Shown: one piece after another, positions 1-64,000 of the stretch
How the letters are laid out: every line of letters begins with the position of its first letter
Position numbering within the stretch: position 1 is the first letter of the stretch
DNA from: Hyaloraphidium curvatum SAG 235-1
Lineage: Eukaryota; Fungi; Monoblepharomycota
Assembly (NCBI GenBank): GCA_025558095.1
Contig: JAIVFI010000016.1
Coordinates: forward strand, 186,001-250,000
Length of the DNA stretch: 64,000 bases
Direction: 5' to 3'
Made by a program: the position numbers and the translations under genes
The notes under the pieces: generated by a model
The model's input: only the letters and a program-made list of their open reading frames with translations
Databases searched by the model: none
Told to the model about the DNA's origin: nothing

Positions 1-204
1 CCGCCCCACGCGGGGAACGGCAAGGAGTCGATCTCGCTGCTGGTTTACCGTCGGAGGCGATCACAAGGCGGGGCGTTGTCCGGACAATGAAGGCAGAAAC
101 AGGCACAGCCTTCGATACAAAGAGCAAACTGGCATCGCATTGCCGGGGCATCAGGAAAACTGCCCGCTTCGCCTTTAATTCCCGGTCCCGACCGCCTGCG
201 CGCC

Positions 205-1403
205 TTAGAACATGCTCGGCAGGATCACGTTCTGCGGCCTCCGCCCCTCCACCACCGCGCTCGCCATCGTCTCGGCCGCCAGCCTGCGGATGTCGGCCGC
301 GGCCTGCGGGGAGTAGTAGGCCACGTGTGAGGAGACGGCGAGGCGGCCGAGGAGCCAGGGCTCGCGGGCGCGGTACGCGGCGATCAGCCGGGAGGGTGGG
401 TCCGCGGGGGGTTCGTCTGCGAAAACGGGCACGCGAGTCAGTTCAAAAGCCGTGGCGGGCGGCGCGACAAAATGCCCACCAGGCAAGCAATCCAACCCGG
501 CCCCCGCCAGCTTCCCGCTCTTGAGCGCCTCGTACACCGCCTCGTCGTCCACGATCGGCCCCCTGGCCGTGTTGACCACGATCGCGCCCTCGGGCAGCAG
601 CGCCAGCTGCTCCTTCCCGATCATCATGCGCGTCTCCGGGGTCAGCGGGCAGTGCACCGTGAGCACGTGGGATTGGCGGCACAGTTCGGCCAGGGAGCGC
701 ACGCGGCGGGCGCCGACGGCGAGCTCGGTGCCGTTGGGGACGTACTGCGGCGGCACGGATGGCGGGTCAGAGGGAAACGGCGCGGTCGGCACAGGCTGCC
801 TGCCCACCGGATCGTAGCACACCACGTCCATCCCGAACGCCTTGCACCTCAGCGCGACCGCGGTCCCCATCCTCCCCAGCCCCACGATCCCGACGGTCTG
901 CACGCCCATCCGGAGGATCGTCGGCACGGGGACGAGGCCCCACTTGTAGGGCGGGGTGCGCAGCGCGTCGTGCTGCATGAGCAGGCCGCGTCGAAGGGCC
1001 AGGATGAGGGCCATGGCGTGGTCCGCGACCTGCGAACAGGGCCGAGGATGACATCTCGCTGTAGACCCATTTTGCCAGACCGACGCACCTCGGTCGTCCC
1101 ATAGTCAGGCAGGTTCATCACCAGCACCCCCCTCCTCTCCGCTTCTTTCCTGTCCACCCCGTCGTACCCCACACCCATCCGGCACACCGCCTTGAGCTTC
1201 GGGAACCTCGCGAAATCCTCCTTCGTCACGCGCCACTTGAGTATGCACAGGCCGACGACGTCCTCGCAGTCCTCCTGCCGGAGCTCGGCGATGGAGTTGA
1301 CCGTGCGCAGGCGGAGCTCGACGCCGGGGCCGTAGATGGGCCCCTCGACGGCCGCGTCGGGGTACAGGCCCTCGGGGTACAGGACCACGGGTTTGGAGGG
1401 CAT
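205..1403 (-). CDS. D-isomer-specific 2-hydroxyacid dehydrogenase (CtBP/PGDH-like), spliced
   Basis: ATG at 1403 (MPSKPVVLYP). Motifs RMGVGYDGVD, LPDYGTTE|VADHAMAL, VGIVGLGRMG (NAD binding), HCPLTPETR, VNTARGPIVD, GAGLD, SHVAYYS. Intron 1030-1088 (GT..CAG) plus two likely in-frame introns near 745-807 and 418-480. Confidence 0.9.
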
Positions 1404-1514
1404 CGAGGCGGATGGAGGGGGAGGAGGGGCTGCGGAGCGTGGGGGACGTTTTCTGGAAGTTGAGCCGGTGCGGGCGATCGGCAACGCGTGGATCCTCGCC
1501 ACGCGCCTGCGCCA

Positions 1515-2078
1515 ATGCCCGGCAGAGTCCGCGCGTATCTCGCCGCGTCGCTCGACGGCTATATTGCCGGCGAGAACGACGAGCTGGACTGGCTCGGGGC
1601 GTCGGGCCCCGCGCCCGACTCGGAGCTCCCGGACGGCGTCCTGGGCTTCGAGGCTTTTATGGCCCAAGTCGGCGCGATGGTGATGGGCCGCCGGACGTAC
1701 GACGTGGTCGCGACGATGGACGGCGCCCCGTGGCCGTACGGCGATATCCCCGTGCTCGTGGCCACGCACAGGCCGCTCGAAGGTGCAAGGCCGACCGTGC
1801 GTGCGGTCGAGGGGGACATCGCAGGCATCCTGGACCGGGCGATCGCGCTGGCGGGGGACAAGGATGTCTACGTCGACGGCGGGGAGACGCTGCGGGCCGC
1901 GCTGGACGGCGGGAGGGTCGACGAGGTCGTGCTGAGCGTGGTGCCCGTGCTCCTGGGCAAGGGCCGGCCACTGTTTGCGGGTCTGGAGGGGAGAAAACGG
2001 GTGGAGATTGCCTCACACTTGGACATGGGTCCTGCGATGCCCGGGATGGTGCAGCTCAGGCTAAGGTTCCCGAAGTGA
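1515..2078 (+). CDS. Dihydrofolate reductase / RibD C-terminal domain protein (bacterial-type, intronless)
   Basis: AASLDGYIAG, LDWL, VMGRRTYD, VYVDGG, DEVVLSVVPVLLGKGRPLF, GMVQLRL are hallmark RibD_C/DHFR-family motifs. Confidence 0.9.
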   Translation: MPGRVRAYLAASLDGYIAGENDELDWLGASGPAPDSELPDGVLGFEAFMAQVGAMVMGRRTYDVVATMDGAPWPYGDIPVLVATHRPLEGARPTVRAVEGDIAGILDRAIALAGDKDVYVDGGETLRAALDGGRVDEVVLSVVPVLLGKGRPLFAGLEGRKRVEIASHLDMGPAMPGMVQLRLRFPK

Positions 2079-2591
2079 TGTGCGCCGGGAGCCCGCCCCA
2101 TCCTTCTAGGTGGACTGGCACATGGCAAGAATCTTAAGAAACGTGCTCATCGTCAGCATGAAGTCGAGAGCCGTTGGTCAAACTCGTTCGTGACTGCAGG
2201 TCCTCGAGCGGATGTGGCAAATCGGGGGCCAACACTCCGCTGTCAGAAGACTACCGACATGGCCCGTCCGACCAGCAAGTAGCTCCAAATAGCTTGATCC
2301 GCATCCTCGGGATGTCTTAAAGAAGGTGTTTGCTGCCCTGCAGGTTCCGAGGTGGAAGGATAGGGGACGCGGTCCATGACGTTTGGCTGACTGCGGTCCG
2401 GCCCGGACGAGGAGCCGAACCGTCTCTCCGCAGCGCGGCCCCGCCCAAACAGGGCCGCCGGGCGTCACCTGTCGCACTTCTTCGTCCCTCCCAAGTTTCC
2501 GGACCTGTTTCCGGGGGCGTTTGCCGGCTCTTCTCGCGCAACCGCCCGGTCCCCCGCGCCGGCCGGCCAGCGCCACCGCCGCGCCGCCGCC

Positions 2592-4407
2592 ATGGCGTCG
2601 CCGACGATCGCGATCGCCGTCAAGGATCTCAGCGCCGCGCCGCCGTCGCGCTCCGACAGCCCGGCGTCGCCCTCCACGCCGTCGCTGCTCTCGCCCGGCA
2701 CCGCCGACGCCGGCCACCCGGCCGCCCCCGCGCCGCTCACCGTCTCGCGCCACGAGTCGGGCGGCTCGCTGCCGTCGAACGATGGGGAAAAGCCGCCGGA
2801 CTTTGACCCGACCAGGCGGCGGAGCTCCGTCGCGCGCTTCTTTGGCTCGATCCTGGGCGGGGGCGGTGGCGAGAGGAGAGGCTCGTGGGTACAAATCTCG
2901 CGGCGGCAGGCCATACAGCTTGTTGCTCTTGTTGTGATTGGTTCTGACGCTCTTTGTCGCCAGGCACGAGTCGCCAATCGACAGGTCGCCGAACGGTTCG
3001 CCGCGCCTCCCCCCGCGGTCCCATTCCCCCGGCCTCGGCTCGGCCCCGGACCTCGCCCGGCGGCGGCCCTCGGAGATCGACCCCGCGGCCGGACGGCGCC
3101 GGCCCTCGGCCGCCGGCGCCTTCTTCTCCTCTATCCTGAGCCCCTTCACGTCTGCCAACGACGAGGGCTCGGTCTTTTCCCGGCGCGGATCCGTCATGTC
3201 CAACGCGTCCTCGCAGGGGGACATGGACGCCGGCCACGGCTCGCGCCTCTCGGACTACAAGATCGGCTCGACCCTCGGCAAGGGCCGCTTCGCGGTCGTC
3301 AAGGCGGCCGTGCACCTCCCAACGGGCCGCCCCTGCGCGGTCAAGATCATCGACAAGCCGCCGTCGGGCTCGGCATCGGCGCTCAAGGTGCGCCGCGCGT
3401 TCCAGAACGAGGTTGCGCTGCTCTACTCGGTGCGGGACCACCCCAACGTGCTGCACATCTTTGCCCACTTCGAGACGCCCTCGAAGTACTACCTCGTCAC
3501 GGAGCAGCTCCACGGCGGCGAGCTCTGGGACCGCATCAGCAAGTCCCTCTTCCGCCCCTTCGAGGAGCACGACGCCGCGGTGCACGCGCTCGTGATCGCC
3601 TCGACCCTCGCGCACCTGCACGACCCCGACCGCGCCATCGTCCACCGCGACCTCAAGACGCCCAACCTCGTGTACCGCGCCAAGCCCACCACGGGGCGGG
3701 ACCGGTACGACCGCATCTACGACCCGCGCTCGCTGGTGCTGGTGGACTTTGGCATCGCCCGCCGGTGGTGGCTCCGCGGGATCGAGGACCCCCCCTGCGA
3801 CATGCTCCCCGAGGAGCAGGAGCGCGAGCGCGAGCGGGAGGAAGCGCCCCCCGAGGGCCTGTTCGGCAAGGGCGACGAGGACTGGGAAGGGCCGGGGATC
3901 ATGATGACGCGGTTCTGCGGGAGCCCGCTGTGGATGGCGCCCGAGATCGTGCGCGGGCACGGGTACGGCCGCGAAGTCGATCTGTGGAGCCTGGGGGTGA
4001 TCTGCTACGGCCTCCTGACGGGGATCGCGAGCCCGCTCCCGGGCTTGTCGGCCACGGGGAACGACTACCTGCCGCTGCTGCACCCGCCCTCGGGGGGGAT
4101 CGACTACCCCTCGCCGCCGCTGTCCGAGGCGGCGATCAGCTTTTTGAACGGGCTGCTGTGCTGGAACCCCAAGGAGCGGATGACGGCGGGCATGTGCCTT
4201 GAGCACAAGTGGATCACGGACGTGGTGGGCGGGGACTGGAAGCGCTGGGAGTCGCTCGTGCGCGCGTGGGCGGGCAAGCGGGCGGCGGACAGGCGGGAGG
4301 CGGCAGAGTCGCCGATGGCCATCGCGGGGTTGGGGACTGGGGAGGGGGAGATGGCAGGCGAGGCTGGGGAGTGGAGGGTGACAGAGTGGGCGGACATCGT
4401 TTCTTGA
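2592..4407 (+). CDS. CAMK-like Ser/Thr protein kinase
   Basis: LGKGRFAVVK, AVKII, HPNV, HRDLK, DFG, CGSPLWMAPE, DLWSLGVI. Intron 2885-2963 (GTGGGT..CTGAC..CAG) joins the 2592 frame to the 2938-4407 frame in phase. Confidence 0.9.
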
Positions 4408-5180
4408 CTCGGAAAAGTGTAGTGCGAAGGGACACGAAAGCGCTGCTATTAGATATCCCACGCCCCATGTCGAGATACAACGACGACCTAAAGGATGATG
4501 CTGCGAGATCTGCTCCTTCCCCCGAAGTGGTAGTTTTGCCTCCATCCGCTGAACAGGATTTCGGATCCCTCCATCCATCTCTAGAAAGGAGCATCCGCCC
4601 AGTCCGGTTCGTCATTGTCCTCGATGAATTCGCTCTGCCGTCAAAAGCAACGGTTTCTGACATGTACTGGAACCCGGTCCCTGAAGGCGTTGCTTTCGCC
4701 CCTTCTCTTTGCTTGCAAATAGGGCGTGATTGTCGGGGGTAGGCTGCCCTCGTGTCCGATGACAACCCTCATGGTTTTGGTGTATGGAGCCATCCGTAGT
4801 TCCTTGGATCTCGTCTGCTCGGCTGCCAGATCACCTTGCAATTGTGTAAGCTTCGTCTTGCGGTTCTGAATCATCGCCTTGTGGCTCTCCACGGCTTGAA
4901 GGGCGAGATCGAGATGAGTCTGGAGCGAAGAATCCATGTGGACTTCGTGCAAGTCTGCCGGTCCCTGTGAGATTGTCAGCAACATTTTTAACCTGTCGAG
5001 AGACGGCGGGCGTCTACCATCGATTCCGCATCGGCAGCAACGATTCAATCCGAATGATCAGAGGAACGCCATTGCTTTGCGTGCACGGGATCGGATGTCA
5101 GTCGTGTGAAGCCTGAGCCCACGCTACCCTGGACTCTCGACTCGCTTTCATTCTCGGTCGCAGCAGGTATCCTCGGATTG

Positions 5181-5311
5181 TGTCAGGACGGGGCGCGGGG
5201 GACCCGTAAAGACCTGTGTTGACGACGTTGAGGAGTCACTACACAGCACTGCGCCTAGTCTTCCCTCGCCGGGGACCACCGTCCCCCTTGCCCCGACGCC
5301 GGCGCGTTACA
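5181..5311 (-). repeat. 3' LTR (131 bp)
   Basis: Base-for-base identical to 10529-10659; termini TGTAAC...CCTGACA on the minus strand. Confidence 0.97.
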
Positions 5312-8300
5312 TCACCCCCCCCCAACCGCCGCGTAGGACCCGGCTTGTCCGGAAAGCGGCGGTGAAAGTCGGCAACGGCGTCGGGGGCGTGCTGGAGGTG
5401 CTCCCACGGTTCCCATGAGCGCTCCGATGGAGGAAAGTCCTTCCAGTCCACCAAGTACTGCAAGTGATTGCGGAATCGGCGGGAATCCAGGATCTGGTTA
5501 ACCTCGTACTCGGGTTCGCCGTCAATGATGTCCGGGGGTGGAGTCTCTGCGACGCGGCCGGGAAAATCGGCGGTGTCCGAGGGAGTATAGGGTTCGAGAA
5601 GCGAGACGTGAAAAACGTCATGAATGCCCATCGTGGGCGGAAGATCCAATCGAAACGCAACGGGATTGATCTGCTCCTTAATGCGGTAGGGCCCGAGGTA
5701 GCGAACGTCGAGCTTGCGAGACGGTCGACGCGTACGAATATTGCGCGCCGATAGCCAAGCACGGTCGCCGACGCGGAAAACGGGAGCATCCTCACGACTG
5801 ACGTCTGCGGAGTCTTTGTAGCGTTCCTGGGCCCGCTGGAGGTTCTCGCGAAGGACGTCGTGGAGGGCGCGAAGCTCCCTGATGCGTTCCTCGGCGGCGG
5901 GAACGCGCGGCGCGTCGGGTGCTAAAAAGTCGGCTCGCGGGTCGTAACCGTAGTTGGCGCGGAAAGGCGACATGCCAATGCTGGCGTGCACCGAGTTGTT
6001 GTACGCGAACTCGGCGAGCGGGAGCTGATTGAACCAGTCGTCCTGGGCGTAATTGACGTAGGTGCGGAGGTACTGCTCCAAAATCTGATTGATGCGCTCC
6101 GTCTGGCCGTCCGACTCGGGGTGCGCGGCCGAGGAGCGGTAAAGCTTGATGTCCATGAGTCCAAGAAGCCTTTCCCAGAATTTGGCGATGAATTGCGGTC
6201 CGCGGTCGCTGACGATGTCGAAGGGGAAGCCGTGGAGGCGGAATATTTCGCGAAGGAAGAGCCGAGCGGTGTCGTCGGCGGAGAAGTCCTTCCGCGCGCC
6301 AGCGAAATGAGCCTGCTTGGTCGACCGATCGGCCACGACGAGCACGGCGTCGAATCCCTCGGACTGGGGCAGGTCCGTGACGAAGTCCATACTGATCGAA
6401 CGCCAAGGTCCGTCCGGGATTGGAAGTGGCTGGAGAAGGCCGTGCGGGGCATGGCGCGGGGCCTTGGTTCGCGTGCAGGTCTCGCAGCTCCGAATGTAGC
6501 GGGCGACGGTGTCCCAAACACGCGGCCACCAAAAATCTCGCAATATGAGCTCCACAGTCTTGCGAATTCCGAAGTGGCCGGCAGTAACGGCATCGTGACG
6601 GGTTCGGAGAAGCTCCGTCCGAGACTTGCCGACCGGCACGAAGATGAGACCGTCGCGGTAGAGAACGCCATCAAGAAGATGGAAACGAGAAACGGACGCG
6701 TCGTGAGCCTCCAGAAGAGCGATAATGCGACGGGCGAATGGGTCCTTGGCCGTATCGCGACGGATCATGTCCAGGAAATCCAACGAAGTCGCGTGGAGCG
6801 CGGCGACCAGGTGCGGCCCGAGGAGCGTGACGCGCTGTTGCGTAGAGACATCGTCGAAGTTGCCCGGAACGTAGTCGGAGCGGCGAGAAAGCGCGTCGGC
6901 GACGACTTGATCGGTGCCGGGTCGATGCTTCAAAACAAAGTCGTAGCCCGCGAGGGTCATGGCCCATCGAGCCTGACGGCGATTGAGCATCTGCTGCTTC
7001 ATGAAGTACTCCAGGTTCTTGTGGTCCGTGAAGACGTCGACTTTATGCGGGCTACCCTCGAGGTATCGCCGCCACGCCTTGAACGCGTCGACAACTGTGA
7101 GTAGCTCCTTGTCGTAGATCGGGTAGTTGATCTCCGCCGGCTGGAACTTCCGGGAATGAAACGCCACGGGATGCATAAGCCCGTCGTCGGGGGCGGGCTG
7201 CGACAGCACGGCTCCGAGGGCGAAGTCGGAAGCATCTGCCTCAACTGTGTACGGAACGGCTGGATCGGCGTTACGCAGGAACGGAGCCGAAGTGAAAGCG
7301 GATTTGAGCGCATCGAAGGCTGCGCGAGCTTCCGGCGTGAAACGGAACGGATCGCCCGGCTTGAGCTTAGTGAGGTCCGTGAGCGGAAGTGTGATCTGCG
7401 CGTAGTCCTTGATGAAGCAGCGGTAGAAGTTGGCAAAGCCGAGGAAGCTTTGGAGCTGGCGAAGGGTCGCAGGCTCGGGCCATGAGGTGATGGACTCGAC
7501 CTTGGAGGGGTCCATGATGACCTTGCCGTCGCCCACGATGAACCCGGCGTACTCGACGGTCGTAACATCGAACGAACACTTGGAGAGCTTCGCGTACAGG
7601 TGGTTGTCCCGGAGGCGCTGCAGAACCTGGCGCACATGCCCCGCGTGATCGGCTTCGTTCTCTGAGAAGATCAAGATGTCGTCGAGGTAGATCGCGACGA
7701 AGATGTCGAGTACGTCATGGAAGATGCTGTGCATGAAGCGCTGGAAGATGGCCGGCGCATTCATGAGGCCCATGGGCATGACGAGGTACTCGAACTGGCC
7801 GTAGCGGGTGCGGAAAGCCGTCTTCCACTCGTCTCCTTCGCGGACGCGAATCTGACGGTAGGCTTCGCGGAGATCCAGCTTGGTGAAGATCTTTGCACGG
7901 GAGAGGCGGTCCAGAAGGTCGGAAATGAGCGGGATCGGGTAGCGGTCTCGCTTCGTGATCCGGTTGAGACCGCGGTAATCCTCGCAGACGCGAAGCCCGC
8001 CGTCCTTCTTTTTTGCAAAGATGACTGGAACCCCGCTCGGAGAATCCGAAGGGCGGAGACGCCCCGATGCGGAAAGCTCTTCGATGTGCTTCCGGAGTGC
8101 CTCGGATTCGACTTCGGAGAGGCCGTGGAGACGTCCAGAAGGAGGGACTGCCCCTTCTTCGAGTTCGATTGCGCAATCGAAACCGGGACGATGCGGCGGC
8201 AGTGACGATGCAGGCTTGTCCGGGTCGAAGACGTCCGCGAAGTCGGCGTACTGCGATGGGATCGTGGGCTCGGCGGCGGCCGCGCTTGCAGCGCGCGCAG

Positions 8301-9275
8301 CGGGGTCGGAGACCATGGCGACGAAGATCTGTGCGTCCTTGCGCTCGCGACGCATCTCGGCGACAAACTGGCGCGCCGAGAGATTAGCGATCTTCACCTT
8401 AGGCGGCGGAGGCGGAGGTACTTCCGGAGGCGCGCCCCGACCGGTCCCATCGGCCGGGGTTGGCCTCGGCGGTTGTTCGTCGACCCCGCGGCCCAAGGGG
8501 ACGGCCTGCGGAGGTCTGCCTGCGTCGCCCGATCCCATGGAAGCCGAAAAAGAAGCCGTGTGTGGGTATTCGGACTCCGTGATGTCCTCGAGGATGGTCC
8601 GGTCGCTGGCCTGGCTGGAGGCGGGGTCAGCAGCTGGGAGACATCCACCGGCAGAGACGGATACGTCCACCGGGGCCGCCCGGCTGGCGCCTTCAGCCGG
8701 GCTTGTCTTTGGCGGTTCCTGATCCGCCGCCGGAGCCTTAGGCCCGCTCAACGGCGGGGAAACTCCCGGTGCGAACGGGCGAGGGATCCGCAGGGATCGA
8801 CGGGACCAATCGAGCGCCGCGTTCACGAACTCGAGGTACGAGAGTCCGAGAACGACCGGAATCGACGCGCTGATGATGTTGAAGCTGACTCCGACGGTAA
8901 TGCCATCGGCTGTCAGTGCGACGGGCTCCGTCTCCTGGGTGACGTCGCCCGACGAAATAGGCCGCCCGTCCACCACGTCGAGCCCGAAAGGCGTGGAGCG
9001 CTGCAAGCACGAGTATCCAACGCAGCGCGCGAAAGCCTCGTCCATGAAGCAGGCGTCGGCGCCGGAGTCCACGAGTGCGTCCACGATCCGAAGCCGGCCG
9101 TCCGGAAGCACGATGCGCACGGGAATGACGAAGGAAGGAACCGGGTCGGACCGGAGCAGAGGAAATGGCGGCCGCCCGGAAGACGCCGCCAAGCAAGGGG
9201 CACGGGAAAACTGAAGACTTGTATTGGCATCGCCAGCGTCGGAGGTGCCCCGGAATCCGAGCTGGCGTTTCAAAA
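5239..9275 (-). CDS. pol: Retrotransposon Pol: aspartic protease, reverse transcriptase, RNase H, integrase, GPY/F, chromodomain (-1 frame relative to gag)
   Basis: LVDSGADACF (PR); KLDLREAYRQI, MPMGLMNAP, YLDDILIFS (RT); ADASDFALGAVL, TDHKNL (RH); HDAVTAGHFG..CETC, DFVTDLP, SDRGPQF, GQTER (IN); YLGPYRI; YEVNQILDSR..YLVDWKD..SWEP (chromo). The start given is the inferred frameshift point. Confidence 0.95.
5312..5327 (-). other. Polypurine tract (PPT)
   Basis: Minus strand GGTTGGGGGGGGGTGA immediately precedes the 3' LTR TGTAAC. Confidence 0.85.
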
Positions 9276-10463
9276 AGACGACGATGCAGACTTGGCGGGG
9301 CAAAAGGCCTTGACGTGACCGGGCTGACCACAGTAAATGCAGAGCCCCTCGCGAAGGCGGCGCTGGCGCTCCTCCGGCGTCAGCTTGGCGCGCGACCCTG
9401 AGGACGCCGAGCCTGAAGCCCCGCCCGGCTGGCCAGATGCAGACGCGGAGCCCAGCACCATCGGCACGGGGCCGGAAGCACTTGCGGAAGGAGCTGCCGG
9501 AGAGACATGCGATCCGATGGGCACCGACTGCATCGCTCCGGGGTAGGGATACCCAGAGGTGGGCCGGTCGCGGCTCCGAGCTTTGCGCAGCGCAGCTTGC
9601 TGCTCGGAGAGGCGAACTTGAGCAGCAAATGCGATCTTCTTCGCTTCCTGGTACGTACTGGGCTTCGAATGCTGGCCCATCTGGTTCACGATCTCCGCGG
9701 AGAGGCCAGCCAGGAACATATCCATGAACGTGGCATCACTGTAGCCCTCGACATCCGGCTTCAGGCTTTCAAATTCGACTGCGTATTCGGCCAGATGCCC
9801 GGGCTTCTGGACGAGTGCATGGAGCGCATTGACGGCGGAAGTGTGTCGAAGTGGCATCTGAAAGGTAGAGAGAAACTCCTCGCGAAGCGAGATCCACGAG
9901 GGCGCAATCGTCCCGGAGCTGCTCTGCTGGGCAGCAAACCAGCGGAGCGCATCGCCCTTGAGAAGCAGACTGAAGAACGCGATCTTTTGGGCGTCCGAGG
10001 CAAGCTCCGGCTTGAGCTCGAGCGCGTTGTCGACCTGCATCATGAAGTAACGGGTGCGTGCGTGATCGGTCCCGTCGAACTTGTCCGGGGTAGGCACGTT
10101 GATCGGTTTCGCGGTTGGGGCAGCAGCGGCGTGCTGGGGCAGGAACCCCATGCGCGCGACAGAGCCGACAAACGCGTCCGTGAGCGCAGCGGCGGACACC
10201 GAAATCGGAGCAGACAGAGGAGCGTGCTGCGCGACGTGGGTTGCTTGGGAAGCGCGGTAGGTGGCGACTTGGGCACGGATCGGGAGCGCGATGAACTCGG
10301 GCTGAGCGTCGCCGAGGGCGTCCAAGAAGCTGACGAAAGCAGCACGCTCCTGCGGCTCGAGGGTATCAAGGAAAACCCTTTCGCGCTCGATAAGGACTTC
10401 GACGGGAGTCTGGGGGTCCGGGGTCGCGGAGAGGAGATCGCGGAGAGCGTCGGCGCCAGCCAT
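9270..10463 (-). CDS. gag: Retrotransposon Gag with CCHC zinc knuckle
   Basis: PDKFDG..KIAFFSLLLKGDALRWF capsid-like region; ERQRRLREGLCIYCGQPGHVKAFC knuckle typical of sushi/PEG10-type Gag. Confidence 0.93.
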   Translation of the reverse strand: MAGADALRDLLSATPDPQTPVEVLIERERVFLDTLEPQERAAFVSFLDALGDAQPEFIALPIRAQVATYRASQATHVAQHAPLSAPISVSAAALTDAFVGSVARMGFLPQHAAAAPTAKPINVPTPDKFDGTDHARTRYFMMQVDNALELKPELASDAQKIAFFSLLLKGDALRWFAAQQSSSGTIAPSWISLREEFLSTFQMPLRHTSAVNALHALVQKPGHLAEYAVEFESLKPDVEGYSDATFMDMFLAGLSAEIVNQMGQHSKPSTYQEAKKIAFAAQVRLSEQQAALRKARSRDRPTSGYPYPGAMQSVPIGSHVSPAAPSASASGPVPMVLGSASASGQPGGASGSASSGSRAKLTPEERQRRLREGLCIYCGQPGHVKAFCPAKSASSSF

Positions 10464-10515
10464 GCTGCACCGAGGGCGAGGTCACGGGGAACGGGAAACG
10501 TGGATTCAGGGTTGG

Positions 10516-10526
10516 AACGTCGTCAA
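10516..10526 (-). other. Primer-binding site, self-priming type
   Basis: Minus TTGACGACGTT lies 2 nt downstream of the 5' LTR and is the exact reverse complement of LTR 10577-10567 (AACGTCGTCAA). It has no TGG tRNA-CCA complement. Confidence 0.85.
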
Positions 10527-10528
10527 AC

Positions 10529-10659
10529 TGTCAGGACGGGGCGCGGGGGACCCGTAAAGACCTGTGTTGACGACGTTGAGGAGTCACTACACAGCACTGC
10601 GCCTAGTCTTCCCTCGCCGGGGACCACCGTCCCCCTTGCCCCGACGCCGGCGCGTTACA
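10529..10659 (-). repeat. 5' LTR (131 bp)
   Basis: Identical to 5181-5311; followed on the + strand by the TSD GATTG. Confidence 0.97.
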
Positions 10660-10749
10660 GATTGGGATGATGACCCAGACAAGCGGTGTGTCAGCAAGCA
10701 ATCCTCCTCTATCTCTCACTTCCATCAGACACAGCACACACGCCACGCA

Positions 10750-13700
10750 TCAGAAGCCTCGGACCGCCATCACCACGTTGTACGCAAAAACCCCCACGAT
10801 CGTCGCCGCCAGCAGCACGAAAGAGGCGTAGGCCACCGGCACGTCGTCCACCGGGAACCAGGGCGGCAGCGTGCGGAACTCAGCCGAGCGGAAGGTTGGC
10901 GGAAGCGCCATCTCCGATCCCATCGTGGTCGGCGACAGGATGCCGAAAGGGTCCTCGCCCTCGGCCTCGGAGCGGTAGTTGGCAAACACGTCCCCGCCCG
11001 TGTCCGACTGGACCTCGACCGAGTCGTCCGTGCCGACGCGCACGTCCACCAGGTCCTGTTCCGCCTCGTCAGCAAGATGCACGGCACGCTTCCTGGGTCC
11101 GGAGCCGTCCCCTTCCCCGTCCGGTGGGTGCGAAAGCGGCATGGGCAGCGGGGGAGGGATCGATGGCAAAGAGGGCAAGGAGGGAAAGGATCCGTGAATA
11201 GGCGTCTCGGGAAGCTGGGGGATCTTGGGCGCCGAAAGCCTGGATCCGCCGCTTTCGATATCGAGCTTCGGCACCGTAGGCGCCGGAGGCGGAATAACCT
11301 CGGGCTCTTCCTGCGGAGCGTCGGCCAGGTCCATCGAGGGGCGTGCCAACGGCATCCTGCCCGATGGGAAGGAGTCGCCGTCCGCGGGCAGCGAAAACAC
11401 CGACTCGACGACGATGCTCGGCGTGGTGGGGATGGATACCGGTACCACCGGCACCATTCCATCGACAGTTTCGCTAGTTCCTGCTTCGCGGATCCTCGGC
11501 AGCGTGGGAGTCGCGGGGGAAACTTCCACCGACGGGCTCGGTCCCGCTGGCGAGGCCATGATGGGCGGCAACGTCCGCGGAATGAGCTCAGGCAGCCGCG
11601 AACGGGTCTCCAGCACGGGGAGCGCAGATTCCGGTCCCGTAGGCAGGGGGTTGCTATCCCGCCGCGGGCCAGAATCCGTCCGCGCGCTGAGCATTCCGCT
11701 TGACGAGGAAGCCCGGCTCACGTTCACAGGGGGGATCGCCAGGCGTAGGTTTGACGACGTCTTTGTCCGCCGCCGGGGAATGGTGGCCCCGCCGGGCGCG
11801 TGTGCGTCCCAGGATCGGTCTCGCTCCAAGCGCTGCTCCTCCTTCCACGAACCGCCCCTTCCGACCGGTTGCCGCGGCCGCGGCACCACACCCCCGGCAG
11901 CCGATCGCTCCCATGCCTCCAGCGAAGCGCGGGGATTGGGTCCGCTTTCGACCATGTCGTCGGTCCAGTCCGATCGCGCTGCGTCCGTCGATTCCGTGCC
12001 GGTGGTGTCCGTCCCGCCCGTTCCGCCCGTATCCCGCGAAACGAGCTGCTTCTCGCCGCTGCTCGGCGTGCTTCCGATGAAACTCGCCGCCCAGCGCGAG
12101 ATGTTCCAGCTTCCCGAGCCCTGCTGCGTCCGATCCCACATGTTGGCCGGCACCGGGAGCCCCGGCGACTCCTCCGTCGCCGGCGTGATGGGCGCCACGG
12201 GCCCCTTGGTGATGCCAAACAGCGAGCCCTTCATCTCGGTGAAGGTGAGCGCATTGTTGAGTTCCTCGGCCAGAAAGCTCGACTTGCCCCTCGCCGTGCG
12301 CTTGCGCTGACGCGCCAGCGTGCTCGGCGGGACCATCGGCGGCGGCGGCGGCCTCTGTGGCGACGGGCTGCGCGTCGACCGGCTGGAGACGCTCCCTTTC
12401 TTGGCGCTCCCCGCCGCGCTCGACCTCCGCCGCCCTGCAGGCACCGGCGGCGGCGGCGAAGCCCTCCCCGATTCCCCCGAGACCGAGACCGACCTCGCCC
12501 TCTGCGTGCTCGTGGCTCTCAGCGAGCTCGCCTCCCTCGATACGTCCAGCCCCCCGCTCCTTCCCCGCGCGGGTGCCTCGTCGAACGCGATGATGCTCCC
12601 GCCCCTCCCCACAACCGCGGGGCCGGCCGGCACCCGCGGCATCAGCCAATCGTCCTCCGTCAGCACGTCGTCCCTGTACACCGCCGGCACCGCCATCTCC
12701 ACTTCCACGGGCGTCCGCGGCGGCGACCCGGCGTCCTGCCTGACGGGCGTCGTCGCCGGTACCGCCGTCACATGCCTGTTCCCCGGCGTCCGCGGCAAAG
12801 TCCACGTTCCCAACCTGGCCTGCGCATGCGGCCGCGGCAGGCTCGCGTGGCCCCGCGCCAGGGCATCGAGCTCCGCGGGCGCGAGCTCGGGCGGCACAGC
12901 GGCCATCCGCACGCCCTCGTCTGTGTGGAATGAGGCGGAGCCCATGGGGCTGGGGACGGGGCTGACGCGCTCCCCGTTCCCGTGCCAGTCGCCCGGGCCC
13001 AGCGGGGGCGTCAGACCGCCGTGCGTGGGCGTGCCGGGTGCGGAGCCCGAAGTCCACGGCCCGCGCCCAAAGTAGTCTCCGGCACCCTCGCCGTCTTCCT
13101 CGAGCCTGGCCGAGCCAGGGGCTGCACGCATTGCGCCGACCTCCTCTTCGGGCGGCACCACGTTGATCGACATGGGCGTCTCCGGGGTCGTGGCCGGCGA
13201 CACGAGCGGGGTGCGGCTGCGCTCCGAGGTCCGGGATCGCTTCTCCTCCTCGTACTCGTCCTCGATCTCCTCCTCCTCGAACTCGGACTCCTCCAGGGCG
13301 TCCAGGTCCGCGACGAACGCGACGACGGTCTTGCTCCACGGGTGCACGGCCAGCAGCAGGTCCTTCTGGTGCCGGTCGAGGCACACCCCGCCGCGCTCGT
13401 TCCAGTCGGCGAGGAAGCGGCGGGATTTGAGGTACACGAGTAGGGGGAGGAGGAAGTTGGCGGAGGAGGTGGCGATGAGGGAGGACCAGAGGATGAAGGA
13501 CTGCAGGCCGGCGCCGGATTGAAGGGGGATGGCGATGAGGAAAGGGAGCACGGCGGAGAGGAAGGTGCCAATAACTGATGGGAGCTTTGTCAGGTCGCAC
13601 CAAGCGCAGGCGAACACGCTTTCGACCCACTCTTGCCGCAGATCCGGTTCTGGATCAGGTTCTGGTACACGATGATGACAAAGATGGGTATGCTGGTCAT

Positions 13701-15056
13701 GAGGCTAGCGATGGGGTACAGGTATGTCGTGACGCGGGTCCATATGCTGGCATCGGGGCTGGAGCTGATGATGGTCAGCAGGTTGGAGTTGGCGGGCATG
13801 GTGAAGGCCAGGGCGCCGAAGAAGCCGACGAGGATGTAGAGCAGCTGGGTGACGATGGTGACGGACCACAGGGAGCGGGGGATCGAGACGGCCGGGGCGC
13901 GAACGTTGACCCAGGAGGGGATGGTGGTCACGTAGGCGTAGTTGAAGAGCACGGTGCCGAAGACGCTGCCCAGGCCCGGGACGTCGAAGGCGGGAAGCCG
14001 GGCGGGGTCGAGGCCCTCGCTGGAGAAGAAGGTGATCCACGTGATGAAGATGACGAACGTGAGGACCGTCGCGATGACCTGGACAAAGATGTTGTCGGCG
14101 ATTTTGGTCAGGCCCAGCGGCACGATCATCACAACCGTGACCTGTGGATGTATCGAGTACAAACAGTTGCGTGATCAGCGGCGTTCACTGAGCACCAGCG
14201 GTCCGACCACCCACGAGGTAGCCGTAGCTGAGGAGCAGAAAGTCGTCCCCGAAAGGCGAGTTGCTCGAGCTCACGGCCGTCGGGCACGTGGTCATGAGCG
14301 TGCCGTCCTTGACAATGATGCCGCAGGTCTTGTGGAAGATCTCGATGATTATGTTGTCCATGGTCTGGATCGAGATGATGATCGAGGCGATGTTGGTCGA
14401 CTGCAGCGACAGGAACAGGATGATCTGCGACAGGTACGACGCGATGGGGCCGAAGTAGAAGGAGATGAGGGTCGAGAACTCGACGATCCCCTGTGCCGGT
14501 GGTGAGCACGAGTCTTCGGGGTTCGGCGCGCTGGACCCCCCACCTTGAACCTCCTGTTGCCCGGCACGCTCTGCATAGCCTCGACAATGAACAGCGACGC
14601 AAACGACGCCACCGCCCCGTAGACAATGATGGCCAGCACGGGAAACACCCAGCCGGCCTGCTGGAACAGCAGCGGCACGGCGACCAGCCCCGGCCCGGTC
14701 ATGTTGTTCCCTAGCAGCGACACGCTTCCCAGCCAGCCGACCGTTTTCACGAGCAGCATGCGCTGCCACGTCGGCGTGCGTGCGAGCTCCAGCGCCGGGC
14801 CGGCCAGCGCGGTCGCGTGCCGCGAGGCGCTCGCGTAGATCCCCGACGATTTGATGGTTGCGCCGAGGCCGACCTCCGTGCCGCGCTGCGAGAGCCCGCG
14901 GTCGAAATCCGGCGAGTACGGTATGTCCGGGCCGCCGTGCACGGTGCCCTGGTCCGCCGCGGGGCCGCCGCGCCCGGTGCCGGGGTCCCCGCAGGCCGCC
15001 GCGTCCGGCCCCGGCGGGGCGCCGCCGCCGCCCGCCGCCGGCCCGCTCCCGCTCAT
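10750..15056 (-). CDS. Amino-acid transporter (Aa_trans/AAAP-like) with very long disordered loop before the last TM helix
   Basis: KTVGWLGSVSLLGNNMTGPGLVAVPLLFQQAGW, LFNYAYVTTIPSWVN and multiple TM segments across ORFs 14349-15056, 14185-14769, 13590-14162 and 10750-13617. Intron 14491-14543 checked; two more inferred. Confidence 0.85.
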
Positions 15057-15297
15057 GGGCGCTCAGCTAGGCCTGGGATCCCGGTCTGCCCGAAATGCCA
15101 GCCCCATTTGCTGGGCAGTGAGTCCGCAATCCGTGGGCAATCAAATCAACAGCGGCCGCCGGGCCGCCCGACCCGCTACCCTGGAGGCGCTCGACCTCGA
15201 ATCGCGAGTTCGGAATGGAACCTCAACGTGCCTAGCCCTGCTCTACATCTGTCTCTCTTATTCCATTTGCACTCTGCCAGGATCTCCCCTCACAAGT

Positions 15298-16505
15298 TCA
15301 CCGGTCGAGAACAGCCTCCAGCCCTCCAATCACCTCCTCCTCCGTCGCCGTCCCCAGCCCCGCCGCTTCGAGCCACGCATTGGCGGCATCCAAGCACGTG
15401 CCCCAGGAGCTCTGGTACCCCGCGCCACCGTGACCGTAGCACGCGTAGAGCTTCCCCGACACGCGGCCGACGCGGGTGCCGCCGCGGCGGGTGGGGCGCA
15501 GGCCCGCGGCGTCGCGGATGAACTCGACGGGGCCGAGGTTGGGGAGTTCGATGGAGCGGGGGAGGGTGGCGGTGCGCTCGAGGATGGAGGCGGCGGTCGC
15601 GGGGTCGGGAACCAGGTTCCTGTGCCGGCAGAAGGTGTCAGAGATAAAGGGACGTCAAGCGCTTCGAGCGGCTGAGCCCACCAATCGCCGGCCTGGTACG
15701 TGCCGCCCAGAATCACGGTGCCGTCGCCCCGAGGGATCACGTAGGACCATTCCGCGATCCGCCCGCAGGTCGCCTTGACGTCGGGCGCCCGGACGACCAC
15801 CACCTGCCCGCGCGTCGGGTAGACGTCCGCGTCCTCGATCCCGCCGAGTTCGCGCGCGCCGATGCCCGTGCAGACAAAGACGGCGTCGGGCTGCTCCCCG
15901 CCAGCGGCGGGGTGGCCCACGAGGACCTCATCCACGTGCTTGACCGGGTCGATCGCAATGACCTCCCCGCCCAGCTCCTTGACCAGACCCTCCAAAAACA
16001 ACAGGTACCTCGGGCTATCGAAGCACACCGTTTCGAACGCGTACCCCGCGTCTCCCCCGTGCCGCTCGAGTTCCTCTGGCGTCAGCGCCCTGAACCCCGG
16101 GCAAAAGGTGCGGAACCACGGTGCCTCGGGGAACGACGGCGCCGAATCGATCTCCGCCCCCTCGGCCGCCGCCTTCTTGCTCCGCACGTCGATCGCCGGC
16201 ATCCTCCGCACGTGCGTCCTGCCCGAAAACCGCGCCAGCAGCCCGTGCACCACCCTGAACGTCGCCCCGTCCCACTTCTGCTCCCTCGCCTCGTCATCCA
16301 GCGCGAAAGAGTGCCAGTTCGCGCCCGCCACCGGGCTCGCGTACCGCGGGTCGCGGCCGGGCGCCGAGGGCGTCGCGGTGCCGAGCACGCGGAGGGAGAA
16401 GGCGCGGCCGAGGGCGCGGAGGTGCAGCGCCAGCGTCGAGGCGAGCGTCAGGCCGACGACGCCGGCGCCGAGGACGGCGATGCGGAGCGGCGGGTCGGCG
16501 GACAT
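15298..16505 (-). CDS. D-amino-acid oxidase (FAD-dependent)
   Basis: IAVLGAGVVGLT, YASPVAGANW, VCTGIGAREL, YPTRGQVVVV, YVIPRGDGTVILGGT. After an intron near 15630-15680 the frame gives GLRPTR and YGHGGAGYQSSWG, with TGA at 15298. Confidence 0.9.
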
Positions 16506-17282
16506 GGCGGGCGCGGTTGGATCGGCGGCGCGGATGTTGGCCGGGGCGGAGGATGGGCGATCGGTTGATTGATCGACGCCGTCTCTTCAAGCGTCGCTCT
16601 CGTTTCGATCCGCTGTGCGGGCGAAGCGGGATAAGCATCATCGATGAGCACACGGCAGTCTGGAGGTCGATTCTTCTCAACGGCGCCGGCGCTATTCCAG
16701 CGCCACCCGGGTCAAGTGACCATAGTTTAGTCGAACGACCTCCTCTGCTGGATCCCACTGACGACGCTTGGGAAACCACCAACGTTTTTTGGACCGGGAC
16801 CGTTTGACAAACCGGGCGGGGTCGCGTCGGGGCTGGTTCAGCTGTCTCCCAGGGACCAGAGACGGCCAGCGCTCCAGATCTGTGGTTTGCCCGACCGACG
16901 CGGATCACTGCGAATCTCGACAGTAAAGCCTATGGCCCGGAGCGGGGGAAGAGGAAAGAGGTCACGGCAGTGCTCTTCCGCTCGATGAAGGCCGGGCATT
17001 GCAGCGAATGGGGTGCTGTGAGGCCCGACATCCTCGTCCGTGAGGCCGCAGTGGCTGGGGACGAGATGGGGACGCAGGTCGGAACTCAACGGAAGAGCTG
17101 CGTAGCTCGCATCTGCCACAAGGAGTGACAGCACAGTCCACAGCCATGCCACGACCGGCCAGCGTCCTGCACCGAGGGAGCAGTCGGGCGCCGGCAAACG
17201 CAAGTGGGATAGCCAGGGACCGACGTCATCGTTAGGGACCCCATCCCGTCCCTCCGATCCGACGCGCCCCTCCGCAAACGGA

Positions 17283-18547
17283 ATGGAATCTGCCATGGCC
17301 TCACCCCTCCTCGTTTCGATCCCGTCTTCGCCGGCGCCGTGGTCCCGCCGCCGTTCCGCACCTGCACCGGCCCTCTCCGACACGCCGCCGCCCTCCCCTG
17401 CGTCCCTTGCCTCGCGGCCCAGCCTCCCTTCGCTACCTTCGGGCGCCCCTTCGGCCGACGGTCTGTTTGCCCATGGCCACGCTCGCCGAAAGAGGTACCG
17501 CGCCGTACGGACGGTCGGTGTGGGCAGCGAAGGGGTCGTCAAAGCCGCGTACTCCTTGGAAACCGGACTCCTCGTCGCCCTCAAGGCGAGCACGAAGGCG
17601 GACTTACCCCTGCCCGGCGGCGGTGCTCTGCACGAGTCCTATTCGACCCGTCTGCGGAAGTGGGAGGAGGACGTAAAGGCCCTGCGGGCAGCGGCCGACG
17701 TCCTGGCTTCCATGGACCACGCACATATCCTGAACGTGTTCGACGTCTTTGAGACCGAGCGGAAGGTTTACGTTGTGTCCGAGCTCGCACAAGGGGTGGG
17801 TGACGTCGGACCGCCGCTGCCGCCCTCAGGCCCTCATCGGCTTCCGCGCAGGACCTCCTTTCCTACCTCAAATCCGTCGGTGGCAGACTCGATGAGAACG
17901 CAATACGGCAGATTATGGCCGGCGTGCTATCCGGTCTCAGCTACCTCCACTTCAGAGGTATCGCGCATCGCGACATAAAGCCCCACAACATCCTCCTGCG
18001 CGACTTTGCCGACCCGACATCGGTGTGCCTCGCCGACTTTACCGGCGCCCACATCTCCGATCCGGAGAAGGAGTGCGAGAGCCGAAACATGAAGACGATC
18101 ATCGGCACCCCGTTCTACATGGCTCCCGAGCAGGTCTCCGGGGCCCCTTACACGGACAAGGTGGATGCATACGCGGCGGGCATCGTCGCGTACCAGCTCG
18201 CCTTCGGGCGCAACCCCTTCGAGCCCAGCAGCTCCTTCGAGGAGCTCTACGGAAAGATCCGCGAGGGCAGGTGGACCTTTCCCGAGGGCGAAGGCTCCTC
18301 CCTCCTCCGCGACTTTATCCTGAAGCTCATGTGCGCGGACCCCTCGCAGCGCTTGTCGGCCCGGGACGCGCTCGCGCATCCCTTCCTCACGTGTGCGCCC
18401 GATGTGGATAAGGACATGTCTGGGACGCTGGTCGTGTACGAGGAGAGCTCGGGCGAGCTGCGGTGCGCAGCGACCAGCCCGGTGGACACGAGGTGGGCCA
18501 AGGAGAAGCTGATGGCGGAATGGGTGGAATGGAGCCACAAGAAGTGA
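17283..18547 (+). CDS. CAMK-like protein kinase with DFT in place of DFG
   Basis: VGVGSEGVVK, VALK, HRDIKPHNIL, LADFTG, GTPFYMAPE. Intron 17796-17851 (GTGGGT..CAG) is in phase. Confidence 0.88.
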
Positions 18548-18928
18548 TGCTGGGTCTGCAGCCTGGAACGCTTCGGCAAAACCATTCGGTGGCTGGGCAC
18601 CTTGAGTGATCAGGGCCTGTGTACAGACTCCGAGCAAGCTTGGTTCGAATAGCATACTCGACCGGGAATCATCAAGAGCGAGATGTTCTGCCCAGCGAGC
18701 AATCACCCGGGCTTCGGGATGAAGGGACGCGCTTGAATGCTCTGTTTGTCCGCCCGCACGGATAATCGCTGTGGAAGCGCCACCAAACACCCCGGAACCT
18801 CGAAACGCGCGCGCCTCCACCTCGAGAGCTCCTCCGCGGACAAGGCCCCGGCCGTCCTCCACGAAAGCTTCTCCTCTGGCCCCGCAAAGCGGCCCCACCG
18901 CTCCCACGCGCGCGCGCGCTCTAGAAAG

Positions 18929-19391
18929 ATGGGCTCCGTTCTCAGCACGTCAATGGGCGAGACCATGGAGAAGAACCAGGTCAAAATGATGGAGCAACAA
19001 CGGGCAATGATGCTGAAGCAGCGGGAAGTCCAAATGGCGACGCAGGTGACCTCGTTTCGCGTCGGCGGCGGACACTTCGTGACTCCCTCGCCCCCAGCTC
19101 GCCATGGCACGCGACAACTTCAAGTGGTTCGCCGCGTTCTACGGCATTGCCGGGGTTGGACTCCTCAACGGATTCCGGCACACGAAGAAGCCGGCCTTTA
19201 TCGCGCCGCTCGTTCCGTTGACCTTTGCCCTGGCTTTCCAATGGGATCTGGCCCGCGGGGCCAAGTTCGAGCGAGTCAGGGCCGAAGCGGACTCAATCCT
19301 GGAGAAGGAAGCTCAGCTCTTCGAGCTGCCTGAGCACAACCGCCTAATATCGGCATCGGAGTACCGCAGCATCTTCGGACTATCCAAATGA
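18929..19391 (+). CDS. Plasminogen receptor (KT)-like small membrane protein (PLGRKT/DUF2368-like)
   Basis: MGSVLSTSMGETM..REVQMATQ|LAMARDNFKWF..KKPAFIAPLVPLTF..QWDLARG..ERVRAEADSILE..LP resembles my recollection of human PLGRKT. Intron 19046-19097. Confidence 0.8.
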
Positions 19392-19431
19392 TCGCGGTCT
19401 TGGTTGCTGTTCACCATGTACATAAGAGCCC

Positions 19432-22400
19432 TCACTTCTCGAGCACGATCCGCCAAATCTCCATCCGCTCCGTCCTCTCGTAGTCGAACCGCTTCGGCAC
19501 CGTCCCCTCGTCCACCTCGACCCGCTCCATCCTCAGCCGGTGCTTCTTGTCGCTCGGCTTTCCGGGGAGCCCGTGCTTTGCCAGCGACTCGTTCGCGTCG
19601 GCGACAGCGGCCTCCAGTTCTTCCCATGCCCGCACCGTCACCTTCCCCGTCAGCGAAAAGTTCGGTCTCTTTTCCATGGCGAGGTATAGCGCCCGCCGCT
19701 TTCGGCCAGCGGGTTGCAGGAGCGTCCTGAGCCGAGACACGAGCATCTCGGTCATGAAGCCATCGTAAGCCACGTCCGCTGCCAGGAGAACGGTACAATC
19801 GTCGCGGAACTGCTGGACCTCGTCGTCCGCCCAGGCGAAACGGGGATCAGTGGGCTGCTTCGTCGGCAGGGGTCCGTCGTCCTCGGAATGCTCGACGGGG
19901 TACAGCGGAGCCGAGTCGTCCGTCCAGTCTAGCTCTCGCACGAGCGCTGTATGAACAAAGGGTCCCTTGCTCTTGGCGCGCCTCGATCCAGCGGCCGGCG
20001 AGCTCGCTGCTGCCACCTCGTTCTCCTCGGCGTTCTGCTGCGCGAGCTCCAGGACCCCAGCCCCGCCCTTGTCCGTGAGAAAGACTCGAGATGCGCCACA
20101 GAGCTTGGCGGCCACGATCCCGACCACGCCCGTTCCGGAGCCGAGTTCAAGCACGGTCTTGCCCGCGACGAGCTTGGGATTGGCAAGGAGGTAGTCCGAC
20201 AGAAGCATGGCGCCGCCCCAGACCTGAAGGCCGACCTGGTCCAGCGGGGTGCCGAGCCGATGCCAGATGCCGATTGAAGTCGGAGGATCCGTGGCGACGG
20301 AATATGTCGTAATGACGGGCTCCGACGCTGAAGGCTCGACGCCAATGTGTTTTCCAAGGTGAACCTCGGAAAGAATCATGTCGATCTTGCCCCCCTCTGG
20401 GACGTCTGCGGCGGAAGGAGAAAGCACCTCCACATCGTCGTCTTCGCTCGCGGAATGTACCTTTGTCGCGGCGCGTCCGCGGGTGGTCCTCGCCTTTGGT
20501 GCCTCTTCGTCGTCGGCGGCGTCGCTCGCAACAGGCTTGGCCGCCCTTCCGCGAGTGGCTCTCGGCGCGACCTCTTCCGCCGCTTCGGGTTCCGCCTCGG
20601 CCTTCTTCCCGGTACGCCGACCTCGCGCCGATGCTTTCGTGGGCACCTCGGGCTCAGGCGTCGCCTCCTTCTTGCTCCTCGATGTACGCTTCGGGAGCGC
20701 AGCAAAGGAAGCATCGTTGTCCGAAATCTCGACGACAACCTCGTCGGCCTTGGCTCGGCGACCGCGCTTGGGCACTTCCAGCTGGGTCGGGGCAGGTTCG
20801 GGGCTCGCTGCTTTCTTGCGACCGCGCACGGGCTTCGGTTCGGGTTCCGGCTGGGGAGAAGCACCTCGCCTGCCGCTGCGCCGGGGCGGCTCTTCTTGGG
20901 CTTGTGGCTCGGGGGTGGCCGCCTTCCTGCCGCGCTTCGCAGGCTTCTCTTCCGCCGCCTCGTCCGCGATCTCGGTCGCCTTTCTCCTCGTACCCCGCTT
21001 CGGTGCGGGTTCCGGCTCGGTGGTGACCTGCGGTGCCGCGGTGGGCCCCTTGTTGACGTATCCCAGGTCGATGACCGATTCGTCATCAGTTGGAGCAGGC
21101 TCCACCGAGAGCTCCTGCACTCGACCGCGCCGTGGCTTGGTTGCGGGAGCTGGTGGCTCGGGCTCGGCAGGGGTTTCGGCCTTTTTCGGAGCACGTCCCC
21201 GGCGAGCCGGCTTCTGGGTTTCCTCCTCAGCCGGCGACTCAACGGGCGGCTCGGTCTTTGCCCCGCGACGGCCACGCTTCGGCGGCTCGGGCTCCTCGGT
21301 CTCGGGTTCCGGCTCAGCAGCCTTGGCCGCCCTGCCTCCTCGGCGCTTGGGAGGCTCCGCGGGTTCAGGTGCGGGCTCCGCCGCGCTCTCTGGCTCGGGG
21401 CTGGCCTTCTTCCCCCTGCCGCGGCGGGGCCGAGCAGCTTCCTCTGCTTGCTCGGGCTCCGGAACCGCAGCCTCCTTCCGGGACCTGCCCTGGCCGCGCT
21501 TGGGCATGTCTGCCGGCTCCGCGGGCTGTTCGGCGAGCTCCTGGGCGGCCTCGGCTCCGTCCTCGTCCTGCTCTTCGACCGTCTCCATGGCTTGGGCCTT
21601 CGCACGGCCGCGGCCTCTTCCGGTGGTCGGCGGCTTTGCCGGCGTCGAGGGCCTGGTCCTCCTGGCCGGCGTTTTCGCGGGGTTTGGCGGCTGCTCCTCG
21701 ATATCCTCCATCAGCGACATGATGCTGCGGTTGCCGGGCGATCGCGACCGCGAGCGGGCGCGCGGCGGAGGCGGCGCGAGCTGCGCCGGCTCCGCGGTGA
21801 GCGAGGGGGAGCCAGAAGGCTCGTTGCGGTCCTCGGCTGCCGTTTCTTCGTGCTGGGCGGTATCCATGGGCTGATCAGGCTCCTGAACTTGAGGCTGCTC
21901 ATCGGCCCGCTCGGCTGCTTCAAGCTCTGCGTCCGACTGCTCGTGCCCTGCGTCCACCTCGGCGGGAATCTCTTCGACGGTGACGATGACCTGTTCTTCG
22001 AGCTGCTCGGCGGGTTCCTCGGCGACCGGAAGCTCCTGTGCAGGTTCTTCCACGATCGGCTCCTCGGCGGCTGGCTCTTCGACGATGGCCTCATCGAAAG
22101 AAATGTCTTCCGCGGTGGCGACGAGCTCTGCACCGGTCTCCTCAACAGGCTCTTCGGGAACGGCGAGGTCCTTCGCAGGCTCTTCCGCGATCGGCTCCTC
22201 GGCGGCGGGCACTTCGACGACAACCTCCTCGAAAGCAACTTCCTCCGCAACAGTGACTAGCTCGGCTCCGGGTTCCTCTACGGGCTCTTCAACGATGGGA
22301 ACCTCCTCCGCCGCTTCCTCGACGATCGGCTTCTCAGCCTCCGGCTCCTCAACGGGGGCAACGGGCTCGTCCACGGCCATGGCGTCATCCGACCGCGCGT

Positions 22401-24673
22401 CTGCGGGGCGCAGTGCGTCGTCCGAGGCGAGCGCTGGAACCTCGCTCGCGTGCACCGATTCGGCACCATGTTGCACTTCGGCCTCCGCCGAATACGAGTC
22501 GCCGTCCGCGGCATCAGATCCCTCCTGGATGTCGGGCAGCAGGGGATCCACCAGCGGCTCCGCGCGGCCTTCCTCCTCGATGTCCTCGGGCTGCTCTGGG
22601 TCGTCCGCGAACGGTTCCTCGGCGGCCTCCTCGCTGAGCTGCTCGAAGACGTCTTCTGGCGCAGCGGCGGCGGCGCGGTCCGGCTGCGGCGCGTCGGCAG
22701 GTTCGTCCTCGAGGAGAAGCTCGGCGGGCTGATCTTCCAGGAGGGGCTCAGCAGGTTGGTCCGCGAGCAGAAGTTCAGCGGGCTGATCCTCGAGCAGGAA
22801 CTCGGCGGGCTGGTCTCCCAGCAGCAGCTCGGCCGGTTGATCCTCAAGCATTGGCTCGGCCGGTTGGTCCTCGATCGAGAGCACCCGCTTGGTAGGATGA
22901 TCATCGTGCACCGGTCCCGCCGGCTGCTCCTCGGCCGCCACCACCGGGGCGGGTTCATCCTCCGCGAGCTCTTCCTCTTCTTCCTCAAGCGTGCCCTCCT
23001 GCACGTCTGGCATAAGCGGATCGACCAGCGGCTCCGCCTGGCCCTCCTCTTCGATGTCCTCGGGCAGCTCGGGGTCGTCCGCAAAGGGTTCCTCGGCGGC
23101 CTCCTCGCTGAGCTGGTCGAATGCGTCTTCGGGCGTGCCGGCGGCGGCGGCCGCGGCGGGCTGATCCTCTAGCAGCGGCTCGGCCGGCTCGTCCTCGAGC
23201 AGCAGCTCGGCCGGTTGATCCTCAAGCAGCGGTTCGACGGGCTGGTCCTCGACCAGCGGCTCGGCCGGCTGGTCCTCGAGGAGCGGCTCCGCAGGCTGGT
23301 CTTCGAGCAGCAGCTCGGCGTGCTGGTCCTCGAGCAGCGGCTCCGCAGGCTGATCCTCGAGCAGCGGCTCTGCAAGCTGATCCTCGAGCAGCGGCTCTTC
23401 CAGCTCGATGTCGTCCTCGATCTCGACCGCACCCGAACCACCCCCAGTCGACCCGGCCGCATCCGCATCCTCGATTTCCTCCGCGGCGTTCTCGCTCCAC
23501 GACACCTCGTCCCCATTCTGCGCTTCGGGCGTGTCGAGGCTGATCGGTTCCTGCTCGGGCGTGTCCAGGCTGATGGGTTCCTCCTCCCTCGCGGGCGGTG
23601 CCTGCTGCTCGACCGGGGTGGGCGGCTTCTGCTCCACGGGGGTGACCAGGTCGACGACCACCTCCGGCCCGTCGCCGCGGGCGGGGCTCGTGTCCACCCG
23701 CACGCCCGGTCGCTCGACCTTGGGCGCAGGCGACCGGAAAACCGACCGCACGCGTTCCTCGACGGCCCCGAGCCTCCCCGCAAGCCCGGACGGGGTCGCA
23801 GGCCCGGGAGACAGCGACCTCCGCACCTCCTCCTCCGCGGGCCTCGCCCCCGCCCTTCCTTGCAGCCCGCTCGGCACCTCCGGCTCCCTGCTCGCTTGGC
23901 GTGCGGGCTGGTCGGGCGCCTGGCGCGCGGGTTGGTCCGGCGGGCTGGGGCTGTCGTACCGAGGGCGCTTGGTCCCGCGGGGCTTCCTGTCTTCGCCGAA
24001 GAAGCCTGGGGAGGGGGAGCGCGAGCCGCGGGGGAACGCGGAGGGGCGGAGGAGGTCGTCGCCGAAGGTCGGTCCGGAGGGGGGGAAGGGGTCCGAGGCG
24101 CCGAAGAAGGAGCGGAAGATGTCTGCGAAAGCGAGCGCGGCGTAAGCGGGGCTTTGACGGCGGCAATGAAGGGCGGCCTACCGAATGCATCGAAGCCGTC
24201 CCAGTCCATGCCGCCAAACCTCGCCGGCGACGGCGTGCGCCTCCCGAACCCGCCCCCGAAAGGCCGCGGCGAGCCCCGCCCGAACGGTTGCCCCCCGAAC
24301 GGGTCCCCCGCGCCGAACTTGGCCCTCTCCTCGCGGCCCAGGATCTCCGCGTCGTATTCCGCGCGCTTGTCCGCGTCGGAGAGCACGGCGTACGCCTCGG
24401 CGACGCGCTTAAACTTTGTTTCGTTGGACGCGCGCTCCGACGGCGCGTGCCGGTCGGGGTGGAACTGCAGCGCGGCCTTGCGGTCTGCGGAATCAAGGCG
24501 GCCGAAACGATTTAAATGATCGGGACGCAGCGCGCGGCGGAGGGGAGCGAACGGGGCGGACGGGAGGGTGAGAAGCCGAACGGCGGTCGCGTCCGCAGAC
24601 GCCCACATCCGGCGCGGATTTCCTCGGACGTCGCGGTGCGCGACACGCCGAGCACCGCGTAGTAGTCCGCCAT
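19432..24673 (-). CDS. J-domain (DnaJ) + acidic/basic repeat tether + METTL21/22-family (Methyltransf_16) lysine methyltransferase; ~1686 aa
   Basis: Exons 24673-24607, 24484-24182 and 24122-19432 join in phase (introns 24485-24606, 24123-24181). MADYYAVLGV..YRKAALQFHPDR..FKRVAEAYAVLSDADKRAEYD; DAFDIFRSFFG; C-terminus VGLQVWGGAMLLSDYL, VLELGSGTG, RELDW, LAADVAYD. Confidence 0.82.
23159..23399 (-). repeat. Coding 27-bp tandem repeat (EPLLEDQPA units); second array at ~22700-22870
   Basis: About 9 consecutive (E)PLLEDQPA-like units in the translation. A ~45-aa block (ED.F.QLSEEAAEEPFADDPE.PEDIEEEG.AEPLVDPL.PD.QEG) follows each array, implying a segmental duplication. Confidence 0.85.
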
Positions 24674-25024
24674 GGTGGCGCTGCGGGTGACTGGGTTGTG
24701 GGGTGTTTTTCGATGCGCTGAAGGCTGGACGCCGTGCCGCTGGCGCCCGACTCAAGTGCGAAGCGACTTCTGTGCGCAAATGAAGCTTACCTTTGGCCCT
24801 GTTTGAAGATCAGTCGGTCGATCACAGCTGCATCGGGGAGGGGGGCCGACAGCGGCCTGCACTTACTCCTCGTCGAAAACACCAACAAGTTGGAGTCCAA
24901 ATGCAAGAGTTTAAATACACTGACGCAGTTTACTGCTCCTCCTCGGACGTTCCACCATTCCGGCTGTAGTGCTAGTGTTACTTGTGAAGCCCCCGGTTGC
25001 CCCTCCACTTTGGTTTCCCCGACT

Positions 25025-27350
25025 TCACCTCCTCTTGGCCTTCACGGTGATCGTCTTGAACGACGTGACTTTGACCGTCTTGGTCGTTTTCACGGTGACC
25101 TTGGTCGTGCTCGTGCGCACAACGGTGACCTTTCCGACCGTCTTGATTGAGGTGGAAACCTTGGTGGTGGTTACGGGCACCTGGAACGAGGACACGCTGA
25201 CGCTCGTGACGACGTTGGTCACCGTCGTCGGCACGGCCACGGTGCTCGTGCTGAAAATCGTGACGGCGGCGAGCGAGACGGTGGTTGTCTGGAGCTGGAC
25301 TCGGTCCGAGATCGAGACCGAGGTGACCGTCGACGTGACGGGTGGCGGGTTGGAGACCGAGACCGAAACTGAGGTAGAGACCGAGGTCACCGTCGAAAAG
25401 ACGCTCGTGGTGGAGACGACTGTCGAGATGCTCGTCGAGACGCTCGTGGTCGTGAGCGTGAGAGTCACGGTGGGAAGATCCGACAGGGTCGCCGTTGCCG
25501 TTTCCATCGTAAGCGAAGTCGTGCTCGTACGAGGGGGTTCGAAAACGGCGCACCACGAGTCCAAGTGCACGGTGGTTTCTTCATCCCAGATGTTGGCCCT
25601 GAGATCGAGCCAGCTGAGCGCATCTTGGAAGTTCAACACGAACGTCAGAGAGTCCAGCGCGCCAAAAGCGGGGCGGTAGCGTGTCCCGAGGCACGCTTCC
25701 TCGACCGAAAGATCGTCCGTCGACCCGTCGTAAGGCAAGAACGGGATGGAGGCGTCATCGTCAAAGATCATGGGTGCACCGGCTGTGCGACCCCCGCATT
25801 TGGTCTCGTTGACGGGCGTCTCGAGCAGGAAAACGGTGTTCATGGACGGGGCGCTGATCCACATGAAGACCTCCGACAACGAGCGGGGGGCATCGAAGTG
25901 GAGCTCCACGTCCACGCCTCCAAAGGAAGCAATGTCCGGCAGCTCCAAGCGGAAGGTCCGCGGCGTGTTGAAGGAGTTGAGATCTTTCTGGACAGGGCGG
26001 CAGTAGCGCATGTGGCGCTCCGAGATCGGCGTGGCAGTGGCCTGCGTGCGAGCGGGCAGCGTGAGCGGCTGGAAGAGGAAAGGAAGACAAAGGAAGCCCT
26101 ACCCATGTCCTTGTCGACGAGGGAGTCGCGGTGGTGAGTGATGTCGTCGTTTGGGTGGTCTCGGTGACTGAAGTACTCCAGCCATGGCCGGAACGAGGAA
26201 ATCCGCGAGTACACGCCGAACGTTTCGGCGCAGCCGAAACCCCAGCTCGTGATTCCGACCTGGGCGAAGCTTCCGTCGTCCATGAACTGCATGAGGGGAC
26301 CTCCGGAGTCTCCCTGGCAGGTGTCCTTGCCCGGATCGCCGGCACAAAGGAAGCTGGGGTCAAAGTCCTCCTCGGTGTACGGGTCGCCCCAGTTCTCCAA
26401 AGTGTAGTTGTTGAGAGCTGAAATGCAATCCTCGTTCGAGGCAGCCGTCAGATTGACCTCCTGCAGGTACTGTGGAAAGGGATGGTTAGCATAAGCGCGG
26501 CCGAGGATGGTGCCCGTACCCTCGGTGCTCCACGAATATTGTCGCCGTCAAGGAAGAAATCGGTGTTCGCCTCTCCGAAGCCGACCGCTTTGGTGACCGA
26601 GCCGGGAGCCGGATCCGCCTCAGCGAAGTTGACGCGGATGACCGCGGGGCTCCCGGTGCCCGTCACGAGGGGGTCCGAGAGGTACAGCACGGCGACGTCG
26701 TTGTGGTACACATACGGAACGTAGTCGGGATGCATCTCGTAGCGGACGACCTTGTACTCGTAGCCGCCTTCCTCCTCGACGGTCTTGCTCCTGTTCCAGC
26801 GGCCCGTCTGGACGTAGGCGGCGCTCACGTCGTCCGCCTCCCAGAAATCGACGCAGTGGGCTGGTAGGTCCGAGTCAGCAACCGCCCAATTGTTCTCGTC
26901 GGACCCTGCCGCCGCCCACCCACCGGCCGTGAGCGCGAGCCTGGGCGCGATGAGGGTCGCTCCGCAAGTGAAGATCTTTACGGGCGGAGATTGGTCGTCC
27001 TCGAGCTGAATGTCCGAAACAGTGAAGAGCATCGCGAAGAACGGGTACTTGTCCGAGCTTGGGTCGACCGTGTTGCCGCCGATGATGGCCGGAGGGGCCG
27101 CGCCGCCAGAGCCCTGTGCGAGGGCGCGTCCCGCCGCGGGCGGCGAGGGCCGGCGTTCCCCGGAGCGGGTCCTGTTCTGGAACTCGGCCTTGATCCGCTT
27201 GAGCTCGTTCAGATACGTGCGGGGCCGGCTAGGGCCGCGGCTGCCGGTGCCTGGAAGGGCCGCGTCGCCGCCGATGGCGCCCACGAGCGCGAGCGCGGCG
27301 GCGAGGGCGACGGCCGCCGCGATCGCGGTGGGGAAGGCGCGCCGGACCAT
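25025..27350 (-). CDS. Secreted trypsin-like serine protease with P-domain-like beta module and Thr/Val-rich tail; apparent frameshift near 26169
   Basis: Signal peptide, IIGG activation site, CGATLI..TA|AHC, HNDVAVL, DTCQGDSGGP, GITSWGFGC, GVYSRIS; downstream exon 26041-25025. Confidence 0.82.
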
Positions 27351-27800
27351 GGTTCCCCGCGTCTCTGCTAGGCGCTTGGCGGAGTGCAGTCAGTGAGTTC
27401 CTTCTACCCTGTGTAATGACAAGCGTGGCTGACTGACGAACTTTCCTCGATTCCATGGAGCGCGCGGGTCCAGAGTCCAGACCCGACAGGCACCCCCGAT
27501 TTGATGACGCACGACAATGGGCACGATCCGGGCCGATGACGGGACCACAAAAGCAATAAATCAGGCAATATGAAAGCAGGCAGAAGTCTGACCAATTTCC
27601 GACGATGCACTGCTGGGCAAGAACAACGGGACTGTGCGCTAGCCGTCTCTGACGGCCCCCATCGACCGACTTCACGGACGATGACATCGAATGCTGGATC
27701 GCGAGCTCCCGACCTAAGATCCGCCGACGTTCGGTGACCGCAGGTAATCCAACGTGGTCCGTGGGCGCGCCGATGTCCGCGCCGTTCCCCGGCCCGCGGA

Positions 27801-28706
27801 TCAGAAGCTCGCGGCGCGGAACGCCGGCGAGGCCGCCATGAGCGCCAGCACCGCGCAGGCCGCGACCCCCGACACCGCCGCATCCCTCCTGAAGGTCCGC
27901 ATGGAGTACCTTCCCCCATCTGCGCCGGAGGGTTCCCGATCGGGGGACGCCGTCCGGCGCCCCAGCGGGATCCACTCCTTTGCCCCGCCGTCCCCCCGAT
28001 CGCCTCCGAGGTACCCGCCCAGCACGCTCGCCGGCAGCACCGTCTCGGTCCGCGCGGCATGCAGCGCCCTGAGCGCGCACACACCCAGCACCGCCGCGTC
28101 GCCGACCAGGAAACCGTAGTCCCGGGCGCCCCTCGGCACCCCGTTGTCCGCCATCATCCTCGCGATGTGCACCGCGGCCGAGGCTGCGGGAGGCCAGAGC
28201 ATCCCCGTGGGGTGGATCGCCACCCGGGCGTCGGCGAGCAGCGCGAGGAGTGCCTGCGCGGCCAGTTCCGTCAGGGAAAAGAAGAGCTGGCTCCACCACA
28301 GCTTGGAGTAGTCCAGCCCCAAATAGTTGAACTTCATCCACAAGCAGTAGAAGGACGGGTACACCGTCGCCGCAAAGGCAAACGCGAAATCGGGGCGGAG
28401 GCAGCGCGCCCACGCCGCCTCGAGCATCCTGCGGAGCGCGAGGGCTGCCAGCACCGAGTAGGCGAGGTACCATTGGCCGACGGCCAAGACAGAGGGCTCC
28501 AAATTGAAATATATGCTGCGGGGACTCTCCCCGTGCTGCGTGAACCCTCCGTCCCAGCAGGAGCAGGTGCACGTCTTCCGGTCCACTTGCCGGAGGTTGC
28601 CCCTGTTGGCGGCCACGAAGGCGTGCCACAGGATCGCGGCCAGGAGCTGCACGGGGAGCACCGTGCAGGCGGCGGAGAGCAGCCCGCGGACGGCGGGCGT
28701 GTCCAT
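27801..28706 (-). CDS. Multi-pass membrane protein of unknown function (CTCSCWD motif)
   Basis: Intronless ~300-aa ORF with coding-like composition, several hydrophobic helices and a Cys-rich CTCSCWDG..IYFN segment after TM1. Confidence 0.7.
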   Translation of the reverse strand: MDTPAVRGLLSAACTVLPVQLLAAILWHAFVAANRGNLRQVDRKTCTCSCWDGGFTQHGESPRSIYFNLEPSVLAVGQWYLAYSVLAALALRRMLEAAWARCLRPDFAFAFAATVYPSFYCLWMKFNYLGLDYSKLWWSQLFFSLTELAAQALLALLADARVAIHPTGMLWPPAASAAVHIARMMADNGVPRGARDYGFLVGDAAVLGVCALRALHAARTETVLPASVLGGYLGGDRGDGGAKEWIPLGRRTASPDREPSGADGGRYSMRTFRRDAAVSGVAACAVLALMAASPAFRAASF

Positions 28707-28978
28707 CGCGGGGGGCACGCGGCCGCGAGCGGAGGACGGCGATGCCTGCCGGAGACGGGGCGGCCGCTCGGGCGGGATTCCCGCGCAGAACGGGTCAGGG
28801 CAGCAGGGATTCGATTCCGGCTATTACTGCGGCCAGAATTACCGGCCGCCGGCGCCGCGGGCCGCTTTCCGGAAACCTACCCCACGTGCGGGGTGTTGCG
28901 GGGTGGCGTTGCGGGAGCGGTGGCGAAATCCGCCGGACCCACCGCCCCAACCCATTTTCCACCCCTCCGCAACACCGA

Positions 28979-30761
28979 TCACCGCTCCCCCGCCTTCTCC
29001 CTCGCCGCAATCCACGCCTCCACCGCCAGCCTGCATGCTCCCGCCTGCGCGCGCCAGTCCCCCCCCGCCAACCCTTCCTTTGCTTCCCACACCGCGGGCG
29101 GCTCCGCTGGTGGATCAGGGTAGGCGATCCAGGGGTGCCGCAGGAGCGAGGCGGCGGAGATGCGGCCCCGGCTGAGGGGGTCCAGGATGTTGGTGAGGAA
29201 GGAGGCGGCGTCCGGGGACACGGTTGATGGGGGAGTATAGGGCTCGCGGAGGAGGGAGTTGAGGAGCGCGGCGGGGTCGGATTCCGAGGAGGAGCGGGGG
29301 AAACGGGACGTCAGCATCGCTGGCAAGGGCGGACGAGGGGGCCATGTCAGCCGGCTAATCAGAGTGCCGATCAGCTGGCTTACCGTGAACGCAGACGCCG
29401 AACGACCACAGATCCGCGTGCCCGCGGTCGAAGAAATACGGGTCGCCGTCGGCGCGCAGCGCCAGCACCGCCGGCGACGAGTAGGCCACGGCCGACGTGG
29501 GATCGTCCACGGGGACGCGGGGCGCGCAGAAGGTCGCCAGTCCAAAGTCGATCAGCGTCGCCTTCCCCGGCCGGTCCGGGGCGTCCGCGTCCCCGGAGGC
29601 GGGCTCGTACATGATGTTGTCCAGCTTGACGTCGCGGTGCAGGATTCCCTTGGAGTGCACGTGCGCGAGGGCCAGGAGGACGTCGGTTGCGACCCGCCGC
29701 GCCTCGGCCTCGGGGAGCACCCCGTCCGGCGCGGCGTCCAGCACCTCGAACAGCTCCTTCCCCTGCGCCTTTGCCAAAACAATGTGCACGGCGTCGGGCG
29801 CGATCACGCAGTCCAGCATCCCCGCGATGTTGGGGTGCTCCCCGACCGCAGCGAGGCACGCCGCCTCCCTGAACGCGAACAGTGAAGCGCGGGCCCCTGC
29901 GCTCCGCGGGCCATGCAGCGGGACCGTCTTGCACGCCGCTTCGATGCCGGTGGGGAGGTCCACTGCCAGCCGCACCAGCGCGAAACGGCCCTCGCCGAGC
30001 GGGGCGCGCAGGAGCCACCGCCCGCCGAGGGTCGCTGTGCGGTCGGCGGGCAGGTGCAGCGGGTCCGCGAGCGCGGGCGGCGCGTCGTCGTCCTCCTCGT
30101 CCGCGGGAGGCGTCGCCAGCCCGTCCGGCACGGAGCGGGCGTCGAAGCGGCCGGTGGGGGCGAGGGCGTCGCCGGCCGGCAGCGCGACGTAGGCCTCGCC
30201 GCGGCGCCGCGTGAGCCACAGGTAGTTGAGCACGACCAGGCCGCCCAGCAGCACCACGGCGCCGGCGGCGATCACGAGCGGCTTGTCGGCGAGGAAGGAG
30301 AGCGCGACGAGGGCGAAGCAGGCGGCGGCGAGCGCGTCGAAGGCGGCCAGCGCGAGCACCACGGGCAGCGAGCCCGGCGGGGCGTCCCTGACGGCGTCCC
30401 TCAGCCGCACCAAATTGGTTTTTAATTGGAGGAAGAGGGTGGAGATGGGGGCCGGGACCATCCCGGCCAGGCAGGCCTTTGCGCGGCCCCACGCCGACAC
30501 GCCCTGCTTCCGCCGCTTCGGCTTCCGCTGCGACGGCGGCTGCGGCGACAGCCCCGCGGCCCTCCTGAGAGCGTTGACGGCGCTCGCAACCGCGTCCTCG
30601 CCGTCGCTGCCGCCCGAGTCCGAGTCGGTCCCCAGCCGCTCCAGCACGCCCGCGCCGCCCGCCGACGGCGACCGCGGGGGGACCGGCGTCCCGCGCCGCA
30701 TGTCGGCCGGGAACGGGAAGCGGGCCGGGGGCGGGGAGTCTCGGCCGGGGGACGCGGGCAT
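28979..30761 (-). CDS. CAMK-like kinase with N-terminal transmembrane hairpin
   Basis: Two hydrophobic helices, then LGEGRFALVR, AACK, HPNI, HRDVKLDNIM, IDFGLA, ADLWSFGV. An intron near 29320-29383 leads to AMLTSRFP..LRHPWI. Confidence 0.85.
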
Positions 30762-30888
30762 CCTCCGGGCGGGGCCGATCGGGCGGGCGCACCTTCATCC
30801 GACGACTCCGATCACCGCACCACCCTCGGAGGCCGAGTTCTGAATCTGCGATATTCCAGAGAGTACAGGTAAAGAGCTGGCAGTTTCC

Positions 30889-32136
30889 TCACTTCCCCTT
30901 GGGCGTCTCATCGGGGTGATAGACGAGCTTGACGCCCGAGACCATGTCCTCCTGCAGAAGCTTGAGCCCCTCGAGCACGCCGGCGAGCCCGCCGGGGACG
31001 AGCTTGACCGCGTTGGCCTTGAACTTGCCATTTTCCAGCCAGTCGCCCATGATCCGGAACCACTTTTCCGCAAACTCCCCGTCTGCCCGTCCAAGTCAGC
31101 CGAGGCGGGCGGAGCGGCGGACGCGCGGCAGCCCACCCTTGGCCTTGTCGTGCGCCGTCCCGACCATCGTCCTGTCGATCGCCACGTTCTTGGGCATCCC
31201 CGCCGCCTCGGGCTCCGTCTCCTCCTTCGTCGGGAGCACCGTCGTGAGCCTCCCCCCCTCGGGCTGCAGCGCCTCCGCGAGCTGCAGCGTGGTCGTCGAC
31301 CCCCCGCTCTTGGCGCTGATCGCGTCGTACGCGTGCCGGAAGGCGACACCCTCTGCCGCCGCCATCGCCGCCTTGAGATCCGCGACCGCGGAATCCTTCC
31401 CCCTGTAGTCCACCACGGCGTCGCTCCCGAGCTCCTTGGCCAGCGCCGCGCTGCCCCCCGCGACGCCGACCACGTACAGCCCGGCGATCTTGGCCAGCTG
31501 CACCGCGAACGCCCCGACGCTGGAGGAGGCGCCCCAGATCAGGACGCCCTTGCCCTTGGCGTCCGCGCTGGGGACGCCGTCGGCGGAGGGTTCGGGCAGC
31601 CCGAGGCGGCGGAAGAGCCCGATGGCGGCGGTCATGGCCGCCAGCGGGAGCGTGGCGGCGTCTTCGAACGAGGTCTTGGGGCCGAGCGGGAACACGGTGT
31701 GCGCGGGGCAGAGGGAGTGCGACTGGCGGCGGCGGCGGGGCACGGTGAGCCGGAGCCGGCGCCGGGAACTCGGGAACCGCCCGCCTGGTACGCGCCGTAC
31801 TTGTTGTGCCGGGCCATGTACGTGAACGCCGCCACCTTGTCCCCGGCTTTGAAGCCCCTGACGTCGGAACCGACGGCCTCGACGTGGCCCGCGACGTCGT
31901 TGCCCTCGATCCCCTCGAAGATCTTCCAGTGCGACATCTTCCAGTCCTTTGCACCGGGTTTCAGCATGCGGCATTTCCGATCAATGTCCTAACACGCGAA
32001 CCTTGGGGTTGGACGCGACCGCGACATGGCGGATCAGCACCTCGTCCGCGCCGGGCGCCGGCGGGTACGGCGACTGCGGGTTCTTTTCGAGCGTGGGAGG
32101 CCCGCCAAAGTGCGTGACGACCGCGAGGTCCGTCAT
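30889..32136 (-). CDS. MDR-superfamily NAD(P)H quinone/enoyl reductase (LovC-like), 3 introns
   Basis: AVASNPK|DWK, GNDVAGHVEAVG, GDKVAAF, AATLPLAAMTAAIGLF, VLIWGASSSVGAFAVQLAK, VDYRG, PGGLAGV..GL..VSGVKLVY. Confidence 0.88.
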
Positions 32137-32478
32137 CGTTGAGATGGAAGGTGCAACGGGGACGCGGAGCGGGGAACGGCGCGCTGGAGCGGTGGGGAGA
32201 CAGGTTTTGAGATCGGCGACGCGGCACGGTGGCGACAGGTTTCGAGATCCTCTTACGCCCCAAGAAAAGGCTCCGATCATGCATTGAATTAGTGCTGCTC
32301 TTCAGAAGCGAGCCGGAGGCGGCGGCCAAGGCGGCGAGAAGGAGCATAGGAGCATCAAGAGAACCCGATGTCACCGAGCGCCAGAGATTCACGGAATGCC
32401 ATTACAGACAGATAATCCAGCCCCACTCCGCCCATCCACTCGCCCGAGGTCCAATCAGCACCCCTCCAAGTCAGTCAA

Positions 32479-33528
32479 TCAGTCCGGCGGCCCCCTCTCC
32501 CCGTTGCGCCGCGCGTGGCTCCGCCAGTGCGCCTTCATGTTGTCGCTCCTCGCGAACCTGCGTGCGCACCCGGCGATGGGGCACGCGTGCGGCTTGAGCG
32601 GGTCGGGGGCGTGGATGTACGAATGCCGCGAGAGGTGCTGCGCGGTCCGGGGCGATCGTTAGCCAAGGAGCGAGGCAGCACACTGCGGCCGACATACCCC
32701 CGAGGAATGGAATGCCGCGCTGCACGTCGGGCACACGTACCGCCGGCCGCTCGAGCCGGAGGGGAGCGGCGGTTTGCGCTTCCGCTGCCTGGGGGGCGAG
32801 TCAGACTCCTCGCTCGCAGCCGCCTCCGGCGCCGGCTCCGATCCCCGACGCGGCGGCGAGGCAGAAAACCCCGCCCCCGCATCCGGCTGCGGCCAGATGC
32901 CGCCCACGAGCCCGCCGAGTCCCTGCAGCCTCGGATCAGGAGGGGAGGAGGAGTACTGCGCCGGCTGAACCGAGACCGGCAGCTGGTAGCCGTGGGCAGG
33001 CGGCCACGGGAACACGATCCGCGGGTTGACGTGCCACCCGGCCGCGTCGTCGCTGCCCGGCGAGCCCGGCGAGTCCCCGGGGGTCGGGAAGGGCGCGAAG
33101 GGGAGGGGAGGGTTGGAGACGTAGCCGTGCTGCAGCCCGTGTGCGGGCGCCCAGTGCGTCCACTGCTGCAATGGCGGCGCATGCGGGCCCCCCGGATGCT
33201 GCGCTGTCAGCGGGAAGGGCGGCAGCGGGGCGTGCGGGGGCAGAGAGGGCAGCGATTGGGGGCGCTCCAGCAGCACCACCGGCAGCGGCGGCACCGGGCG
33301 CCGCACCGGCGACGGCGGGCTGCCGGCGACCACCGCCTGCACCGTCCCCGGGCTGCCCCCCGCGACGCCCGCGAGGATCTGCACCGCGCCGGGCTGGGGG
33401 TACGCGGCGGAGAGGAGCGCGGCGAGCGCGATCTGCCCGTCCGTGGCGGCGTCCGTGGCGGCGCCCGCGGCGGCCCGCGGCGGCGACCCCGCCGGCGACG
33501 AGGGCAGCACCAGCGCGCGGAGGTCCAT
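32479..33528 (-). CDS. C2H2 zinc-finger transcription factor (2 fingers)
   Basis: YVCPTCSAAFHSSG|HLSRHSYIH and KPHACPIAGCARRFARSDNMKAHWRSH; intron 32638-32697; Pro-rich N-terminus. Confidence 0.88.
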
Positions 33529-34637
33529 GCCGCCCGCCGCGGAGGGAGTGGGACAGGGATGGCGGGCGCCCGCCGGATCACGCGGGCGGCTACCGTTCTG
33601 GACCGGGCGAGGTGGTGTCCTCGTCGCCGTCCGAAGTGCACGCCGTGCATCGCCCGCCCGCCGTGCGTGCGGATGAATAGCAAAGGTAGGTAAATCGCGG
33701 GGCGGACCGGCGGCGGAGGGGCAGCGGGGGCGTTCTACTTCGCGGTGCAAGGACAAGGCCGGATATCCCTCGTGTCCAGCCCGGAGGGGTTCCTTCGTCG
33801 CACGGCCGACCTCCCCGGGGGCTCCGCCTGCCACCGACTTCCGGAACGGCGCTCGCGATTGGTTGCCCTGGCTCGGATCGCATCTCCTTCGGCAGGGCGC
33901 CGCTTGCAGTCCCAGGGATCCCCGCCTAGCTGGCCGCATCATACGCGCCGCGCCGAACCGCCCAAAAGACGACCCAAAACCGGCGCCGAATCCGGGAGAT
34001 AGACTCTGCGTCCGGCTTTACGGTGCATGCAATGCCAAAACCGGCTTCCGAGGCGGTCGCGGGCGACCTGCGGTGTTCCGCTTCGGCCGCCGGCCATCGC
34101 TTGCCACCGCGGCCCGTCCCTGCCAGGGATGCCTGCATCCCTTGCTTGCCGCGGCAAAAGACCATCGCCGGGGGATGAGCCAAAGCCCGAGCCGGCACCG
34201 CTCGTGTATCGGCCACGTCGTTCGGGCCACCCGGGATCATCCGTCGCCGAGGCCCGGCACCACTTCACTAGTAAAGCGCGAATCTGGCCATCTGGGCGCG
34301 GGCGTCCATCCGTGCGAGCTGCTCGCTTCCGGATCCGCCTACTGCATTGGATCTTTCGTTTTGTTTCGCCCCAACGCCGAGAGGCTCTTGTCGCTCATCA
34401 ACTCGTTGTGGTTCTTGATCGAGGGCCGCAGCCTTCAGGCTACCGTTCGCCCAGTGCCGCCCGTTCACGCGTCATCCGAATCGAATGAACTGCCTCGACG
34501 CCGGCTTTTGTTACCGTTCCGGACCGCGTCCGTAGCCAGTCCATTTGCACGTGATCGTCGGAGTCGCGTAAATGGACCCGCCCGGCCGAAGCTCCTCGCT
34601 CGCCCCAAAACTCGAAAACCGCCACGTCACGACCGCC

Positions 34638-37600
34638 ATGGCCTCCCCCGAGGCCGCCGAGCCGGGGGACGCGGCCGTCCCGCCGCTTGCGATGCCGCTC
34701 GGCCGCGCGCTGCGCGACGACGGGCGGCGGTTCGCGGTGCCCGACACGCCGGACCTTCTGGAGCACCTCTTCTCGACGAAGCGAAAGACGCTGCTCGACC
34801 TGCCGATCCTGCTGCCCATCGCCGTTCAGATCGCCGTCTTTATGTTCCTGCGCCCGCCCAAGTGGGCCTTCCTGGCCTCGTTCCTGCTGTGGCGCGCGGC
34901 CTACAATGCAGGCCTCGGGTACATTTTGCACCGCCAGTCGCAGGGCGGCGCCTTCCTCGGCTGGTTCTCCGCCGCCGGCTTCGGCCTCTCCGAAGCGGAG
35001 CTGGCCGCGAGCAAGCTGCCGGCGTGGAAAAAGGCGCTGGTGCTGCTCTTCCGCTCCGAGCTCGAGGAGCACCTGGCCGAGGTGGCCGACGCCAAGAGCG
35101 GCCGGCCGCCGCCGCCGGTGGACGACCTGTCGCCCGAGTTCAAGGGTTGGATGCTGTTCCGCTTCCTCGTGGACACGGTGCTGCTCAACGACTTTTTCGC
35201 CTACGTGATCATGGCCCTGGCCTACTTCGTCTGGCCGACGTCCTTCTCCCTGGCCGACCTGGGGCGCTACGTCGCGGGCTTCCTGCTAATTTACTTCAAT
35301 GTGTGGGTCAAGCTCGACGCGCACCGCGTGGTCCGGGATTACGCCTGGTACTGGGGAGGTGAGTCTGCCGGCCGCAACCCCCTGCCTCCAAACCTCACCC
35401 TGTGGTCCGCCAGACTTCTTCTTCCTCCCCGCCTCTTCCTCCTCCCTCACCTTCGACGGCGTCTTCGAGCTCGCCCCGCACCCCATGTACTCGATCGGCT
35501 ACCTGGGCTACTACGGCATCTCGCTCATCTCGGGGAGCTACACGGTGCTGTACGCCAGCCTGGCCGCGCACGCGGCGCAGTTTGCGTTCCTTTACTTTGT
35601 CGAGGATCCGCACATCGAGAAGGTGTACGGGTCGGGGGGACGGTACGGGAACCCGTGGGTCGAAAGGCGCCATCATCGCGTGATCCTGCTGACTATCTGG
35701 TTCCTTAACTCCACAGGGGCGAACGCGAGCAGCTCCGCAATTACTTCCGCCGGGACCTCCTCGTCTTCCGCAACCTCGACCCGCTCCGCACAACGGATCT
35801 CCTTACCATCCTCGCCCTCCTCCAAACGGTCACCATCTCCCTCCTCCTCCTCCGCCTCCCAAACCCGGTCCCGTACCTCGCCCTCCAGGCCGTCCTCTGG
35901 CGCCTCCTCTGGACCTGCGGCCTCGGCGCCGTGCTGCGCGCGCAGTCCCGCGACGGCTGGTGGAACCGGTACCACGTCGGCCGCGGCGAGACGGCCGCGC
36001 AGGCCTTCTCGCACTGGAAGTCCTTCTACAACCTCGGCATGGTGCAGACCTACGCGAGCTTCTGGGCGCTGGCGTGGGGGTGCTACCGCCTGCCCGCGTG
36101 GGGGGAGCTGGGGGGGGCGACGCTGCTGAGGCACACGGTGGGGGGGCTGCTGGTGCTGCTGCACGTGTGGGCGGCGGCGGCGATACACGAGGCGCTGGGC
36201 GATTTCGGGTGGTTCTACGGGGATTTCTTCCTGCCGCAGAAGACGGGGCTCAAGTGGGGTGGGATCTACAGGTTCCTCAACAGTGGGTTGCGCGCCGAAC
36301 CAGTGACGGCATTGTGCTGACCCTTGCTCTTCTGCCATGTTCGTCAACCCACAGACCCCGAAAAGGTCCTCGGCCACGCCTCCTTCTACGCCGCCTCGCT
36401 GCTCACCCTTTCGCCGACCGTCTTCGCCGTCTCGCTCCTCTCCCACGGCCTTTCGATCCTCTTCCTGGAGCTCGTCGAGCGCCCGCACATGGCCAAGGTC
36501 TACGGCACCGACCAGCTGCGCCGCAAGGGCGGCGTCGAAAAGGTCATCCTCGGGCAGGTCAAGGAGACGCTGGACAACAGCCCGCCGTTCGTGCGCGAGA
36601 TCGTGGAAAAGGTCGGCGAGGCAGTCGACGCCGCGGCCGAGGCAGTCGACCGCGCCGGAAAGGAGGTGTTTGGCGACACCGAGGCGCGGAGGCTGCTGCT
36701 GGACGCCGTGCCCGGGCTCAGGAGGCTCGTGGAGCGTCGCGCGGACCGGTCCGGGCTGCGCAGGCGCAGGCGCCGCCACGCGGATGGCGACGAGTCGGAC
36801 GGCTCGACGGCGGCCAACTCGCCCTCGCCTTCGGACACGCCTTACCCGCGCTCCCCTTCCCCCTTCACGTCCGAAGCCGCCCGCGCGGTCTCGGCGCGCA
36901 CCTTCGCCGGCCTCGCAGAGCTGCTCCCCGCCCGCCTCGTCGCCGAGGTCCTCCCGCCCGATCTCGCCGGCGCCTTCCTCCCCGACGCGGCGCTGCTCCC
37001 CAAGGACCTCGACCCGTCGCTCTACTCGGTGACCGTCGAGGCGCATAACGGCAAAGTGCGTTGGGGCGAGCCCATCCGCGTCCGGTTCCGGTGCCCGCCC
37101 ACCGCCTCGCGCCGCGACTGGATCGGGCTGTACCGCGCCGGCGAGAACGCGCGGGCAAAGTGGACCAACCGCCGCTCCCGCGGGCGGTGGTACTGGATCA
37201 CGGGGTCGCACGAGCCCCCCGTGGACCCGCCGGCGGGCAAGTGGCCGCTCGAGCAGGAGGGCGAGGCGTGCGTCGGGGAGGTGGTGTTCGAGGGGCCGAG
37301 GTCGGCGTGGGTTCCCGGGATGTGGGAGGCGAGGTACCACCACGACGGCGCCTACGGCGTGGTCACGGTGTCGGAGCCGTTCGAGATCGAAGGTGGGATT
37401 CGGCCAGCTCGGAGGCTCGAACCTCAATCTAACCACCTGTTCCGATCATTCAGTTTCCAAGTTCGAAGGCGACACCGCGTCCAGCGAGCAGATCGCCGCG
37501 CACCTCCTCTCCCTCGCCCGCCCCGCCCTGTTCGTTCCCGCGACGACAGAGCTCACACCTACGACGGAGCTCGTCGACCTCGTCCCCGGGCCGCCCGCCA

Positions 37601-37809
37601 AGCCCGAGGACTCGTTCCGCCGCCTCGTCGACGGCATCCGTGGCGCGTTTGGGGTGCAGATCAAGTGGCACGTCGCGGAGCACGCAGGGTCGGTCGGGAA
37701 GCTGGCCGAGGCCGTGGGGGAAGCTCTTCGGGTTTCGTCTGGGCACGGGAACGCGGCCCAGGAACCGGAGGAGGACGACGAGGACGGGGGGAACGGGAAG
37801 GACGACTGA
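34638..37809 (+). CDS. CHO2: Phosphatidylethanolamine N-methyltransferase
   Basis: [50 protein letters not shown]|[40 protein letters not shown]|.PE, VERPHM, DWIGLY, RYHHDG. Several introns; upstream ATG at 34572 is an alternative start. Confidence 0.92.
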
Positions 37810-38006
37810 GTGGACTGCTGAGGGTTGCGACGAGGGGTGTTCGTGGCGTAGAGAACCTTACTTGCTGCCGACTGAAAAATGCCATAGAGAACCCATGGAC
37901 TGAATCCGCGCCGTAGAAATTGGAGCAAACGCTCTCTTTTTCAAACTGCTGTAAGTTACGGCAATCCACCTGGCGACTGCAGCTTCGCGAGAACCGAAGA
38001 GCGTGC

Positions 38007-38598
38007 TTAGGCGTCGGCGGGGCCCATCCTGCAAGGAGTCAGACGTCAGCATTGGAAGGCCAAGCCGTCAACACAGCGCGATCCTACTTGAAGATGCAGA
38101 TCTTGTTGCCGTCGAGGTCGCGGAAGTACTGCGAAAAGGCCCGGATCAGATGGAACCCGAAGCGATCCGGAGTTAGTGCCGCTCACGGCGCCGTAGAAGG
38201 CCTGGTCTCCCTCAGGGCCACGGAGCCCGGGGGCGCCCTCGTCCTTGCCGCCGGCCTTGAGCGCCCTCGCGTGGGCCTCGTCGACGCCCTTGCGCGAGTC
38301 GATGCTCAATGCGGGCATGGGGCCGTTGCCGGGGTGGGCGTCGTTCTTGTCGTAGGGCTGCGTGACGAACAGGGTGAGGCCGTCGGCGCCGCCGTAGATC
38401 TGCGTTTGTTTGGTGCGCGTGATGGCGGATAGCGCGCGAATCAGATGAGTCCCCGCACAGCGAACGGTTGGTGGGCACCTTGCCGCGGCCGAGGTCGATC
38501 ACGGCCTTCTGGCCGAGGGGGCCCAAAACCTCATCGTAGAACGCCAATGCCTTAGCGAGGTCGTTGGTACCGATGCAGACGTAGCCGATCTTGACCAT
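38007..38598 (-). CDS. VOC/glyoxalase family protein (bacterial-type) with 3 introns
   Basis: MVKIGYVCIGTNDLAKALAFYD..GNG..VDEAHARALKAGGKDEGAPGLR..FYGA|YFRDLDGNKICIFK|MGPADA*. Confidence 0.87.
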
Positions 38599-39700
38599 TT
38601 CTGGTGCCAAGTGGGTTTCGGGTCGGATACGCACCGGAAGTCGGAGTTCCCGTCGAAATGCAATGGGGGGCAATGCCGAGTGGGATTCGGGTCGGTAAAC
38701 GCAGTGGGGAGTCGGGATTCCGGTCGGAAGGCGGTGGGGGACATCCGGCACGGGAGACGCGCCGGCACGGCACGGAAGGGCTCGTCAGAAGACCGCTCGC
38801 CGGGTCCGACTGCGCTGAGCTATAGACTCACCGGTGAATTTATCGGATTACGGGCGGAACGCGAGGTGCGGGGTGTGGACGGATTGGCGTCGGCTGCTGT
38901 CGAGTGAGGCCGCCGCCGCCACGCGCGGCCCATCTGCCGACAGTCGATCCGCTCTTCGATCGGAACCGCCGGCAGCTGCACGAGCTCCTCGTCGTGCTCA
39001 TGCCATCTGAAGATGCGTATGGATGGAAAGGTTCCGAGGCCTTTGCCGGCCCCTCAATGCAAGCCGCCTCCGGCCGAAACCGTCGCGGCAGTGGGCGGCC
39101 ATGGGGGCCTCCACATCTCGAGGCTTCGTCAAGAAGTCCATGGCCCTGCATCTTCCAATGCAATGGATCGCGACGTGGTTGCTGTTTGGCGATCGAGGCA
39201 GGGTCGATGGCACCTTCGGTAGGGTCTGGCCGGTCGAGGCATGTTGAAAGCCGAGCCATCAAGAGCGAATCTGTCTTCCTCCTTCGCGGCAGCCATGGCC
39301 TTTCTTTGTCGTGTCGGGCGACATCTTTAGTTCTGGACAACCGCAGCTTGTTCAGTCAGGGGTTCGATTGGCGTCGGTTTCCGGGCGCGGAATCAAGACG
39401 GGCCGGGCGCCGTGCTAAAGTACGTGCTCTCGCGCCGCCAAGCAGAGCCCGGGAATCTCGAATCCACCGCATGCATCCACTAGAACCTCCCGGCAAGTCC
39501 TTTTGTGCAGCGCGAGACGTTGTTGCCACACTCCCTGACTCGCGGTCCCCGCCTCGCCGCGGCCGCCGCCCAACGCCAAACACCGCCGCCGCCGAAGCGC
39601 CCACGCCCCGACCAAGACCGCCACATCCTCGGCCGCCAAACAACGCCGCCGCCAAAGCGAAGGCACGCCCGACCGAAACCGCAACATCCTCGGCAGCGCA

Positions 39701-41245
39701 ATGCAGGCCGCCATCGATTCCCTCCTCGCCTCGGCAGTCGGAGACGGCACCGCCCCGCACGTCGCCGCCGCCGCGTCGGTCGGCGGCAAGACGGTGTATT
39801 CCGGGTCGGCCGGAGGCGTTTCGGACAAAGCCAGCTGGCGGATCATGAGCATGACAAAGATGATCACCTCAGTGGCTCTTCTGCAGCTGGTTGAGCAGGG
39901 GAAAGTTTCGGTGTGTTCCTCTTTTGTCTCCCTAAGTGTCCCCCTGAATGCTGAACCCTCTCGTCCCTTGTTCGCCCCCGTGGCGGTCTTCCGTCACCGA
40001 ATGCCCGATCTGTCTCCCGGCCCGTCTCCCCGGGAAATGCCGGACCCTCCCGTCCCTTGTTCGCCCCCGTGGCGGTCTTCCGCCACCGAATGCCCGATTT
40101 GCGTACTGTCGGGACCCCACCCCGCGGCAGATCGACGACCCCGTGACCAAGCACCTGCCCGAGCTCGCGCCGCTCAAGGTCGCCTCCTTCCCCGCTGAGG
40201 GCGCCCCCACCTTCTCCGAAGCCTCACGTCCCCCGACCATCCGCGAGCTGGCCACCCATACCGCGGGCTACTCGTACTGCTTCTTCGATCCCAACGCCGC
40301 CAAGGCGTTCGAGGCGCTGGGGCTGGCGCCGGAGCTGGCCAACGCGAAAAAGAGCTTCATCGAGTCGCCGCTGATGTTCGAGCCAGGGAGCAAGTGGTGG
40401 TATGGGACGAATATCGATACGCTCGGTTTCGTTGTCGAGAAGGTCTCGGGGAAGGACCTGGGGACCTACATGAAGGACCACATCTTTGGTGGGCCTCAGC
40501 GCGCCCTCCGGACCGCGATCTCACACCTCACCAATCGCCACCTTCCTCTCTATGTTTAGACGTGCTCGGGATGCACGAGACCTCCATGGAGGTCGCTCCC
40601 GAGGGCGACCCTCGCCACGTGCCCGTGCACCTCCGCTCCCCCGACTCGGACGCGCTGTCGCCGCTGCCGCTGCCCGTGCCGCCCACCAAGGACTTGTGGG
40701 TTCCTGTTGCGCGGTGTTGTCCCCCGATCGCGGGGAAGGCTTACGTTCGCGAACCAATCAGCGACATGGGCGGCGGCGGCCTGTCTTCCACGCCGGCGGA
40801 CTATCTCAAGTTCCTGCACGACGTGATCTCCCCCAACCCGAAGCTCCTTCAGCGCTCTACGATCGAGCAGCATGTGTTCAAGTCGCACCTCAAAGAGGGG
40901 CATGAGGTGACCGTGCTCCCCGCCGCCTACCCGTACGTCGACGCCAGGTCGTTCATTCCGGGCAAGGACATCGGGCACTCCCTCGCGTGCGCAGTGAGCG
41001 GCGAGTCTGTGCCGGGTATGAGGAGCAAGGGGTCGCTCGCATGGGCGGGGCTGCTCAACAGGTTGGTCATCCGGCCGGGCCGCCGCGCATCCGGGGTGCT
41101 GACGCGTTCGGATCCAAGCTACTTCTTTGCCGATCCCGAGAAGGACGTGTGCGGGGTGATCTGCACCCAGATCCTGCCGTTTGCGGACAAGAAGGTGGTG
41201 CCGCTTTTCGAAAAGTTCGAGAAGGCGGTGTACGCGCACGTGTAA
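39701..41245 (+). CDS. Beta-lactamase-family serine hydrolase/esterase (EstB/LovD-like)
   Basis: SxxK motif (IMSMTK), LATHTAGYSY, FEPGSKWWYG, GGGGLSSTPADY, WAGLLN; introns near 39906-40130 and 40488-40559. Confidence 0.88.
39947..40101 (+). repeat. ~89-bp tandem duplication inside intron 1 of the esterase gene
   Basis: cgtcccttgttcgcccccgtggcggtcttccg(t/c)caccgaatgcccgat(c/t)tg occurs at 39962-40012 and 40051-40101. Confidence 0.9.
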
Positions 41246-41429
41246 TGCCTGCCGCCTCGTACATCCGTTTCGGGAAGATAGAAAGCTACTTTCGCGGGGT
41301 TCACGGGGCGACCAGCAAATGATGCCGGGAGGATGATGGAGGGAGCAAGGGCACTCGCCGCCTGGACCCGTCTGACCTCCGCTCACCCACCCGTCCTCCT
41401 CCACGGCCCATCGCGCGCCTGCCCCCGCG

Positions 41430-43683
41430 ATGGCGCGCCTCCGCGCGTTGCTGGTCGCGCTGCTGGCCATTGCGCTCCTCGCCGCGCTGGTGGCCCCCGT
41501 GGACGCGCTCTTCCGCAACAAGAAGAAGAAAAATGCCGGAGGTGCAAAGGTGACCAAGCTCGAGCCCCTGCTCAAGAAGTCCAAGCTCCTGTCGCCCAAG
41601 AACGTCAACGTGCTGAAGAAGGAGTTCCTCAAGACCTCCAAGTGGAAGAAGCTCGCGACCTTCACCAGCAGCCGCGAAGCCAGAGTGTGGTCCGCCAGGC
41701 CCATGACCGCCAAACAGCCCGTCATCGTGATCAAGGAGTTTCTCGTACCCCCCGCCGTAATGGGCAAAAAGGAGTGGAAGCTTTCCCACGACCTGTTCGA
41801 GGACGTGCTGAACGAGATCGCCGTGGGCAACAAGCTGAACGGCCTGCCCTTCATCGCGCGGTACGTGGCAGTCAGTGTGCTGCCGGCTTGACCCGGAGGT
41901 AATCCCCGTCCTGGTACCGTCGCAGGTACCTCGGCAACGACGCCGCCGCGGAGCCGCAGGCAGATGGTGACAAGAAATTCAGGGCTGCCGTCTTCATGAA
42001 CAAGGGTGGGTGCTCCGTCCGTGCGCCGGCACCGCGCTCACCTGCGTGCCGAGCCAGCCGATGGCGCGCTCGACAGTTTGATGGACAACGGCCCCGTGGG
42101 CACCGACGCGGTGGGCTCCCGCGCGTTCCGGGTGCTCCCCGGCGGGCCTGACGATCGTTCCCCAGGCCACGCGAAAGCTCTTGGCGCAAATGTTCGTGGC
42201 CGTCGGCGTTATGCACTGGAAGGGCTACATCCACCGGTAAGTCGCGCGATCGCCGCGGGTCCCCCGGTGCTCACAACCGCGACCCGCACGGGACCATCCA
42301 GCGACCTCAAACCGGCGCAGTTCCTCATGGTCAACGGCGCCAACGGCGGCGACCGGACCCTGAGGTTGGCCGACTTCGGCACGGCCATCAAGAACACCCC
42401 CAAGGAGATCTGGCAGGACACCCTGAACCAGATCGGCGCCCCGAAGGGCAGCTCCAAGGAGATCCGCGCGGTGGTGGACGCCGACTCGCCGGGGAAGAAG
42501 AAGGCCAACACCGTGTTCGACAACGAGGCGTACCGCAGCCCCGAGTCGATGAAGTTTGTGGGTTGACCCGGCGGGAGGCGCCCCCGCCCGTCCCCGCTGA
42601 CCGGGCTCCGTCCTGCAGAGAGAGATACAGAAGCTGCGCCAGAACCTCGTCGATTACTACGGCGAAGCGGCGTACGCGCGCTGGGTGATCGCGAACAACG
42701 GCGCCACGCCCACCAAGAAGCAGCAGAAGCAGATCCGCGACCTGACAGCGCCCAAGATCAAGAAGGCGCTCAAGGACCTCGAGCCCGCCATGAAGAAGCT
42801 AAAGAAGAACCTTTATGGCAAGGCCATGGACTACTGGGCCCTCGGCATCTCCCTGTGGGACCTGTATACCGGCTATGGCTCCGCCCAGGACCCCACCGTG
42901 ATGCCCTTCCCCGGGAGAGGCCAGGGGATGTTCGGCGAATACCGCAACCCCGACTTCTCCGTCCCGATCGACCTCACCCCCCTCGACACCACCGTGGCCG
43001 ACGCCACGGTGCGGAACCACCTCAAGGACCTGCTGACCAAGCTGCTGGACGTCGACCCCGCGACGAGGCTGCAGGACGTCGGCTCGGTGCTCGCGCACCC
43101 GTTCTTCGCGACCGCGGGGGTGGACACGGCGCAGGTGCTGCAGCTCGGGATCGCGGCGGCGAGGGAGGACAACGATGCCATCCCGCCGGTGGGTTTGCAC
43201 GCCGCCTCGGGCTCCCGCGCATGCTGACGGGGCGTTCGGCAGGCGTTCGGGACGGCCAGGCTCAAGGCGGGCAACATCGGGAACAACGGCGTCGAGCTGG
43301 GAGGCCTGCGGCAGGGCGACGACGAGGCGCGGAACGCGATCAACTCGCTGTCCTTCGACGACGTGAACAAGGGCTCCATGGACGGCGTCCAGGGCGAGGA
43401 TCTCTCGCTGCTCGGCAACGATCCCGACGCCCAGGAAGCGATCGCCAAGGCCAACGCCGCGCTCAAGCTCGAGAAAAGCAACCTGGACGTGAGCAAGGGA
43501 GAGGGCTCCGACGACAGCAGCAGCTCCGAGGACAGCGAGGGGTCCGGGAGTGAGGACGGAGAGGACGGAGAGGACGGCGGGGACGGTGGGGACGGTGGGG
43601 ACGGTGGGGACGGTGGGGACGGCGGGGACGGCGGGAACGGCGAGAACAAAGATTACGAGATGCCGGGCTTGTTTGATGATTGA
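41430..43683 (+). CDS. Signal-peptide-containing eukaryotic protein kinase-like protein (multi-intron)
   Basis: MARLRALLVALLAIALLAALVAPVDA; VIVIKE, NEIAVG, GYIHR|DLKPAQFL, LADFGTA, YRSPE, MDYWALGISLW, LLDVDPATRL..HPFF; acidic DGG tail. Confidence 0.82.
43552..43644 (+). repeat. 9-bp coding minisatellite encoding (DGE/DGG)n
   Basis: About 10 tandem GACGG-based 9-mers (gacggagag, gacggtggg, gacggcggg) at the kinase C-terminus. Confidence 0.9.
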
Positions 43684-44102
43684 GCACGACTGCAGACGAC
43701 CAAAGACACCATAGATGGTTTCGCGTTCGGGACCTCGAAAAGCGGTGTCAGGCTGCCATACATCTCTGCCTCCAGGCCATCACAAGCGATTCTACCTGGG
43801 GGATCGGACTCTCCGGCTCCACGAAAGGCGAATTGGGTGGTCTCGGAGGGCTTCCAGCGAATTCGTCCCTTCAACTGGACCCTACGGGCCTTTGGCGGTG
43901 CTGACCTAGGGGGCCGGCATCCCACGCCGGGACCCCGGCGGGAAGCGGATCTCGGCGGCAGAAGGTTCAACCGGGCTGCCGGCGGCGCCGACGAGGCAGC
44001 CGGATCGTCCAGTGGCGTCTGTTCTGTTCGGCCGTGCTCATGACGTGAGCACCGACCGCACTGCCGCTCCCTCACCAGGGGAAACAAACTAACCACACCA
44101 CC

Positions 44103-45374
44103 ATGCGACTAGGGGCTCTACTGCTTGCGCTAGCGCCGGGGCTGACAGCGGGCGTGCCGCTGGACCGCCGCGCGCTGATCCGCGGGTCGGGGCGCAACGA
44201 CACGCTGCGCGGCACTTCTGGCAACGACGTGGTGCGCGCGGGCGGCGGCGGCGACTTCGTCGACACGCGGCAGGGCGGCACCGACACCGTGCAGCTCGGC
44301 GAGGGCGACGACCGCGCGCTCGTCGGCGACGGCACCGTGCGCGGCGGGCCGGGCATCGACCGCATCGTCGGATACGGGAAGGGCGAGCTGAACGCTTACG
44401 GCGACGACGGCAACGACTGGATCACGGGCAGCCAGGAGCCGACCGCCTACAATAATTTGTACGGCGGCAATGGCAACGACAGGCTGGAGGGCGGCCCCAA
44501 CGAGGACCAGCTGTTTGGCGAGGGCGACCACGATGCGCTGTATGGTCGGGGCGGCGGCGACCTGCTCAAGGGTGGGTGGCCCGGCTCCCCACGCACCCCA
44601 CGCATGCCGCCGTGTCTGCTCCGCATTCCGGCACCGCCGGGGCGGGGCAGGGCGGCCGCTGGGCTGCGGGGCGGGCTCCGAAACAATTGGTCCCTACGGT
44701 GCTGACTCCGCTCCCCCCTGCAAAACAGGCGGCAACGGCATCGATCTGCTCGACGGCGGCGAGGTATGTGGTCCCTTGCAATGTACGATGCCTGCGGGGC
44801 CTGACCTCACCCGATCCGACTCCAGGGCGACGACACGCTCGAGGGCGAGGACGGCGACGACGCCCTCTTCGGCGGCCCCGGCAACGACGTCCTCCGTGGC
44901 GGCCCCGGCATCGACCGCCTCAACGGCGGCCGCGGCACCGACATCATGGACGGCGGCGACGGCAACGACCGCCTGTTCGGTTCGGGCGAGGGCGACACCA
45001 TGACGGGCGGCTCGGGCCGGGACTCGTTCGTCGTGGCCGTGCGCAGGGTCACGGAGCCCGACACCGTGACGGACTTTGAGCACAACGTGGACCAGATCCG
45101 GCTGCCGAAGCCGCTGGTCCGCCGCTTGCGCACGGAGGGCAACACGCTGCTGCTGGACCGCACGCAGTACTTCGAGGCGGCCAACCTGGACGAGGCCCGG
45201 TCGCGCGCGGACATTGTCGCGCCGGGGCTGGTCTGGGACCTGTCCAGCTTCATCTTCTACTACTTCGAGGACAAGGTGACCTTCCGTCCCATCATCAAGG
45301 TGCTGCCGGCGGATCCCAACAACCCGCGCATGTTCCACACCAACTTCCGCATCTCGCCGACGGTCGAGGGATGA
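44103..45374 (+). CDS. Secreted RTX/hemolysin-type Ca2+-binding nonapeptide repeat protein, 2 introns
   Basis: Signal peptide plus many GGxGxDxLx repeats. Exons 44103-44571, 44729-44763 and 44826-45374 join in phase. C-terminal GRDSFV..DTVTDF..DQIRL. Confidence 0.9.
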
Positions 45375-45517
45375 TCCCCCGCGGCCGGCGACGGACACTT
45401 GTGCATGCTCGTGCGCTGGAGAGAGGACTGCGTCGCCCGGGACTGCCGGCATAGAATCTTTGTCTCCTTTATTCACTCGTGTAGAGTAGCAATGGATCGG
45501 CTCGCGCACGCACAGCT

Positions 45518-46498
45518 TCACGCCAGCATCCGTCCCATCGCCCTGCCCGCGTCCTCCCTGCACGCACGGATGGCCGCGATGTGCCCCATCCCCCCGTACA
45601 CCTCCACTTTCTCGGCGCCGTCGATCCGGCCGTACGAGTTGCGGATGGCATCGAGGCTGCACGACCCGTCCGCGTCCCCGGCAAACACCGCCACGGGGAT
45701 CTTCTCCCCCCCTGCGCCGGCATTGAGCTGCTCCGGCTCGAACCCCCACGGGGAAAACAGCGCCCTCCCGTCGTGCACCGCGGCCTCGGGTGCCGTCCCG
45801 GGCCTCAGGCCTTCGGCAAACTGCGTCGCGAACGCGCGGCCGAACCCGGCGTCGTCCAGAAGCGCCGCGGCGTCCGAGGGACCGCCGAACGCGCGCGCGA
45901 CGATCTTCCTCTGCACGTCGGCGGGTTTGCCCGAGATGCCGCGGCGGACGAAGGCGTACAGCGCGCTGGTGAGCCACGAGGTCCAGTCCGAGAGCGTGGC
46001 GACGTAGGAAAAGTACTCGAGCCATCCCATGACGGCGTAGGATTCGCGGCGGGTGGGCGGGGTCCAGGGGACGACGAGGAGGAGGGCGCGGATGCGCGCG
46101 GGGAGGTGGAGCGCGAGGGAGAGGGCGTACGGGCCGCCGCCGGAGAGGCCCGAGGCGCCAAAGACGGGGGGCTCGGCCGTCGTGTGCACTTCGGCGATGT
46201 GAACCAGGAGTTCCGCGATTATTGCGGGCCAGTGCTTCGACAGCAGCTCCGGACTCGAGGCGATGTCCGCTGGCCATGCCTGCGAGGCTCCATAACCAGG
46301 CCTGTCCACGCCGACGATCCTTATCCCGGGCGCATGGTCTGCAAAGAGCCCGGCCTCGAGCCGCGAGCCGGGGTACCCGTGGCAGTGCACGAAGGTGCGC
46401 GGGGAGCGGGCGTCGCCGAAGATGGAGAAGGCGAGGTCGGTGCCCAGGGAGGTGCGGAAGAGATGGGTTTCGGGGGCAGATGCGGAAGAAGATGACAT
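45518..46498 (-). CDS. Alpha/beta hydrolase
   Basis: HCHGYPGSRLE, VDRPGYG, GLSGGGPYAL (GxSxG), GDAD, GMGH; intronless. Confidence 0.88.
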   Translation of the reverse strand: MSSSSASAPETHLFRTSLGTDLAFSIFGDARSPRTFVHCHGYPGSRLEAGLFADHAPGIRIVGVDRPGYGASQAWPADIASSPELLSKHWPAIIAELLVHIAEVHTTAEPPVFGASGLSGGGPYALSLALHLPARIRALLLVVPWTPPTRRESYAVMGWLEYFSYVATLSDWTSWLTSALYAFVRRGISGKPADVQRKIVARAFGGPSDAAALLDDAGFGRAFATQFAEGLRPGTAPEAAVHDGRALFSPWGFEPEQLNAGAGGEKIPVAVFAGDADGSCSLDAIRNSYGRIDGAEKVEVYGGMGHIAAIRACREDAGRAMGRMLA

Positions 46499-47020
46499 TT
46501 TCAGTGGAATGGAGTGGTTGGAAGGCCGCGATGCGGTCTCCAGGGGCGCCGGGGGCGCGGTTTATCTGGGAGTTCGGTGCACTGCTCCGCCCCGCGTCAT
46601 CGAAGCTTCGCACACAGCTCGGCGTTGCCGCCTTTCGCCGGCCACGATTCAGCAAATCCCGGCGGTGTTCCGCTTTCCATGCATAAGGGTCGATGTGGCT
46701 GCGGTTTCCGGCCGCGATTCCTTCCCTTCGCACGGTGCTGCGCTCCATGGGATCCCCGTCCTGATGAATGGGCGCCTCCGAAAGGGAAGAATCCGGTCAA
46801 TGGGCTTGCCGAGCAGATCGAGCTGCTTAAAGAAGTGTCGAAGCTGTGCTTGCTGTCCTCGGGCGGATTCGATGTGCGTCTGCATCCAGTGAGGCGGGAG
46901 ACTCGGTGGGATATGCCTGCCTTTGCCACCGGCCTGCACAACGGTCCCGCTTCAACCCGCTTCCGAAGCCCGAGGCAACAGCCCACGAGGGACCATCGGA
47001 CTTGCCAATCGTCGTCCGAC

Positions 47021-48703
47021 ATGACGGACGTGGCGAACGGCGGCGCGCCCGCCCCGGCTCCGGCGACGGCTGCGGAGAACGGCGCCGCGGCGGCAATCGC
47101 ATCGGCGCCCGCGCCCGGCGCCGACGTCCCACCTTCCCCCGCTTCCACCGCGGAATCGGCGCCCACCAAGGGCAAGGGCATTGAGAAGGACTTCCACGGG
47201 GACAAGTTCTCGGACCGCCAGAAGGCCGGCGCCCTGGCCATCGCCAGCGCCGCCTCGCTCGTCGCCGTGCTGGAGGGCGCCATCTTCACGCCCGCCATCT
47301 ATGAGGTACAGCAGGAGCTCGGCACGACCGAGGTGCTGTCGAACCTCTCGATCGCGTGCTACACCGTGGCCACGGCCATCGCCCCGCTCTTCTGGGCGCC
47401 GCTGTCGGAGGTCTACGGTCGCAAGCCAGTGTACCTCGGATCCCTGGCCTTCTGCCTGCTGGGCTCGGTCGCGCTCGTCTTCACTCCAGAGCTCGGCATC
47501 GGCTGGCTCATCGGCTGGCGCGTGGTCCAGGGACTCGGCGCCTGCGCCGCCTTTTCCGTGGGGGCCGGCACGATCAGCGACATCTACCGGATCGAGCAGC
47601 GCGGCCGCGCGTTCGGCATCAACAGTCTTGGACCTTTGCTCGGCGCCTTGATCGGACCACCCATTGGCGGTGCTCTGAGCCAGTACGCAGGCTACCGCTA
47701 CGTCTTTGTGTTCACGGCGGGAATCACCGCCGTCCTCATCCTCGTCATCCAGTTCTTCCTCCCCGAGACCCTGCCGCCGCGCAAGGAAGGCGCGAAAAAG
47801 CCCACTTTGAACCCCCTCGCCATGTTCCCCACGCTGCGATATCCCTGGGTCTGCATCCCCATTTATGCACAGGCAATTACGTGGGGCGCCCTGTACTCGC
47901 AGATCTCCATGCTGGCCCGGCAACTCAATTTCGCGTACGGGTGGGAGCCCACGGCCGTCGGACTGTACGGCCTCGTGCCCGCAATCGGCAACATCATCGG
48001 CGCGATCGGCGCCGGCTTCATCGCGGACCGCATGCTCAACAAGTCGGCTGGGGGTGGCAAGGTGCCGGAGACGCGGTTGGGGGCCGTGCAGCTCGGCGTG
48101 GCGCTCAGCTTTGTCGGGCTCACCATCTTCGGCTGGACGATACAATACAAGATCCACCCCGCCGTGCCGGCGATCGCGAACTTCATCTGGGGAATTGGAA
48201 TGGTGAGTTTGAGAGCGCTACTAGTCTCTTCGTCGATCTGATCGTTTTGCCTGGCTGTGCCATTGCGTCTCCGACAGATGGTCATGATGGTGCGTTGCCT
48301 CGGGCGTATGCGATCGGCGTTGCATGGTTTTGACCCTCTTCCGCAGACACCGACCGGCACCTTCCTCGTCGACGTCTACCGCCCTGCCGCGGCATCCATC
48401 TCCGCCCTGGCCAACCTCCTCCGCCTGGCCGTCGCCTCCATAACCCCCCTGGCCTCCCCCGCGATGCAGGACAGCATGGGCATCGGGGGACTGTACCAGT
48501 TCTGGGCCGGGCTGCTGCTGGTGACCGTCTCGCCGGCGATCCTGTGGATGACCGCCGCCGGATGGAAGAAGAGGTTGAAGACGGCGCCGTGGAGCGAGGA
48601 GCACGCCAAGCAGGTGCGCGAGCACGAGGCGGCGGAGCAGAACGCGGAGAAGGTGGCGGCCGAGAAGGAGGCCGAGGCCGCGATAATCGAGGACACCGTC
48701 TGA
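47021..48703 (+). CDS. MFS drug:H+ antiporter (DHA1-like) with a 12-nt micro-exon
   Basis: PLFWAPLSEVYGRKPVY, RVVQGLG, GAGTISDIY..RGRAFG, GPPIGG, LPETL, PETRL; exons 47021-48202, 48278-48289 and 48347-48703. Confidence 0.9.
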
Positions 48704-48812
48704 GCAGATCTAGAAGCTCTCGCAGTCAGAGCAAAGAAGACATCTAGAAACCATTGATGTACAGAGATCAGGTATGCAGTTCCAACAGATGACAAAGAAA
48801 GTGCAATGATGT

Positions 48813-51800
48813 TCAGGACGAAGGCCCGCTTCCCTCGCCGCCCTCCTTTACGGGGACGTCGTCCTCCAGGAGAGCCTGCCACTCGGGGATGCCGAGGTCG
48901 GCGCGCTTCTCCGACGCGATGCCGAGGTAGCTGTCCCGCGACGCGAAAGCCCGCTTCTTCTCCTGCAGTTCCAGAACGTGCCGCTCGACCGTGCCTTCGG
49001 CAACGACGCGCACGGCCGTGGTCGGCCTCTTTTGACCCATGCGGTGGATGCGGTTGATGGCCTGGTCCTCCAGGCCGGGGATGATCGTGGGATCCATCAG
49101 GTACTCGACGTTGCACATGGTCATGGTCAGCCCGGCGGCCTTGTCGCCCTTGAGGGGCATCAGGATCGCGTGGACATCCGGGTCCTTGCTGATGTCCCTG
49201 AGCGCCTGCCGAATCTTCTCGGCGCCGCCGGCGTATTCGACGCACTTGATGCGGATTTCGTCCGTGCCCAAGGCCTTCTTGGTTTCGTCGAGAGCGCGCT
49301 GAAATTGGCTGAAGATGATGGCCTGTCGAGCTTGGACGTAAGCCCAGTCCACAGGCACTCATGAGCCGCCTTTACCTTGCAAGTAGCATCGGCCGCGATC
49401 CGACTCTTCAGATCCCGAGCGACGGCAGCGATCTTGGAGCCAAAGCGCCGCACCAAGGGATCCTCGGGCGGAAAACTCGGTTCAACTGCCGAAGTCGAGT
49501 CCTCCGCCGGCTCGCCTTCCGTCTCCTGACGAACCAGAACCAGCCGATTCGTCCGCATGGGCTTGGGGCAGAAGAAGCACCGTGCCTTGTCGTGCTTGCC
49601 CATCCACGCCATATAGCAACTGAAGCAACCGTACGGCTCGAGCGAGCAGCAGAGCGAGACCACGCAGCCCGTCATCAGCTCGCCGCAGACGTTGCACGTC
49701 GTGGGGACCTCCGGATTGCGTGCAATCATCTCCTCGACGTAGCTCAGATCCGCGCGGGCCTTCTTCATCGCTGCCTGCGCTCGGTCGAATTCGGCCCTCG
49801 CTTTGCGGAACTTTGGGAGGTCGGTCCAGCGGTTTGCGCTCCTTTGCTGCTCTTGAGCAGCAATGACGGAGTCCAGCGCCGCAGCTTTGGATACCAGATC
49901 AGTCCTCTCGCGAACAAAAGTGCCAATGGTCTCCTTGATCTCGAACCACGGCACGTCCGTGCGGAGGGCAGAACGGTAGCTCTGGTCGCTGATCGAGTCC
50001 AAAAGGAGCTTCGCTGCTTCATGGAGAAAGTCCGTGTCCTCGGCCGTCCGGCCGTCGCGACGCCCAGGTGATGCGGGAACGCCAAAGAACTGCGACCTGT
50101 AGGACAGAACATAGCGTACGGCAGCCAAGAGCAGCTCCGCCCGCCTCGATGTCACGGCGCCGCTTCGCTCCGCTCGAGCAAGCTGGAGAATGTCCTCCAT
50201 GGGCATTCTGAGCCGAAGATGAAGCGTTAGCCAACCAGGCGTCAGATTTGAAAGTATAGTAACCCACTGCTTCAGCGCGTCGCTCTCCAGCTTCATCTGG
50301 TCGGCCTGGGGCATGCCAGCGACTTCGACAGACACTATGGTCCCGCGTGAGCTGCCAAAGAGGTCGGCATGCACAGATATGGGACTCACCGCAAGCACGG
50401 AGGCGCAAACTCTCGAATGTCCTCGTCAGATAAGCGACCTGCTTGCGCGCGAGCTTCTTCGATTTGCTGATCTTGTTCTCCCGCAGGAAACGCTCCAAGG
50501 CCCGCCTGGCAATCCCCTTCGCTTTGGAGTAGTGCCATCGCTCCCGTTCGGTGAGCTTCACGGTCAGCTCGACGCGCGACATGTCCGGGACCGGGAACTC
50601 GTCCGCAATGTGCTGCTTGGAGTACCTCCTCATGACCTTCGGAAGCAGTCCGTGTGCGCGCATCATGCCCTTCTGGCTCGTTTCGTCCAAGTACGGATCG
50701 ACGATGCTGTGATTGTACACCGCGGAGTCCAGGAAGGGGTCCAAGCCCAGGAACGAAAAGTAGCCGCTCAAGTCGCCTATCCCCTGGTAGATCGGGGTCC
50801 CCGTAACGACCCAGCTGTTGACGCGGCTGACCATGGATACCCGCGCAGACAGGTCCTTTTCCTCGTCACGCACCGACTGCGCCTCGTCGATGACCACCCT
50901 CCAAAAGTTCGCCGTCTCCAGCTCGAGGCTCTGCTTCGTGACCTGGTCGTACGTGGTGAGGACAACGTCGTAGTCCCAGAAGTTTCGAGCAGCGTAGTCG
51001 ATTCTCCTCTCGTCGTTCCACCATGCGCCGACAGCATAGACTGTGCGTGTGTACTCTTTGACAGAGAGCGTCGGCGCGTGCCGCTGAATCTCATCTAGTC
51101 GGAAAGACGGAGATCAGAGCAAGGACACACGTCGGCCAGATGCGCAATCACCCTTCCACTGCTCCAGCAGGTTCTTCGGCACGATGATGAGCGTCGACTT
51201 GACAGGCAGGAGCAGCGGGCTCGGAGCTTCGCCCCATGACTCCTTGAGCCAGGCGTCAACGTGTTCGTGACCTCGATCTGGATCCAGGCCGGCGAGATCG
51301 GTTCGGGGATTCGAGAGTATGAGGGAAATCATTTCCACCGTCTTGCCGAGGCCCATCTCGTCCGCCAGAATCCCTCCCGGATTCGGCTGCGGGACAGTGA
51401 AGCGCCTCAAGGAGAGCGTTCCCGTGACCTCGTTCATGTAGACCGTTATGAGGTCGGAACCGCCGATCTGGACGCCGCCGAGTTCCGCGACATCGTCATC
51501 GCGGACCTCTTGCCAGTCACCGTGCTTCGACTTTCCCACAGCCTCCCAAGTAGATGCAGAGATCGTGACGGGCATCCAGTTCGGGTGAAGGAGCTCATTG
51601 TCCGGGTGATGGTCGAGATTCTCCTTCAGCAGCATCCAGCGGAGATTGCGCTGCTGGTACGGATACAGGGGCGTGTTTGGCGACAGGTCCGGCGGAGGCG
51701 GCGCTTCCTCGTAATCCAGAGGAGGTCGGACCGATTCCAGCATGCCCGTGATGCTGCGGGGCAGTGCTGCAGGCGGGTTTCCGGGGACTTGGTGATACGT

Positions 51801-53669
51801 GCGCGTCGACTTGAAGAACGCGTCCATCTCGTCGTGCTTTGTGTTCATGTACGGAGTCACGAGGCGCGTCTGATCAAGCATTTCTTCGAGCACGAGACCC
51901 ATCAGCTGCAGAGCGGGCCAAAGTCAAAACAAGACAAGATGAAGCATCTTCGACGTACTCGGTCTTCCCGGTCGACCATGGCGAAAGTAAGGGATCCATC
52001 GTCTTCGGGTTCTTGCCCGTAGCGGAGCCCGTATCCCGTCAATCGTACGCCAATACGCAGCGAGAGTCCTTCCGAAGTGTCGAACTCGAGCAATCCAAGA
52101 AGCTTGAGATAGCGCTGCAGGCATGCTGTCAACGTCTGCGAAGCCATCAAATGGGACGACAACTACTTTTTGATGTAGAGTACGCAAGTTGTGGAGCCAG
52201 TTCTCGCGCTTGCCCTCTTCGACCACGGGACTCCGCAAGATGATCTTGGAAGCTGGGATCGTGTCCAAAGAGATGTACCCGGTGGCCTTTCCGTCCGTCT
52301 CCAAGCCGCGCGCGAGCACAATCTCCCAGGCCATCTTCTTCTTGTCCGAAGGAGGCAGGTTCCACGCGATTGTGACGGGCATCAACTTGTCGAAGCGAGG
52401 ATCGTGGAGAGGCTTCGGGAGCAACGGGCCTTCGCGCTTGAAATCCAGCACGTTCTGCTTTCCTCGAAGCTCGTCCATCCGCTCCTCAATCTCGGTCAGG
52501 ACAGACTGGTACTCGACGGCGAGCTTGAACTCATCGGATTTTTCCATCCATGCCCGGCGGCGGTTGCGGAGCCGTTCCAACTCTGCTTCGTTCCGGTAGT
52601 ACTCGTTCAATTCCAGGAGCGCATCGCGAGTGCTCTTGTCCCTTGGCGCGCCGAAGTCGTCCCAGATGCGTGGATCACTGACCAAAGAGTGTCAGCAACG
52701 CCTTGTCGCAAGCGAGGAGTCAGCGCTAGACGCTCACATAACCTCAACAATCTGTTTGTCATCGTCGCGGAGATCCACGTGTGCCCAACCGAACGGAATG
52801 TCGATCGTGTCGTTCGCAGCTCGCAACGAAATGAAGCTTTCCTCGCCGGATTTCGGCGACGAAGGGTCACTGTTTTGCGCCTCGTCTCGCTCCTGGCGAT
52901 CTTTGATTCGGGCCGACAGTCGGATCAGCCTCGGCGGCTGACCCTCCGTCCCCTCCATCGAGTCGTCCACATGGTGCAGGGAACCGTACCCCTCCATCGC
53001 GTCTGTCATCAAGTCCGTCACAAAATGCCGAGAAACGCGCTCGCGGCTCTCCATCCAGCGGAAGCGTTTGAGCGACGACGTTCCGTAGCCGCTCTTGCCC
53101 GTGCTATAGACAAAGGGACGCTTTCGCGGGTTGACGGGCGTCTGTGGAGCCGATTCTTCCCGTGCAGGCAGCATGGCAAGCTCCGTTAGCTCCGTTGCGG
53201 GGCTCTCCGGCGCCGGGGTCTGCGGCGAAGCTCCTGCAATGGAATCCGCAAGCTCGGCGTTTCGGGGCTCCGGGACCAAAGCGGTGACCACGGCCATGGC
53301 CGGGCGAGCTCTCTCCGGAGAAGCAGGAGGAGAGTCCTTGGCGCGCTCCTTTCCTTTGAGGAACCGCGATATGCGGCCGTCGACGTCTCTCCATTCGCCG
53401 ATAGTCGGAGCTCCTCCGGGCCCCCGAGCCGCCATCGCCGAGTTGAATCGCAGCCACCACGCGACAAACTCCCCGCGCCGTGCCTGTTCGGAAGCATCGG
53501 GCGACGGGGTGACGAGGTGTCCACAGAAGGCGTGGATCCGATTCGAACATTTCGCCCAAAGAGCCGGCGATGGTCCTGAGTCCAGATCCTCCGTTACGAT
53601 GCTAACGCCCGTCCAGAAGTGGGTGAACGCCTCGACATCGAGGACGGCGGGCTCCTCGGCGGCCTCCAT
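48813..53669 (-). CDS. SNF2-family helicase/ATPase with RING finger (IRC20/SHPRH/Rad5-like), multi-exon
   Basis: GGILADEMGLGKT, TLIIVPKNLLEQW, VIDEAQ, VTGTPI, RING-like CNVC..CC..CFSC..CFFC, AIIFSQF, EDQAINRIHRMGQ. The start position is approximate. Confidence 0.85.
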
Positions 53670-53870
53670 CGCCGGGAGCGAAACGGCGACTAGGCCGGTC
53701 TTCTGAGAAGCGATGTCGAGGCGGCGGCGGGACAAAGGGCGAGTCTCACCCGGACCGCTTTATGTCAAAGGGGATCATGCTGATCATTTCTTCTACAGAA
53801 AAGACTGAAAGATCATCCAAGGACGAAGTAATCGCCGCTGCGAGTGCTGGTCACATGTGGCTTTCAGTTT

Positions 53871-54173
53871 CTACGACTTCTTCTTCCGTTTTGCCGCTGC
53901 CGTGGAGGCCGACGCGGTCGTTTCCGCTTCCGCGTTCGATCCTGGTCCTTCTGAAGGCGGAGTCGTGTCCGCGGCATCCCCAGCTGTCGCTCGGGCAAGT
54001 TCCGCCTCCGCCCTTTTGTCCCTCTCCTCTTCTGCCCGCAACTGGAGCAACAGAATGGTCGGGAGAGCAGCGAGGATGACGAAGACCACCGTCGCCGGCA
54101 AGTAGTAGAACACAAGAGCCAGGAGTTCCGAGAACGTTGACGGTAGAAAGCGAGACAACAGTCCTTCAGACAT
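53871..54173 (-). CDS. Small membrane protein with C-terminal KKxx-type motif
   Basis: MSEGLLS..LLALVFYYLPATVVFVILAALPTILLL hydrophobic stretch, charged tail ending KRKKKS. Confidence 0.5.
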   Translation of the reverse strand: MSEGLLSRFLPSTFSELLALVFYYLPATVVFVILAALPTILLLQLRAEEERDKRAEAELARATAGDAADTTPPSEGPGSNAEAETTASASTAAAKRKKKS

Positions 54174-54397
54174 CGCGAGTCCGAGGCCCTCTGGCGACCT
54201 CTGAGCGAAGCTCCGGCGCGGTCTAAAGTGCGAAGCAGGCGCTACTCGTCCCGTGGCAGGTGCGTGGCGAGTCCGGAGGCACTCGATGCCCCGTCGCGTG
54301 GTTCCGAAAGTGATGTTTACAGCGCGCGACACGTCAACATTCAAAGCTTCCAAAGCGCGCGCGAGAGTGACGCGTCTAATGGCCACAAACGCCCGGA

Positions 54398-55921
54398 ATG
54401 GAATCCCTATTGGACTTGGATTCTTCGGTGCCGCTTGTCGACTTGATGGATCCCCGGGACGGCGCCCTCCGTCCGCTCTCTGTATCCGCGAACTGGGCGT
54501 ACCTTGCCGAAGGCAACGGCAACCTGGTCGTGCGCTTCGTTCGGGGCGCCGGAAACGCGTCGAGGTTCGTGCTAAGGATCCGGAAAGACAACCCGGACGC
54601 GATTTGCAAGGATCCGGAGGAGGGGCGTGACAGGATCGCGTCTCGCGTCGCCTACTCGAGGTTCCTCACTGCGGACGTGCTGGGACTTCCTGCCTGTTAT
54701 GGATCCATGGTCATCGCCCGCGTCTCGGGAGCGTTTCTCAGGGAGCTCGAGCTCGCCATTGACGCTGCGCGGCCTGCTTCGAGGAAGGGAGGGTCGCGCA
54801 TTTACCATGGCCAACCGACGGCATTCGTTGCCCTCACGTTGGACCACCTGAGCCTGCCCACGGGGCCGAGCTCCAATCCTTTGGATTCGATGACCTTGGC
54901 GGTCGAAATCAAGCCCAAGTGGGGCTTCCTCCCCTTCTCGTGCGGACCTCCGCGGTCGTCTTTGCCGCCATTCGTATCCGATGAGTCTTACCGGACAAAG
55001 CGGAACACCTGCCGTTACTGCATGCACCATTTTCTGAAGCGTGGAAGGTTGCCTGCGTACTGTCCCCTTGACCTGTACTCGGGGCAGCCGCAACGGAGGG
55101 CAAAAGCACTGGCGGCGTTGGCTGCCGAAGCTAGCTCAGGCGGGGAACTGTTCAACAACCTCCGTGTCTTTGTCGACGGACATCGACTTCCCGGTGACCA
55201 GGTGCATCGCGTGTTTGAGGGCGTCGAGCCCGCTTTCGCCTCTGCTTTCTTTGGCTCCTCCGCCGCGGGATCGGACGCAGTAGCGACCTTGATCTCCCAG
55301 ATCCTGAACGAATCCCGGGTCTTGCAGCGCCTTGCGTACCATCAACAGCACATGGATACCTTGGATATTGAAGGCGTGAGGGAGGTCGCGGGCAGTGTCT
55401 TTACAGCGGGCCAGGCTTTAGTGCAGCCCGATTTTGCATTGTTCCGCGCTGCCCTCGGACGGTACCTCTCCGAAGACGAAACTCAGCGGGCGCGCTGGAC
55501 CCGGATGGACGCATCAGAGATCCTCGCTCTCCCTCCCGAGGAGAAGGTTGAGATTGTGGTCCGCTTCCTGGCCAGCATGACGCTGAAGGATGTTTCCGTG
55601 CTCGTTGCTGTGCGCCGCATAACTGACGATGCCGAGCCTACCTCCGCACCGCTAGAGGCGCCGTCGTTAACCTCGAACGTGCTTGCTTCGCTCGTCGACC
55701 AGGATCGGCGTTCGGCAGTTCGCACGGAGTTCCTGGGATCGAGCTTCGAGTATACCTTCCGGATCGTCGACGCCGACCCCAAGGACATCGGGAAGCTGGA
55801 CAAGTGGTTCGAGCTCGACCGCGACATTGTGCGGCACTGGGAAGCAAGAGACGCTTCTCTCCTCGTCACGTGTTCAGCTTTTTCGAAAGGCGACAACGCC
55901 CTTTGTACACAGGTTGAATAG
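54398..55921 (+). CDS. IPK1: Inositol-pentakisphosphate 2-kinase
   Basis: YLAEGNGNLV, VEIKPKWGF, CRYCMH, YCPLDLYS, NNLRVF, ASMTLKDVS, IVDADPK; intronless. Confidence 0.9.
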   Translation: MESLLDLDSSVPLVDLMDPRDGALRPLSVSANWAYLAEGNGNLVVRFVRGAGNASRFVLRIRKDNPDAICKDPEEGRDRIASRVAYSRFLTADVLGLPACYGSMVIARVSGAFLRELELAIDAARPASRKGGSRIYHGQPTAFVALTLDHLSLPTGPSSNPLDSMTLAVEIKPKWGFLPFSCGPPRSSLPPFVSDESYRTKRNTCRYCMHHFLKRGRLPAYCPLDLYSGQPQRRAKALAALAAEASSGGELFNNLRVFVDGHRLPGDQVHRVFEGVEPAFASAFFGSSAAGSDAVATLISQILNESRVLQRLAYHQQHMDTLDIEGVREVAGSVFTAGQALVQPDFALFRAALGRYLSEDETQRARWTRMDASEILALPPEEKVEIVVRFLASMTLKDVSVLVAVRRITDDAEPTSAPLEAPSLTSNVLASLVDQDRRSAVRTEFLGSSFEYTFRIVDADPKDIGKLDKWFELDRDIVRHWEARDASLLVTCSAFSKGDNALCTQVE

Positions 55922-56034
55922 ACACGAACAGACATCCACGCATTGCATTCCACACTTTGTCTTCGTTTCACACTTTGACGGTGCAAGGCGCACCTAGAAA
56001 TGCGAAGTTTTGAAGGCGAGTGTCCAAGGCGCAC

Positions 56035-58339
56035 CTAGGAGATACGGGGCTTCTGCAGGCGCAGAGTGACATAGAAGAAGATCCTGAACACACAGCAGAT
56101 TGCCACCAAAACCCCCACCCAGTTGCCGATGGTGGCGCCGCCAATCTCGTAGTAGTCCATCACATCGTTGCCTGTGAAGGCGCACTGGCTCGGAGGCAGC
56201 GTGGAGGGGAACATGCAGAAGCACTGCGTCGAGTTGCCCGAGGGGATCTCGTCGCACGTGAAGGTCTGGCCCGACAGGTCGTTGGCCGCCATGAGCTCGA
56301 AGGTGTAGCGCTGGTAGTCGATCTGCGTCGCCCAGACGCGCAGCCACACGGGGAGGTTGATGTACTTGACAAAGTAGCCCTGCCACACGTTGCCTGTCAG
56401 AACCGCAAGCATGGGCATGCTTGGTCAACCTTGACGCACCTGAACACACATCCAGAATCCGTTGAGGAAGGAGGTGATCGCGAGGGCCGCTACGAAAATC
56501 GGAACGAGAGCGCTGACCCAGATCGCCTGGAATTCAGCGGCGAGGAGACCAAGGTAGAGGTATGCGAGGAACTGGAAAAAGTGTGACGCCCCTGGGTTGA
56601 GCCCGATCATCGGGTAGGCGATCGCCGTGAAAACCAGCGAGATGACGAAGAGATACGGCAGCACCACGAGCGTGTTGGCGATGGTGTGCGCCAGGCAGCC
56701 GTAGAGCCCGTTGGCGCGCTCGCGCATGAACACCTGGCGCTCCTCGAGGAAGGAGGGGATGCCGGCGACGGACATGAAGCCCAGGAAGGCGACCGAGAAG
56801 AAGTAGACCGAGAAGCGGTCGGCGATCTGGGCCTGGCCGTATCCGATGCGCATCCACACGAGGCCCATCAGGATGGCCATCGCGACTGAAAGACGCCGTG
56901 GTGAGCGCAAGGAGGACAGAACCAGCAATCGCACACGCACCGTACATGGCCAGGCGGATGCCGTAGCCGATGATGTTGCGCGAGTAGTTGAGGAAGTTGC
57001 GGCGGGTCAGAACGAGCGTTTGCTGAAGGATGTTGGCCTTGTACGTGTGCTTGCGCTCGCGCTTGACGAGCCCCGTGACGGACGCGATCGAGCCTGAAGG
57101 CCCTTTCGCGACGTCCTCCATGGCATCCTTGCCGTCGAGCTTGATGGAGAAGCCGTGTTCCTTCCACGCCTGGACGATCTCGTCGATCTGCTGCGCCGCG
57201 GCGGTCCGGTCTTTCATAAAATCGACGTTGATCTGTAGATCATCGAACCACTGTCAGCAACAGGACGGCAGCAGGCAGTCGCAGCGAGGCATACCTGCTC
57301 AAGGAAGAAGTCGGCCGGGTTGAAGTACGGCGGGCAGGGCCGCTCGATGCTCGCAAAGTAGTCGATCGCGCCCTCGCGCGGGCCAAAGTAGACGGTGCGG
57401 CCTCCCGGAGCCAGGAGAAGGAGCTGGACAACAGGAGAGTCAGAAGAAGCAAGCGAGTACACCGCGAGCACCCACATCATCGAACAGGTTGAACGTCTCG
57501 GTGCTCGGCTGATGGATGGTCGCGACGACCGTGACCTGGGCCTCCACGGCCAGCTTCCTGACGGAATCCATGACCCTGTACGCGGCGGCGCTGTCGAGGC
57601 CCGAAGTCGGCTCGTCGAGGAACTTGAATTGAGAGTAGCGGTCAGCAACCTTTGGATCACACGCCACGGGGCGACAACCCACCAGGATCTTGGGATCCGT
57701 CACCAGCTGCGACGCAATGGAGGTCCGCCGCTTCTCCCCTCCGGAAACACCCCGCTGGATCACGGTCCCGATGATCGAATCCCTGACCCGCTCGAGGCCC
57801 ATCTCGGAAATGGCCTGCTCGACTTTTTTCTCGCGCTTTGCGCGCGGCAGGTTCGGGAGCGAGAGCTCGGCGGCGTATCGGATGTTCTCGACCACCGTGA
57901 GCGACCCGTAGAGGGCCTCCTCCTGCATGACAAAGGTCGAGAGGTGCTTGAGGGTCGAGGACCCGGGGGAGACGGTCACCCCGTCGACCGCCAGCGCGCC
58001 CGAGAGCCCGCCGGCGCGCACGCGGTTGGAAATGCAGCTGAGGAAGGTCGACTTGCCGGCGCCGCTGGGGCCCATGACTGAACGGCGGGGAGGGGATCAG
58101 CGCGGGTGCGGGCGGTGTTCGGGCGGCGCACCGGCGAGGATGCGGCCGGGGAGCGCGCGGCCGCTCCCGCAGTCGAGGACGACCTTGGTCGGACTGCCGT
58201 TGTTGCGCTTGGCCTTGACCTGGGCGGGAACGCGTGAGCGGAATGCCCGACGGCGGCGGGGATGCGACCGCACGTTGACCTGATAGCGGAGCTCCGACCA
58301 CGAGAGCTCGACGCCGCCGACAGGCACGGTGGCGGCCAT
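56035..58339 (-). CDS. ABCG half-size transporter (NBD-TMD), multi-exon
   Basis: [61 protein letters not shown]. Confidence 0.93.

Positions 58340-64000: not shown

Follow-up and report, generated by a model that had tools for sequence, protein, structure and literature searches.

Self-priming has been known since 1995 for Tf1, an LTR retrotransposon of Schizosaccharomyces pombe that has LTRs of ~350 bp and a single open reading frame (ORF). The first 11 bases of Tf1 pair with the primer-binding site (PBS), after which RNase H severs the RNA between base 11 and base 12 (PMC7175516). Tj1 (PMC4600332) and Tcn1 of Cryptococcus (PMC7175516) have been proposed to prime in this way as well, and self-priming is predicted for most members of the Tf1/sushi group and of the Tcn1 clade (PMC6317226, PMC7175516), the latter being reported from basidiomycetes and a chytrid (PMC2864245). 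We analyzed an element of Hyaloraphidium curvatum SAG 235-1 and, in the literature that we searched, found no paper substantively linking Hyaloraphidium with retrotransposons. Since self-priming is known from Tf1, Tf2, Tj1, Tcn1, and the Tf1/sushi group, this element, here called family 1 together with its genomic copies, would be an undescribed example of a known mechanism. We put at about 0.85 the probability that family 1 uses its own RNA as the primer for minus-strand DNA synthesis, in the manner of Tf1. An earlier, sequence-only reading of the locus had implied that this would be new, which does not hold, as self-priming has already been described as a common trait of the Tf1/sushi and Tcn1 chromoviruses, whose hosts range from fungi to vertebrates (PMC6317226, PMC4600332, PMC7175516).

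The window, i.e., the whole stretch of 64,000 nucleotides that was analyzed, contains on its minus strand (10659-5181) a complete LTR retrotransposon, delimited by direct reading and a repeat search (Table 1). Its two LTRs are 100% identical, and the pol frame is -1 relative to that of gag. Pfam searches of pol matched RVT_1 (residues 431-590, E = 5e-35), RT_RNaseH (680-787, 8e-34), Integrase_H2C2 (894-948, 8e-19), rve (966-1062), SH3_Tf2-1 (1179-1239, 3e-20), and Chromo (1266-1316, 2e-12), and they detected no protease domain in pol. The domain order is thus RT-RNase H-integrase with a C-terminal chromodomain, as in chromoviruses, and the chromodomain combined with the Ty3/gypsy domains of gag and pol therefore identifies the element as a chromovirus. 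The junction between the polypurine tract and the LTR (...GGGGGTGA followed directly by TGT) is common to family 1 and its relatives. The pol frame continues through the polypurine tract and ends 73 nt into the 3' LTR (5239-5311); part of U3 is thus coding, making the element still more compact. With a total of 5.5 kb, the element is nevertheless of ordinary size, and its earlier description as extremely compact was overstated. Only the LTR is short: at 131 bp it falls within, but near the bottom of, the 100 to 1000 bp generally given for LTRs (PMC1858694) and is the shortest in our comparison set, in which that of a metagenome element (L115) comes close with 145 bp. An Rfam search of positions 10300-10800 gave no match. 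Within gag, we also observed a perfect 13-nt inverted repeat, AGGAGCGTGCTGC / GCAGCACGCTCCT (10351-10339 and 10230-10218, gap of 108 nt), which by a rough count is beyond chance in 5.5 kb and is present as well in another copy (L031, 2163-2175 / 2284-2296).

Table 1. Features of the family 1 element in the window
Feature	Position	Strand	Basis
TSD CAATC, upstream copy	10660..10664	-	read directly; identical 5 bases behind the 3' LTR
5' LTR, 131 bp, TGTAACG...CCTGACA (TG...CA)	10529..10659	-	direct repeat
Putative U3, 82 nt, GC-rich	10578..10659	-	deduced from primer-arm position
Candidate self-primer arm AACGTCGTCAA	10567..10577	-	perfect reverse complement of 10526-10516
Remainder of R-U5 with predicted small hairpin adjoining the LTR end	10530..10566	-	minimum-energy fold
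GT spacer, LTR end to PBS	10527..10528	-	read directly
PBS TTGACGACGTT, self-complementary type, without TGG	10516..10526	-	read directly; same in 13 5'-LTR copies
gag, 397 aa	9270..10463	-	ORF; Pfam Retrotrans_gag 1.3e-12, Ty3_capsid 3.9e-11
pol (RT, RNase H, integrase with Tf2-1-type SH3, chromodomain)	5239..9303	-	ORF and Pfam
Polypurine tract GGTTGGGGGGGGGTGA, G-rich, adjoining the 3' LTR	5312..5327	-	read directly
3' LTR, 131 bp	5181..5311	-	repeat search and direct reading
TSD CAATC, downstream copy	5176..5180	-	read directly

The PBS region, GTTTGACGACGTT, has no TGG. The LTR ends at 10529 and is followed by GT and then by the PBS TTGACGACGTT, all 11 nucleotides of which are complementary to the arm AACGTCGTCAA inside the LTR. 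The arm begins 82 nt from the start of the LTR and 49 nt from its end, and 40 nt separate the two partners. Among 5000 shuffles of the LTR, a single one gave a complement of at least 11 nt anchored at offsets 0 to 4 past the LTR, and the analytic expectation is ~1.4e-4. The proposal of a PBS without TGG that has a perfect 11-nt complement in the LTR therefore stands, and its coordinates were exact.

Family 1 resembles Tf1 and Tf2 of S. pombe and Tj1 of S. japonicus in its chromovirus-type pol, which carries both a chromodomain and an SH3 domain of the Tf2-1 type, and in its PBS, which lacks TGG and is complementary to a sequence of the 5' LTR. The small predicted hairpin by the LTR end recalls the U5-IR-like structure that Tf1 reportedly requires (Lin and Levin 1998, cited in PMC7175516). 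The arm of 11 nt has the length found in Tf1 (PMC7175516). In contrast to Tf1, family 1 has an unrelated primer sequence, no TATA box, a shorter LTR, gag and pol in separate frames, and a GC-rich, chytrid-like fungus as its host. Furthermore, self-priming is experimentally established in Tf1 and predicted in family 1.

In the genome (31.9 Mb, 55 contigs), we found at least 13 family 1 copies with a 5' LTR and a PBS, 11 of them identical across 180 nt. The RT-integrase region was present in at least 8 copies with 97 to 100% amino acid identity, most of which have long open frames. Family 1 is young and probably still active. The R-U5-PBS segment was invariant in the 13 5'-LTR copies and in ~20 further LTR copies, and the differences between copies fell in U3. 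Covariation between PBS and R across family copies, one of the checks suggested for the locus, accordingly gave no signal in this set: the copies are invariant, and the diverged one (L026), in which a G-to-A change in the PBS breaks one arm-PBS pair, reflects decay only. In a separate locus (L031, G000:C27:601000-608176), a family 3 element is nested within a family 1 copy. The family 1 part (positions 1855-2695; 841 nt at 99.8% identity) comprises the LTR, the PBS, and the start of gag, and from position 2696 onward it gives way to the family 3 LTR, TGTCAGGG...CCTGACA, which has an arm/PBS pair of its own; the contig stops before the 3' side.

We then compared family 1 with sister families in the same genome and with relatives from elsewhere, which were found by protein search at 48 to 55% identity and whose contigs were examined for LTR, arm, and PBS. 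The comparison set comprised 10 elements from 9 lineages, namely family 1 and 8 others: families 2 and 3 from the same genome (44 to 52% and 52 to 58% amino acid identity, respectively), Powellomyces, Microbotryum, and 4 metagenome elements. One element (L113) was left out, as it had no 5' LTR in the stretch examined. In each of the 8 other lineages, an arm in the LTR had a perfect complement 1 to 2 nt past the LTR end. These arms were 9 to 14 nt long and unrelated in sequence, and the shuffle P values ranged from <2e-4 to 4e-3. The pairs were as follows: family 2 (L034/L035; LTR of 193 bp ending in CCTGACA), arm ACCGATTCTCACT and, one base past the LTR, PBS AGTGAGAATCGGT; family 3 (L031/L032; LTR of 213 to 226 bp), arm CGAACGTTCGGATA and PBS TATCCGAACGTTCG; Powellomyces hirtus (L108; 343 bp), AGCAGACCAA and TTGGTCTGCT; Microbotryum (L114; 373 bp), AATCTTGATCT and AGATCAAGATT; and, for the metagenome elements, L109 (444 bp), CAGTCTCGACAA and TTGTCGAGACTG; L111 (about 232 bp, start imprecise), AACGGTCAA and TTGACCGTT; L112 (about 242 bp, start imprecise), ATCTAACAA and TTGTTAGAT; and L115, AGTACAGGAA and TTCCTGTACT. 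An alignment of the nine lineages' arms by their 3' ends showed 2 to 4 Watson-Crick pair types at every one of the last nine positions, and no pair was broken. Regeneration of the PBS from the primer in each cycle, as the general scheme of reverse transcription has it, would explain this perfect pairing despite the drift in sequence between lineages. The surroundings of the pair were also shared: of the 10 elements, 8 have an LTR that ends in (C)CTGACA and 7 have the GT spacer, and in 4 of the 9 lineages the arm ends in CAA and is followed by C.

Two further observations were made. In one family 3 copy (G000:C3:1153488-1153595), a C of the PBS is replaced by T (the opposite strand reads GAACGTTCAGATA), so that a G-C pair becomes a G-U wobble and the pairing is preserved. 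In addition, L109, L110, and L115 from metagenomes, as well as L037 (C2:667500-677499, period of 5236), L040, and L041, are head-to-tail tandems with one LTR between units. Head-to-tail tandems of Tf1/Tf2 have been attributed to integrase-independent insertion at PBS homology (PMC11042837); those in metagenome contigs could be assembly loops through the LTR.

The predicted RNA structures agree with the arm-PBS pairing. An unconstrained fold of 10577-10505 contained all 11 arm-PBS pairs at -26.8 kcal/mol (z = -3.95 against 200 shuffles), together with a hairpin, so that the suggested folding check came out in favor of the duplex. Two further pairs, formed by AC with the GU spacer, were predicted past a one-base bulge (C). 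Of the two extra stems that had been put forward for the intervening 40 nt, ACGGG/CCCGT was retained, as an inner stem pairing ACGGG (10555-10551) with CCCGU (10540-10536) in the unconstrained fold, while CAGG/CCTG proved to be an alternative register of a predicted GUC/GAC stem. At the equivalent place, the folds of the two sister families, 2 and 3, have a predicted hairpin with CAGG.../...CCUG as its closing stem. The folds of these two families gave z values of -5.2, -3.9, and -4.8 against shuffles, which places all four tested folds between -3.9 and -5.2, and the arm-PBS duplex was part of the unconstrained minimum-energy fold in 10 of 10 elements.

Folds alone cannot tell a priming duplex from any other structured leader, and the duplex might instead act as a signal for packaging, dimerization, or translational control, with priming occurring by another route. 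We consider this very unlikely, since the right arm always sits at the place of the PBS, 1 to 2 nt past the terminal CA of the LTR, where no other PBS candidate is present, and since the equivalent layout of Tf1 has been tied to priming by experiment (PMC7175516).

At the boundary of the arm, the window shows an unpaired C directly behind it and then 2 bp with the GU spacer (10566-10564 with 10528-10527). The same arrangement of arm, bulge, and 2 bp recurs at the equivalent place in L111, L112, and L114. In the modeled structures, the bulge and the 2 bp past the arm might mark the site of the RNase H cut.

A different source of primer would be a host small RNA, either a tRNA fragment or another species, that binds the PBS, the match with the LTR being incidental or a by-product. 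Internal tRNA halves are indeed used by some copia-type elements (PMC6317226). We therefore compared the PBS with host tRNA 3' ends, another check proposed for this locus, and found no partner: among the 31 tRNA genes that a search with the Rfam tRNA model yielded, an incomplete set for which 63 of 281 candidates were scored, the best complement of the family 1 PBS to a tRNA with added CCA was 7 nt and internal, and it was 7 to 8 nt for families 1 to 3. The genome has 80 occurrences of the 11-mer, mostly in the element family, and ARAGORN found a tRNA gene at none of the 32 examined sites outside this family. Moreover, this reading would call for nine different host RNAs, one per lineage, each of them also happening to match the LTR of the lineage that it primes. 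Priming by a host small RNA is thus extremely improbable, even with the incompleteness of the tRNA set in its favor.

The genome itself provided a control for the PBS method. Family 4 ("complex gypsy"; L036 to L039 and L042, including its relative L038) carries, right behind its LTR, the PBS TGGTCCGACCTCCGTGAT, an 18-nt match to tRNA-Tyr(GTA) with CCA and a canonical TGG PBS. It was located at position 1441 of L036, 1190 and 6415 of L037, 1307 of L038, 8297 of L039, and 842 of L042, and it had no complement of 6 nt or more in the LTR of family 4. This tRNA-Tyr PBS is a working control for the method. Families 1 and 4 (L038) belong to the same superfamily, share the genome, and are both young, but family 4 differs in its LTR of ~465 bp and in having the TGG PBS for tRNA-Tyr(GTA) and no self-complement. 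One genome would therefore host both tRNA-primed and self-primed gypsy lineages. Two other inverted repeats were evaluated as candidates and set aside. An 11-nt repeat of family 4, GCACTTCCGTC / GACGGAAGTGC, was rejected as a fourth self-priming pair because it lies inside gag and because family 4 has the tRNA-Tyr PBS, and a 14-nt repeat in L037 (246-349) lies in AT-rich DNA outside any element.

Besides Tf1, Tf2, and Tj1, the described systems most like family 1 are the chromoviruses of the Tcn1 clade and the Tf1/sushi group, with Cryptococcus Tcn1, elements of Batrachochytrium and mosses, and vertebrate sushi. The nearest named relatives in a protein search were from Powellomyces (52%), Microbotryum and Ustilago (48%), and vertebrates (41 to 45%). 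In a quick maximum-likelihood tree of the RT-RNase H-integrase region, built from a set without named Tf1, Tcn1, sushi, or Maggy references, the self-complementary lineages formed one clade with fungal, amoebozoan, and vertebrate chromoviruses (100% SH-aLRT). The tRNA-Tyr lineage fell outside the self-complementary clade, across the deepest split of the same tree. Together, the nine lineages with unrelated but perfect arm/PBS pairs, the presence of the 11-mer in no tRNA gene found, and the tRNA-Tyr control strongly support Tf1-type, tRNA-independent self-priming, as the sequence-only reading had suggested.

Self-priming of the Tf1 type would have the transcript begin with the arm. In 6 of the 8 other lineages, a TATA box precedes the arm by 30 to 46 nt, counted from the arm's first base (for example, TATATAAA at -33/-34 in family 3, TATAAATA at -31 in L109, and TATATTTA at -33 in L115), and in the TATA-bearing lineages the complementarity stops exactly at this base. 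The arm begins with an A behind a pyrimidine in 7 of 10 elements; that of family 1, preceded by CCTC and beginning with A, is initiator-like. Such a TATA distance and a pyrimidine-A step are the geometry expected of an arm that, like that of Tf1, forms the 5' end of the RNA. The 70 nt preceding the family 1 arm contain no TATA motif, and family 2 has no TATA box either. The start of family 1 at 10577 is therefore proposed by analogy with its relatives and is plausible.

Family 1 might also prime itself from a transcript that starts upstream of 10577, in which case the arm would be internal to the 5' leader, the hairpin would be cut from a longer 5' end, and U3 would be shorter than 82 nt. There is no TATA box in family 1 to fix the start, the chemistry requires cleavage on the arm's 3' side rather than a 5' end at its first base, and the start site of S. 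pombe Tf2 shifts between conditions (PMC5341516). The TATA boxes of the other lineages, by their distance from the arm, and the end of the complementarity at the first base of the arm speak against an upstream start, which we regard as unlikely. With a start at 10577, R and U5 together measure 49 nt, so the strong-stop cDNA would be only ~40 nt long and R is necessarily short. No polyadenylation signal was visible in family 1.

Only one public run (X1, available as assembly contigs, RNA or DNA uncertain) holds the element, and we examined it over positions 9800-10760. The depth was ~110 in the single-copy flank (10691-10760) versus ~34 in the multicopy interior of the element, and a contig with a diverged LTR variant had a depth of ~449. 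Plain DNA would not be expected to give such a pattern, and the run may thus consist of RNA or of a mixture. The contigs break ~30 nt inside the LTR ends, as predicted for de Bruijn assembly, and are uninformative on transcript starts and ends.

The events at the family 1 leader can be pictured as follows. The transcript would begin at or very near 10577, and its first 11 nt, AACGUCGUCAA, would fold back across the 40-nt, hairpin-bearing loop to pair with the PBS (10526-10516). The RNase H of the element, for which pol has the domain, would cleave behind the 11th base, i.e., after 10567. The freed 3' OH would then prime the short strong-stop cDNA, which would be transferred to the copy of R in the 3' LTR.

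A joint proposal, which we hold to be doubtful, is that family 1 is near the natural minimum of a working self-priming LTR and that the recurring motif is a conserved determinant of the RNase H cut in fungal self-priming chromoviruses. The minimum may consist of a TATA-less U3 of 82 nt, 49 nt of R and U5, and a strong-stop cDNA of ~40 nt, and the motif of the cut site might be an arm ending in CAA, a single unpaired C, and two further pairs with the GU spacer. If this were true, family 1 would offer a small model system in which to study what self-priming requires in cis.

Our findings leave the current view of the self-priming mechanism unchanged and add an early-diverging fungal lineage with a GC-rich genome to those in which self-priming is well supported, a lineage in which self-primed and tRNA-Tyr-primed gypsy lineages would exist side by side in one genome. 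The nine lineages form a clean natural covariation series, with full turnover of the sequence and perfect arm/PBS pairing kept throughout. They also suggest rules for annotation, namely, an LTR end of CCTGACA, a GT spacer, a PBS of 9 to 14 nt, and an arm 30 to 46 nt past a TATA box. Finally, the very short LTR of family 1 may help to define the minimal requirements for the promoter and for R-U5.

Follow-up and report, generated by a model that had tools for sequence, protein, structure and literature searches.

A predicted three-exon gene joins a J-domain to a METTL22-type lysine methyltransferase in Hyaloraphidium curvatum

Results

The window, a 64,000-nucleotide stretch of Hyaloraphidium curvatum contig JAIVFI010000016.1, contains on its minus strand a three-exon gene that is predicted to join a DNAJB6/DNAJB8-like J-domain, through a long disordered tether, to a METTL22-type protein-lysine methyltransferase. 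Our reading is that this gene is a lineage-restricted fusion whose enzyme would act on a nuclear client with Hsp70 as a cofactor, and we give this explanation as a whole, jointly with an origin of the fusion within a small chytrid-type lineage to which the window genome and the source of Logan run SRR26194948 belong, a probability of about 0.6. That J-domain, tether and methyltransferase belong to a single gene is, from the sequence evidence laid out below, well supported.

Exon 1 (24607..24673; MADYYAVLGVSRTATSEEIRAG) spans 22 codons plus 1 nt and provides the start codon and helix I of the J-domain, exon 2 (24182..24484; beginning YRKAALQFHPDRH and ending in DAF) provides the remaining J-domain with its HPD tripeptide and a G/F-rich region that reaches as far as the DIF motif, and exon 3 (19432..24122) is open over 1,562 codons, all three on the minus strand and giving a full coding sequence of 1,686 codons. 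The original prediction had placed two canonical introns between them, and sequence reading confirmed their exact coordinates and the in-phase joining of the exons: intron 1 (24485..24606, minus strand, 122 nt) and intron 2 (24123..24181, minus strand, 59 nt) both run from GT to AG in phase 1. Intron 1 would bring an in-frame TAA into the mRNA if kept, and intron 2, because of its length of 59 nt, would change the reading frame if retained. Removal of intron 2 restores the D codon of the DIF motif (g|ac, GAC) across the exon 2/exon 3 junction to give DAFDIFRSFFG, so that the J-domain and G/F region are indeed spliced in phase onto the long open exon, as had been proposed.

When the exons were searched separately, the Pfam DnaJ profile (PF00226) matched exon 2 with 48.4 bits (cut-off 27.8) over profile positions 22-63 and exon 1 over positions 1-19 (E = 1.4e-4). 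The HPD tripeptide lies in exon 2 as ALQFHPDRH, and the J-domain is followed by a G/F-rich region (FGAGDPFGGQPFGRGSPRPFGGGFGRR...DAFDIF). The nearest solved J-domains to exon 2 are those of DNAJB2, DNAJB6, DNAJB8 and E. coli DnaJ. The likeness to the class B J-proteins DNAJB6, DNAJB8 and DNAJB2 consists in an N-terminal J-domain with HPD and a subsequent G/F-rich region closing in DIF; of the two class B features considered, the G/F region is therefore present, whereas the DnaJ_C client-binding beta-sandwich domains were not found in exon 3 by Pfam. Unlike these proteins, the fungal gene encodes neither an S/T-rich nor a beta-sandwich C-terminal domain and carries a C-terminal enzyme in their place.

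This enzyme is a seven-beta-strand lysine methyltransferase domain (19435..20403, minus strand, followed by the stop codon at 19432..19434), recognized by Pfam Methyltransf_16 (PF10294; exon-3 residues 1294-1369, 57.7 bits, cut-off 21), by alignment and by an AF2 model with a pLDDT of 82 and a pTM of 0.84. The top Foldseek matches of the model are FAM86A and METTL21A-D (E = 1e-13 to 1e-10), and the PDB matches include no solved METTL22 structure. The SAM and DxxY motifs expected of the closing domain were all found (VWGGA, ELGSGTG, DVAY), and motif I (ELGSGTG), the acidic Post I (FLTD) and the DxxY (AADVAY) fall in invariant alignment columns. The domain can be aligned from end to end with METTL22 proteins from chytrids, plants, animals and Amoebozoa, it keeps 27 of the 27 columns that are invariant across 12 METTL22 sequences, and its nearest named relatives, in Gonapodya and Spizellomyces, are annotated METTL22, as are plant and insect relatives. 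In the reverse direction, Spizellomyces METTL22 finds the fusion gene as its best match in the genome (E = 2.7e-19; next locus 1.5e-5). By reciprocal best match and whole-domain alignment, the predicted methyltransferase is thus the sole METTL22 orthologue of this genome. The catalytic domain is orthologous to that of human METTL22 throughout, with LSDVH in its N-terminal part, motif I, Post I, DxxY and, C-terminally, Y.R..(M/L)E(I/L)W, but the fungal protein carries ~1,360 additional N-terminal residues made up of J-domain, G/F region and disordered tether, whereas METTL22 proteins of animals, plants and other chytrids have 240-500 residues and no J-domain. Of the METTL21/22-type label given originally, the METTL22 half therefore stands, while assignment to the METTL21A (HSPA-KMT) subfamily does not: the match to METTL21A (E = 5.8e-7) is restricted to the SAM-binding part (residues 46-127), and the genome has three paralogues, each a stand-alone gene, that are much closer to METTL21A (E = 6e-8 to 9e-16) and METTL21D (E = 1e-12 to 6e-24). 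METTL21A and METTL21D share family and fold with the fusion domain but represent another subfamily with its own genes in this fungus.

This assignment bears on what the enzyme may methylate. METTL22 trimethylates KIN at K135, and METTL22 orthologues are missing from those examined species that lack the equivalent lysine (PMC3547847). The H. curvatum genome contains one Kin17 gene, in which the residue aligned to human K135 (chain 7abh_7) is a lysine (TEKGWF versus TPKGWY in human). By orthology, the METTL22 domain would methylate a nuclear client, most probably this conserved lysine in the winged-helix domain of Kin17. A complex prediction that combined the methyltransferase domain, SAM and the winged-helix exon of Kin17 scored 0.00, the partner itself being poorly folded, and speaks neither for nor against binding. 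The J-domain would then trigger ATP hydrolysis by Hsp70 and thereby clamp Hsp70 near the enzyme, where it may serve as a cofactor for remodelling, either making the target lysine accessible or maintaining the solubility of the very long disordered chain. Such a role would parallel that of ASPL, which remodels p97 for METTL21D, and family-16 enzymes that target, or depend on, remodelling factors of the chaperone type have precedents in METTL21A and in METTL21D-ASPL-p97 (PDB 7OAT title; PMC3547847).

A less likely variant has Hsp70 itself as the methyl acceptor. This is the self-targeting chaperone-methylation module of the original prediction, in which the C-terminal enzyme, like METTL21A in animals, methylates the very Hsp70 that the J-domain has docked. 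Binding of Hsp70 by J-domains is established, and family-16 enzymes often act on chaperones, METTL22 being among those that co-purify with Hsp70/Hsp90-type chaperones (PMC3547847). However, the domain is orthologous to METTL22 and resembles METTL21A in its SAM-binding part only, the three stand-alone paralogues are closer to METTL21A/METTL21D, and the genome encodes a Kin17 that has the target lysine. Given the METTL22 orthology and the separate METTL21-like genes, self-targeted methylation of Hsp70, though possible, is not the reading we favour, and we consider it unlikely.

Between J-domain and methyltransferase lie ~1,240 disordered residues in which conserved short motifs are followed by a hyper-acidic repeat block and then by a series of RGR motifs. 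The start of exon 3 (23671..24122, minus strand) encodes DIFRSFFG and a linker with the motifs KRPRYDSP, GRAGAR and SGLAGRxGxxEERV, all three invariant between the window gene and a relative's protein, P0001. The acidic repeat region (21841..23670, minus strand) is acidic, as had been anticipated, and strongly so, with a net charge of -189 over ~610 residues including EDQPAEPLL repeats, and a further conserved motif, VVDLxTPVEQ, begins just inside it at exon-3 residue 155. The acidic character is common to the window gene, P0001 and a second relative's protein, P0003; the repeats themselves are not. The RGR-motif region (20404..21840, minus strand), whose motif series recurs in P0001 and P0003, had been described as basic and rich in AT-hook-like units, and neither description holds: its ~479 residues are near neutral (net +4), with 17 RG-type motifs ([KR]RGR[KR]-like) alternating with acidic spacers of P, E and A, none of the 17 has a GRP core, exon 3 has no GRP tripeptide, and Pfam AT_hook gave no match. 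A search with the first 800 exon-3 residues returned no homologous proteins, its candidate list being filled by low-complexity matches to the point that even P0001 was missed. The NLS-like KRPRYDSP, the series of RGR motifs and the connection with Kin17 make a nuclear or chromatin setting plausible.

The same architecture was found in a distant relative that had been assembled independently (Logan run SRR26194948), through the kind of search of related genomes that the original prediction had proposed. Its locus, which we refer to as L001, has J-domain exons upstream of the methyltransferase exon, with two phase-1 introns (5479-5589 and 5962-6025) at the same codon positions as in the window gene, and an exon that likewise starts with DIFRSFFG, stays open for 1,300 codons and closes with the same domain. 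Identity to the window gene is 61% in exon 1 (tblastn), 62% in exon 2 and 59% in the methyltransferase, the HPD tripeptide is present as ALKFHPDR, and an equivalent G/F region follows. The complete fusion was seen in these two assemblies only. An N-truncated metagenomic relative, on a contig without an assembled 5′ end, has the RGR tether and methyltransferase in common with the fusion, and a scan of metagenome contigs with four close relatives gave one weak, uninformative 1.3-kb locus. In Gonapodya and Polychytrium METTL22 is a stand-alone gene, which indicates that the fusion is lineage-restricted. A hidden J-domain upstream of these two genes was also considered and rejected, as tblastn gave no match within 9 kb and, in Gonapodya, this stretch also lacks a long ORF. 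Among the 150 top-ranking relatives of the methyltransferase, of which the ten longest were scanned for DnaJ, no J-domain/methyltransferase fusion was found, and an Atlas feature search returned only generic Methyltransf_16 clusters with scores below 0.85, none with DnaJ. The literature searched held no description of a fusion of Methyltransf_16/METTL22 with a J-domain, in keeping with the earlier remark that no such fusion was known.

The coding frame of exon 3 has 0 internal stops in 1,562 codons, compared with 10 and 26 in its two sense-strand alternatives, GC3 remains at 0.66-0.91 throughout with a uniform codon-position GC bias, and the tandem repeats are built on periods of 24, 27, 30, 54, 81 and 135 nt, all divisible by three and without indels. 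The stop-free frame, the uniform GC bias, the triplet repeat periods, the islands of conserved motifs inside the tether and the conservation of the architecture in the distant relative all support the claim of a single gene. Two plus-strand ORFs (20347-22260 and 20378-21874; 637 and 498 aa) were considered as genes and rejected, since they run opposite a purine-rich coding exon and stops occur across exon 3 in each of the three plus-strand frames.

The public NCBI model of this locus, P0002, is a 762-aa protein whose first codon is an internal Met at 21720-21718 (exon-3 Met801), inside the RGR region by the acidic/RGR boundary. It omits the first 924 of the 1,686 residues, so the fusion is hidden in the public annotation, and it leaves room for a possible isoform consisting of the methyltransferase alone. 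Taken at face value, P0002 would suggest two products, a J-protein ending in an acidic tail plus a separate RGR-METTL22 protein made from an internal promoter or start near Met801, with the full fusion rare or absent; the stand-alone ancestral state of METTL22 would fit this as well. However, with no stop codon between J-domain and methyltransferase, translation of a J-protein from such an mRNA has to continue into the methyltransferase, and in each of two diverged species this frame is kept free of stops. P0001 and P0003, moreover, have no Met at the equivalent boundary, and the short model may simply reflect masking of the tandem repeats at 22033-23397. We therefore regard two separate products as quite improbable and retain the single-gene reading.

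A chimeric assembly, or a frame left open by chance, that joins unrelated genes might be suspected in a region of 60-75% GC, where stop codons are scarce and long antisense ORFs overlap exon 3, but this is refuted in practice by the independent L001 assembly, where the orthologous exon has 0 internal stops in 1,300 codons compared with 15 and 32 in the other frames at only 54% GC, as well as by the stops in the other sense frames of exon 3 and the conserved motifs spread along the tether.

Discussion

J-domains bind Hsp70, and in class C J-proteins such as GAK/auxilin and ERdj5 a J-domain is coupled to an enzyme or targeting module. The gene described here shares with these the logic of a J-domain bringing Hsp70 to where another module acts, but differs in its partner module, a protein-lysine methyltransferase, and the predicted fusion thereby extends the known partners of J-domains by a further class of enzyme. 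Its distribution is limited to a small fungal lineage, and its product and activity are predicted from sequence.

To our knowledge, METTL22 is among the least understood of the family-16 lysine methyltransferases, with one accepted substrate, Kin17. A natural fusion to a J-domain provides a concrete and testable idea, namely that Hsp70 participates in METTL22 action, and this idea fits the earlier recovery of chaperones in pull-downs with METTL22 (PMC3547847). In its broadest and rather doubtful form, METTL22-type methylation would generally depend on Hsp70, as cofactor or co-substrate, also in animals and plants where the proteins are separate, and the lineage of H. curvatum would have hard-wired this dependency by fusing the J-domain to the enzyme via a nuclear, disordered scaffold that may bind nucleic acids or SUMO.

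Gene structure and coding evidence

The fusion gene comprises three exons on the minus strand, and the exon and intron coordinates that we read directly from the sequence are the same as those in the original prediction. Exon 1 (24673–24607 (–)) encodes MADYYAVLGVSRTATSEEIRAG and is followed by intron 1 (24606–24485 (–), GT..AG, 122 nt), whose retention introduces an in-frame TAA. Exon 2 (24484–24182 (–)) encodes YRKAALQFHPDRH... and then a G/F-rich stretch ending in ...DAF, while intron 2 (24181–24123 (–), GT..AG) would shift the frame if retained, as it is 59 nt long. The first bases of exon 3 (24122–19432 (–)) complete a GAC codon to give DAF-DIF-RSFFG, and the spliced coding sequence (67 + 303 + 4,691 nt) contains 1,686 codons and a stop. 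Homology and profile searches were made exon by exon, rather than with the joined protein as query. Both predicted Pfam domains were matched above cut-off, DnaJ on exon 2 (48.4 bits, cut-off 27.8, profile positions 22–63), with exon 1 supplying profile positions 1–19, and Methyltransf_16 on exon-3 residues 1294–1369 (57.7 bits, cut-off 21); the predicted methyltransferase motifs are present in exon 3 as VWGGA, ELGSGTG and DVAY.

The coding frame of exon 3 runs for 1,562 codons with the terminal stop as its only one, compared to 10 and 26 stops in the other sense frames and 6, 17 and 20 in the antisense frames. By our own estimate from base composition random stops should make up ∼2% of codons, which places an open run of this length beyond chance. 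GC3 (0.66–0.91, with low GC2) is unbroken across the exon, and the periods of its tandem repeats (24, 27, 30, 54, 81 and 135 nt) are all divisible by three, with no indels. As no stop separates J-domain and methyltransferase either here or in L001, the locus of a distant relative, any J-protein made from such an mRNA must continue into the methyltransferase. Judged from the sequence, we estimate a probability of 80–85% that J-domain, tether and methyltransferase form a single gene. Two plus-strand ORFs antisense to exon 3 (20347–22260, 637 aa; 20378–21874, 498 aa) are most likely not genes and a by-product of the purine-rich, stop-poor composition.

The public NCBI protein of this locus (P0002, 762 residues, 19435–21720 (–)) begins at exon-3 Met801, the boundary between the acidic block and the RGR motifs, and lacks the J-domain, the G/F region and the entire acidic block, so that the deposited annotation hides the fusion. 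Met801 may be a real internal start, as this model has it; however, neither P0001 (the L001 protein) nor P0003, a metagenomic relative, has a Met at the matching position. We infer that the P0002 start may instead be a product of tandem-repeat masking during annotation.

Relatives and distribution of the fusion

A search limited to long proteins bearing the methyltransferase domain found one relative, the 1,309-aa P0001, for which BLASTP gave an identity of 56% and phmmer 59%; its locus lies on a contig of 93.7 kb assembled from Logan run SRR26194948. At a GC of only 54%, the orthologous exon of L001 is open for 1,300 codons, versus 15 and 32 stops in its other frames. The same architecture, which the original prediction proposed to seek in relatives, is indeed present: two small upstream exons, each followed by an intron, encode MDYYSLLGVPRTAGADEIKTA and YRKAALKFHPDR... 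with the G/F region to ...DPF, the long exon begins DIFRSFFG, and both introns match those of the window in codon and phase. The order of acidic block, RGR-motif series and methyltransferase is also kept, as are tether islands (KRPRYDSP, LxGRAGARxAE, SGLAGRxGxxEERV and VVDLxTPVEQ). The RGR series recurs in P0003, the third relative, which shares 63% identity and whose contig stops within the tether.

A trypsin-domain gene adjoins the fusion gene in both loci, upstream in the window (26448–27350 (–)) and downstream in L001 (10156–11727 (+)); the pairing may go back to a local synteny that has since been rearranged. A 1.3-kb Logan contig (L003:1–1300, ERR15093815) encodes a methyltransferase 53% identical, with the conserved KIDLILSDVHLG motif upstream of the called Met. 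No Met lies between this motif and an upstream stop, making an intron or upstream exon likely; the contig is too short to reveal a preceding tether or J-domain.

In Gonapodya prolifera METTL22 is a stand-alone 423-codon ORF with stops upstream, and no J-domain was found within 9 kb upstream of METTL22 in Gonapodya or Polychytrium. DnaJ was absent from the ten longest of the top 150 methyltransferase relatives (0/10), and a metagenome scan, Atlas search and literature search found no other instance. With METTL22 standing alone in these chytrids and no further instances, the fusion looks like a lineage-specific gain. The deposited G. prolifera protein (KXS12771.1, 289 aa; L004:8599–9870 (+)) looks N-terminally truncated: an upstream ATG gives 423 aa, adding the conserved LFLSDVHTG, and the longer product resembles its counterpart in Gonapodya sp. 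JEL0774 (438 aa).

Identity of the methyltransferase

The nearest named relatives of the methyltransferase are chytrids (36–45% identical), Gonapodya of the same phylum being closest; those of Gonapodya sp. and Spizellomyces are annotated METTL22, and METTL22 of plants, insects, sea cucumber and Limulus follow at ∼30%. In the reverse search Spizellomyces METTL22 returned the fusion gene (residues 54–362, E 2.7e-19), the next locus in the genome scoring 1.5e-5. An alignment of 12 METTL22 sequences has 27 invariant columns, and the domain retains every one of them, among them those of the N-terminal LSDVH and C-terminal Y.R..ME.W motifs of the subfamily. The AlphaFold2 model of the domain is confident (pLDDT 82, pTM 0.84) and best matches FAM86A and METTL21A-D, with no METTL22 structure among its PDB matches. 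The genome carries at least 20 Methyltransf_16 loci, of which three stand-alone paralogues match METTL21D (E 1e-12 to 6e-24) and METTL21A (E 6e-8 to 9e-16), while the fusion's domain matches METTL21A at E 5.8e-7, around motif I only. The reciprocal match, the alignment and a METTL21A match weaker than that of the paralogues together indicate that the domain is the METTL22 orthologue and not of the Hsp70-methylating METTL21A type, narrowing the predicted METTL21/22 assignment to its METTL22 half.

The tether

Exon-3 residues 151–760 are extremely acidic (net –189), in agreement with the predicted acidic region. The "basic" part (residues 761–1239) has a net charge of only ∼+4, because its 17 RG-type motifs (e.g. 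PKRGRRGAK, ARRGRAPKK), spaced every ∼25–30 residues, are offset by P/E-rich spacers. None of the 17 contains the GRP core of an AT-hook and Pfam AT_hook gave no match, so the description as AT-hook-like does not hold. A role of the tether in nucleic-acid binding or nuclear import would be plausible. SUMO-interaction-motif-like cores also occur: VVVDLVTPVE (23626–23655 (–); LVVDLITPVE in P0001), SVIDLGYV and VVVEISDND (exon-3 residues 1016–1022 and 1129–1137), with acidic or Ser residues next. These putative cores presumably resemble the SIMs of RNF4 and PIAS.

Kin17 and the role of the fusion

METTL22 trimethylates Kin17 at K135, both proteins are nuclear, and those species examined without the conserved Kin17 lysine also lack METTL22 orthologues; moreover, Hsp70/Hsp90-type chaperones co-purify with METTL22, as they do with other enzymes of the family (PMC3547847). 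The genome has one Kin17 gene, in which a Lys aligns to human K135 (TEKGWF versus TPKGWY, full-length chain 7abh_7). This gene (L002:1363–1866 (+), also G000:C24) contains ∼17 in-frame codons (VGPGCDPVRAPPQLTLFA) without counterpart in human KIN17, probably a small in-frame intron within the winged-helix region.

The analysis shows how the gene is built, that both of its domains have intact catalytic motifs, that the enzyme is orthologous to METTL22, and that the genome encodes a Kin17 with the target lysine. That Hsp70 is a second substrate of the methyltransferase, as in the self-targeting module originally proposed, we consider unlikely. We prefer a model in which the METTL22 domain would methylate a nuclear client, most likely Kin17, and the J-domain would load Hsp70 beside it as a remodelling or solubilising cofactor. 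The J-domain/METTL22 fusion, of which our literature search found no description, in line with the original prediction, is a real architecture conserved in a small lineage. It is a variant of two known kinds, METTL22 orthologues and J-proteins that carry an enzyme module.
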